Source: Carcharhinus amblyrhynchos (taxonomy: Eukaryota). Taken from it: a stretch of 64,000 nucleotides of DNA. The notes below the pieces were generated by a model. It saw only the letters and a program-made list of their open reading frames with translations. It was not told where the DNA came from and did not search any database. The stretch is taken from the NCBI GenBank assembly GCA_965287045.1, contig OZ336895.1, forward strand, positions 22,940,001-23,004,000, given 5' to 3'. This document shows positions 1 through 64,000 of this stretch, one piece after another (position 1 is the first letter of the stretch; the number at the start of each line of letters is the position of its first letter). The position numbers were made by a program, and so were the translations under genes.

Positions 1-291
1 GTTTGCCCACTGTACGCTTAAAATTCTAATGTGCAATTTGCTTTTAGCAATAGCTCCTAAAGTAAAGCCTCTCTGAAGGCAGCTATCAAAGGATATCTTC
101 CAGGCCAGCTGGTAAAGACCTTGATGTAGACTTTCACTTTATTTACAATTGGAAATGCCTTTTTCATATCACCACCGACAGCACAGTATCAACAGCATAA
201 AGCTCTGCTGATAGAATTAAGTGAAACTACTTTATAAAGCTGTTTCAGTGCTTACATAGACTAATCAAAGACTAAAATGCATTTTTTAATG

Positions 292-345
292 TTAATCTCT
301 ACCACCATTACATCCTAATTAATCTCTACCACCATTACATCCTAA
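292..345. repeat. Perfect 27-bp tandem duplication
   Basis: TTAATCTCTACCACCATTACATCCTAA x2 (292-318, 319-345). Confidence 0.95.
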
Positions 346-1705
346 CTAATAACTTGTTTGGTGATTACATAAAGGGCGTGGGACAATGAATTTGTTGCAG
401 ATAGTGAATTTAAGAAAGGAGTACTCAAATAAGCTGCTGGCCTTTAGCAAAGGGATTTTAGCTCTTTCTTGGTGATAAATACAGCTGTTTGACACAGTGA
501 GAGAGATTCTACTTTCCTTTTGCCCCTTCTCATCTCCCTATTCCTTCTCGCCATTCCAAACTACAGTCTCCACTGTTCCGCCTCCTTACAATCTAAGTCA
601 TTCATTTAAGCAGTGCTTCTATCAGAAGGTTTGTCTCATTTCTGCCAGTTTAGGTTGGCAGACCGGTGAAAGTCATCCTTTGAGGGGAGGGATATGATAG
701 CTCAACTACTTGAGATTTGAACTGAGTATCCTAGACAGAGGTCCAATCCTGGCACTGGTTCACCTGACTGTTACTACTTTGGGAAACTTAAAAATAAGTC
801 AAGATGATGACAGGGTAATACAAGCAGTGGCATCGTCTGGTGTGATGCATGTGCTTTAGGCTGCAATCTTTCACGTAATGAATTCTGAATTCCAGCTATG
901 GCATCTTCAGGAGTTGCTGCATGAAGGCCAAGAATTTACTCACGGGGAAAAGAAAACAAAAGTTGGAGGAAGGATCACCAGAGCTGTTCTTGTGCAATTG
1001 GCGAGTAGCATTGATAAGAGTCTGATGGCAGGTTATCTGCCATGTCTGGTAATGGTACAAGGCATGAAAGAGGAAATAATCTTAAATACAGAAACTAATT
1101 AAGACCAAAACAGAGGAAAAAAAGTGCAAAAATAAATGTAACTGAACATAAATGCTCACAAAATGAGTAAGACATAAAATACTAGGGCATAAACAAATAG
1201 TTTCTGCAAGTATGAAGCAGACTAACAGCCCACAGTGAGTTTCCAATGTGCTTCAATAGCAGAGTTCTGCTTTATAATCTAAAACCAGTCTTAGGTCACG
1301 TAGTCACTTCCATTAACAGTCTTGGTACGAAGCAAAAAAAAGAGATGATGGTGTACCTCTGCCCTGTTGAATAATTGAAGAATTTATAGAGTAGTTTTTT
1401 TTTAATTTGGTGGATACTAATAAGACATAAATTAATAAGAAAGCTGAAACACACTGTGTAGACAAAATATTTTTTTGCATAGATCCCAAATTCATAAGTC
1501 TCCCTTTATTGTGAGTATGCTGGTCTGAATAAATATTCTCATAGCCTTACATGTAGATAGCAGTCATTAAACAAATGAAAGCTAAAACTTTTCATTTCCA
1601 CATTTCATCGAAAAAGGTAAATAAAATTGAAATTCAAAAGAATAAAATAATAATGGGCTCATATGTAGTAGTATTGCTGTAGAGAAGATAGATCAGCTGT
1701 ATATA

Positions 1706-2002
1706 GTGGCACAGTGGTTAGCACTGATGCCTCACAGTGCCAGGGACACAAGTTCAATTCTGGCCTTGGGTAATTGTCAGTTTGGGGTTTGCACCTTCTC
1801 CCTGTGTCCGGGTTTCCTCCAGATGCTCCAGTTTCCTTCCACAGTCCAAAGATGTGTGGGTTAGATTGATTGGCCATGGTGAATTGCCCTTTAGTGTCAA
1901 GGGGATTAACAGGATAAATGCATGGGGTGCAGGGATAGGATTGTTGTTAGTGCAAGCTTGGTAGGCTGAATGGCCTCCTTCTGCACTGTAGGGATTCTAT
2001 GA
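1706..2002 (+). mobile_element. HE1-type V-SINE (tRNA-derived), CR1/HER1-type tail
   Basis: A box GTGGCACAGTGGTTAGCAC, B box GTTCAATTC, core GGGTTTCCTCC...TTTCCTTCCACAGTCCAAAGATGTG, tail GGCCTCCTTCTGCACTGTAGGGATTCTATG. Confidence 0.9.
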
Positions 2003-3326
2003 TATTTTGTTTTGGGGAATGGAGGATCAAGAATATGGAATTGCAACTATTCAACCCGCCTAATGCATTGTAATAGGGTGCACAATAATTCTGTATAATT
2101 TATTCTGACTAATGCATATTTTTAGAATAAATCATTTACATGCTGTGTAAATAGCATGTTACATGGTTGGTTTTCAGGTGTTAATTCCAATGTAAATACT
2201 GTTAGCCTGGGGGCGGAGGAGGGGGGGAGGCTGTGGAGAAATGAAGACAGACCGTGTGAAGTCCACCAAGCGTGAAAAAGCAGCATTTAGTCAGAAAACC
2301 ACATTCATAGTACAATGAAACACACAGCTCCTGCAGGCCTGCTGAAGAATAAGGAGTTTTTAATATGCTTTGCACTTACCTACAAACAGACTGATATGTT
2401 TACACAAGGTTCCAACTGCCATGAACCAAGAAATATTGTGAGAAATTCTGACTGCGTGAATATCAATTTCTGATTTTTACGCACACCTTGCTTAACTGGC
2501 CAGGGATGCACCACAGGTGAAACTGTTTGGTGTCGGAAGGTCTGGGGTGAGGAAAGAGTTGGGGAGGGGAGGGGTGCACATTGTGCCTGACTTCCTCCCC
2601 AGCTATTTGACTATAGTATCCAATATATTTTTCTGTTTCTCCAAAGCATTATTGTATTAGTGAAATTTAAAAATTTAAATCAGGACAGATTACAAGATTA
2701 TTGCTTTCTAGCACTGGCACTAAGTTAAAGATTGGGCCAAATTACAAACACAGGAACTGAACTTTGCTGTTTTGCTCCACTGGCCTGTGCAATAAATGGT
2801 TTTAGCAAAGTTTGTAATCTCACTACTATTAGCTGCAGTTTAATCCTGTTTTTCCCAACTAACAGATCTCTTGAATATGTCACACATCCCAGCAGGTCAC
2901 CAATTCAAATCACACGAACTTTTCCACAGCCAAATTACTCCACTCCAATCAGGTGACTTAAATGGTGCTTTGCAGGAAGATGAGACAGACAGCATCAGCT
3001 CCTCCCTCCCCAGAGGTGAAGATGAGCAAGAACAAAGCAGCGGGAAGATTTAAGTAACACACGTTATGAACATGAGCTGCACTTGATTTAAAAGGATGTA
3101 AAATACCATCCCGACTGTTGGATAGTCCCTGCAGCAAAGTGCTTTTAAAGATCAATCATCTACAGTGAACTTTCCTGAACTTAGTTGGAGCCGAACTGAC
3201 TAAGCGCATAGCTTCAAATAAACCCATCAGAACCACAAACTTATTCAGAACGTTAAATTTAAGATGTGATTACAGCTCTTAACTTATTTAGCATTTGCCA
3301 CAAACATTATGCTGCCCATATTCAAC

Positions 3327-3452
3327 AAGCGGGATTTTCCGGCCGCGTTCATTCCAACACAGGAAAATCCCAGCCGAAGTCAACTGACTTTTCCATGGCC
3401 GCCCGTTAGCCGCTGTGATTCCCGGGCGGGCGGAACGGAAAATTTGCCCCAA
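3327..3452. mobile_element. Short non-autonomous DNA transposon (MITE, probably PIF/Harbinger)
   Basis: Imperfect TIRs GCGGGATTTTCCG...CGGAAAATTTGCCC; GC/CpG-rich; similar copy at ~41420-41550. Confidence 0.65.
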
Positions 3453-3466
3453 CGTCTCTTAGATAT

Positions 3467-3661
3467 AGGCCAGAATCTTCCGACTGTTCATACCAGTGAG
3501 ATCTTATAGTCCCACAGAAGGTGCACCCCCGTCGCGGGGTTTCCCGATGGATGGGAAATTGCATCAATAGCGGCGGAACAATAAGATCCCGCTGCGAGCC
3601 CACAACGTGCTGCCTCCTGCCATGAGAAACATATCACGGGAAGGCCAGAAAACTTCCCTCA
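3467..3661. mobile_element. MITE (related GGC-ended family)
   Basis: Ends GGCCAGAATCTTCCG...CCAGAAAACTTCCC; internal GAGATCTTAT/ATAAGATCCC inverted match. Confidence 0.5.
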
Positions 3662-5907
3662 TAATCTTGAAAAACAACATTTTTGTTGTTTTTCACTTGC
3701 TGACTTTAACATATCTCCTTCAGGCCTAAACAAAGAAGACTATAGTTCATCACAATTGCTAATACTAATGGTTCATCCAAGACCGGACGATAAATATTTA
3801 GATCTAAAGGTGCCTTTTTCTGTTAAAATGACTCGTTTATACCAACGCTCTGTTTTTATGTTTAACATCCTTAAGCAGTTAACAAGATGGTACCAGATTT
3901 GAAATGGAAATAAAACCTTTTTTAAAATATATACTTTATGATTACGATATTGCTACAGACAGGGTTGGGAGAGAATCAAAACCTTTGCGCTCTTTCCCTT
4001 ACTGTCCATAATCAGTGTATTTTTTGGAAAAGGGGGTGTGCATGTTTCTCAACCACTGAATGTATCAACATTTTGTTAAGTAATCAGCAGCAAACTTCTG
4101 TGAGTTTTAATAAAGAGGATTATTTATTCACTCATTCACCCTGAAAGTCTAAACAATATGTCATTCACTCACACACACACTTGAAGAAGATAAAGTAAAA
4201 GTGCAGTATCCTTTTGGACAAGTTGTGTGCAAAAGAATTGCTCATAATGGTTGCCATAGAAAAAGCAGTCATTGTGGAACCATTGCAGAAGGCATCTCCA
4301 CTCCTGAAAGGTAGTCTAGATGATTTCAGTAGCTAGAATCACATTTCAGGATTACTGCAGGATTCCATAGAAAAGATGGATGTTCGGAAGGGTGCAAAGT
4401 TGTTCTCAGTGAGTGCTCAAGTTTCTGCACTGGCAGACTTTGAACAGGAACGGCTGGGAGATGTTTTCAAATATTACAGTCTTCAGATTTTCAAAGGCAG
4501 AGATCCTTTTTCTTTACAGTTGATGCTTCTTGCTGTGTTTCTTGGCAGACTGACCATCTCCTTTCTGATTTTTGAGATAATAGATTTGCTATCTGAAGAC
4601 AGTTTCCATCAGGTAACTATTTAATCAAATGCTCTATTGGCCACGCAGAATGCTTTAAAGCTTGAAGCCATTTCTATACAATGGAAAACAAATGGGGATG
4701 AGAGGAGGAGAGTAATTTCACACCCAGTTATGATATACTGACTCCTGCAGCTTTCTTTTGCTGATTATTAAGCTTGGAACCAGGGAGTCTTGGGAATCTC
4801 GGAGTCCATAAATTTTGAGTTGTGGGTGTGTCAACAAATAATTTCAGGTGTAAATCCCACAGATGGGTTTTGACTGGGTATGTCCATTCAAAGGCGAAGC
4901 TCCCCTACCTATGGTTATTCAAACAGAAACTTTCCAGAGACTTGAGACAAAAATCACCTGACCTTTGGCAGCCATCTTGGCAGTCTTGTTAGTGTCAGTT
5001 TTTAAATAAAAGTCAGTTCCAGACAATATATACTGAATACAGTTCATGTTTAAAAGTTATGAAAAGGGCATGCCTTCACTGGGTATGGCAAAATTAAATT
5101 TGAAATGTCTGCGCTGTATTTCTGTTTTGAAACATTGCCAATAATATCTGCTGGACATCAGCCATAGGGTACATTATGAACAGAGAATGAATCAAGTACG
5201 TGATGTGTTGGATTTTCAATACATCACAAAATACCATCTAGCACAGAGTTCAGAAATGGTATAACTTATGGTGTGATTGACTTTGTTTGCTGTAAGTTAG
5301 CAACTGGAAAAGTTTGTGGCTTATGTATGAACTGGTACTTGGTCTGTATTGAATCAAATTTCCATCGAATGCAGCCCAAAATGAATTCCATCGAACATTA
5401 CCATGGCATTTTGTTTCCACATTCAGTCAGATTTGTGCATTGCAGAGACAGAGTAGATCTAGCCGAGCCATTACTTTGCCAACCTTCATGGACAATGGAA
5501 CCTCCAACTTCAATCCCCCCACCCCTGGATTATACATTCCTGCTAATAAAGCATAATTATGTCCACAGGCCTTTGCATAACTGCCTGGCAATATATAATA
5601 TAGCAAATGGTACAGATCTACAATGAGCTTATTGCTGACCCCATACACCTGTGGCCCAATCATGTAATGGGGGATGGGGCGGGATTGTGCACACGTATGT
5701 GCTTGTGTCCAATTGACACTCCACATAAGGTTTGCTCTCGACCCCCAAGCTTGCAGGGCAGTGTCCACCTTGCCCAGTTTAATTGCCAAGGCACCAGTGC
5801 TGCCGGCTCACTGACTGGGCCAGCATCTTTGGGAGGCCAATTGCCATCGGCAATCAATTAGGAAGCTACCTCAGATAAAACTGCTGAGCTGGTCCTGCTG
5901 CTAACAT

Positions 5908-6040
5908 CAGGAGGATTAGCAGAGTAAATATGTGGGGTTACGGGGACAGGGCCTGGTTGGGATTGTTGTCAGCGCAATCTTGATGGGCCAAATAGCCTCC
6001 TTCTGCACTGTAGAGATTCTATGGTCTACGGTTCTATTCT
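5908..6040 (+). mobile_element. 5'-truncated HE1 SINE (3' part)
   Basis: GGATTAGCAGAGTAAATATGTGGGGTTACGGGG...CCTCCTTCTGCACTGTAGAGATTCTATG matches the 3' ends of the copies at 1706 and 19309. Confidence 0.85.
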
Positions 6041-6189
6041 AAGTACAAGCTCATGTTTCAAATTTCGTCCCCATATCAGATCCCAAAGTCCCAGTAAATT
6101 CCTGTCTATTAATCCAGCTCTATCTAGGCCAGAGATCTTCTGCATATCAGCTGATGTTCTGCCATATAGCTATTTAACAGGTAATACAG

Positions 6190-6505
6190 TGTTTGCTTAG
6201 TCCAGGTGGTACTACATTCTCCCTGCAGTCAGAAGGCTATGGTTTCAAATCCCAGTCCAAGCGTTTCAGCCTTAAACTAGACAGACTTTAGTGCAGGACT
6301 AATGTCATGTGATATTTTCAGAGTTGCCATTTGGAAGAGAAGTTAAACTAAAACCTATCAGCCATTTAACAGGCATTCAGGAGATCTCTTGGCATATTCA
6401 AAGGGCAGTACGTTTTCCTGATGTTCTGATCGCCATCCCTTCCTCCACACTAAAAACAGATGAAAGAATTATTCATCTCACTTGATGCTTGTGAGACCTG
6501 GGTTT
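6190..6505 (+). mobile_element. Old SacSINE1/DeuSINE-like SINE
   Basis: tRNA-like head (GTCAGAAGGCTATGGTTTCAAATCCCAGTCCA) followed by a degenerate Deu-like core (...GAAGTTAAAC...AGATCTCTTGGCATATTCAAAG...CACTAAAAACAGAT). Confidence 0.6.
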
Positions 6506-7254
6506 GGATATTCACTACATGGTGGAAGTCCCAGAAATGGACAAATATTCTAAGTCCTGTTCCCAAACTTGTATTTCTCATTTTCTTGGGGAGTGGAAGT
6601 GGAGCTGGGCAGGGAGTGTGGAATTCAGAATACAGCGGTAAAAGGAGGTTGGAATGCTTTTGATTTTATTATTATCTTTTATTTATTTAAACACAGTGCC
6701 AGGACACAGAGGCAAGCCTGCGCCCAGCCCATCTCAGCACCCAGCAACCTGCAAATTCACGTCAGGGTGGTCTGCTCTGAGTCCTGATTCCTCTTGGCCA
6801 AAAATCTGACCTACAGGCAGACATTTTTAAAGATTGAGTTTACTGAGCTGGGAAATGTCTTGACTCAATGCTCCCAACCTGGGACAAAGATTTGGGCCCT
6901 TGTAAGTGCAAAGCAATTATCATTTTTACCTACCTGAAACCAATGACTGTACTTGAATATTTACTGATTATATATTAAATAGTTGGAGAATGCCAGCTAT
7001 AAATGGCAGTTACAATATGCACCATGATGCAGCATGGCCATTCATAATTTCTGAATAAATACTGTAGCAATGTAAGCAGATTTGTGGTATATAGCAGTAA
7101 CTGCAAAACAGTTTGATATGCAACATTTATGTTGGGCTTTGGTGAGAATATACCCAAAGTAATGCATACAGTTTTGATCTCCATATCTAAGGAAGGATAT
7201 ATATGCTTTGACAGAAAGACTAAAAGGCCACAACAGTATTCCAGCAATAGCACT

Positions 7255-8966
7255 AAAGACTTGTGCTCCAGAACTTGCAGCGCCCCTAGCCAAGACCTCT
7301 CAGTATGGCTAGAACAATGGCATCTATCCAGCAACTTGAAAAATTGCCCAGGTATGTCCTGTACACAAAAAGCAAGACAAATCCATCCCAGACAATTACT
7401 GCTCCATCAGACTACTCTCAATTATCAGTAAAGTGATGGAAGGGGTCGCCAACAGTGCTATCAAGTGACACTTGCTAAGTAATACCCCGCTTACTAATGC
7501 TGTTTGACTGCATGCAGCATCAAGGAGCCCTAGCAAAACTGGAGTCAATAGGAATCAAGGGGAAAACTCTCTGCTGTTTGGAGTCATACCCAGCACAAAG
7601 GAAGATGTTTGGGGTTGCTGGAGGTCAATCATCTCAGCTTCAGGACATTATTGTCATTCAGTTCCTCAGGATACTGTCCTAGGTCCAACCATCTTTAGCT
7701 GCTTCATCAATGACCTTCCTTCTATCATAAGGCCAGAAGTGAGGTTGTTGGCTGGTGATTGCACAATGTTCAGCACCATTCATGATTCTTAAAATGTCCA
7801 AATGCAACAAAACTTGGACAATATCCAGTACTTAGCTGTCAAGTGGCAAGTAACATTCATGCCACACAAATGCCAGGTAAGGCCCATTTCCAATAAATGA
7901 GAAACTATCTGCCCTTGACATTCAACAGCACTAACATCCCTGAATCACCCAATACCAACACCTTGGGGGGTTACTATTGACCAGAAACTGACTTGGACTA
8001 GCCATATAAATACTGGGTGGAATTCTCCCAAAAAGACTTTTAAGTGCCGAATTCCTGTAAAAACTGGAGTAAATCCTGCTGCTTTTTTCAGTGAGATTTT
8101 CAAACTAAATCTCCCACATTCTATGCATCACAGAGAGCCTGAATGTGAATCTTGATAAAAAATCTGTGGGCCGGGCCTATCCCCACTGGACAGGCTGGCA
8201 GCATATCGCTGAGCAGGCCACTGCATGCGCTGATCTGCCATGGTGGAGATTTCTGGCACAGAGCTGACAACGCCAGAAATCCAGCGACTGGAGACATAGA
8301 GGCCGTGGCGCCCAGCAGGAAGCCCACCACACAGCCTCTGTTTCTGCTTCCTGGGAGAACCACCCTCACTATTGCTACAAGAACAGGTCAGAGGTTTGGA
8401 ATCCTGTGGCGAGTAACAAGCCTCTTGACTCCCCAAAGTCTGTCAACCAGCCACAAGGCACAAATCAACTGTGTGATGGAATACTCTCCATTTTCCAGTA
8501 TGAATGCAACTCCAGTAACTTTCAAGCAGCTCGAATCACTCCAGGACTGAAAAGCCCACCTGATTCCACACCATCCACAAACATTCACTCCTTTTACCAC
8601 TGATGTACAATAGCAGCAGTTTGTACCATCTACAAGATGCAGTGCAGGAATTCACCAAGGCTTCTTAGAAAGCACCTTTCAAACCCATGGTCACTATCAC
8701 CTAGAAGGATAAGTACAGCATCACATTGGAAAACCACTCTTTCAAGCCACTCACCATCCTAACTTGGAAATATATTGCCATTCCTTCACTGTTGTTGGGT
8801 CAAAGTCCTGGAATTCCCTCCCTAACTGCAGTATGAGTGCACCTACAACAAATGGATTCCAGTGGTTCAAGAAGACAGCTCACCACTACTCCTCAAGTAC
8901 AATTAGTGCTGGGCAATAAATGCTGGCTAAGCCAGTGATATCCACATACCTTAAATGAAAAAAAAA
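7255..8966 (+). mobile_element. Decayed CR1-clade LINE, RT plus 3' end, interrupted by a MITE
   Basis: Remnants of KIAQVCPVHKK, NY-PISLLSIISKVME, VPQ--VLGP, FINDLP and A-DCT motifs, with an A-rich tail at 8957-8966. Same family as 23535 and 24650. Confidence 0.85.
8015..8367. mobile_element. MITE nested in the CR1-clade LINE
   Basis: TIRs GGGTGGAATTCTCCCA / TGGGAGAACCACCC; ACT at both flanks (8012-8014, 8368-8370); the LINE reads through across it (ATAAATACT...ATTGCTACAAGAACAGG). Confidence 0.75.
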
Positions 8967-9559
8967 CTCTCATCTTCTTATGTTCTCTTAGGTGCCATCT
9001 ATAGTTGGGTCATCTCCTTCTTTTGGAGTACAGTTGTTGTCTAATATTGGCCTTTTTCTTGAGATATATCATTGTGCTACATTTGTTGCTAAGTCATATA
9101 GATTCTATATACAGACCTCTTCCTTGGTTACCGCAACTGCTAGGCACACTGTACTGCTTTATGGTGACATAAAGTCCCAAACAGTATATGCACAGTCCTC
9201 TGCTTTTGCACATATCAAACGAGAGGTTCAGGTGTTATGCCATCCAAACAGTTGTTTACAGGTTAAATTCCTTTCCTCTGTGCTTACTTTGTCTGTCACT
9301 GTTTCTTGGCCGCTACTTTATTTGCCCAGTTAATGGCTCTGGGTGTTTGTCAAGGATACTCATTAGGACAGTCTCAGAAAGTCTCAAGACCTCAACCCAG
9401 CAGGACATTATCAAGAATCATTGCAATCCTTTGGCACTGGGAACAAGAGAGTTGTCCTCATAAGATGTACTGCACTTGTAAAGCTCCAGTAAAGTCTCAG
9501 GTTGATGGAAGGCTGTCACAGAAGATAAAAGTAGTGAGAATTCAAAAATAAACTTTGAA

Positions 9560-10260
9560 TTTGATAATCAACTGGCAGAGAGAAAGAACACAGTTATTGC
9601 TTGTTAGGGGAATAATCTCAGGGCGAGGGGGAGGTATAGAGTTGAGTGTCCCAAGAATCAGTATTGAAGCCTGTATTATTTCTAAATTGAGTCAGTTGCT
9701 TGAATTCAGAAGTTCTGTGAAATTGGTTACATTTGTTAATACGGCCTGAACTGGGGGAAGGGTGAAAAATCTGCGGCAAGGTCAGAAGTACGAAAATGGA
9801 TGCAACAGTGGCAGGTGAAATTTAATACAGGTAATGTAAGGAATACTGCAAGGAAAAATCAGTTCCAAAAGTACTCTGTGGGTGGTGCAGAACTAATTAA
9901 AGGTGAAAATGAAAGAAAGCTGGTGGTAACAACAGATCTGGAACTTAACATCTCAAATAACTCTGCAGCAGGAATAAACAAAGTGAATCAAAAGCTAAAC
10001 TATATCGCTCACCAGTCAGATACAAGCCAGAGAGGGTTTCTTTTGCTGAAAATATTCAGTGATCTATTTCGACTGCGCTCTGAGCCTATCTCACGTTCCA
10101 GTCAGTAAGACAGAAAAAAGATATTCAACTCCTTATTAATCGGCAGTGGGGAACAATGAGGGCAGCCCTCACTATCAGGGCAGGCAGAGTCCTCAGACTC
10201 TGAGGAGTCTGTAATAAACATAAGACTGCAGAAACTTAGGATCCTCAGCATTGAGCAGGG
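9560..10260 (+). mobile_element. Ancient CR1 RT fragment
   Basis: Degenerate VPQ-S, WQVKFN and ER-L-V motifs (ORF 9800-10108). Confidence 0.55.
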
Positions 10261-12094
10261 AGTTCAAGATGCAAAACATTAAATCGGTATAGAAGTCAAA
10301 AACTGGGGTTCTACTTTTAAGGTGTTCCATGGCAGTAGAACGAGTGACAAAAGCTAAAGCTGGCACCAGATTCATTTTGAGCCAATTTTTTTTTCAGTCT
10401 TCCAGCAAAAAGTATGACACCAGTGAACTTGTGACATAGGGAATGAAGAATGAAAATTGTTTTAAAAACAAGTATGAGATTTAACAAGTAACAGAAACTT
10501 TCTCTAAAAAGCCATGATGGTAGAATTAACAGATTAGCTTTCATGAATTGAGTAACCGTATCTTACATTGAGTTGTAATTAAAAATATTCATCTGATGGA
10601 AAACGTTACTAAAAACAGTTTTCATAAAAATTAATGAGTAATAGAGAACCAGGATGCTTGGAAGGCAGTGTGTGTGTGAAATCAGAAGACTGTGGTGATA
10701 TCTGTTTATAATTTGCAAAGATAGTCTGACTAACCCCATTGAAATAATCCAGAAGTTTTTTTATGTTCTCCGTGTTCTAATTAGCAAATCATTCATCCGG
10801 ATTCTATTGCAAACAGACCTTGCAAGTACATTTTTAAGCCAATTCCTTCATTGTGGGTAAAATAGCCCCTTGGCCCTGGGTGCATGTACATTTTCCACAT
10901 TCACAGGGAATGTTATGGAAATGGGTGGGCAAGGATTAGTTAATACACCAGCTCTGAAACGGGTTCTGCTAATTCCTTGCAGGAAAGTGTCAGGAGCAAA
11001 TCTGTCAAGAGCTTCCTACTGGAACATCTGGATCAGAGGAAAGTTTCCATTTGTGGGGCTGGGGGGAACCCTACTATCAGTCAATGGAGGAGGTAGCCAA
11101 CAAAATAAAGAGTCTCCCATGGACATTGGTCAGGGCAGTGTTGAGGAAGAAGTTACATGGCTTATGAAAGAGCACTAAAATCCAAATAAATTGCGTGCCT
11201 TACCCTGTTCGAGTACTAAGCATCAATGGTGACACATCAGCAATGCAACATAGCAAGCTGTTTCAATCTCTCACATCACGGACTTCCAAAACAAGCATGT
11301 CTACAAAGTTTTAGCATCAATGTGAGAACAGCAAAAACAAATGGTCCTATACAGCATTCATACGAGCATCTTCTGTCTGCTGTTTTTAGCATTAAGCCAT
11401 TAACTTAAAATAGTCAAGGCTATTCTGAAGCAGCAAATTAAATGTCATAGTCTAATATTGGAAACTGTAATTTCAAGGCATGAACGTATGTGTGAAATCT
11501 TATCAGCTCTTGATATTTTCAGGTGTCGGGACAATTTGTGAGTCCTGACCACACGTGGGTCAGAGGTGTGCCATGTGCCAACATGTCCCAGAAAGCCACC
11601 TCCATATTCATTATTCAATAAAGGATGGCCTTATTTCTAGGACAGCTTGTGGGAGACTGGGTCTGGGAGTCTCTACTTGTCTTTACCCCTTTATTTCTTT
11701 TGTATGAGTATGCATATTATGACCGTTGGCCACCAGAAGCAGTTACCATCACCAGCATCCACTTTCTCCCCCACTCGCCAACCCTCTGTCCTATGATTGA
11801 AATGTCCCTTTATTTAATAACTGTTGGTCATCCTGCAGGACACAAGAGGCCCAATGGGAGGGCCTGTAGGATTAGTTGGCTGGCAGTCCCACTGAAAGAG
11901 ATTGACACAGAGCAAAAATGAGACACTTTTGAAAGGCTGAGAAAAGTTTATTAAAAAATTAAGGCATGAAACTATCATAGCTAGAATTATGGAGGCAGAA
12001 CCTCTGAACAAGAATATTTTGGCCATGGCTGCCCGTGTTCCAACTAGATGGCTTTATGACAGTGCTACACAGACTCCAAGGTATCACAAGACTT

Positions 12095-12365
12095 GGGCTT
12101 AGCACTGCTACCTTATAGCGCCAGGGACCCAGGTTCAATTCTCAGCTTGGGTCCTTATCTGTGAGGAGTCTGCATGTTCTCCCTGTATCTGCATGGGTTT
12201 CCTCGCTCTGAAAGGTGAGCTGGTTAGGTGCATTGACCATGCTAAATTCTCCCTCAGTGTACCCAAACAGGCGGCAGAATGTGGTGACCAGGGTATTTGT
12301 ACAGTAACTGCATTACAGTGTTAATGTAAGCCTACTTGTGACACTAATAAATAAACATTAAACTT
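12095..12365 (+). mobile_element. HE1-type SINE, alternative-tail subfamily
   Basis: Same head and core, but tail CCCTCAGTGTACCCAAACAGG...GTGTTAATGTAAGCCTACTTGTGACACTAATAAATAAAC. Confidence 0.85.
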
Positions 12366-13939
12366 TAAAACTTCCACAACGAGGTCACCTCTGATGCTCC
12401 GCCAGTCTCCTGACAGAGCGTGGAGCCCATCAATCTACAGAGTATCTCTTGGTGGTGGGAAGAGTCTGCGAGTTGATCCAAAGTGAACGTTCCAAATGTC
12501 AGCCCCCTCCGCCTCCCTTCCAAACCACCTCTGTGGGGAAGGTACAAATCTGCCCTTTGTTTCTTTTGATAATGAAGCATAAAAATCTAGAAACGGTAGG
12601 AGTGAATCCAACAGGAAAGGATAGGGTTAAGTTCCAACTTGTTTGATGTTCAGGAATTCTTAAACAGACAAGAGCTTGTGAGGTATCTTGGCTAGAGATA
12701 ATCAAATAAGGAATTACACATTGTCTTAAAAATTAATATTAAAAGCAAAAATCAAATTCCTGCTTACTTTGATGTTCAGGTACAAGGGTTTAATAAATAA
12801 GATATAAAAAATAGAGTATGTATTTATAGATCGCTTCACAGGATATGACAGAAGAAACCAAGAAAACATCTAATTAACACGAACCAGAACAAATGAAGCA
12901 ACTCATTTACTAAGGGAGACAGAGAGACAGAAGTGATCTGTAAAAGGATTAAAGTTTAATTCCACCGTGCAATAATTTCTGGGACTAAAACATTTGTATG
13001 ACATTTAATTAATACCATAGACTTAAACAGCACCTAAGAATGTAGCTGAATGCAGCTAAGACTGTGAGACTGCAATGCTTCACTGAATTGCATCATTTTA
13101 AGGTGAAAAACCTTGTGACACCTCGGGCCCTCTTGAAACCTTCTTTTTGTTTGCAAGAAAAAAATATTATTGTCAACAGTAGACCCAACCTCCCACCATC
13201 ACAAATTTACAATCTGACAGGTCTGGTAAAGGGGAGTTACGCACTATCTTATCAACATATGGAAAACAAAAGGTTAACGTGAGACATCTCTACTATAGAA
13301 AAGGAAAGGCCTATCATACTGATATTTCACAAAAGTATGTGACACTCTGATCAGAAAGGATCTTTGTCATTTGAGTTATAAGTGACCCATTTACCAAGTT
13401 ATTTTTTACACCACGCACTGCACACATTCTTGGCTTCTCTGAATGACAAAGGATATCAAACGTCATAGTTCAAGCTAAAGCGAGAATCAAACTTATTTGA
13501 AAGATCTGTAATTATGCAAACTAGAAGTAAAACAACACTAGTGCTTAATGCATACAATAACCATTTCACAAACAAGTGCCCAGACTTGTCCTTAATGATC
13601 ATAACATTGATGTTTCTTCACTTCAACATGTCACCTCACTTCTCCAAAAAGGCCTTTAACAATCGAGATCAAAGCAATTCGTATCTACCAAGCATGTGAC
13701 TATGTATTAAATCAATTTTAATTTCTCAGGAAATTACAAGGATGAGCTGCAGACTGCTGACATTTGGAAAGGTTTTCTTATCTCTTAAAATCTGACTTGG
13801 ATGTGAAATTACTTGGCGTCCAGAATACCTTTTAATGACCATTATGGGCCTGTTATCTTCACGTACACCTTACATTTTAATTTCAGGAGAGAATTCCTCT
13901 TGCAGTTCAGAAATTACTTCTTTCTAGAAGACCTTTGTG

Positions 13940-14111
13940 GGGTTAATTTTCTCTCCTGATGGGTGTGGAAATTTTGTGGCAGTGGACCAACTGCTTGTTA
14001 TACACCCTGTTCAATCTGTCTTTCAATTTTAGTCAATGAGTAGGACATGTAATGAGTGCATGATCTGCAACCACCAGATTACCACTCATGCTGAAAGTGA
14101 AAATGACCCCC
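13940..14111. mobile_element. Old MITE
   Basis: TIRs GGGGTTAATTTTC...GAAAATGACCCC around a partly self-complementary interior. Confidence 0.55.
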
Positions 14112-16129
14112 AAATGTCTAGACAGAATTGCTTAGATCACTCAAAGGCAAAAATGTCCTTACGGATAAGACTATTATGTTGCTTCAAAAGTCTTCTGTCC
14201 TGACTAAATTTACATATAAAGGAGATATAGCAAAAAAACACAGGGTTTAATTCAAAATGTAGCCTTGCCTGTGTCACCTTATTTGCTGCTGTGCTCTTGT
14301 CAGTTAAAGTTATTGTAATGGTTGTGATAAGTCCTTTGTTAACCATGTTATCTTTGGCTGTGTAGAGTTTGGAAAATAATTTCAGAGGTACGTATTAACA
14401 TCCATTTCTTTCTCCCTGCTAAGCAAAGAATTAAATGGTTTCCAACCAAAATTACATTCTATTTAGGGTAACAGAAAATGTGACGTTTTTAACATGCATT
14501 ATTCATAGTTGTATCTCGCAGAATTAAAATTAACCCAATGTTTGCACTCTGAATGACGAGAAGGTGACCTGAAGCTTTACCGATCAGTTCTGTTTTTTTG
14601 TTGACGATAGGTGACAGAGAAACAAATAGTAAAATACCAGTCTCACCTCTATCACACACTCTTTCTTCTTCTTATTCTTCAGTCTATTTGTATTTTCTCT
14701 TACGATCCCTACAGCTTAGATTTTCAACTTATTAACAATGTCTGCCAATGTATCACAAATTGAACAGGAACATTCCTTGAGGTTTGAATAACTTTTTTCC
14801 AATTGTGCACATTGCACATCTGTTGCCAGTTTCACATACATAGGGCTTTCCCTCAGAAAACGGAGGATAATTTTCTTTTTCTTTTGGTATTTTAACTTCT
14901 GTTTGATGAATGATTGGGTGGCCCTGCCAGCCAGATTTAAGGTCTGTTAGTCCCAAGCAATATTCCTCCTCCAGATTCTGCAGTCAGCAAACCTCCTTTC
15001 TGCCTTGCTGGTCACAGCAAACCAATTCAGAAGATTGATTACCTTAATACCGCTGTGGTTTTGACTTTGAACCATGACCTTTCCATATAATCCAAGGTTA
15101 GGAGCTACCAACCACGACAAGCATGAGGGAACAGCAATACTCATCAAAGGAACATAATGATCATTAATTAACACAGACCCATATTTTTCCACAGAAAGGG
15201 CTTTCTAACTAGGACGCAAGTAGCAGGGAAATGTCATAGGGACCTTCAGCATATTTATTAATTGATGCTAAAGGCCTTCCACAGTTTTCAACATTGTTCA
15301 CACTCTCTCTGTTGCATTTCACAGTGCATTGTGCTGGAATCCCTTTCAGCAATCACACAGCTCAGCATGCTTGGCTTTCTTAGCTATTCTTTTATTAGAA
15401 TTGCAGAGATAATTTTCTTTCAGACATCACAGACAGGGAACAGTGATCCTATTGTCTGAAACTGTGTCCACATAGAGCTTATGCTATTAACCCTTACCAC
15501 TCATAGAAAGACATGATCCTAAACAAGTGCTTTATCATGATGCTTCCATGTTCAAGCTTGAACACCACTCACAACCCAACAGCACTCTGTATCCACCTTA
15601 TATTTAGTCTACATGTCATCTGCAATACTTGTATTTTTGAGTGTAAGGATAAGTGAGGAATTTGCAATCACTCATGGGAGTGTGCAAGCAATTCTGTGAT
15701 GTTAGGACAACAGAATGTGTTTAGTAACAGCCATTTATATTCTCAAAAAAACTATATAAACATATTCTTTTCGTTGACAACAGCAATTTACAAAAATTTG
15801 ATTTGTGATAACTGGTCTATAAACCCCACCTTGAGAGCATGATACCAGAAACATTTACTCTGGAACAACTTATCAATGTATGTTTTGACATTGAGATATT
15901 AAGTTGAGTAAAATGTGTCATTATTGGAAAAATATGCTACTTCTCATACTTATTGCCATTCACCCTTAGTGCTCAAACAGTAAAGAGCGAAGCCTCAGGT
16001 TAATGGTGCACATTATCTTGCTTGCATGGCTGAGTTCTAGATCAAGACAATGCAAACTTAGATCAAAGGTTTGATATCATAGTGGTTATTATATTGCTGC
16101 ATAATCTTTTGAATCTGGAACCCAAATAT

Positions 16130-17400
16130 TTGCAGGGATGGATTTAGTCAAAGTGGCACCAGAGCCCCAATTGCCCCTGAACCCAGCATCCACCATAAAA
16201 TGGGAAGAGAAAGGGGCAGGTTGTACTTTATCTATTCATGGTTCATGGAGGCAGCTACATTTGGAAAAGTGCAGCCTCCTTCAGACAGATGCAATTTTCA
16301 TTAGTGGATTGCAGAAACATAATTTCTTGGCTTTAAACATTTGAGTAAAAGATCTAAAGCTGCTGGAGTCATTGGGAGATGTAGGGTATTTTGAAGAGGT
16401 AATGTATCCTTTTGGATGAATCCAGGGATCGCTTTGGAAGAAGCAAGCTGCCCTTTGTGAGAGGTGAGTTGCCCTTTGGAGTTGTTAAAAATGGACATGA
16501 ATGAGTAAAGGAATAAAAAGAAACTCATTGAAATTGTCAAGTGACAGGCCAATTAAATGCCCTGCCCTTTAAATTAAAAGAAAAGACTGTGACTATTTAC
16601 AATTTCAATAGCTGTCTGTTGACATTAGCCAGAGGTCATCAATACAGAATGAGTGCCACTAGACTGATTACAGAACCTTTCACTCTAACACTGGGGAGGT
16701 GGAACATTTGTAGTTTGATTGACAACTCCAAGTGGCTATGAAGTCTCAGGTCTAGGGCTCTGAATACAAACAGTTATTTTAAGTAGGGATTAAGTATGTT
16801 AGTGTATTTAATGTCATTTTTTAAAATCAGTGACATTGTTTTATTTAAAATGGTGGTCATCAATAGACACATTATTTTAATTTCTTTAATCTAAGCATGG
16901 CTCCTGAGGTCTACCCTTGGTAGATATGGGTAAATTGGCATGGAAGGTGTAATGACAAAAGGTGGCCATGGTGGTGTCTAATGTGACATAGTTGGCATTG
17001 GTGGGCCATAGAGAATGCGGGGAGGTGAGGTGAGAAGGTAAGATCTGGACAGGCTGTTTATTTTAGTTTGTTTTATAGCTGGGACAAAATCCTAGATCAC
17101 CATGTCAGGCCCCTCACAAAATCTGCCTCTGAACCCAATAAGACCAACAGCAACAACCTCTCCTACTCTGTGTTCCCAACACAGCATGCAAAGTTCAACC
17201 TTGGTTTGTGTTCTACTGCAGGGAAACCTGTTCTCAAGTTCGTAGATCTGACAAAAATTGAACAACCATGTGTTCGGGGAAATATTCCGAGGAAGAAACT
17301 GTCACAGGCAGTCAGAGCACAGGAGGGTCAGGCGATCTATTACAATCATAATGTCAAACTAATCCTGTCATGAACATTTTACAAAGTCTATGCTATTACT
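16130..17400. mobile_element. Old non-coding interspersed repeat (inverted relative of ~57500-59320)
   Basis: Shared blocks in opposite orientation: CCTGCCCTTTAAATT vs AATTTAAAGGACAGG, AGGGATTAAG vs CTTAATCCCT, TGCCCTTTG units, and a GGCAT-rich tract. Confidence 0.5.
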
Positions 17401-18591
17401 CATCTGTCTACCTCAACTAGACTTCAAGGAAGTAAGTTCCTTTGAAGCAACTAAAAAGGGGATATACCAGGACTGACAGCAAAGGCTGAAGCAAAACAGG
17501 TCCACCAAGACTTCCTCCCCTTTTCCAAAGCTGGACAGATCTTTGCATTCTAAAAGCTCCTATCTTGATGTTATTCATGGTTTTTGTTAACCCAGGGCTC
17601 CAAGGCCCAGAGCTCTTGATTTTCTCATCTGGGTGGCCCTTAAAATTAAGTCCCTAATCCAGACATACATTCATTTTGAAAAGGCCAATGTCTTGTTTAT
17701 CAACAGTCTGGATTCCTGCAAGATTTAACTAGCTTCCTTTAAATGATGGTAAGCTCTATGAGATAGTGAATGAAATGTTTGAAACTCTTCTACATTTTTA
17801 GCCAGAACAAACTTTGTTTCTACCATCACTGGTAATAATTCAATCCATTTTCTTGCGATAATGGCAGTGTAGTTATCATATTGAACACACTTGTACACTG
17901 TGGTGAGAGCAGTTCAAACTAGCATTAAAAGCTATGCTCATAAAACGTTTCTTCAAGTCAAACACAATAAAACATTCTTGAAAGAGTTCAATGGTGCAGG
18001 GGATATGTGAAAGAGCTTATTTGGGTTATTTAATCATTCCTTCTAAATTAATACTTTCCTGCAAAATAACTGATTCACTGTTTACCATGCCATCAAATAA
18101 ATAATGTACAACTCCACTGGACTGTACCCAGGTCAGACTTGCTAATGGGCAGATATAAAGTAAAACAGCACTGTAGTATATTACTCTCAGAGGGGTAAGA
18201 GCCACCAAGTAACAGCAAGAGTGGAAACTATTCCAACTAAGTCATCATGCATGTTTGGAGAAAAATAAAAGAGGAAAATAATTCACAAAAGTAGGATAAT
18301 AATTGTGACTATATCTCAAGTTTTATACATGTAAACACAGGAAGAAAGTGAGTATATTGGAAACAGTAATGAGTAGGGAACAAATTGACTTTATGGCTGA
18401 AGTGATGCATGGGAGTTTAGTAGCAGCAGTATATTTTGTGAGAGTCACAAACTTGACTTAGAAGAAAGGTGAGTAAAGATTAAACTTGCAGTGATGATGA
18501 GTACTTCAGGAAGGAAAAACAGGGGACAGGAGCAATGCTTTGTCAAGGAATGGAATGTGCATTTGCTCCAAAGAATATTGGAAATGATGCC

Positions 18592-19231
18592 GGGGACAGG
18601 ATTTTCCTTGCAAGCTTCTGAGCCCAACCATCAAGTTGAAACATGGGGCAGAAACCCACTCGTGGAAACTGTCACGTTGTGATTTTCCCTTGGGGCAGCC
18701 AATTAATGATCAGTAGGTGAGCTTGCCATTTAATTAAGGATGGTGGGCTGGCTCTTGAAGTTGGAGAATAAAACAGAGGCCTTGCAGCTTGAAAGACACA
18801 ACAGGCTGTAATGGAGGGTAAGCAAAAGAGAGGGTACTTCAAAATGGAAGAACACTCTTCGTGAGTTAAAAAATAGGTCTTGCAGTTGGCACACCACTTT
18901 GGGAGGGAAATCCCTCTACAGGATGGCCAGCAGCTGCTGCAGCACCCAGGCCCATATCAAGGTCTAGACCTACCTGGAGAACTGCACTGCCATCAACCCC
19001 ACCTCTCCTCTCACCAACTCCTCAGGTCTACCGCAAAGAGACAACCTTTAAGCACCAAAACTAGCATCTGCCACCGTTCCTAAGTAGTTTTGAACTAGCC
19101 GTATTGTGCACCCATCCCCCACCTTCGTTGTGGGATGGAACCAGAAAACAGGCATGCTAGCCTGTAGGGTTACTTTTACCTGCCACCTGCTGTAGCCCCG
19201 GACTCCATCAGGGCCTAAAAATCAAACCCTT
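18592..19231. mobile_element. Degenerate MITE-like DNA element
   Basis: GGGGACAGGATTTTC...AAAATCAAACCC ends; internal CCAATTAA/TTAATTAAG motif also seen in the elements at ~31330 and ~48050. Confidence 0.4.
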
Positions 19232-19308
19232 GGTCTCTTTGGTCGGAAAACATATGTCAGGAAGGAGGAATGGTCAAATATAGGAGAACAGATAAACATA
19301 CTGCTCTA

Positions 19309-19610
19309 GGACAGCATGGTAGTACTGTGGGTAGCATTGCTGCCTCACAGTGCCAGAGAACCGGGTTCAATTCCGGCCTTGATTGCCTACCTAACTGGAG
19401 TTTGCACACTATCCCCATGTCTGTGTGAGTTTCCTCCAGGTGCTTTGGTTTCCTCCCACAGTCCAAAAATGTGCAGGTTAAGTAACCCTGAGTGTCAGAG
19501 GGATTAGCGGGATAAATACATAGGGTTATGGGGAGAGGGCCTGGGTGGGATTGTTGTCAGTGCAGACTTGATGGGCTGAATGGCCTTCTCCTGCACTGTC
19601 AGGATCCTAT
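19309..19610 (+). mobile_element. HE1-type V-SINE, CR1-type tail
   Basis: Head AGCATTGCTGCCTCACAGTGCCAG...GGTTCAATTCC, V core, tail GGCCTTCTCCTGCACTGT. Confidence 0.9.
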
Positions 19611-19638
19611 GTAGCTGGTGATGAAATCTATGAATATC

Positions 19639-19778
19639 AGGGCCAGAATTTTCTGACCTTGCGTGCAGGTGGGATTCTCCTGTCCCACTACAGTGAATGG
19701 AGTTTTGGCTGAGTATCAAATTCTCCATTCTTACTGGCAGTTGTAGTGGGGCGAATGAGACTGGAGAACCCCAGCCCA
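19639..19778. mobile_element. MITE
   Basis: GGGCCAGAATTTTCTG...GGAGAACCCCAGCCC ends; internal CCCACTACA/TGTAGTGGG inverted match. Confidence 0.55.
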
Positions 19779-20116
19779 GAGGTCCTTTGCTGTAAGCAGG
19801 AAGGATTTCAGTCTTCCCAAAACTGATTGTTATATACTATAGGGACAATAAGAATAATGAAAATGCATTGCAATTATAGTGGATCGGGTATTCATTAATG
19901 AGGAATGCTGAATAAGTTGAGTGACAGTAAGGAAACATCTGGGACTTGGTGACTATGGTGTTGTTATTTTCATAGTAGTTGTAAGGTTGGAACATAAAAG
20001 GAAGCCCATTAGTAAGTTACATTTTGGACAAATAAAAATTGAGGCCATGAGAGAATTACTAAAAATATTCCAGCCAGAGAAAATATTCAGAGGAAGAATC
20101 AATTGGGGAGGGGGGG

Positions 20117-20389
20117 AATAAGTTTAAGGAGCGAGGGGCAAGGTTTAAAGGAAATGTATGAGGCAATTTTTTTTTTTACACAGAGAGTGGTGGGTGCCTG
20201 AAACTCACTGCTGGGACAGGTAGTGGAAGCAGATACGATAGTGACTTTTAAGGGGCGTCTTGACAAATACATAAATAGGATGGGAATAGAGGGAGGGCAG
20301 GGGATTTTAGCTCACATGGGCAGCAGGGTTGGTGCAGGCTTAGAGGGCCAAAAAGCCCGTTCCTGTGCTGTCATTTTCTTTGTTCTTTG
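20117..20389 (+). mobile_element. CR1/HER1 3' fragment inserted in an older CR1 remnant (~19860-20760)
   Basis: FTQRVVGA-NSL-type ORF2 C-terminus; 3'UTR ...CCTGTGCTGT...TTCTTTGTTCTTTG terminal repeat. Confidence 0.8.
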
Positions 20390-21059
20390 AAAGGATGCAG
20401 CGGAAAATGCAAAATTTGGCTAGATATTTTGTGAGATGGAAAAGCAGCTTCTGCTTCAAATAGGGAGATTTGAAGCAAGGTGGGTAACGAAGGAAGTTAT
20501 GGGATACCGAAAAAGAGAAAAGGGAACACATTTGAAATGATTTTGAAAGTGAGATCCACAACAATAGGCTGAGGAATGATAAAAGGTACCAGAAGAGAGC
20601 ACCAGCGAAACAATTATAAATGTATAGAACTTGAAACATATCAGAAACAAACAAAGCCCACAGTGACAATGGGGAGGTGGTGACTGACAATAGGAAAATT
20701 ACTGAAATACCAGACAAATTCTTTGCAACAATGTTAACAAAGGAAATCAGTGAAAGAATGCCAGATACGTTATAATGTTGAAAATGTCAAATACAACTTG
20801 CCTTTTACACCTTCAAAAACGTTTAAAACCACAAGGGTGATTACACATGGGGGAAGTCGTAGAATTTCGGATGGATAAGACCATGAGCTGTGACAACTGT
20901 CGTCCAATCACCCTGAAGTCGCTGGCTGAGGTATTTCCGAATCCCTTCACTACCATGCATAACAACTTGCTGCACCAGTGAGACATCACCTCCCACTCAC
21001 TGCCAGTCTGAGAAACTGCTACCCTTTTTATATTCTGTTTCAATCCACTCTATTCCCTG

Positions 21060-21930
21060 TACCTTAATTCTGTATTCCCCATCATTTTCCATGTGTCTCT
21101 GATCAAAGGACTTCTGGAAGTTCCAGCATTGGTCTTATCTACTCTTTGTCAATTCTTCTACGAAATCAATAAGGTTGGTTCAACATGTCCTTCCTTTTCT
21201 GTTTCTAGATATTTCATTAGCTGATCATTTAGCGAAAATTCTAACATCTTTCCTGCCTCGAGTTATCTGGTCTGTAGTTTTCTGGGTTATTTTTACTTCC
21301 CTTTTTTGAAAATAAGAATTAAATTCGCTGTTAACCAGTTCACGCTTGGAGCGCAGAGAGATGCCAAGAGAGAATGCCAACTCAGCATACTGGCAAACAT
21401 AAAGAAGAATAGCAAAGCCCTTTTCCATAGGTCAGTCGAAAGCAAAGTCTGCAGTGGCGCATCTGGACACAATTGCAATGGACTGGTGATGACTCAAGGG
21501 CAGGAAAATTGCCAAAATACCGAATGAATTTTTTCCGTCACAAATGAAATAGGTGAAAAAGTGTTAGATGCAATGAAAGATACATACAGGGGAAGTCATG
21601 GGGTTTGACAATCACCATCCAGAAGGTGCTATGGAAGTTGATCAGGAATGTGTTCATCTTCATTGTATTGCTTCAAATCGCAGGGATCAGAAAGTGCTGC
21701 ATGTGACTCCTGATTTAAAAGGACGAATGGTGAAATCACAGACTTGGAAGCTTTCCCGCAACTATGAGGAAATTGTTTGAAACTATAATGAGGAATAGAA
21801 ATAGGGGTCATCTTGACTTACAGCGATTAATTAAAAAAAGATAGCCAATGGGGTTTCAGTGGCACCAGATCATGCTTAGCCAGTTCACTGGATTCCTCTG
21901 AAACCATGATTTGTGTCCTTCATCTACAAT
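21060..21930. mobile_element. Fragmented old CR1 RT pieces (minus ~21060-21320, plus ~21330-21930)
   Basis: LIFKKG...DP.NY remnant on the minus strand; LANIKKNSKALF, D--HP and HG-type remnants on the plus strand. Confidence 0.5.
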
Positions 21931-22510
21931 GTGAGAATCATGGGTCATCATGTATAAAAATACCGGGATTGAATATCTGCAGTGTTCTTTCATTTGTCCA
22001 CTGTAGCCTTGGTGGGAGATTTGCAGGTACCAGAGAGAAGCAGTATAAACATGAATATCCCACCAAAGTTACAGTAGATAATTAGGAGAACACCCACAAA
22101 AATTCAACCCCACGGTATTGTGGTAAGTAGGATGGATCCATTGAAGGACATAACTGTAATTTCTCCAGCAATAAAAGAAAATTTCATTTCTATTGAAAAG
22201 AATTACAATTACTTATACTACAGCACAATGATTACAATGTGTGGTTCTTTTGTTTGAATTAAGTATTGGAATAGTGCCATTAAGCATTAATTTGTAGCCT
22301 TGGACTTAAAGCTAAAATGTTTGTTTCAAGGTCCTGGGTGCGAGGTTCAAACCAAATTTTTCTTCTTCCTTCGTTCTTTTTCTATCCCTGATTGCTTGGT
22401 TCTACTTGCTGTATTGGTGTTCTCAAGTTCCTCCGATGCAACAACACACTGGCATTCCCTCAAATCCCAGCATCAACAGTTCCACATTCTCCACCACCCC
22501 CAGCCCCCAA

Positions 22511-22838
22511 TCATAGAATCATAGAAACTCTACAGTGCACAAGGAGGACATTTGTCCCATCAAGTCTGCACTAACAAAATCCCACGCAGGCCCTCTCCCT
22601 GTAACCCCTCGTATTTACGCAACTAATCCCCCTGACATTAAGGAGCAATTTAGCATGGCCAATGCACCTAACCTGCACGTCTTTGGAGTGTGGGAGGAAA
22701 CCGGAATACTCAAAGGAAACCCATGCTGACATAGAGAGAACAAGCAAATGCCACACAGTCATCTAACACCAGATTTAAACCTGAGTTCCTGGTGCTGTGA
22801 GGCTGCAATGTTAACCACTCTGTCATGATGCATCCCTG
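22511..22838 (-). mobile_element. HE1-type V-SINE, CR1-type tail
   Basis: Reverse complement of head, V core and TTCTATGATTCTATGA tail. Confidence 0.88.
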
Positions 22839-23534
22839 GTCAATTATACTCAACTCCCACTAACCCTAATTTTGACCATAATTTCAGACCCTCTATCTTA
22901 AATGCCCTGAACATGAAGCTGCACAACTTACATATGAAACTAATGCTGAAAGAGTAAAGGGTAGTTTCCTAGAAATGTTTTGCACTTCACTTGTGCACTG
23001 CTGTGTGTCCTACCACTTTCTTATTCGAAAGATGCTTTCGTCAACCTATGTGATCTAGTTTGAACAGTTTGATTACCAGTACTATTACTAGCTCAATGAG
23101 GCACAGATGAATCATCCAACAGAGGAGCTTCAGAAGGGAGCTGACAATGTTATGTGTTTAGTTTCATCCTCTTTTTTTAAAAGATGCAAAACATGCCAGT
23201 AATGTAAGTATTTACCTGTTTTGCAATTAAACTAACAGAGGTAGAGAATGCACAATGGAAAACAAGAGTTGTCATCATCTCTTTCACAGAGAAAGATAAA
23301 TATATTAACAGAGTTTTTTTTAGTAAATTACACTACACAGTCATGTTTAATTGGAAGTAGCTAAATGACTAATTATATAGTTTTCATAATACTTCATAAA
23401 ATAATCATGCAGAAATAAAGTTTGACCAAAACAGTTCTGAACTGACTGCACTTCCGAAGAAGTGAGAGAAGGAGGTGTATATGAGAGAGAAGCTCGGTTC
23501 AGTGAACAAACAGTCCCAACTACATCAAAATCGG

Positions 23535-24400
23535 GATGCTGACTAACGATTGTGCCGTGTTCAGTACCATTTGTAACTCTTCAGGTACTGAAGCAGTCTG
23601 TGCTCGCAGGTAGCTAGATCTGGACTACCTTCAAGCTTGGGTTGATAAGTGACAAGTAACATTCGTGCAACACATGCCAGGCAATGACCATCACCAATGC
23701 AGGAGAATCTAACAATCCCCCCTTGGCATTATTATTGAAAATGCCCCCAGTATCAAGGTGCTGAGGGTTACCGTTGATCAGAAACTTAACTGGAGCAGCT
23801 ATGTAATTATTGTGGTGACAAGAGCACATTAAAGGGTGGGATTCTGCAGTGAGTAACTCGTCTCCTGACTCCCAAAAGCCTGTGCACCATCTACAAGGTT
23901 AAACACAGGGCTGAGGAATATTTTCCATTTGCCTGGATGAGTGCATCTCCAACAACACTCAAGAAACTCAACACCATTCAGGACAAAGCAGCCCACTTTA
24001 CCTCTACAGCATTCATCACTTTAAACAGTCACTCCCTCCACCACTAGCACCGAGTGGCAGCAGAATGGACCATGCACTGCAGCAACTCACCAATGTTCCT
24101 TTGACGGCCTCCAAACCCTCCAAATCTTATGACTTCTACCAGGCAAGCAAACGCATGGGAACACTACAACCTGCAAGTTCCTCTCCAAGGCATTCACCAT
24201 CCTGACTTGGAATTGCATCGCTGGGGCTTCATTGTCACTGAAACAAAACCTAGAACTTCTTTCCAGGCAGCATTATATCAGATGAACTGTAATATTTCAA
24301 GAAGACTACTCACCATCATTTTCTCACGAGCAGTTAGAGATGGGCAAATAATGCTGATTTTGCCAGAAATACTCAGATCTCAGGAATGCATAAAAATAAA
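23535..24400 (+). mobile_element. CR1-clade LINE 3' fragment
   Basis: Collinear with 7740-8966 (D-KLNW, TIYK, KKLNTIQDKAA; 3'UTR GGGAACACTACAACCTGCAAGTTCC; A-rich end). Confidence 0.8.
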
Positions 24401-24644
24401 TGATTAGAGCATGCTGTAGGGGGCTTTTTGGAGATAAAATAGTAAAATTCATCAGCATCGTGTATCATTCTAGTGTACTTATACGTTATGTCACTAAGCT
24501 GTACAAAACACATCAACATATATCAGAGTGTCAGACCTTTGTTGACCAGCCAAGTACATGTGCCAGGCGAACACAAAGTACTTCTCAGCAATTATGGAGA
24601 GAAATTCAGAATACAAGTCATCTTAGATCAGTCCTATATATCTT

Positions 24645-25112
24645 AACTTTTTTCTTTGTAGGGATGTAAGCACCATTGGCCAGGCCACATTTATTCCCCA
24701 CCCCGGAATGCCATTAAAAAGGTTACAGTGAGGTCCCCTCTTAAACCACTTAAATCCATTTGGGGTAGGTGCACGCACAGTGCTGTTAGGTGGGAAGTTC
24801 CAGGTTTTTGAGAACTGAGTGAAGGAATCGCGATATAGTTCCAAATCAGGATGTGGGTTAAGGAGAACTTGCAGGTGGTGGTGTTTCCATGTGCCTGCTG
24901 CCATGTACTTCCAGGTGGTAGAAGTTATGGGTTTAAAACATGCTGCTGAAGGAGCTTTGGAGAGTTGCTGCACTGCGCCTTGTAGATGCAACACATTGCA
25001 GCCACTGTGTGTTTGTGGTGACAGCAGTGAATGTTTAAGGTAATTGGTGGGGTGCCAATCAAGTGGGCTGCTCTGTCCTGGATGGTGTCGAGTTTCTTGA
25101 GTATTGTTGGAG
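24645..25112 (-). mobile_element. CR1-clade LINE 3' fragment (antiparallel to the preceding copy)
   Basis: Minus ORF reads LKKLDTIQDRAAHLIG...VAAMCCIYK; T-run at 24646-24656 is the poly-A tail. Confidence 0.85.
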
Positions 25113-25209
25113 CAATGGCCAAAGTGAAATCCATGCTACGCACCTCCAAATATGCTTTTTCCTGCTTTGCTTGTGTCAATTAAGCATTTTAAGCAGCATA
25201 TGAATTCTG

Positions 25210-25420
25210 TGGAGGATCTAGTTTGCTCAGTTGGCTCGACAGCACGTATGCAGATCTGATTAACACCAACAGCACAGGAATTGGTCCCCATTTCAACTGA
25301 GGCAGACCTGGGGCCTGCCTCCTCACCCTACCCATGGTTAAAAATAGATTCACAGCACTTAGCTGTGGTTAGGTGAATAATCTCTAAAGACTTGTCTTCG
25401 GGCACAGAACTCAAGAAGAT
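25210..25420 (+). mobile_element. Old tRNA-derived SINE (unclassified)
   Basis: A-box-like TGCTCAGTTGG with a degenerate tRNA-like head; ends AAGAAGA. Confidence 0.35.
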
Positions 25421-26695
25421 GTATTTGTTACTTTATTTCCAAAATTATCACTTGGAATTGAAAGTAATATCTTTGACCAGTTTGCGTACTTCGCAAATGT
25501 ATTTTTCAAATTAGGCAAATTACCTATTTCCAGAAATGTTTTAGTATTTTTCTGATAATTGGCTTGTCAATTTTGAGTCAACTGTATACATTTCAGAGTT
25601 CCCCCGGTGACCTACCCTCAAAGTACCACTAAAGGTCAGAGAATTGAACATCCCAGTTTTACAGTTCCTGTTACAGTGCAGCATACCAAGCATTGGAAAC
25701 GTCAACCAAGGCTCTTGCTGCTGGCCGCTATCCATCAACTTTTTCCAGAAAGTGTTCACCTGTGAGTGCCTGTGCTTCAGGCAAGTTAATTGGTTTCAGC
25801 TGTGAGTCCCTAAGCAGCTGAACAGTTCACAAATACCCACATACAAAGAACTCAAAACAAACTGCATTTTGTGCAATCAGGTATCAATATAATATGATAC
25901 TGTAACCCAACAACTCAGCAACATACTATTATCACCCTGCTCTAAGTATAATTCTACTATTAAAATTAGTTATATTTTCCAGAGTAAAAGAAGTGATATC
26001 ATACTCTATATTTATGAATCAAATGAAAACTATTTTGAATCCCAACCGGAAGCTTCATTGACTTGGTTAAGGAGGCAATACCTCAAAGTAGACAGTAATG
26101 TACCACAATTCTTCCAAAACATCCTTTATGAAATTCTGCACAGAAGACTTAATGGACAAAGCCGTGCAAATTCAAGGGAAGCCTGGAAATGAAAGCAGTT
26201 TTATGAAGAGTTTAGCAGCAAAGATACATATTAGGAAAATGATGTTGAAGTGGGGGAATCCCTATGTGGACTGCCCCAGGGACTGTGGTTGTTGATAGGA
26301 CTTCTATTATTACAACCTAAATTCAGAAGTTTAGTGAAAACTGGTCAAATTCACAGATATACTAAACTGATTAGGGGGAAAGTACACTATTAAACTCAAA
26401 GGCTACAAGAACATATAATCCCATAAATCTAAATCATCTCAAATTCCTACCTAAACTCAGACAGACGAGCAATGGAATCACTATATCCATACAGTGGCTT
26501 GGGAAGGGATGCATTGGAGACACAATTCCCATTTTTGAATATTACCCAGTGATGATGCTGAAAAGATAGTCTGCAAAACATCAGATGAATATAGGATCAA
26601 GTTGAGCTTTGATGCTCCATGGAGAATTAGAGTTATCAGCAAACCTATTTAAAATGACCACTTAAAATATCAAGGATGCTGGGGGTTCACATTGA

Positions 26696-26999
26696 TCATA
26701 GAATCCCTACAGAGCAGAAGGAGGCCATTCAGCCCATCAAGCCTGCAACGACAACAATCCCACCTAGACCCTATCTCCATATTTACCACATATTTACCAT
26801 GCTAATCCCCTGACACTAAGAAGCAAGTTTGCACGGCCAATCAACCTAAGTCACACACTTTCGAGCTGTGGGAGGAAACCAGAGTACCCAGAGGAAACCC
26901 ACGCTGACACAGGGAGAACATGCAAACTCCGCACGGAATCAAACCCGGGTTCCTGGCACTGTGAGGAGCAGTGTTAACCACTGTGCCACCATGCTGCCC
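26696..26999 (-). mobile_element. HE1-type V-SINE, CR1-type tail
   Basis: rc: GGGCAGCATGGTGGCACAGTGGTTAACACTGCTCCTCACAGTGCCAGG...CCTTCTGCTCTGTAGGGATTCTATGA. Confidence 0.92.
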
Positions 27000-27937
27000 A
27001 TGTACTATTATTGGTGCCTTAGGAGGGAAGAGGAAAAGGGGGAAGCGGGATGAGGAATTGAGAAATCTGAAAACATATCCAGAGGTGCTGAGAAATAACA
27101 GTTTCATGATCATTTATTATGCTACTATTCGACTTAATTTGAACTTAAATTTATGAAAATTATTGAATGGGCAACCATGGAAAAGGACCAAACAGCGAAG
27201 TTAGAATATGAAATTTTACTGACCTCATAAACTTTGAGCAGTTTAATCGGTATTTTCCAAGTGTCCCAACTGGTTTACGGCTTTATCCAATATAAATGTT
27301 CATGCAATCCGTATCAAAAACAATGAATGGTACAGTGGCAGGAGCTAAAGGACATGAGGGTTAATGCTGATGTTGAACTAGAGAAGTACAGCATTACATG
27401 GTGGCTGATATGAGGCTGTTTTTTTTTAATGGAGCCATTTACTGGATTAATCCGTATTGCATTATGCAATTATACACTGTGTCCTGAGTGCTCTTTCAGA
27501 GAATTTTATATTTATTACCTTGTGGCCCAAGGCAAAGGGAATTTTCAAATTGAATACAGAAGAATGTCAGGTTAGAACGACTGACCCTCACATGGAGCTG
27601 AATTGCAACCTCAAAAATTAATCTTGAAAGGAGAAATGGATTGGCTGCTATATAACAGCTGGTTCAATCATTTTTATGGCGAAGGGTCTGTCTGCTAAAG
27701 TCAAGGTAGAACACAGAGGAAGCACACTATACATTACGTAATTCAGAATACCTTAAAATTGTTGCCATAGTGACAGCATTAGCTCAGTAATATCAAAGAT
27801 GATGTTGGTAATGCAAGTTAGATTCAAAACTGATTGAAAACTACTCTTCTAAAATGTGAAAGGCAGTCTTATTTGTCACATCATGTTTTAACTCTAAGCA
27901 GGTTGCTCTGTTTATATGTTCATTATTAAACATTTGG

Positions 27938-28085
27938 AAGTCTTGTGGCACAGTGCTGGTGCCCCTAGCTCTGGACCAGAAGCTTTGGGTTCAAGTCTAA
28001 TGCCAGGACTTGCTGGCCATGGAAGGAGCATTCATAACACGGTTCAAACTGGCTGATAATCAACTAGGGAATCCTTCTACCACTC
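27938..28085 (+). mobile_element. tRNA-derived SINE, second family (5' part)
   Basis: GTGGCACAGTG...CCAGAAGCTTTGGGTTCAAGTC...TGGCCATGGAAGGAGCATTCATAACACGG; matches 42115-42450. Confidence 0.7.
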
Positions 28086-30177
28086 CCCTCACTATTCCCC
28101 AAAGGGTAAAACAGTGTGGGTGTGAAGATACACCAAAATAAAATAGAATATTTCAGCCTCCTTATACAAGTTAACCACTTCTGTTCTGGCTTGCATGTGG
28201 CCTCTTAAGTATCCTGCTCTTTTCTGGAAGTGCCAATGAAGCAACACTCTGAAGGGTGTGGAGCATAGGACTGGGAACCAACTACATCATCTATTAGACT
28301 CAGTCACTCAGTCCTGAAATGGAAAGCAGACTTCCGGCTAAAATCATGCATCAGATCAAGCCCAAGATCAGGTGCAATGCCTTTTCCTGTCAGCTTGGAT
28401 CTTGTTTGTCTCTCTTGTGAGGACCATGAATTGGATTCAATTTGAATTTGATTTCTGGAACAAGCAACGAGTTGGATTCAAGTCTGCCCAGCCTACTCCG
28501 TGCATTGGCTTTGTAACTTTAAGAATGGAGTAAAAATTAAAACAAAAAAATTAAACCACAATGGGGTTCCATTCCATTACTTTCAGTTCAGTGTTTGTTT
28601 GTGAGATGGATAAACCTGTTGGGTCAATAAAACGATCTATCAGGCCACAGTACTACGAGCTTTTTTTTGTTTGCAATGGAAATCTGAAGAAGCTGTGCTA
28701 GAAGATGCTTGGCTGAAAGAAAACCCTTCATAAAATCCCTTTACAAAATCCAATCTCATTTGGTAAGATCACATTTTAATCATTATTGCATTTGCAATTA
28801 AATCCTTGAAGAAAGATCCATTTTATTGAACACCAACGCATCTTATGCATGTCCCTCAACAGTCAGTGCGCAAAGTTATGATAATGTGACCATTGCTGTT
28901 ATAAAATTGTAGAAAAAATATAATTGTAACATGTAATTTCCCATCATTTCCAATTTTCACACTGTTGTATCTTAGTTTAGTTTCATGAATTCAACCAGGC
29001 AATGCTCTCTCAGCTCAAGGTGACAGAGATGAACAGTGTCAAGGAACAGATACTTATGTCACAGTTCAAGTCTTTTCTGATGGATGTAGAAATTTACTCG
29101 GTGGGTAGTGTGCTTTTAGAACTTTTATGCAATATATTATATTGACTTACAAACGCAGACCCAAAGAAACAAATAAATTAAAGGCATGACAGTTTAAAAA
29201 GAAATCAAGGCCCCAGGGTTGAAATAGTTTCAGGAAGATCAAGCCAGGCTTGCGTTTAGAGTGAGTTTGTTTGGATTTACTGCCAACTGCATTTGGGTGG
29301 CCTTTCAATTTGTCTACTTAAGCCAACCCATTAATAAACAAAAGCAACAATGAAAAGGCACCACTATCTAACCACACCAAATAATTGAGAGGCCACTTCC
29401 AGCCAGCCCAGCCAAGGGGGTGGCCCTGTGACAGTCTGTTCAGCCGAGGCTGCCAGCATTTCAGCAAGAAAAAGTGAAACCTCCTTGCCTTTGGTCCTGC
29501 CACCGGGCAGGCTCCTGCAGAAGTCAGGGTCAAGAGCTAAGTCCTGTCCTTTTTACCCAGACAACTGGGGTCAAGAGCAGTGAACTGATTTTTGGTTTCA
29601 CAATATACAGAGACAGCTTAATAGACTGGCTCCTTTTTCAACGTAACACACATAGTTCAAATGAGCCTGGCCGTCACCCTTTTTTTTAAAGGGAGTTTAA
29701 CTGCCAAAACTTGAAGCCATGCCACTTTATAACACTCAAGACACACGGCATTCCTTTTTAGATCCCAAATAACAATTATTAATTCCACATCTGAAACAAC
29801 ACTTTACCAACATGACGTTACTGTATTTTTGAAACTCTGCGCATGACTGACTGAGGTTAAAGTGAAATATATGCAAGTAGTACAAAACTCCATGGTAGCA
29901 CTGCAATTTACCTTGAATGTAGTTTATACTATATTGTCCTGGTCGGGCCCCTATCATTCTTGTGTGTTGATTATGAACTCACGAGAAATGAATCTGTTAG
30001 TTTGAAAAGGGATATTGTAACTTTAGCAATTCATAACTAATTTTTTTAAAGCAAATAAAAACTGAAAATACTGGAAATCCGAAGGAAAATCAAATGCCAT
30101 ACTTGGAAGTCTGACAGCCAGTGAAAAGAAAAAAAACAAATTCATGCTTCAAATTTAGACCTCCCGTCAGAAAACAA

Positions 30178-31575
30178 AGGGTAGAATTTTCTCTTCCTGC
30201 CCATGACGGCAACAGCGGAGAATCTAGGAGCCAAAAAGTCAGAAAACGGCCACTGTAAAATCACAGCGCAATTTTTCCATTTATGTGCATCTCGTGAATG
30301 CTCATTCAAACCGCTGCCTGCCATCAGGCCTTCCAATCCTGCGTCAGTCCATGTTAGAAATCACATCCGCATAAAACCCAATTGCTGAAGAGGCGGTGTG
30401 CACAAGTCAGTTGGCAAGCGATTTTGAGATGAGTACAACAATACTTTCTGTTATAGTGCTGCACTGCCCCTGATGCATTGTACACCACTCTGCCAAAGAA
30501 GACCTCCATGCCGAACTTGTCTTCATGGACAGCACTGTGCTGCTGAACTCATGAACTCTCCTGTGTCACCGAGTCAGATCAGCACAGCGCTTGGGGCTGA
30601 GACTGTAGGGGCCTCCTCCCTGATTGTGCCACACGCCAATATCTGTTTGGACAGCAGTGCGCTGTGGGAATCATGCAGCCACCACAACAGAGGTCCAAAT
30701 TTCAAACAGGAGTAGAGTGCGAGGTGAGGTGTGGGGGGGTTGCTGACAAAGACAAAGGGGGCAATGAGGAAGGAGGGCTGTGCAAGGAGAGAACCAAGTG
30801 AAGGGTCATTATGTCAGACAGAGGGACAAGGAGGTGATGAATAAATGTGAATAATGGAAGACCAAGGGAAGGGTAGCTGGACCCTGACAAAGCTGCATGA
30901 AAAGCTCATAAACAAGGGGTCAAAGAGATACCACATCATTTACTGGAAGAGGATGACTGAACGCTCCAGATGCAGTGAGTAGATGCCCAAGAGGTACGTA
31001 GCGCCTCATTGGTGATGGACATGGAAGTTGGTTGAACCGAGGAACAGGTTTCTCTTGAGACTGTGAGTCTTTTACCTCTGGGTTACCGACATTCTCCACG
31101 GTCTGGTTAAAACAGCTGGGCTGGAGAGAGTGATATGAGTATGCTGGACTGGTGTTAAAAAATGGTGCTGGGACCATTAAACCTGTCAGCTGAAGGTGGG
31201 CAGCTGAATCCATTGCCAGCCCACCAGGCGTTTCAGAGAGGAACTGTCTATGCATAATTCATGAGATTCCTAACACAGAATTTGGCATGGTATCAAACCA
31301 TTTACTGCTTTGAGTTCATCATCAATATTAACTGTTTACAGAGAGTATCAGCTCTGATCTAAGCGTGCATGGAAGGGCGAACTTAACTTCATCCGCCCCT
31401 CCCCACCCCACCCCACCCAGGAACAAGCTGGGATGTGATGAGCTTTGGGGGTTGAGTTGCAGAATCAAGAGGGAAAACAGGATAGTGTTGTGTCCATCGC
31501 CTTCCCAACTATCCCCAATTAAGGTAGATGGCGGGAAGTTGAGGATGGCTTTCCACCCAGAGGTCAACTGTGGCC
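30178..31575. mobile_element. Degenerate GC-richer DNA-transposon-derived segment(s)
   Basis: Starts GGGTAGAATTTTC (TIR-like); composition and internal motifs resemble the other MITEs; no intact ORF. Confidence 0.35.
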
Positions 31576-33427
31576 AATTGAGTCATGCGTAAGAAAAAAA
31601 GCACACTTGAAGAGGGGGCTAGATATTCCTCCTTGCGTTCAAAGTTCAATCTCTCTACTAAATGATCAGATGGTCTTTTTTACAGCAATAGACTCATATC
31701 ATTCTATATCTCGACTAGTACAATAGTTAAGGATGCAATAATGAATTATCCTCGTGATCTGGATCGGATATGCACGCACACACTAACATTGGATAAAGCA
31801 AGATCTGATTTGAATCATTAAGCTGCCTTTGTAAACAATAAAGTGAAAGCACAAGGCAATAGGTGTAATCAGATTCACTTTGTTCAATTGATAGAACTAA
31901 TCTCCACATAATGACGTAAAAATAATGAACATGCTTTGCTACACCACTTCAGTCGGTTGTCTTGCGTGACTTAAACAGAGAATTCCCCTACAACCTAATT
32001 TTTTGAGCTTGCCTTTTTCTGGGGGCTTTCTGCCTCATTAGCTTCTCTACTGGCAAAGCTCAACTGCTGTTTAGGTGTCTGACATTCTGCTTTCTTCCTA
32101 GCCACTCAGCCAGAAGAAGTTCAGAAACTTTCTGAAACAATGGGTGCAAGGTGCTTTACTTATTATTTATAGCCTATGAAGAAATAACTTCAAAGCTACT
32201 ATTCTAGGTACCATCTAAGACACCCCGTTTTTAAAATAGTTACTATGCTTTTGAAACATAACCTCTAAAGTAATTCAGTGATAAAATGATCAAAGGATCC
32301 CAAACTGAAACAATAAAGGAGCTATAAAAGAGTTCTCAATCATGGAGTGAACTCTCAGCTTCTCCAGAATTGTCATTGAAAATATATATCAATACTTACG
32401 GTGAAAATTAACTCTATTGATTTATCAACTTATCTTCACTTTGTTCTCTGTTGTGTTTTCTATGTAAGCAAACATAGGGAACTAGACTACTCAGCATTCT
32501 TACTTGGGTAGTTTGATATCACAGGCAGATTACAACAACAAATTGATCTAATTGGCTAAGAAAGTGGGCATTAACATGTGATAAAAGGGTATATTGCTAA
32601 ACTAAGCTTAATAGATCCAAAGTGTGTTATTAAACAGCCTTTAATGGTTGGCACTTGCTAATATCCTATCAGTCCAGTAACGATTATGTTCTAGTACAGT
32701 TTATGCTTGATTAGGACCTTGGCTCTTGCTTATTGCTCTAATTGACTCTCTGGGCATGGGCAGTATTTTACCTATGGCATGTTGTTCCCGCCTGTGGAAC
32801 CAGAAATAGGTGGTACTTCCACTCTTTGTTTTTTGCTGCTCCTATGCAATTCAAATAAAATTCGAAGTGCCAGTGGTGGGTACAGCAAGACATGTGCAAT
32901 CACATGCCAGTGGAAGTTTTTCATAAGTGAAACTCACCATCGGCTAACAATGCAGCAGGCTTGAGCAGATTAACTTCTGGATAGGCAGGCACAGGCATAA
33001 CCTAGCTGCCAAGTACCAGTACACATCATTTATGTTGCCTTCCCTAGATGGTTGCATCCTGATCAACCACCCCTCTGGTGTTGTGGCCTCTTTTGTTGAC
33101 TGGCAAGAGCCCTCCTTTTTCACAACTTCTCCTCCTACTCCTGAGGTTGAAGGAGTATTGAATATATGAGAGCCATTGATATTCCAGCAATTAATCTGTT
33201 TGAATAAGGCAGACACTGAGGTAAACACATGTGTCACCAGGAGGATGGAACTCCATTGCACTGATGAGCAGTGAGATTTTCAACTCCTTCCACCATCCAT
33301 GATCAAAACTTCACTCACCACATACCAGGCTCCTCACACTTCAAACTTCAATCCTGGAACCACACATGCTTTTGGTCATTGTAACATTTTCAATAGAAGC
33401 TGTTACCTCCAACTTTTTCCTGACATT

Positions 33428-33428
<1 letters not shown>

Positions 33429-33488
<60 letters not shown>
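33429..33488. repeat. (AC)30 microsatellite
   Basis: Perfect dinucleotide run of 60 bp. Confidence 0.98.
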
Positions 33489-33491
<3 letters not shown>

Positions 33492-34157
33492 AACCATCAT
33501 GCACTACTGACTTCATCCTGAAGGTACTACTAAATTACAAAAAGTGTTAATAATAATAAGCATTCACTGTATGCAAATTTATTACAAGTAGGAACATAGA
33601 GGTAGCATGAGGCCTGACCCACCGTTGCCACATTGTTCAATCTCCGCACTTTAACCTGCCACAGGGAAACTAAAAGCTTGGTTCCCGCCTACTTAAATCA
33701 TCCCGCCTATCACATTATCCACTCTTATGGGCCCCATAAGGTGTTCCACTCTGTCTTCAAATCTACTATTAGAATCTCCTGGTACATGCACTATCACACA
33801 AAATGTAGCTTTTTGTCTCAGCCAGCCGATTGTGTACAACGTTAATAGCAGCTAGCATTATCAACATTAGACTAAGTGAAAAGCATGTGGGTGTTTGGGA
33901 CACCAGCTCAACAGCATGTCAATGACAGCTACATGCCAGCATAAGGTGAGGATAGATAACCAGTCACAAAAGTTGAGAAGCCTGCTGCTCTGAAAGTCCC
34001 CAATTGCAGGCAATAAATACAAAATGATTACAAAGCAGAATTTTCAAAGCTGTCAAATGAGAACTGACAATCTGAAGAATACAACATTAAGCATGTCAAA
34101 TGGAAAGGGCAATTCCAAATTATTTGCTTCAACTCTTATCAATTGGATACATATATT

Positions 34158-34461
34158 AGTTTATTTATTTATGTCACAAGTAGACTTGCATTAACACTGA
34201 AATGACGTTACTGTGGAAATCCCCCAGTCGCCACACTCTGGCGCCCATTCAGATACACTAAGGGAGAATTTAGCACGGCCAATGCATCTAACCACCATGT
34301 CTCTTGGTCTGCAGGATGAAACCGGAGCACTAAGAAAAAACCCACGCAGACACGGGAAGAGCGTGCACACTCCGCACAGACAGTGACCCAAGCCAGAAAT
34401 TGAATCTAGGTCCCTGGCACTGTGAGGCAGCAGCGCTCACCATTGTGCCATCATGCTGCCC
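34158..34461 (-). mobile_element. HE1-type SINE, alternative-tail subfamily
   Basis: rc head GGGCAGCATGATGGCACAATGG, V core, tail CAGTGTTAATGCAAGTCTACTTGTGACATAAATAAATAAAC. Confidence 0.9.
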
Positions 34462-35275
34462 TGGGTTCAACAGTCAAAGCCAGCTGAATTGATCAAACTG
34501 CCACGTGGACACTGCTATTTGGTTAACTGATACATCAACAACTGTTGCTACCCGAGCTAACTGTGAAGTATTCTAGTTCTGAGTTACTTAATTTATTCAC
34601 AGTAAGCCACACACTCAAGAATCTGCATCAGATAGATCAATATCTGCAGATATCTTTTTGCAAGAATGCTAATGAAATCTAACGGCAGGTATGAGACTGA
34701 AGATTTGATTAATATTGACCACTATTCTGTGCCAGCTCCGTGTTCCTTTGTTGGCTGGTGCCACTATTTTAAGTTCAGTGATTATTATGTTCCCATCATC
34801 ATCCCTTGGGATACCAGCTAGGAACATAAGGATTCTTCATATTTTGAAAAATTAAAAACCAGTTTATAATGGAATAGATATTATGGTCAAATCAGTTTCA
34901 AAAATACACAATTATTTTCTCAAACTTAATACGTTATAATGCAAAGTATTACTTTGCAATAAAATTACATCTAACAGAAGATTTTTTTTAGAAGTTGTAT
35001 TATAACTCTCTTTCTCCCATCTGCCAGCCCCACTCAGATCCAAGGATGACATTGCAGCTTCCTTATCCCTCAATCAAGTTCAGACCATTCAAATACTAAC
35101 CCCATTCTGTTTCGAAGCTACTGTGAGATCTTAGTGCTGAAACTCCAGTCTTCATTTTTCTGGCTCTATTCTTATCTGTCCATTCTTAACCAGAAAATCA
35201 CCTGCATTGACTTCCTTTGCAAGAAGTCTCACAACATTAGGTTAAAGTCCAAAAGATTTACTTGGTAGCACAAGC

Positions 35276-35310
35276 CACAAGCTTTCTGAGCACTACCCCT
35301 TCATCAGGTG
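35276..35310 (-). ncRNA. Minimal hammerhead ribozyme motif (Penelope pLTR), degenerate
   Basis: rc CAC-CTGATGA-AGGGGTAGTGCTCA-GAAA-GCTT-GTG; stem II is imperfect. Confidence 0.6.
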
Positions 35311-36614
35311 AGTCGGAGTTCTGTTCACAAACACAGCATATAAAGACACAAACTCAATTTACAAAATAATGGTTGGAATGCGAGTCTTTACAGGTAATCA
35401 AGTCTTAAAGGTACAGGCAATGGGAGTGGAGAGAGGGCTAAGCACAGGTTAAAGAGATGTGTATTGTCTCCAGCCAGGACAGTTAGTGAGATTTTGCAAG
35501 CCCAGGCAAGTCATGGGGGTTATAGATAGTGTGACATGAACCCAACATCCCGGTTGAGGCTGTCCTCATGTGTGCGGAACTTGACCATCAGTCTCTGCTC
35601 AGCAACTCTGCGTTGTTGTGTGTCACGAAGGCCGCACTGAAGAACACTTACCCGAAGATCAGAAGTCAAATGCCCATGACCGCTGAAGTGTTCCCCAACA
35701 GGAAGAGAACACTCTTGCCTGGTGATTGTCAAGTAGTGTTCATTCATCCATTGTTATAGCGTCTGTATGGTCTCCCCTATGTACCACTGGGACATCCTCT
35801 CCTGCAGCGTAAAGGGTAGACAACGCTGGCCCAGTTACAAGTGTATGTACCATGTACCTGGTGAATGGTGTTCTCATGGGAGATGATGGCATCCATGTCG
35901 ATGATCTGGCACGCCTTGCAGAGGTTGCTACGGCAGGGTTGTGTGGTGTTGTGGTCACTGTTCTCCTGAAGGCTGGGTAGTTTGCTGTGGACAATGGTCT
36001 GTTTGAGGTTGTGCAGTTGTTTGAAGGCAAGAAGTGGGGGTGTGGGGTTGGCCTTGGCGAGATGTTCATCTTCATCAATGACATTTTGAAGGCTCCAGAG
36101 AAGATGTCTCCGGAGCTGCTGCAGGAAAGGATGTCCTGAGGCATGGTACACTGGGAAGACCATTCAGATGCTACAAGGACGAATGAATGAACACCACTCA
36201 ACAATCACCAGGCAAGAGTGTTTCCTTCCTGTTGGGGAACACTTCAGCGGTCACAGGCATTTGACCTCTGATCTTCAGGTAAGCGTTCTTCAAGATGGCC
36301 TCACGACACACAACAGTGCAGAGTCGCTGAGCGGAGACTGATGGCCAAGTTCTGCACACGAGGACAGCCTCAACTGGGATCTTGGGGTCATGTCACACTA
36401 TCCGTAACCCACACGACTTGCCAGGGCTTGCAAAATCTCACTCATTTCCTGGCTGAAGACAATACACATCTCTTTAGCCTGTGCTTAACCCTCTCTCCAC
36501 TTCCATTGTCTGTACCTTTAAGACTTGATTATCTGCAAAGACTCACGTTCCAGCCATTATCTTGTAAATTGAGTTTGTGTCTTTATATGCCCTTTTGTGA
36601 ACAGACCTCCCACT

Positions 36615-36649
36615 CACCTGATGAAAGGGCAGCGCTCTGAAAGCTTGTG
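36615..36649 (+). ncRNA. Minimal hammerhead ribozyme motif (Penelope pLTR)
   Basis: CAC-CTGATGA-A-AGGGC-AGC-GCTCT-GAAA-GCTT-GTG: core boxes, 5-bp stem II, palindromic AGCT stem III, CAC/GTG stem I. Confidence 0.75.
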
Positions 36650-36949
36650 GCTTGTGCTACCAAGTAAACCTATTGGACTTTAACCTGGTGCTGTGAGACT
36701 TCTTGCTGTGCTTACCCCAGTCCAACGCTGGCATCTCCACATCTGACTTCCTTTCCCACTCCTGCATAATCCACTGAGTTTCCTCTGGTGTCCCCTGAAG
36801 ATCTATGCTTACCTTGTATTTCTTACTTAAATGCTGCCCCTCATAGAAACATATCAGGTTCAACATGCATGCTGGTGACACCCCAACCCTACCTTCCAAC
36901 AATCTCTCTTGACCCCCTCCACTATCTTTAAATTATCAAACTGCTTCTA

Positions 36950-37748
36950 TAACATCCAATATTGAACAAAGAGAAATTCCTTTCAATTGAACATTGGGAA
37001 GACCAAAGGCATTGACTTCAGTCCTCACCATAAACACCATCCCTCTTCCTGGAACTGCACAATCCTAAACCAGACTGTTTTTGATCTTGGTGTTGTATTT
37101 TACCCTGAAATGAGGTTCTGACCACAATGTCCACAGCTACCTCAATTCAGGTGCTGCTCAAACCCTCATCCATACCTCTGTTATCTCTCGATTTGATGAT
37201 TTTAACAAACTTCTAGCCAGCCTTATACCTTCCAACCCCATAATCTCTTGGTCTTCCAAATCTCTTCAAATCCAAACTTGGACCAAGTTGCATTTACTCA
37301 TCAGCCTTATGTTTGCCAATCTACATTGGTGCTCAAGTAAGTAACTCTTCCTTCCTTGCTTTCAAATCTTTGTTTTCAAATCTCCATAAGGCCTCACCCT
37401 TCTCTACCTCCGCTACCTCCACCAGCCCAACAATCCTACAAGATTTCAGCACTAGTCCAACTCCTGGGTCTTATGCATTCCAAATTTGAACTGCCACACC
37501 ACTGACAACTGTGCCTTCAGTTATCAATGTCCTAAGCTCTGGAATTCACACCCTAAACATCTCCAACTTCTCTCTTTCTTCCTTGAAGACACTATTTGAA
37601 ACAGACCCTTTTTTCTAAACTATTGGTCACTGCCATAACATCTCCTTAGATGACTTGGTATCAAAATTTAATTGAAAATACTCCCATGAAGCCCCTTGGG
37701 GTGATTTTGCTACATTCAAGACGTTATATAAATGCAAGAAGTTGTTGT
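36950..37748 (+). mobile_element. Decayed L2 LINE 3' end
   Basis: LQLNIGKTK, LIH--V-SR-D and LHW remnants; terminus GACGTTATATAAATGCAAGAAGTTGTTGTT. Confidence 0.75.
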
Positions 37749-39877
37749 TCACTAAAATGCAGATGTGAATATAATTTTTTTCATGACTACCTAACTACCA
37801 AAAGATGCGATGATGAGCATAATCCGAACCACCCATCTCTGCCAGCCCTCCTAGCGTGTAGCGGTATAAGTTTGATCAAGCAAAGAAGGGACAGATCAGT
37901 GTTATACAACAATCCATAAATTTGGTTAAATCTGTTTAAAACTTGCCAATGGAAACAGTGTTTGTAGATAACTGGTACTGTAGTCTTACTTCATTTTCTA
38001 CCTGCCTGAATTGTTTCTGAGGCAAAACCAATTCTCGCTATCCCCATGGTTTCCTGTGCCCAGGTTCTGCAATATTACTTCTGACGAGACACATCGATAC
38101 AGCTGAAACATGATCAATATGTTCTGAATCAGTAACTTGATCTAGTACACACAGTACCTGATGTAAAGCCAGCAGCTGCTCCTGCCATTTACTGTAGCAA
38201 AGCCATGTGATTTCTTGTTCAACAATCTACGGTACTTGTCAATTTCATAAACACAAAATGAGCTGACTGGAGATCTAGACAAAGGGCCCTAAGAAAATAA
38301 TGGCTGGAGATAAAGGAACTTAAAAAATATTGATAAGCATGAATCCAGTACAGAGAACGAAAGGGAAGACAGGGGCTGACTTTAACTATTACTGTTCTGG
38401 CATATAGTTCCACTGGAAACCATTAAGTATGAGAAGAACATCGCACCAAAGCATTAAGCGATAATGTCAACATCACAAATAATCAATTCAGCTAATACCT
38501 CTTCCAGCACACCTGGAAAAGTTGGATGTTCTTGTAACTTGCACATTACTTAAATCATTCACAGCTTCTCCCTGTTAAGTAAGCTACAATTTCCCACGAT
38601 TTGTCCAAGAAGAAATCAATAGTCCAGAGACTGCTGCCGGAGTAACAGTAAAACTAATGGTGCTCATCATTATTCATGTAAAAATGCTACAGCAACTTCA
38701 GATAAGGGGCAGATGCATGGATAAACTCAAATTTCCAAACTGCTTCATGCAAATACCATCTTACTCTCTACCTTATCATTAAGATGAGTCAAATGGTAGG
38801 AAGTCACTGTATTTGCACAGTAAATACAAGTTGGACCCATGCCAAAAAGTTAAAAAGCCTCAACCATTTTGTCAACCACTGGTACGAAATTTAACTATTA
38901 TGGCTGTGGAGATTCATTCTTCTAAGTTATCATTGTTGTTGGAGATTTTAGAAACATTTGTATACTTTTCCTTTACTTCTATCGTTTTATTCCAATTTTT
39001 TTAAAAATTCTCCTTTTGTACTTGATGTGGCACTGAATTCACCCAGTCTCATTTACACCTCCTTTGCTACCCTTGCACTGTTTATTTCACAATTCTTCAA
39101 TCTGATTGGTTAAAGAGATACATAAATCTTTGCCCTGTGAAGTCTGATCTCAGTATGCTCTTACTGAAACTTTATCAATTCACATTTTCAGCAACTTGGA
39201 ATACAAACATTTAAAAATCCGACTATCACAGGCAAATATAACTGACAGCAGAACTGGTAAATGCCCTGCTGCAATATGATCTGAGCCAATATCCATTAAA
39301 ATTAATTTTTGTTTAAAGAGCAGTCTTGTCCTTGGTCTTCTACCTTTTGAATATTGAAAAAAGTGTTGTGAATGTACAGAATATGCCGATGACTTGCATT
39401 CTGCTGAGAGCTTTCTATTTCTTGTACCCAGAGTTATTTCCAAAGTTCAAACATCCTTTTTATATAAATTCATATCCTGGCACATACTTGAACAAAGCAA
39501 ATCTTTTGGACAGCACTTGACATTTTTAAAAATCTTCTGCGCCACTGAATTAAACTTAAGTCTCATTTGAAATCAAATTCATAAGAGTGAATATTATTAT
39601 CCCACTACTACTCGCTATTGACAATATGGCCAACTCAAAACTAATTTTTGCCATGCACCACTTGTGTAACATTTCAGATTTTGGAGTGTTGCTCAGTCCT
39701 TTTTGCCAAATGAATATATATGTTTTGTAAATGTACTCTTGCCTCAATGTTGTACCCCTTCCAACACTTTCATGTTCTGTTTTTAAGCTGAACACTGATT
39801 AATCTTTTCTATCCCTGTTGCAACTCAACCTAATAGCTGAGATGCTGCGTTTTACATCTGAACTCTCTGGCAGATGT

Positions 39878-40185
39878 GGGCGGCACGGTGGCACAGTGGA
39901 TAGCAATGCAGCCTCATAGTGCCAGGGACCTGGCTCGATTCCTGGCTTCGGTCAGTGTGTGGAATTTGCACATCCTCCCTGTGTCTATGTGGGTTTCCTC
40001 TGGGGGCTGCAATTTCCTCCCACAGTCAAAAAATGTGCTCGTTAGGTGCATTGGCTATGCCAAATTTTCCCTCAGTGTACCCAAACAGGTGCCTGAGTGT
40101 GGCAACTAGGGGGATTTCACAATAACTTCATTGCAATGTTAATGTAAGCCTATTTGTGACCAAAAAATAAACTTTATTTTACTTT
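39878..40185 (+). mobile_element. HE1-type SINE, alternative-tail subfamily
   Basis: GGGCGGCACGGTGGCACAGTGG head, V core, tail CCCTCAGTGTACCCAAACAGG...GTTAATGTAAGCCTATTTGTGAC...AATAAAC. Confidence 0.92.
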
Positions 40186-41419
40186 ATACTTGTCCAATGA
40201 AGTATTGTGTTGAATTATCTCAGTTTACAGATTGAAAACATTCATATTACCCAAATTTGAAACACTAACTGTCAGGAATAATATTTGGGGACTTGATGAT
40301 CTCAATTGTACTGGTTATTCCATAAGAAAAATCTATGGATTAGCCAAAGGCACCATGCAACTCTGACAGTAGTGCCTGCTAACTCTATAATAGTTGGTTA
40401 ATAGCATGGAACAGGATGGCCAGAATTAGATCCAAGGTGCCTGGCAGGGTTTTTGTTGATTTCAGTAGTTCAGCGGTACTTCCAGTGAACTATCTGCAGT
40501 TGTGGATCAAGTCCCAAGATGGCCTGTCACTCCAATCCATTGTTTGAGTAGAGGATTACTTTTGTCATTTCTCACCAAATGCACCAAAGTGAAAGCTTAT
40601 GGCAGGATCCCTTAACGAAGAAGTTAAAGTTGGCTCCCCACACTGTGAGCATTGAGGATTCCAGAGACTAGGCTATCCTTGCTTCCAAGCTGTGGGAGGC
40701 TGCAGGGAAATGAGCTGATCCTGCAAAGGAAGTATTAAAAATAAAGAGTGAAGGAATTTAGGATTAGAATAAAGTAAAACTAAAATGTATGCTCAACTCC
40801 AGAACCTGCCAGATAATTCATATTTGTCTGTGTCAAAATATTTAACTTTCTTTGAGGAACTGCAGGTGCAGATTAACACTTCTTATTCTAGGACTGTATC
40901 CAATCAATTGCTCCAGCAAAAATCCAGCTTCATTTGCCAATGCAATTCAACTCCTTTGGAGGCATTCCTCAGTCTGGAGATTAACTATTATCCTGTAGTT
41001 GGCATGTTGGAACCAGCTATGCAATATCTGTGATATTCATTTAAATGGAGACACAGTCACACACAAAGGGAATTTCACTAAATTAACAAGCCTGAAATTA
41101 AAGATGATTCAAAACTGCAACTCCTGTAATAAAAGTATCTCTTGAAAATGGGAGTGCCAAATTGCCTCCATTGGACCATAGTATAAAGAATAAGCTACTC
41201 TAAAAATGCTTATTTTTTGTATGGGGAAATATAATAAATTAACTACCATGAATTTATTTCATACTGTTTTAAATGAAAGTGAAAACTATGTCCAACTATT
41301 GTTTTGCAAACTAATGTAATGACAAACCAAACTCAAAGAAAGAGCTGAAGAATGCAGAAAATAGTATTGGAGAAAGACACACTATTTTCTTTAGAATTTT
41401 CTAAGTTAAATAGAAAATT

Positions 41420-41550
41420 GTAGAGGTTTTAGGACAGCCACACTCATCCGGAAACTGTAAAATCCCGCCCAAGGTCAACGAACCTTCCCATGTTCCACCC
41501 CTCGCCAGCTCCGATTCCTGTGGTGGGCAGGCCAGTAAAATTTCAGCCAA
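41420..41550. mobile_element. MITE (same family as 3327-3452)
   Basis: Shared AAAATCCC(G)CC..GTCAAC..TTCCCATG..CC..GATTCC..GGGCAGG..AAAATTT order. Confidence 0.6.
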
Positions 41551-42114
41551 TAAATTCTGCAAGGGCAAATGCCTTAAGAGGGTAAAATTAACCCGTTTTG
41601 TTCTTAATCTTTGACAATTCCAAGTTTTGTTTCTAAATATTTATTTGTTTCTCTAAGTCTAAGTAAATATTTTACTTATTTTAGTTTGTCTGTAAGCTGC
41701 ACTTTCATATTCTCCTTGCCAAGGTAGTTCTAAATACAGTACTAATGCATGTTCAGTGCAGAGGTAACTACTGTTGGATAATTGCTAACTTGGAACATAC
41801 ATCAACTGCAAGGATGGCCTACTTAAAAAGGTACAATTACTGAATCTCGAGGATGAAGTCACCTGATTGTAACGGTTGTGAAATCACCGAAAGAGAAAAT
41901 GGGATTAGAAAATACTTGAATCATCTGACTGCTGTACACATGAGGCACTCAACACACACTGACTCTATGGTGGCAGTGCAAACTTAGAGCTCTAGCCATC
42001 TTAATGTCAAGACAGCTAATGTTTTGGAACCACACAGAATGTCAAAGGATTGGCTGTAAGTTTTTCCAAAATTTTTATTTTACTTGTAGGCTTTTAGAAA
42101 AACATGGTTCATAG

Positions 42115-42452
42115 TCATCATGTGGTGCAGTAGGTAGCATCCTTGTCTCTAAGCCAGAAGTTCTGGGCTCAAGTCCCACCTCAGGAATTGATGGCCAAGG
42201 AAGGTACGTTCATAACGTGGTCAAACAGGTTGAACATGTCAACTTGTAAATCCTTTCAAAGATGCCAATGGTTGGCAATAAGAACAGGAGAGAATTCTGG
42301 TCAGCCACAGTTTTTGTGGCGTGGTACCCCTCAAGCTACAAGCCCCCATGGTGACAGACTAGCGTTCTGTTCCAGGAATTACTAGCTACAGAAGAGATAA
42401 AAGTCTGTCTTAAGACACCACTCGATGTAAAAAGAGAATTGGAATTGGAATG
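42115..42452 (+). mobile_element. tRNA-derived SINE, second family (near full length)
   Basis: GTGGTGCAGTAGGTAGCA A box, GGCTCAAGTCCC B box, body shared with 27938; ends in (GAATTG)n. Confidence 0.7.
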
Positions 42453-44595
42453 ATTCATAGCAAGCCCTATATAGTTTTTAGTACCCTGCTTATTTACTTC
42501 CTACCTCTGTGTGTAGCACATGGAACAAAACATGCCAATAACAAGACTCACTATCTTGTTTTGAACAATTCATTGTAAACTCTGAATGACATCCCTTAGG
42601 ATCAAACTAATTGCTTTTTGTTTTCTCAAATCCAATCTATACACAAATACAAAAATAAGATTTCTGGTTTCGGGTTTTTATCTTTAATGTAGCCTCAAGA
42701 AACAGACTGCAAAATGTACTGGTCTTAATATGTTGGAACATGCAAGTTTTGGTACATTGACAGTATAATGAATTCTGTAGTCATCATAATTTGATCTAAT
42801 GCAATAAGAGCTCCGACCTGAAGATTCTATTGCAGTAAGAAAAAGAAGGTAGAATTGAGAAGTGATTAGCATAGAACAGTTTGTGGCAATTATTCATCTT
42901 GTACAAAGATCTCAGCAATGGTCCGTATGATCAGAATCTTGAAAATACTTAACATAAATGACTAATCCAAACTAGGCCTTACACAGATATGTATCTTTTA
43001 GTTAATTTACTCATCTTTTCATAAGTGAACTTGAAGGGCTGTGAAAACACTGTCGAAGGAAAGACTTGGTTTCATTTCAATAAAAGATGCTGAAGGCAGG
43101 ATGCTCATTACCAAAGTACCTAACACTTTAGCTCTGCTGCTGTTCTTGCACATTTGCAGGCTGCAAATGGTCACTAATCTTGAGCATGAAGCCAGAGGGC
43201 TGCAGAGAAAGGTGGTCCGAAATCTCTGATAAAACGCCAGCAAAGTTACACAATGACAACTAAAGCATATTGATATTGAACTGCTGTCAGTAGCAATGTG
43301 CTGAAGGGAAACTCCAGCAATATTATTAAAATATATTATTGATCGATTGTCATTTACTAGCCAACATTGCATGGCTGCTACATTGGTCCTGAAAGGAATA
43401 GAAACATGGCAGATTTCATTTCAAAGAAAAATATTTTCCAAATGTCACAGAAGTTGATGAAGTAAACTGAGCGATTCAACTCTTGCCCTGAATGTGTTGA
43501 AAGGGGTGAGAAAATTGATTTCCTGAGACACTGTGTAGGAGTAGAGACTCCTGCTTCATCTCGCTCAAATACGTCATTACTAATGAAATGACATGTTAAT
43601 CACACATCAAAAACCAGCCTCTTCCAGTATGAAGATTTAAAAATAGATCAATTCTCCATGTAGAATTTTCTTTATGCTGTTATCTACTCAAGGTAACATA
43701 ATTTAGTAATAACGTACATAAATACAACTTTTGGATTCATTATCAGGAGCTTCCCCAACTACAAATAATGATAGCTGATTGTGAGCTGATATGTTAAGCA
43801 GCTTCTCAAACAAAATGCTGCCCATTTCTTTTACTATAAAATCTTGTCATAATAAAATGATTTCAATATCTTCTCAATATTTACTGACCTTAAATTTTGC
43901 AGCTTGAGGAGTGAGCCCCAGCTTAGATGATCACATTCCTGCCTCCAAGTCAACAAGTAACACATTTGAGTCCAATTCCAGACCCAGCCTCCGTAACACC
44001 ACCACCACCAAATCTCTCGCTGAATGTCAGCCCATTGATTAGGGACCGAAGTTTTGGCCAGCAAGCAGAAGGCCAAAACTTCGGCCCCTAAACCATGGGC
44101 TAACATTTAGTGAGATAGTCACAGTAGGAATGGGGTGTTTGTATCCACAACACCCCCACCCACCGAGATCAGCTCCCCCGCCCAAGTCAGATTATGTATT
44201 ATTGTAATTAGAGAAATACCCCAGATCATGAACTGCTGGATGCGAAAGCATTGGAACCAATATTGTGTCCTCGTGCACACCCAGGAGAACATGCATTTCT
44301 ATCAGTTCCTGGACATTCCTCCCACCTTGAACAATCTCCATTTTATTTTTCCTTTTCCCCATTGCTATAAAAGAAAGCATTTGATCATCCCCCAACTTCA
44401 GTAATAATACCCTTGTCTTGCCAATTCAAATACCAGTTCCCTCACACCTCACCTAATGGAGTACAATTAAGAGTCCATAGCAGATATTTGAACTATTATT
44501 TTACATCACAAAATTTTTCCCACAGGAGGTAACAATTATTTGAAATGTTAGAAAATGAAGTTGTACAACATTTGTTATGGCTGAGATAAATGAAG

Positions 44596-44797
44596 TGGAG
44601 ATGCCAGCGCTGGACTGGGGTAAACACAGCAAGAAGTCTCACAACACCAGGTTAAAGTCCAACAGGTTTATGTGGTAGCAAACACCACTGGCTTTCGGGG
44701 CTTTGCCCCTTCGTGAAGGGGCAAAGCCCCGAAAGCTAATGGCGTTTGCTACCACATAAACCTGTTGGACTTTAACCTGGTGTTGTGAGACTTCTTA
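44596..44797. mobile_element. Miniature palindromic Penelope-derived element
   Basis: 15-bp TSD CTGAGATAAATGAAG (44581-44595, 44798-44812); ~86-bp inverted arms centred at 44713/44714; sequence matches the ends of the 35219-36743 element. Confidence 0.92.
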
Positions 44798-46497
44798 CTG
44801 AGATAAATGAAGCCAACTGTCTCGTAAAGAAATAAACTATCCGTTGCTATTGAATTACAAAACCCATTCGCCTCTATTGAGATCCAACAGCATTCAGCGT
44901 GTTTATTTCTTGTTACACTGTTGTCTCCTATCTATTCTATACGGGCCGCCAGACAATCCAAAAGCAAATACAGATAAATCATTGCACAAGATATGCTGAG
45001 AAAAAGCCTGTTATGAGCAAATGACCTGAAATGTGAACCATTCCTGAGTGAGACTTGCCAAGTTCAACTGACGCCACACCTCAAATTATAAATCCTTAAA
45101 GAACAATAGATAATATTTTATCTCTTACAGTGTGAAATCCCTTGTTTTTTTCCAACAGAGAGCAGTAAAATAATACTATGCTGGGAAGAACATCACAGGG
45201 ATATTACAATCTTTGCTGTTTTACGCAGTGATCCACCCAGAATTTGTGCACTGCATCCCAGAAATTGTGAACTGCATCCTCAAAGAAAGACCCTTTTTCA
45301 AGTCTTGGTATATATTTGTTCCCTCAGTATTGCTATAGAACATATAATGGATTAGCAGTTTGATACCAACTAGTGTGATAGTTGGGGTAGTCCAGAAACG
45401 TATGTAAACAAGAAGATGTCGTTTCCAACTCAGATCAGAATGGAAAGTCACCTCGTAGAGTAAATGGGTCTTTTGATAAGCTCAGATGTGAACAAAATGG
45501 ATATTGTCTCTTTAACCTCGAAATTTGAAATGTACTTCACTGGCAGAACTGAGAAGCTCTTATTTGCATCCAGTTAGTGCAGTCCCGCTGGAATCAAGGA
45601 GGCTGATTGCACAGGAACATGAAGTTCCAGGAGAGCAAATGTCCACTAAAATAACTTACACATTAAAAAAGATCAAATTTTACATTTCAATGTGAGATAA
45701 AAGTATTAAAATTTCCACTCTGGAAATTGTTGCTGTCAACATTAGTAGCTGAATTTTAATACACCCAGGTTCAGTATTTTAATGTAAACATGGAGTGGTC
45801 TATTTTAAATGGGTTAATACTTCAGTTAAAATAGCTGTCAAAGAAATGTTATTCTGTGCTTCATATTTTAGTTTGTTAATATCAGTAACACTAATTTTTC
45901 TTTAATTGTGTAGTACAAATGGTCACAGGAAATATTTGTAATTTAGCAGACAGTTTTTGACAAGATTTGACAAGAGCATCTGGTTTAACAACTACATAAT
46001 TCTGTGAGTTATGAAAATCTGTTCAATAATGCTTTTCATTAGTTCTTATAATCTCATTTGTTAGTCAGAATAAAAAATATACTCAGCAAGTTTTGGCAGA
46101 TTAAAGATACATTTCAGGGGTTGGATTAAAATAGTTTTAAATAGCTGACCTGTAAAATCAAAACTTTAGCACCAAAAAGAATATTTCATTATAATAATGA
46201 AGTATTCTCCATCAGTTCCTTGACACATTCAGATAATGTATTTCCATGTGAATGTCGCTTGCTACAATTCAACAATGGGACCTTGTCAATGGACCTTGCC
46301 CATTATTCATCTAAGTGTTTTGCAGTCGCACAAGTCCAGTGCAGTATACTGTACATAATCATTTATTCAGATCACCGTTTCAAATAAAGCAGAAAACTTT
46401 GATATAAAGAAACTTTGCAAGCTATTCGTAGTGACATTAGGCTAATATGATGTAAAAAAAGGCACAAGTTAAACAATGAAAGCTAATCATGATGTCA

Positions 46498-47055
<558 letters not shown>

Positions 47056-47749
47056 TCAGATACAATCATTAGTAAATGTTGACATGCTTCTTACACCTTA
47101 TACTTGAGATCATGATAATACATAAGATTTAAAGAGGATTTTTGAATAATTCTCCCAAATACCTGTCAGTAATTACAGAATTCTATAGAATCATAGAATA
47201 AAATCATAGCATAATAATTGTAATGGGTTGGTACAAATACTACAAACATGTTGTCATGGAAATATAGTTCTTAAACTTTAAGTGAAAGATTTTCTCACCC
47301 CCTCTTTTGCAACACTTCCAATGTTAGGATCTCTTGTTTTCCTATTAAACAGATCTTTAACAACTTTATATCTGAATGTAGAAGCAATATGCAGAATGAA
47401 CTTTAATCAGCTTTCCTCAGCTTTGATCTTCTCAGAACCAGAAATTTTCATTAAACAGAGATCTGTGATCATTTCCCTATGTTCGGCTTCTGTCACTTTT
47501 CAAAATTTCTGATGAGCAGAGCAGATAAACTACATTCTTGGAAATAACTTCCTCGCTAATGTAACTGCTGGCCATCTGGTCATCTTCTGACAAACAACTC
47601 CATTTAGCAAAGAACATGCTTGTTACTGTCTGGTCTCTTAAGGATGCAGCACACAAGTGCAGATTTAAAGACACACACATCATTAAATGTATAGTATGGT
47701 TGTATTTCATAATAGTTTAAGAGAGTTACCTATTTGGAGTGATTCAAAT

Positions 47750-47937
47750 TTTTGATTTGATTTGATTTATTATTGTCACTTGTATTAACATACAGTGAAA
47801 AGTACTGTTTCTCGCACGCTATACAGACAAAACATACCTTTCATAGAGAAGGAAACGAGAGAGTGCAGAATGTAGTGTTACTATCATAGCTAAGGTGTAG
47901 ACAAAGATCAACTTAATGCAAGGTAAGTCCATTCAAA
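47750..47937 (-). mobile_element. LINE 3' terminus (Rex/Babar-like; clade tentative)
   Basis: rc ends TACTTTTCACTGTATGTTAATACAAGTGACAATAATAAATCAAATCAAATCAAA. Confidence 0.65.
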
Positions 47938-48049
47938 ATATACTGCCACTCTTCTGTTTCATTGTAAGGCAGGTGGGGTTCAGTGCACACAAGCTTACCT
48001 TAGTGCCACGCAGTCTTTTGGTTTTATTGAACAGTTACTTGGACATCTA

Positions 48050-48732
48050 GCGTGAAATACAATATTGGTAATGGGGTTGTTACATACCAGCTAAAGATCC
48101 AGTGAGAACCTCAAGTCGTCTCTTTTCACATAGGCCTGCCACATTAACTACCAATCTGGGCAGCAACTGGTCTTCTTCAGGATTGAGGGGCAGAGGTCCT
48201 GCTCACCAACAGCTGTGAGTCAATTAGGAGTTCGCAGTTCTTCACTGTTCAACAGCACCACTGGGGAGATGGTGGCTGCTGCCAGCAATGCACCCACCCA
48301 AGGTCCAGGATAGCCAAGGTACCCCAGGCAACGGTGATGGGATGGTGTCAGCAGCAAGGACATCAGGCTGGCACTCAGCAGGCGTCACCACCCCTTTCCG
48401 ATGCTGAGTCCCTCAATCAAATACTGAGTGCTTTTGTAAAAGGACTACCCACAGAAATCTGCAAGCAACTGCAAAAGGATTTGTTTTTTAGGCTTCCCGC
48501 ACAGTGAGTTTCCTGGTTGCCATTGGGTAAATACCGGTGATGGCATTAATTAGCCATTTCAGGACCTCAATTGGCAGTGGGCCAGGAAGGCTGCCCATGA
48601 ATCTCCCCAACCCAGATTTAATTGAGGCAGAGGTATGAAGGGTGCATGGTCCCTACCCACTCACCCTCCCGCACATGAATGAGTCTCCCTGCCACAAATA
48701 TTGCCATGAGGAAGGTCATCAAATTTGATGCC
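48050..48732. mobile_element. Degenerate non-autonomous DNA element
   Basis: GC-richer island with TTAATT/CAATTGG motifs shared with 18592-19231. Confidence 0.35.
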
Positions 48733-49399
48733 ACAGTTCTTTACAGATGATAAAAAATTTAAAACTGAAATTTAACACATTTGTTCTGTCACTGAAAAGC
48801 CAAAGGTGCCACCTCAACCCTTATCAAAACCACACCTTAAATGTCCAGCAACATCACTTCTCAGTTAAAGTACAGTACTTCTGCTGAGGTTAGGTGAAAA
48901 TACACCCAATCATTTCAAAATCTTGCAAAAAAAACCCAGATAACAGAATTTACCTAAACCAGTAGCCTGTTAAAATGACCCAGTTTTATTTTAGCTTTTG
49001 ATGGAATAAGTGTCTGATTTCCATCAGTGTTTTTTGAATAAAAATACACAAGACAAGAAAATTTTTATTCTGTCACAACTCATCAGTTTGCACTGTGATA
49101 ACAATCCTTTTAACATTTTGAGAATTTTATCTTTTGAGTTTAAGTTTGGGGAATGCTGTAAAGTAAGAACAATCTTTTACTCATATTGAACAAAAAAAAA
49201 CAGAAGTTCGTAACAGATTATGTACATTTTTCCATGATTTACAGTTACAAATCACCATTTATATAGAGAACAGTGAAGATATAGTCCTATTGATTACCCA
49301 GTCATAACATTTTAAGTAATTGACATCCATGATGGCTACATGTGGTTTTCTTTTTATTTCTTTATGAGAATCATTTGCTCTTTTGTGGCATGCAACTAA

Positions 49400-49754
49400 A
49401 ACCCACCTTTATATAGTACTTTTAATGTCACAAAATGTCCCAAAACCCTTTACCAGATTGTAATCAAGCAAAAACTGATTCTAACCTAAACCAAAGGAGA
49501 TATTTGAACAGGTGAAAAATACTTTGTCAAAGAGATAGGTTTTAAAGGGGGAGTGAAAGGTAGAAAGACGGAATGGCTTCAGATGTGAACTGAAGAGGTC
49601 AAGGCATGGCCAACAACAGCAGGTGAACAGAGTAGAGTTGCAAAATGGTCCAGAATTGGAGGAACACAGAGATCTTGGGGAACTGTACCACTGGATGATG
49701 TTACAAAGAATAGGGAGGGGCAAGACCATGCCAAGAAGATGAAGCAGACATTTC
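49400..49754 (-). mobile_element. L2 3' remnant
   Basis: Minus ORF ...FKTYLFDK...; terminus ...CTATATAAAGG; related to 36950-37748. Confidence 0.55.
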
Positions 49755-49760
49755 AACAAT

Positions 49761-52174
49761 TCCCAAATATTGACTGGAATCTCCCTAGGGTAAGAGGTTT
49801 AGATAGGGAGGAGTTTGTTAGGTGTGTTCAGGAGGGTTTCTTGACACAGTATGTGGATAAACCTACAAGAGGAGAGACTGTACTTGATTTGGTATTGGGA
49901 AATGAACCTGGTCAGGTGTCAGATCTCTCAGTGGGAGAGCATTTTGGAGATAGTGATCATAATTCTATCTCCTTTACAATAACATTGGAGAGAGATAAGA
50001 TCAGACAAGTTAGAAAAGTGTTTAATTGGAGTAAGGGAAATTATGAGGCTATCAGGCAGGAAATTGAAGGCTTAAATTGGAAAGAGGTTTTCTCAGGGAA
50101 ATGTACAGAAGAAATGTGGCAAATTTTCAGGGAATATTTGTCTGGAGTTCTGCATAGCAACATTCCAATGAGACAGAGAAGTTATGGTAGGTTACAGGAA
50201 CTGTGGTGTACAAAGGCTGTAATAAATCAGGTCAAAAAGAAAAGAAAAGATTACAAAAGGTTCAGAGAGCTAAGTAATATTAGAGATCTAGAAGAGTATA
50301 TGGCTAATAGGAAGGATCTTAAGAAGGAAATTAGGAGAGCCAGAAGGGATCATGAGAAGGCCTTGGTTGGATTAAGGAAAACCCAAGGCATTCTACAAGT
50401 ATGTGAAGAGCAAGAGGATAAGATGTGAAAGAATAGGACCTATCAAGTGTGACAGTGGGAAAGTTTTTATGGGACCAAAAGAAATAGCAGAGGTGCTTTA
50501 CTTCAGTATTCACTATGAAAAAGGATCTTGGTGGTCGTAATGCAGACTTGCAGCAGACTGAAAAGCTTGAGCATGTAGATATGAAGAAAGAGGATGTGTT
50601 GGAGCTTTTGAAAGGCATCAAGTTAGATAAGTCGCCAGGACTGGATGGGATGTACCCCAAGCTACTGTGGGAGGCGAGGGAGGAGATTGCTGAGCTCTGG
50701 TGATGATCTTTGCATCACCAATGGAGACGGGAGAGGTTCCAGAGGATTGGAGAATTGCGGATGTTGTTCCTTTATTCAAGAAAGGGAGTAGAGATAGCCC
50801 TGGAAATTATAGATCAGTGAGTGTGACCTCAGTGGTTGGTAAGTTGATGGAGAAGAACCTGACAGGCAAGATTTCTGAACATTTGGAGAGGTATGACATG
50901 ATTAAGAATAGCCAGCATGGTTTTGTCAAAGGCAGATCATGCCTTATGAGCCTGATTGAATTTTTTGAGATATGACTAAACACACTGATGAAGGAAGAGC
51001 AGTAGATGTAGTATATATGGACTTCAGCAAGGCATTTGATAAGGTGCCCCATGCAAGGCTTATTGAGAAAGTGAGGGGGCATGGGATCCAAGGGGACATT
51101 GCTTTGTGGATCCAGAACGGCTTGCCCACAGAAGGCAAAGAATGGCTATAAATGGGTCATATTCTGCATGGAGGTCGGTCACCACTGGAGTGCCCCAGGG
51201 ATCTGTTCTGAGACCCTTACTCTTTGTGATTTTTATAAATGACCTGGATGAGGAAGTGGAAGAATGGGTTGGTAAGTTTGCTGATGACACAAAGGTTGAA
51301 GGTGTTGTGGATAGTGTGAAGGGATGTCAGAAGTTGCAGCGAGACATTGATAGAATGCAAGATTGGGCGGAGAAGTGGCAGACGAAGTTCAACCCAGATA
51401 AATGTGAAGTGGTTCATTTTGGCAAGTCAAATCGGATGGCAGAATACAATATTAATGGTAGGGCTCTTGGTAGTGTGGAAGATCAGAAGGATCTTGGAGT
51501 CCGAGTTCTTATGACACTCAAAGCAGTTGCACAGGTTGAAGCTGTGGTTAAGAAGGCGTATGGTGTACTGGCCTTCATCAATTAAGGAATTGAGTTTAGG
51601 AGCCGAGAGATAATGTTGCAGCTATATAGGACCCTGGTCAGATTCCACTTGGAGTACTGTGCTCAGTTCTGTTTGCCTCATTACAGGAAGGATATGGAAG
51701 CCATAGAAAGGGTGCAGAGGAGATTTAGAAGGATGTTGCCTGGATTGGGGAGCATGCCTTATGAGACTAGGTTGAGGGAGCTCGGCCTTTTCTCCTTGGA
51801 GAGACGAAGGATGAGGGGTGACCTGATAGAGGTGTATAAGATGTTGAAAAGTATTGATCGAGTGGATAGTCAGAGGCTTTTTCCCAGGGCTGAAATGGTT
51901 GCCACAAGAGGACACATGTTTAAGGTGCTGGGGAATAGGTACAGAGGGGATGTCAGGGATAAGTTTTTCACTCAGCACGTGGTGGGTGCGTAGAATGGGC
52001 TGCCAGCAACAGTGGTGGAGATGGATTTGATAGGGTCTTTTAAGAGACTTTTAGGTAAGTACATGGAACTTAGTAAGATAGAGGATTACAGATAAGCCTG
52101 GTAATCTCTAAGATAGGGACATGTTCGGCACAACTTTGTGTGTATTGTGCTGTAGTTTTTCTATGTTTCTATGT
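49761..52174 (+). mobile_element. 5'-truncated CR1/HER1 LINE, 2.4 kb (EN C-terminus + RT), disabled
   Basis: FPNIDW, LDLVL, GDSDHN, KSPGLDG, NYR-VS, QHGF, DFSKAFDKVPH, GVPQGSVL, FADDTK, LEYC, RGDLIEVYK; frameshifts and stops; (TTCTATGT)2 tail; 6-bp TSD AACAAT (49755-49760, 52175-52180). Confidence 0.97.
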
Positions 52175-52249
52175 AACAATGTACTGAGAACTTTAGCCAA
52201 TCCAGACCAGACAAGCATCAAAAATGCTAATGGATCTTCATCATCCATG

Positions 52250-52370
52250 AAAAAACGACTTGCATTTTTATAATGCTTTTTACAACCACCAGATATCTCA
52301 ACCTGCTTTACAGTCAGTGAAGTACTTTTTGAAATACAGGTACAAATGCTTTTGAAATGCAGGAAACATG
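52250..52370 (-). mobile_element. SacSINE1/DeuSINE-like 3' end
   Basis: rc ...TTCAAAAAGTACTTCACTGACTGTAAAGC...TATAAAAATGCAAGTC. Confidence 0.6.
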
Positions 52371-54939
52371 GGTTTTAACTTTTTGATGTACTGAAATTTG
52401 AAAAGTGTTTTGGTCAATTTTCAAACTCTAACCATACTTGTTGGTGGTACACTTGAACAGATTAGGTAAAATCCTGGATTAACAAACTAAGTTTGAAATA
52501 CATGTTCCAAATTGGACTATCAAATTTTGTGAACAACAATGGCCAGATTAACAAATGACTATCATCATCTCTGGAAGCTAGGTTCAATACCAATATAAAA
52601 TAGGAGCAATATATTCTCTAAGGCAGGTCTTGAAATTTCTTGTATTAATAGATTTAGTGTAGGCTTTTGCCAAATAATTAAAATGATTTAATCAAAGCCA
52701 TGGTTATATTTAAAGTACAGTTATAGTGTTTCCTTAATGCCAACACCCAAGTATCTTTAATGACATGAATGTGGCAGTATAATTGAGCTGGATTGGCAGC
52801 CTGGATCTAGTTCCCCTGAAACACGAGGTGCAAACCATCTTAGATAAATAGTTCACCTCACACTGCCAATACTATGGCCCAAACAAATCTGGATTTTAAA
52901 AAGCAACCAAGGTGGGATTTTATAAACATATTTTCAATCTTTTGACACTATAAGAAAACGGATGCTTCGGCCCATTCTCTCCTGATATTAAAAATAAGCA
53001 CTCCAAGGAGCTGTACTTCTATCCAAGTCAACGTGCACAAAGCTTCATTGTTGTTGAGTTCATAACACAAAGGACGGGCAACAAAACCTATCCTGGGTCT
53101 GCTGCCTTGACAGTTGCATAGCCACAACTCCAATCAGCAGCAATATTATAACCTTGACCTAAATAATTACAAAAATGCTGCTGCTGCTTCTAGCTTAACT
53201 CTTTCTAATGTGAACCAGCCAAAATTCCGGAGTGGAATTTCCCAGATATTCAGTGCCACACACAGGAATTGAATACTCAGAGGGGCTGATGCTTAGACAA
53301 GTTCAGCTCCTGGGGCAGCTTGATTTCAAAATTCCAAGGCAATTCCAGCATGTTTAGCTCACATGAACCATGCCAACACAAATGTGATATCTACCGTAGT
53401 GTGAAACTCTACTGTGCCCTTTTTTGTGCATTAATGTAATTGTCCATTTAAAGTATGAAATATACATTTAGCACCTTGCAAAGTAACACACTGGTTACAA
53501 GCCAATTAGCCTCCGCACATGTGGATTCCATCCTGCAGCTAGTATGAATTAACTGTTTCCTGTCTCATAAATGAAGACCAAAAATATACAGCTGTATCCG
53601 TTCTATAAGAATTGTGTATTCTATGGAATACTTACAGATTATCAAGTCTAATGGACATTCAGTCGATATGATGTTGAATAAATGCAAGGTCAAAACAGGG
53701 ATTATTTTTGATTGATTAACAGATCCTGAAAGTCTTATGGCTGTTTTTTCCTTAATGCAATCAGTTTGGTGGAAGTAAAATGTTGGTGGGTCTTTGCATT
53801 TTAAATATATAGGTTCAGGCTACTTCAAATTACAACAATGGGGATGTGATCTTTCCCTTTTGATTCAGATTACTCCCATTAGGATGCTGACAATTACAGG
53901 GAGCACATTTCTACCAGCGTGTGGGGAAATTGCCAGCTCACACCAACTCCTTCAAACCTCTTCAGGAGAGCTTGAAATTCAATACTGATAAACAAGAGCG
54001 GCCATTAATCACAGTTACTGCCCAGTTAGTGCAATTATTTTTGCTATTAATAGGACACTTAGCAAGTGTTTCCAAACTAAACTAGTTACAGTTAAATGTA
54101 CTAATGATGGGATGATTATCAAATAGAACTAATAGAAGTAGAATGTGTCCTCCATAAGACTTTCATTTCTCTTCAGTAGAACCATGTGTTATGGATCAGG
54201 AGTATACAGTATGTAAATAAATGTACATTCTTACATACATATCTTGTTGAACAGCACTGAGGTCTCTTTACAGTGTAGCCACAATAATCACCACAGTGTG
54301 GGTGGAGCTTTAGTACATAAAACAGCATTGTCAACTTGTAATCTGCTGATTTGAGCTCTTCCCACAGAACAGCAACCATAGTCAAAGATAATGTTTCTCA
54401 GCATTCCTGGTGTCATTCTTTTGTTTAAATTAGATGGCAAGTTTCCCAACCCCAAAAGTCTAACACTGTCCTAAAGTTCACCCGGGACTTAATTGTTTTC
54501 ATGCACCATCATGGCCAGTTACAGAGACAAACCAACAGCCATGCTGTCATAATGAGTTTGTACAGATCTCACTAAAAATAGCATCCGAGACAACAGAAAA
54601 AAACAAAGTCATTTAGGCAACAGAAAGATCCAGTGCTGTATTCAGACTCTACACAAAACATCTGAGCTAATTTTAATTTTACTAGATTCATAGGCTTGTA
54701 CAAGAATTGTGCAGGCAGACAACATAATTCCAGCCACGTGCACTCCAATAACAGACTAAAAAACAAACTCAGAACTCAGTATCTTAATGAATCATTTGGT
54801 CAACTATAAATATATCTTTGGGTGCAACACTGTGGATCATTTATTCTAAAACATTCTTTGGTACTGCACAGAACACAATAGCTAAAAACAGAATCAAAGC
54901 AGTGTTAATATTTTCATATGCTACTCCACATGTAAAATC

Positions 54940-55275
54940 CTTAAAGTGGCTTTGCAGAGTAAATGTTGCAAGGATGTTTCCATGGGTGAGGAGCCCAGAA
55001 CCAGGAGTTATAGTTTCAACCATTTAGCATCCAGATGAGGAGCAATTTCTTCACTCAAAGTTTTGTGAATCTTTGGCATTATCTATCCCAGACAGCTGTG
55101 GACGTTCAAATATTCAAGGCAAGAGATCGATAGGTGTTTGGATACTAAGGTAGTCAGTGGGATATTGGGATAGTGTGGGAAGGGATAGTGTGGCAAGGTG
55201 GAGCTGGGGTGGGTCAGCAACGGTCTTATTAAATGGCAGAGTTGGCGCAAAGGAAATTGCCTATTCCTGCTTTTA
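54940..55275 (+). mobile_element. CR1 3' fragment
   Basis: RVNVARMFP..., GATGAGGAGCAATTTCTTCACTCA, 3'UTR GCCTATTCCTGCT. Confidence 0.7.
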
Positions 55276-55559
55276 GTTTTACCAAATAAATGCTGCAATT
55301 TGTGTTCATGGATGAAAAATGGGTTTTCTGTATGAATTTAAAAATGTCAGCAGAAGATAAATGGGGAATAAACATCCCGTTGTGGTGATACCATTTTTGT
55401 GTCCACATAGACAGAAAGTACGCAATTACTACTTGACTAGTCATCCATAGCTGCCATTCAACCTCATAGGGCCAATCTAATCAGACGGGAGTAATCTGCT
55501 TGCAAAGCCAATCAAAGCTTGCATTAATATGGTGCATCAAAAGTTAAAAACAAAATCCC

Positions 55560-56570
55560 AAGAGACAAAATCACAGAGACAAAATTAGACAAAAATGGAC
55601 ACGAGGAGCCAAAAATGTAATCAGCAAAGTGGATTTTAAAGGCAGTTTAAAAGAGATGAGAGAGAGGTGGAACCAAACGAGTTTAGTGAGGGAATTCTGC
55701 AGCAATGGGCCTTGGTGGCTGTGGGTATAGCTGCCAATTCTTGGCAAAGAGAGGTGGAATTACATAATAGGCCATAGAAGGAAGAACAGAAAATTAAGGA
55801 TGGCTTGCATAGTTGGAAGGAATAGAAGAAATAAAGAAAGACAAAATGCGAATATTAAGGGGATCAATTTAAATTAAAGTTTGGGAGACCCAAACGTCAG
55901 TGCAGGTCAGCAGAGTCAGGAATAGTGGTTAAGAGAAGCTAAATGTGGAAGAGATTATGGACAGCAGAGTTCTGGATGAGCTGAAGTTAACAAGGGGTGG
56001 GAGGATGGGATACCATCTGGAAAAGCATTGGAATAATCGAGTTTAAGTAAACAAAGTGATGAATGAAAGTTTCAATTGCAGATGCTGAAGTCAAGGATAG
56101 AGAGGTAGGTGATGTTAGGGAAGAAGAAGTAGGTGTTTTTGTGATAGAGTGGCAATGAGGTCAGAAGTTTAGATAGGATTGAATAGGATAATGAATTTGT
56201 GAACAGTCTGATTCAACCAGAAACAACAATCAGGGAGTGATGAAATCAGGGGCAGAAGTACAGAGTTTATGGAGGAAGCCAAGTACAATGGCTTCAATTT
56301 TCTTCATATCTAACAAGAGAAAATTTCTATTCAACACAGACTAAATATCAGACAAGCAAAATTAAAGCACACACACAGTGAAGGATCAATGGAAGTGTAG
56401 AGGCATTGTGGATCTCATCAGCATACACATAGAAGCTGCACCCTTTATTGTAACTGGTAGCATTTAGGGCCAGTGTGCAGACAGCGGAGCAGTGGAAGGG
56501 GGCCATAAATGAATAATTGGGGAACTCCAACGATAAGGCAAAAAAAACACCATTGCTGACTCAAGCAATG
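55560..56570 (-). mobile_element. Ancient L2 fragment
   Basis: rc remnants GVPQ, F--YAD-- and LWNSL; purine-rich plus strand typical of antisense L2. Confidence 0.6.
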
Positions 56571-56631
56571 AACAAAGAGGTAACACTAGAGGGCAATCCC
56601 ATGAGCTAGACAGCAGGAGTGTTTAAGTCTA

Positions 56632-56903
56632 AGGTCATTTATTGGTATCACAAGTAGGATTACATTAACACTTCAATGAAGCTACTGTGAAAATCCCCTG
56701 GTCGCCACACTCCAACACCTGTTCGGGTACACTGCAGGAGAATTTAGTGTGACCAATGCACCTAACCTGTGGTAGGAAGCCGGAGCACCCAGGGGAAACC
56801 CATGCAGTACCAGGAGAACATAGAAACTTCATACAGAGACAGACCCAAGCTGGGAATCCAACCAGGGCTCCTGGCGCTGTGATGCAGCAGTGCTAACCAC
56901 TGT
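56632..56903 (-). mobile_element. HE1-type SINE, alternative-tail subfamily
   Basis: rc CAGTGGTTAGCACTGCTGCATCACAGCGCCAGG...GTGTACCCGAACAGG...GTGTTAATGTAATCCTACTTGTGATACCAATAAAT. Confidence 0.88.
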
Positions 56904-57499
56904 TGTCCCCAAAAGAACAACAGTCCAGTCAATCAAGTTAAAGCTTCGTATGAGGTCTTTGAGAGCAAATGCAACACGATCACAGTTACAGATGATAGAC
57001 TGTGAAACATTTCTGAGGGCTGCTTTGGTGCTGTTACAAGAGGAGAACAGATTCCAAAGATTCAAATTTGGAGTTGGCTGAAAAATGGGCATGGATTTGG
57101 GTGATAACAATATACCCAAGGACATTAAAAAGGAAAGTGCAGTTAGAAATTGGCAGCATATTGCAAGGACAGAGGGGGCAAGGATGTTTATTCTCTGAGT
57201 AGTAAGGAGAGGGAACCACAGGCAATGTCAGATAGCAGAACAGAAATTTGGTAGCAACAGTTTAATGGCAATGGGGTGAATAGAGTAGATGAATCTCAGG
57301 GAAAAGATGGGCTTGGAGAGAAGAGTGAGCAGAGAAATAAGTAAAAGATATGGAATTGGAGCTGGGGCAAACTCTAAAGTTATCACTATAGTTGAATGAG
57401 TTACTTATTCAAAGTGGGTAGGGTTGACCATTTTTTTCAATATTCTCTTCACAGATTATTCCACTTCTGAATTAGTCCAAACCTAAATTGAGGAATATA

Positions 57500-59320
57500 G
57501 CATTTTTGTATTGGGTGGTTTTGAGGAAAATGGAGGGGGAGTTTCTCTGGGAATCGGGCATACCATCTCCAGAACAAGTATGAGGCTGCCGGGTGCAGAG
57601 GTAGGCTAGGTAGAAGGGCTGCTTTTGTGCTCTGGAATTGCATTGAAGTTTTTTGTAAAATGCAGTAAAATATGAAATAGCTATCCAGCCCTCACCCCTC
57701 ACACATTTTCATGCCCTATCCATACAATCTATGGCCCCTCACATGCCCAATGCCAACTTATGCTCCTTTTCCCACCATCATGATCCTCATATCCTCAGTG
57801 CCAAGCTGTGCACTCCACTCACCATCATGCCCCTTTACAATACCAATGCCACTCCCTGTACCAGTATGAACATTCTATGGCCCTTTATAGACTCAAGCCA
57901 ACTTTGTGCCAACTCATGCCAATCTACCACCCTGTGCCCTTAGGACCTACCATGACAACTTATCCAGTATCCATCATGGGCAGACTTCAGGAGCCATGAT
58001 GAAATTAAATTAAATTTTATGTACTTATTGATGAATCCACTATTTTGTAAAAGGTTGCACTCATAAAAACCCCATTCACTACATTTAAATTCTGTCAACT
58101 GCATCTAATTAAAACTAACATTTCAGTTAAGTGCTTAATCCCTTATAAAAAGCAAGCATTAAAATTCATTGTCCCACTTCAAAGAGTATATCACCACTCG
58201 TAGCTGTGAATTGGAAGGCACCCTATCTGAAAATGGAAGATTGTGGAAAAAGTCATGCTGTGATTACCTGGTAACAGGTTATCCCAGGCTTATATGAACA
58301 GACAGAGTGAAATAGCAAGCAGTGTTTTTCTTAACCTGACATTTCTCAGAAATTTAAAGGACAGGAGTTTTAAATGCCTTGACAGTTTGACATTGCCTTT
58401 GACACTTCATTGTGATACTTCTAACAGTTACAGTGAATTTGCCAGTTACTGAGTTCTTGCACCTTTTACGCATATTCATGCCTAATTTATTTTAATCCCA
58501 AAGTGGCACCCTATCTTTCCCAAGGGGCACTTTACCTCTTCTGAGGGGCACCTGACCTTCCCCAAAAGACACCTGATCTCTCATAAAGGCATCCAATGAC
58601 CATATTCAAAGGGGAACCCTACCTTGTCAAAAGAGTACCGCATGTCTCTAAAGGACACTACGAAGTTCAGATCTGCTCCAACCAGGTCTAACCTGGGCAC
58701 ATCATGTTTCACATGCCTGGCTCAACAAAATAACACGAGTCAAGGCATATGCTGATTTAAATGAACAGCTGCCTCTGCTCACTTACAGAAGCTAAACTTA
58801 TGGAATATTGAGTGGTCTAGATAGAGTGGATGTTGGGGGGATGTTCCCAGTAATGGGAGAGACTACAACTCAAGGGCACAACCTCAAAGTGAAGGGGCGC
58901 TCCCTTAAAACTGAGATGAGGAAGAATTTCTTCAGCCTGAGGGAGGTGAATCTGTGGAACTCATTGCCACAGAGGGCTGTGGAGGCTGGGCCATTGAATA
59001 TCTTTAAGACAGAAATAGATAGGTTTTTGATCAATAAGGGGATCAAGGATTACGGGCAGAAGGCAGGAGAATGGGGATGAGAATCGTATCAGCCATGATT
59101 GAATGATGGAGCAGGCTCAATGAGCCAAATTGCCTAATTCTGCTCCTATATTCTTATGGTCTTATTGTCTGTGGAACATGCCTGTGTGAATCCCAATGTG
59201 GAAACACTCGTACTCCGGACCCCTACAAAAATGGCAAGTGCCATCTTTGGGATGGGACTTCTGGATTTTGGACTCATCTGCTATTTTCACAAGCATGAAG
59301 ATTCACCTCCAAAAATCTAG
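57500..59320. mobile_element. Old non-coding repeat with an internal ~21-bp degenerate minisatellite (58500-58660), split by a CR1
   Basis: ATGCC-rich tract (57700-57990), AAAGGGCACC-like units, and inverted similarity to 16130-17400. Confidence 0.5.
58797..59168 (+). mobile_element. CR1 3' fragment (relatively young)
   Basis: GLDRVDVGGMFP...KTEMRKNFFSLREVNLWNSLPQ; tail CTCCTATATTCTTATGGTCTTAT. Confidence 0.92.
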
Positions 59321-62300
59321 GTTTGTATCAGTGAGTTTTGTACAGAAGTAACACACAGAATTAAAAATTCAAAGTTGTTTAAAGAATAAAAAAAATTCTT
59401 ATCCTATGCCAAATAAACACTCTGAGCAAAATTTGTTTTGGTGCACAAGCAGGTTTTTACTAGAAATGTGAAGGCAGACAGCATAACCGAACTACCAGGC
59501 CAGTAATCAAGGTAGATTGGTTAAGGTTCTCAAATGCAATAATCTAACATCAAAAACCCTGCAACTTACTGTTCATTGTATAAATCAAAGTTAAGTGCAT
59601 ACAGGTGGGGAACTCTCATTTGATAATTACTTAAACATAGATGAAGTGACACTTATTGACAATAAGTGACATTATTGATAGTAGTGAAAGGTTGTAGAAT
59701 TAGGAGCTATACGTTTATACTGTCTCACTTTGTGAATAAATCTGAAATTGATTAAGGATTGATTTCTGGATTTCTCCTTCACCAACTGATTGTCAAAAGT
59801 TTAACAATGACTTCTACCCACCTACTATTTAGAAGTAATTCAAACAAGTATTGATGCTTAAGCCAATTGCATTGAGTCCTACATACTCTTAAAATGTCTT
59901 GTAAGAACAAGTCAATACTCTTTTGTGCTGTACCCTGGCAGGCAAGACAAAGTGCAGCATCAGGTCAAGAGGGCAGGGTCTAATTGTATCAGAGTACATA
60001 GATGTAATTCAGTCCCCATTTTTAGTGCTTCCTTATTTTTGTATGATACTGTGACTTCTCATTATTTACAGTTAATTGACAAAACTTGGGGAAATTTGCG
60101 AAATGGAGTTGATTGGAACAAAGGGGTTTCTCCACAAACAGACCAAGAAGTTGGCAGACATAAAAGAGAGGCATTCAAGGACCTGTGCTGACAAAAGGGC
60201 CTAATTACAGTGCAACAAGTTTAAGTTTCCATTATAAATGTGGACACAGGAATTTATAATGGAAGAAAAAGTTGGCACAGAAGTATGATTAAAAAACTAA
60301 CAGGAAACAACATTTTATGGACAGGAAATATAGACAGATGTAAGATTATTAATATATTGAAGCTATGCAAATCAAATTGTAGAAACGTGACTGCTATCAA
60401 AGAGCTAAACATGAATGAAGCCCTTCAAATAAACTAATAATTTCAGCATTTTAGTACATCAATAGTTACTTTTGTAACTTGAAAAACCATAGTTACTTGC
60501 AGTCACTCTAGCCATAATTTGCTTTCTTAACTGGTTGTGCTAATTATTTTTTAAAGGCTGAGTTTGCTGCCAGTGTCGTGCATGCACAGTTAAAGATGAT
60601 GTTTAGAAAGACTATACTTCTCCAAGTTGGTAGGCAGAAGGGCAGAATGGAGCTAGGGACTGAGATGAGGAGGGAAGGGAAGCCTCAGACTCATTCAGTA
60701 AAGGCTGCAATTCCAGATTACAACTTGCCTATTCAGCCTTTGGAACACTGGGGCTTCTTCTGGTTGGCTCTTATTCAGATCCCAAAGCTGTTCACTCAGT
60801 TTCTGAGTAGGCAGGCAGCTGGACAAGGCCTCTCCACATTTCTTAATCTCCCACTCTTCCCTCTAACCTGGGCCTGTCACTGGAAAGAAGCCCCAGTGCT
60901 GCAAACAGGGGATATTGAGGCTATATTCCGAAATGGTGGCCATCACCGGGTGGGCGAGAAGTCTCACCTCCCTCCTCATCCCAAAACTCTGAAGACTGCT
61001 GCAAATGACATCACTGGTTTGCTGCGCACGTGCGCATGGATATTGGCAGTCATCTTGCATTGGCAGGAGACAAGCGTTTTTTAAAATGGTAACATGGTCA
61101 AAGCAATGAAAACTACCAAGCTGATCTCCAGCAGATGCCAAGTCGGTCATAGGACATCTGCCAAGAAAATACTGAAACCCCTATCCAGAACATTTGCACC
61201 GTATGCCTGAGACAAAATCAGGACCCCTTCTGGGTTTCTTCCGTTCAAAATCGAAACAGGTAACTTTTGCCAAAAATAGCTGTCCTCCTCAGCTGAAAAG
61301 GAATTCCAAAGGTGTTCAACCCATTAATTTCCTGTCTTTTTATCTCATTATCACTTCGGTACAGCACTCCATTTCATCAGTCTTTTAGCACATCCGTGTT
61401 TCTTCAGAGCCAAAAACTTTGTAAAGCAAAATGATTTCTCACACACCTGTCCAGTTAATCTTTGAACAATTATTGTTTCTGGTAAAATAAATGATGTACA
61501 TTTATGTTGGGCTGATGCAAATGGTATTTTAGCCTAAATGGATCTTGCATTAAAAGTAAGTAAATTAAGACAAATGTAGACACTTCTCTACTTAAAAGAA
61601 ATGTTGAACTCTTTGGCTTTTTATGTTTTTCTCTCCTCCCATGATCTCACATTACCTGCAGTCCAGAAGGTGGTCACTCCTGATATTTGCTTTTTCTTTT
61701 AAGGAAACCAGACTTTGTGTAGTAGTGAGCCCTTGCCCAATACTTGTGCATCTGTGATCCAAAGCTGGTAAAGCAAAACATTACAAATTCCCACTACAGT
61801 AGATTGCCACCTTTATTCTCTGCAAAGTACCACGAAGCATTAATTCTGATGTGGACTTTGCAATAGGTACACTTAAGTCTTTGTTGCCAAATATGCTCTG
61901 AGTCACACTGTAAAATAACTGGTGGTAAAACATACCACCAGGGGAACAAAATCACCCCTGGTCAACCATGACACGAGGAATCTCGTGGATCAGCTTTGGA
62001 GTCTGCACACTTGATAACTAATAGTTCCTGTTCCAGCTGGAAAACAAGGATCCATGCAAATACTCTAGAACTGTTTGCAGCAATGAAGAATTGAAGACAT
62101 ATCAATACTTCATTAAGAATTAAAGCAACTGCCGCTGGAAAACATAACCCTGCATGGTATTAGTTTCCTCATGAAGGTAACAAATCGTGATTCAATCTTC
62201 ACCCCATAGCAATCCCCTCCCAAATCCCCCAAATGCATCTGAAAAAGAACTCCAATAAATTGCCACCTTCTTTCTCCTGTTGTGAGAAAGATTCCTTAAA

Positions 62301-64000
62301 ACTTTACAATTCCTAGCAATTTGATTGCTTCAAGATCAGAGGGCTTTGTCATAATGGAAAGAGACATTAAGAGCTAAGTCTCCCTTAATCCCTTCTCCAT
62401 CCAATAATTTTACAACTCCATTAAATTCCTTAACAACCCAAAGCAGCTAAAGAATTCCTAAAACATATTAGGGTTCAGTCGGATACCAAGAATGCCCCCA
62501 AGACCTCACACATAACAAAGATGGAGCAGAAATAGCTCAACTTGAACAAGCTCAGGAAACAAAAAAAATGTTCTTTCATCTTGCTGCAGAGAATCTACAA
62601 GCACATTGTATGTTTTATGTATTTTTATTCCTCTGCTTTGGTTTTTGCCTTCACACTGCCCATTTTCATGTTTTGACTAGTCCCAGCTGGCAATTTGCAT
62701 AACTTGAATTTTCTCTAAAGGGCAATAGCTGCTGTCTCCAATTTACCATTGGATTACTCCCCGTACTATTTATACTAAACATAATTAAGAGAAACTGGGT
62801 ATTCCTGCTAGTTCCTTGATTAACTCACTCATCCTGGAACTAAAGATATTGGACCATTAAAGCACTCTGAAGGTGCTTCTCTCATCAACGTGTAACCTCT
62901 ATGAGCCTGAATTTATAAATCTGGAAAAATGTTCAGCTAACAAAGTGAAGAATCTTGTTTTCTTACTTGTTCTAAATTAGCATCATTAGTAATATCTAAA
63001 TCTACTCATCCAGTCAAAGTAAATTCTTTCCTATGTTACTGATTGAATCATATCTGCTTGATATGATTCAACTTGGAACTTAATTACAATGATCTATGTA
63101 TGTACAGCATTTCTTTGTACTTTGCTAATTGATACATGTGTTTACACCAATTTGATATAACTTCTATCTGCAATTATTGACTATTTAACCCTTTTTCCTT
63201 TCTTCATCATTATTCTGGATTAATCCTCAGAATGTTCTGAGTCTCCACATGTTTAACAGCACAATTAGTGTGTAACTGACAAGGGTAGTTCAGCCAAATC
63301 AAGTAGTGTGCTTTGCAATATATATTTCTACCATTTGGCTTATATTAGCCTCTGTCTCATTAAAGCTTGCTTGTAACTATTCTCTCATTTTGTTTGTTGC
63401 TATTTTAGTGGCTCAAAGAACTCAAGGATAAGTATACTCACCAGCAGGCCTCAATTATCAACATATGATACTTAAAATCTGTATGGTCACCATGACCTAT
63501 ATGCGGATGGGAATATGAATACTAGATTGGTCAGAGGGAATTTAAGATGTTCTCTCCTTCCAAGGAAAAAGAGCGAAATGTGTGGCAAAAGTGGAAAACC
63601 AGATGAAAAGATTTAAAATACACCATTATATATAGCATGTAGGAGTCTGTACAGATAGGAATGAGAAAGATTGTGCTCTACTGAAATTGTGCATGTTACA
63701 CAAAGAAAGGAGAGCAAGGAACTGGAGGTTTTTCAATGAAACTATTTGTGGGTGAGTTAGGAATATGGAAAGAGTTTATGAGAACTATGGAACTTGGGGT
63801 TGAAGGTGATAGCCTGCTGGACAATGCATCATCCCTAAGATTCACTTACTTGCTGGGGTTTTGAACAACATGCTGCTGAAATCTACTGAGTGAAATGTGT
63901 GGCCAGCAGGCATGGCCAATAGATTCCCACCTGGCGTTCACTGAATGTTGGTCTGCAACCAGGAAGTGTGCGGGGAAGTCCCACTCTCTCATCAATTTCC

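Follow-up and report, generated by a model that had tools for sequence, protein, structure and literature searches.

Inverted, truncated copies with a tail on one side are the standard picture of insertions made by Penelope-like elements (PLEs) (PMC8557442, PMC8969392, PMC2377424), and the published pattern is a 5'-truncated, inverted copy that bears a 30-40-bp tail on one of its ends (PMC8557442). The closest described systems are the inverted-pLTR insertions of Penelope in D. virilis and of Pen2a/Pen3a in Adineta, which are head-to-head and 5'-truncated, have a 30-40-nt tail at one end and a TSD of variable length, and carry a palindrome at the junction (PMC3846280, PMC8557442, PMC2377424). 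In one of these accounts the tail is 31 bp, the TSDs are 8-10 bp and palindromes lie at the inverted junctions; these palindromes were read by Arkhipova et al. 2013 as self-priming (PMC3846280). For a PLE from Anolis, both target strands are cut and extended, and reverse transcription starts at two sites that are a tail length apart (PMC11167929). In the same system ribozyme cleavage is dispensable in vitro, where most of the substrate is unprocessed RNA (PMC11167929). Pairs of minimal hammerheads on opposite strands, about 100-700 bp apart, have already been reported as well (PMC4209133).

In the window that we analysed, the whole stretch of 64 kb, a 202-bp insert at 44596-44797 lies between two TSDs and has unique sequence on either side. 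The left TSD (44581..44595) and the right TSD (44798..44812) are identical at 15 of 15 positions and cannot be extended, in agreement with the first-pass annotation, which had placed a 15-bp TSD around the insert. This 15-mer has only two occurrences in the window, and the chance of such a match at a fixed position is 2e-9. Two arms of 86 bp (44627-44712 and 44715-44800) pair at 82 positions, with four mismatches and a 2-nt centre. The outermost three pairs are supplied by TSD bases, so the earlier description of a ~31-nt extension and ~86-bp arms stands for the mismatches and the centre, while the arms within the insert shorten to about 83 bp (with three internal mismatches and one terminal) and the tail becomes 31-34 nt. 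This unpaired tail, the 3' extension of the PLE (44596..44629, minus strand), is found on the left arm only and falls 3 nt short of the 37-nt tail that a 1.5-kb copy in the same window carries. It is followed by the left arm (44630..44714, minus strand), a pLTR 3' end with hammerhead A6/N7, helix II, GAAA and the 3' strand of helix I, and by the right arm (44715..44797, plus strand), a tail-less pLTR 3' end that stops at the same place as the arm without a tail in the 1.5-kb copy. The arms meet head to head at 44713..44714. As RNA, the hairpin folds at -164.3 kcal/mol (z -20.8), a value that 0 of 200 shuffles equalled, and the minus strand of the region would fold at -175.8 kcal/mol over 271 nt. 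Among the local hairpins of the window it ranks top, with a score of 74 against 27 for the next. The 202-bp hairpin is a real, very short inverted PLE insertion.

A BLASTN search of the insert against the window found one other element only, at 35219-36743. Between the 202-bp copy and the arms of this 1.5-kb sibling the identity is 83-86%: the left arm and tail of the short copy match 36622-36739 at 101 of 118 positions, and the right arm of the short copy matches 36622-36705 at 70 of 84. The sibling is bracketed by an 11-bp TSD (left copy 35208..35218, right copy 36744-36754), and TSD length thus differs between the two elements. Its longer arm (35219..36106, minus strand, about 888 nt without a tail) holds a broken C-terminal ORF fragment with a Cys linker and GIY-YIG, the 3' UTR and a complete minimal hammerhead with C3 at 35307. 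Its shorter arm (36117..36743, plus strand, 627 nt) ends in the 37-nt tail and also has a complete minimal hammerhead, with C3 at 36618 and cleavage after 36646. The sibling arms join within the ORF, about 500 nt upstream of the position at which the short element is joined in the core. This join has an inverted repeat (36092..36116, plus strand) with a 9/10 match and a 5-nt loop, which is snap-back-like and has its like at 11 of 4000 random points; a quasi-repeat naturally present in the ORF may have been its seed. The tail-less ends of the two elements agree within 2 nt. A stem-loop across the two pLTR ends was no better than in shuffles (z -0.76 and +0.46). Thus, the asymmetric architecture that had been proposed for both elements, an inverted pLTR with a short terminal extension on one side only, is present in each.

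The insert is the 3' end (pLTR) of a shark PLE, and the Penelope origin first proposed for the hairpin is upheld by its identity to the sibling ends and by the RT-bearing shark relatives of the sibling. A protein search with the linker region of the sibling gave 47 matches among 71 candidates. The best were RT-bearing proteins of Mustelus asterias with 83% identity, the top relative carrying RVT_1, and the next-best relatives were from Heptranchias and Scyliorhinus (Heptranchias perlo and Scyliorhinus torazame in RefSeq). The host of the element would accordingly be, most likely, a shark close to Mustelus. The sibling ORF fragment shares with these shark Neptune-clade proteins a Cys-rich linker before GIY-YIG. 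In its endonuclease part, 64 of 87 residues match the C-terminus of P0008, and a C-x4-C-x2-C linker precedes the endonuclease in the sibling, P0001, P0008 and P0011; the Pfam match to GIY-YIG in the sibling is weak (E 0.066, below the cut-off). A Cys linker ahead of the endonuclease is a trait of the Neptune and Nematis clades (PMC8557442). The linker therefore points to a Neptune-type source PLE, with RT phylogeny being what separates Neptune from Nematis. The features of EN+ PLEs are all found here, namely a pLTR 3' end, inverted 5'-truncated copies, a variable TSD and a tail at one end, and both tails (31-34 nt in the 202-bp copy and 37 nt in the sibling) fall in the range of 30-40 nt. The short copy has a GC-richer helix II than the sibling in both of its arms. 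Because of this common difference and the identity of 83-86%, the 202-bp copy likely derives from another subfamily than the sibling. The shark PLE family behind it may already have been named.

To place the junction, we composed a hammerhead descriptor from the published minimal consensus (PMC4209133 supplement) after inspection of the sequence. It matched the window exactly twice, at the two arms of the sibling, and gave 0 matches in 200 simulated windows. The hammerheads resemble the minimal ones of other PLEs in the extra base after A9, G10.1-C11.1, the palindromic 15.2/16.2 and the short helix I (Cervera and de la Pena 2014, PMC4209133). This minimal register replaced a long-helix-III register, which we rejected. 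In it, each short arm starts at A6/N7/G8 and retains helix II and GAAA, and both lack the helix I 5' strand and the upstream CUG; they are therefore missed by the core descriptor. In the right arm G8 is at 44715, helix II at 44718-44730, GAAA at 44731-44734, U16.1 at 44737, H17 at 44738 and the helix I 3' strand at 44739-44743. The left arm also lacks U16.1, which is changed to C at 44690. The position homologous to the cleavage site is after 44738, and the centre of the hairpin, within the CUGANGAH core, lies 24-25 nt 5' of it. The first-pass annotation had put the inversion point inside the ribozyme core, with stem II and GAAA kept and the upstream core missing, and the minimal register places it there too. 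A complete core (CUGANGAH, helix II, GAAA-NN-UH and helix I) is absent from both arms of the 202-bp element. Because the 5' core is lost, the ribozyme is predicted to be unable to cleave: neither arm could form an active core, and it would be a passenger. Rfam gave 0 matches at gathering score across the 64 kb, and among 18 sub-threshold matches in 35200-45000 no hammerhead family was found at either element.

Some information on the missing part of the core comes from P0049, a 117-aa ORF that is one of two phmmer matches among 1.84 billion proteins and contains a real pLTR frame (22 of 47 residues align). The other match, P0048, is spurious, with a tandem repeat at 26% identity. Read back from its residues, P0049 would end at the tail-less position, cross the core upstream, form a complementary helix I and have an N7 that is not U. 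Its end coincides with the tail-less end at codon resolution, and the left arm reads A6-C7-G8 unchanged, which fits a non-U N7. The centre would then have one of two origins: a left arm ending at A6 met a right arm beginning at G8, or two arms that both began at C7 were joined blunt and one CpG was lost afterwards. With an N7 of U, a single transition away from a perfect palindrome would account for the centre as well. Of the helix I variants, the right arm shares one with P0049 and the left arm one with the sibling, and a single mutation explains either.

How does this insertion compare with the known classes? Compared with the Drosophila and Adineta insertions, it holds part of a pLTR only, with no ORF and no direct pLTR pair. 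The palindromes at described PLE junctions are 18-38 bp inside longer copies in these accounts, whereas here the entire insert is palindromic. In contrast to the opposite-strand hammerhead pairs reported in PMC4209133, the two hammerheads are fused at zero distance and have both lost the helix I 5' strand and CUG. Non-LTR retrozymes (bioRxiv 10.64898/2026.07.22.740005) are likewise short, non-coding, pLTR-derived and hammerhead-related. However, as described there they are head-to-tail tandems of at least two units with complete ribozymes, an arrangement that the 202-bp element does not have; it is head-to-head, single and, by prediction, catalytically dead. MITEs and MITE-derived hairpin RNAs are similar in being short palindromic inserts with a long RNA hairpin. 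MITEs have inverted repeats at both termini and a DNA-transposon origin, whereas one end here is an unpaired tail of 31-34 nt, the TSD is 15 bp and the origin is a PLE, that is, retro. The Made1 MITE is linked to the mir-548 hairpin RNAs, and the mir-548 match of Rfam at our hairpin (59 bits, threshold 90) is structural.

We suggest that the hairpin is probably a single, immobile insertion that a shark PLE protein produced through two target primings in an intron of a nuclear factor I (NFI) gene. The GIY-YIG endonuclease would nick both strands, 15 bp apart, and each 3' end would prime reverse transcription, one at the end of the tail and the other 31-37 nt upstream, in keeping with the two start sites of the Anolis PLE. 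Both cDNAs would cross the uncut or rejoined ribozyme site and halt after about 117 and 83 nt, and repair would then join the two cDNA ends almost blunt. Crossing of the cut site in this way agrees with the dispensability of cleavage in vitro (PMC11167929). The median length of new PLE insertions is 128 bp in Chlamydomonas (PMC9977147), and arms of 83-117 nt are therefore ordinary. Of the two copies, the sibling tells more about the mechanism. Since its longer arm of 888 nt has no tail and its shorter arm of 627 nt has one, neither arm is a full copy of the other; pure fold-back is thus ruled out for it, and two cDNAs must have been made from RNA. Fold-back by the RT, the mechanism offered in the first-pass annotation, fails for this element, whereas two target primings explain both elements of the window. 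The argument is built on these two inverted copies. Carrying the Anolis result over to a Neptune-type element would be an analogy, as the Anolis protein is of the Poseidon clade, with an RT start inside the ORF (PMC11167929). The ends of the short element show a partial primer-template match: the first five bases of the right TSD match the start of the tail at 4/5, and the four target bases beyond the tail match its missing end at 3/4. Counting against this, the Anolis study reports that primer and start site share no homology (PMC11167929).

The one odd feature of the 202-bp element is that its two arms stop symmetrically, directly ahead of helix II. If truncation is assumed to be exponential, two independent stops within 2 nt of each other have a chance of about 0.3-2.5%, and some coupling step is therefore needed in the short element. 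The simplest would be that a single RNA, whose 5' end lay at this point either naturally or through breakage, was copied twice. A symmetric stop would follow directly if only one cDNA was started, from the end of the tail, and this came to a halt in the core, folded and copied itself, with the endonuclease resolving the second end at the tail-less site. We regard this as possible but unlikely. It is formally open to the 202-bp element, where the tailed arm is the longer one; self-priming has been proposed (PMC3846280), as has endonuclease resolution of the tail (PMC8557442); and the 9/10 inverted repeat at the sibling junction indicates that hairpin-templated synthesis does occur at joins. However, it is unable to generate the sibling element, a loop of 0-2 nt is hard to prime from, the folded cDNA end leaves the last 3-5 bases unpaired, and the copy must end exactly at the tail-less end of the family. 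Alternatively, and compatible with either origin, a defined RNA 5' end or an RT stop 4-5 nt before helix II could yield the same minimal palindrome repeatedly. Both arms do end within 2 nt at A6-G8, just ahead of a helix II of -9.3 kcal/mol, and the three internal arm differences (positions 16.1, 1.1 and 1.5) cluster around the cleavage site (P 0.013-0.047), although this test is post hoc and the stop itself is one case, also chosen post hoc. In the exponential model a copy stops in the 8-nt core with a chance of 1-3% and in the whole ribozyme with 4-19%. The two arms of the sibling and P0049, three of three other arms, all cross the core, and the stop position is not the cleavage site. RT usually stalls upon entering a stem and not after leaving it. 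We therefore hold a recurrent stop to be doubtful, and the fold-back hotspot at the ribozyme that was first proposed finds no support in one copy, with the sibling joined about 500 nt away in the ORF and P0049 running through the core.

Secondary collapse, in which a longer inverted copy like the 1.5-kb element was cut as a cruciform and rejoined without its centre, has in its favour that long inverted copies are present in the window and that long palindromes are unstable. Yet revised palindrome centres are usually asymmetric or contain a spacer, while this join is symmetric to 2 nt, and the arm length is normal at birth, which makes such a collapse improbable. It is very unlikely that the hairpin belongs to a MITE-like, non-autonomous family that propagates itself and is moved as one unit by a PLE RT, the second proposal of the first-pass annotation. 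Non-autonomous PLE derivatives are known, as in the Chlamys-N elements and retrozymes, and both cis ends are present. Against this, the ribozyme has lost its 5' core, the pLTR would sit in an 83-bp duplex of the transcript, and the Anolis RT needs RNA about 55 nt downstream of the start sites (PMC11167929), which here is host flank; retrozymes, as described, consist of tandem units whose ribozymes are complete, and a MITE carries a terminal repeat at either end. The junction was not found a second time in the 64 kb or in searches elsewhere, none of which covered a shark genome. The phmmer search of 1.84 billion proteins contained no second junction, a weak test, and a search of 5.8 billion proteins with the junction-spanning open frame, also a weak test, confirmed 0 of 2 candidates among longer proteins and gave none of similar length. 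The pLTR motif had 0 matches in GTDB genomes, a weak test for a non-coding shark repeat, the PLE protein had 29 pattern matches there with 0 confirmed, and blastn against plasmids gave 0 matches. The element motifs were found neither in the paper texts searched nor in the PMC8557442 supplement (0 in each), and the literature covered, which included few subscription papers, held no account of short palindromic shark PLE copies or of junctions in a hammerhead core. A fold-back artefact of sequencing or assembly is highly improbable. Sequencing reads are known to contain artefactual palindromes, and assemblies have difficulty with inverted PLE structures (PMC8557442), but all four arm differences are transitions, one of them at a CpG, and these, together with the perfect TSD, the one-sided tail and the unique flanks, argue for a genuine locus, as was first supposed. 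Compared with these possibilities, a one-off truncation, which the first-pass annotation had kept as its own null, is the more likely reading.

The host of this insertion is presumably an NFI intron, with the hairpin about 1.7 kb past the splice donor of a 532-bp NFI exon (46503..47034, minus strand; Pfam PF10524 E 1e-26, MH1 E 1e-12; splice signals). The 202-bp insertion is most likely ordinary and dead on arrival, and its only plausible present effect would be a long duplex in the host pre-mRNA. As a single locus it matters little, since it is a PLE insertion of a described kind in its shortest form. As a clean footprint, the 202-bp copy bears on the choice between dual priming and self-priming in PLEs: taken together, it and the 1.5-kb element speak for two target primings rather than for self-priming alone. 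By analogy, the two-start-site signature of a Poseidon element would then extend to a Neptune-type shark family. Short copies of this kind can be mistaken for MITEs or for precursors of miRNAs. A recurrent junction would place an RNA end, or an RT stop, within the ribozyme and would thereby be informative on the role of the PLE hammerhead in vivo. More tentatively, hammerhead positions 6-8, which precede helix II and are separate from the cleavage site, could be where the shark PLE RNA has a defined 5' end or strongly stops the RT; both target-primed cDNAs would run off there, so that the same palindrome of about 200 bp is gained at unrelated loci. If this were true, the ribozyme fold would set the structure of insertions without cleaving, and with every intronic copy a host pre-mRNA would acquire a long duplex.

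The 1.5-kb Penelope-like element (PLE; 35219-36743) is an inverted copy whose two arms are identical at 518 of 597 aligned columns, the remainder comprising 52 transitions, 16 transversions and 11 gaps. Its arm divergence is about three times that of the 202-bp element, the short head-to-head PLE insertion in the same window. The junction of the 1.5-kb PLE (36092-36116) carries an inverted repeat matched at 9 of 10 positions around a 5-nt loop, and one codon that homologues lack. It looks like the product of snap-back or of quasi-palindrome correction.

All three internal arm differences of the 202-bp element group around the ribozyme cleavage position (44684-44690 and 44737-44743), a weak signal. 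On the presumed host-transcribed strand, three of its four arm differences turn into G-U pairs, which is also weak. A 532-bp nuclear factor I exon lies on the minus strand (46503-47034), and its end may be similar to NFIC.

A second strong hairpin in this neighbourhood lies 465 bp upstream of the 202-bp element (44015-44115). Its 45-bp arms enclose a loop of 11 nt, and it folds at -65.9 kcal/mol (z -13.2). BLASTN gives no similarity between it and the PLE end, and it is possibly an old palindromic element. Old retroelement fragments may account for the inverted repeat pairs at 8579-8707, 23947-24062 and 24908-25112 (72-77%). A LINE-like element fragment spans 49589-52050; it matches RT at E 4e-13 and, weakly, an endonuclease. 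Numerous copies of a dispersed repeat of about 300 bp occur in both orientations (1703-2017, 12084-12356, 19308-19611, 22504-22836, 26694-26999, 34158-34462, 39885-40160 and 56632-56903), and this repeat, which has a tRNA-like start, is probably a SINE.

PLE sequence is also found in a shark protein model, the Mustelus asterias RefSeq entry P0003, named NOXP20-like, whose N-terminal ~170 residues consist of the PLE linker and endonuclease, as in the 1.5-kb PLE. This PLE-derived start could represent either exonisation or an annotation fusion.
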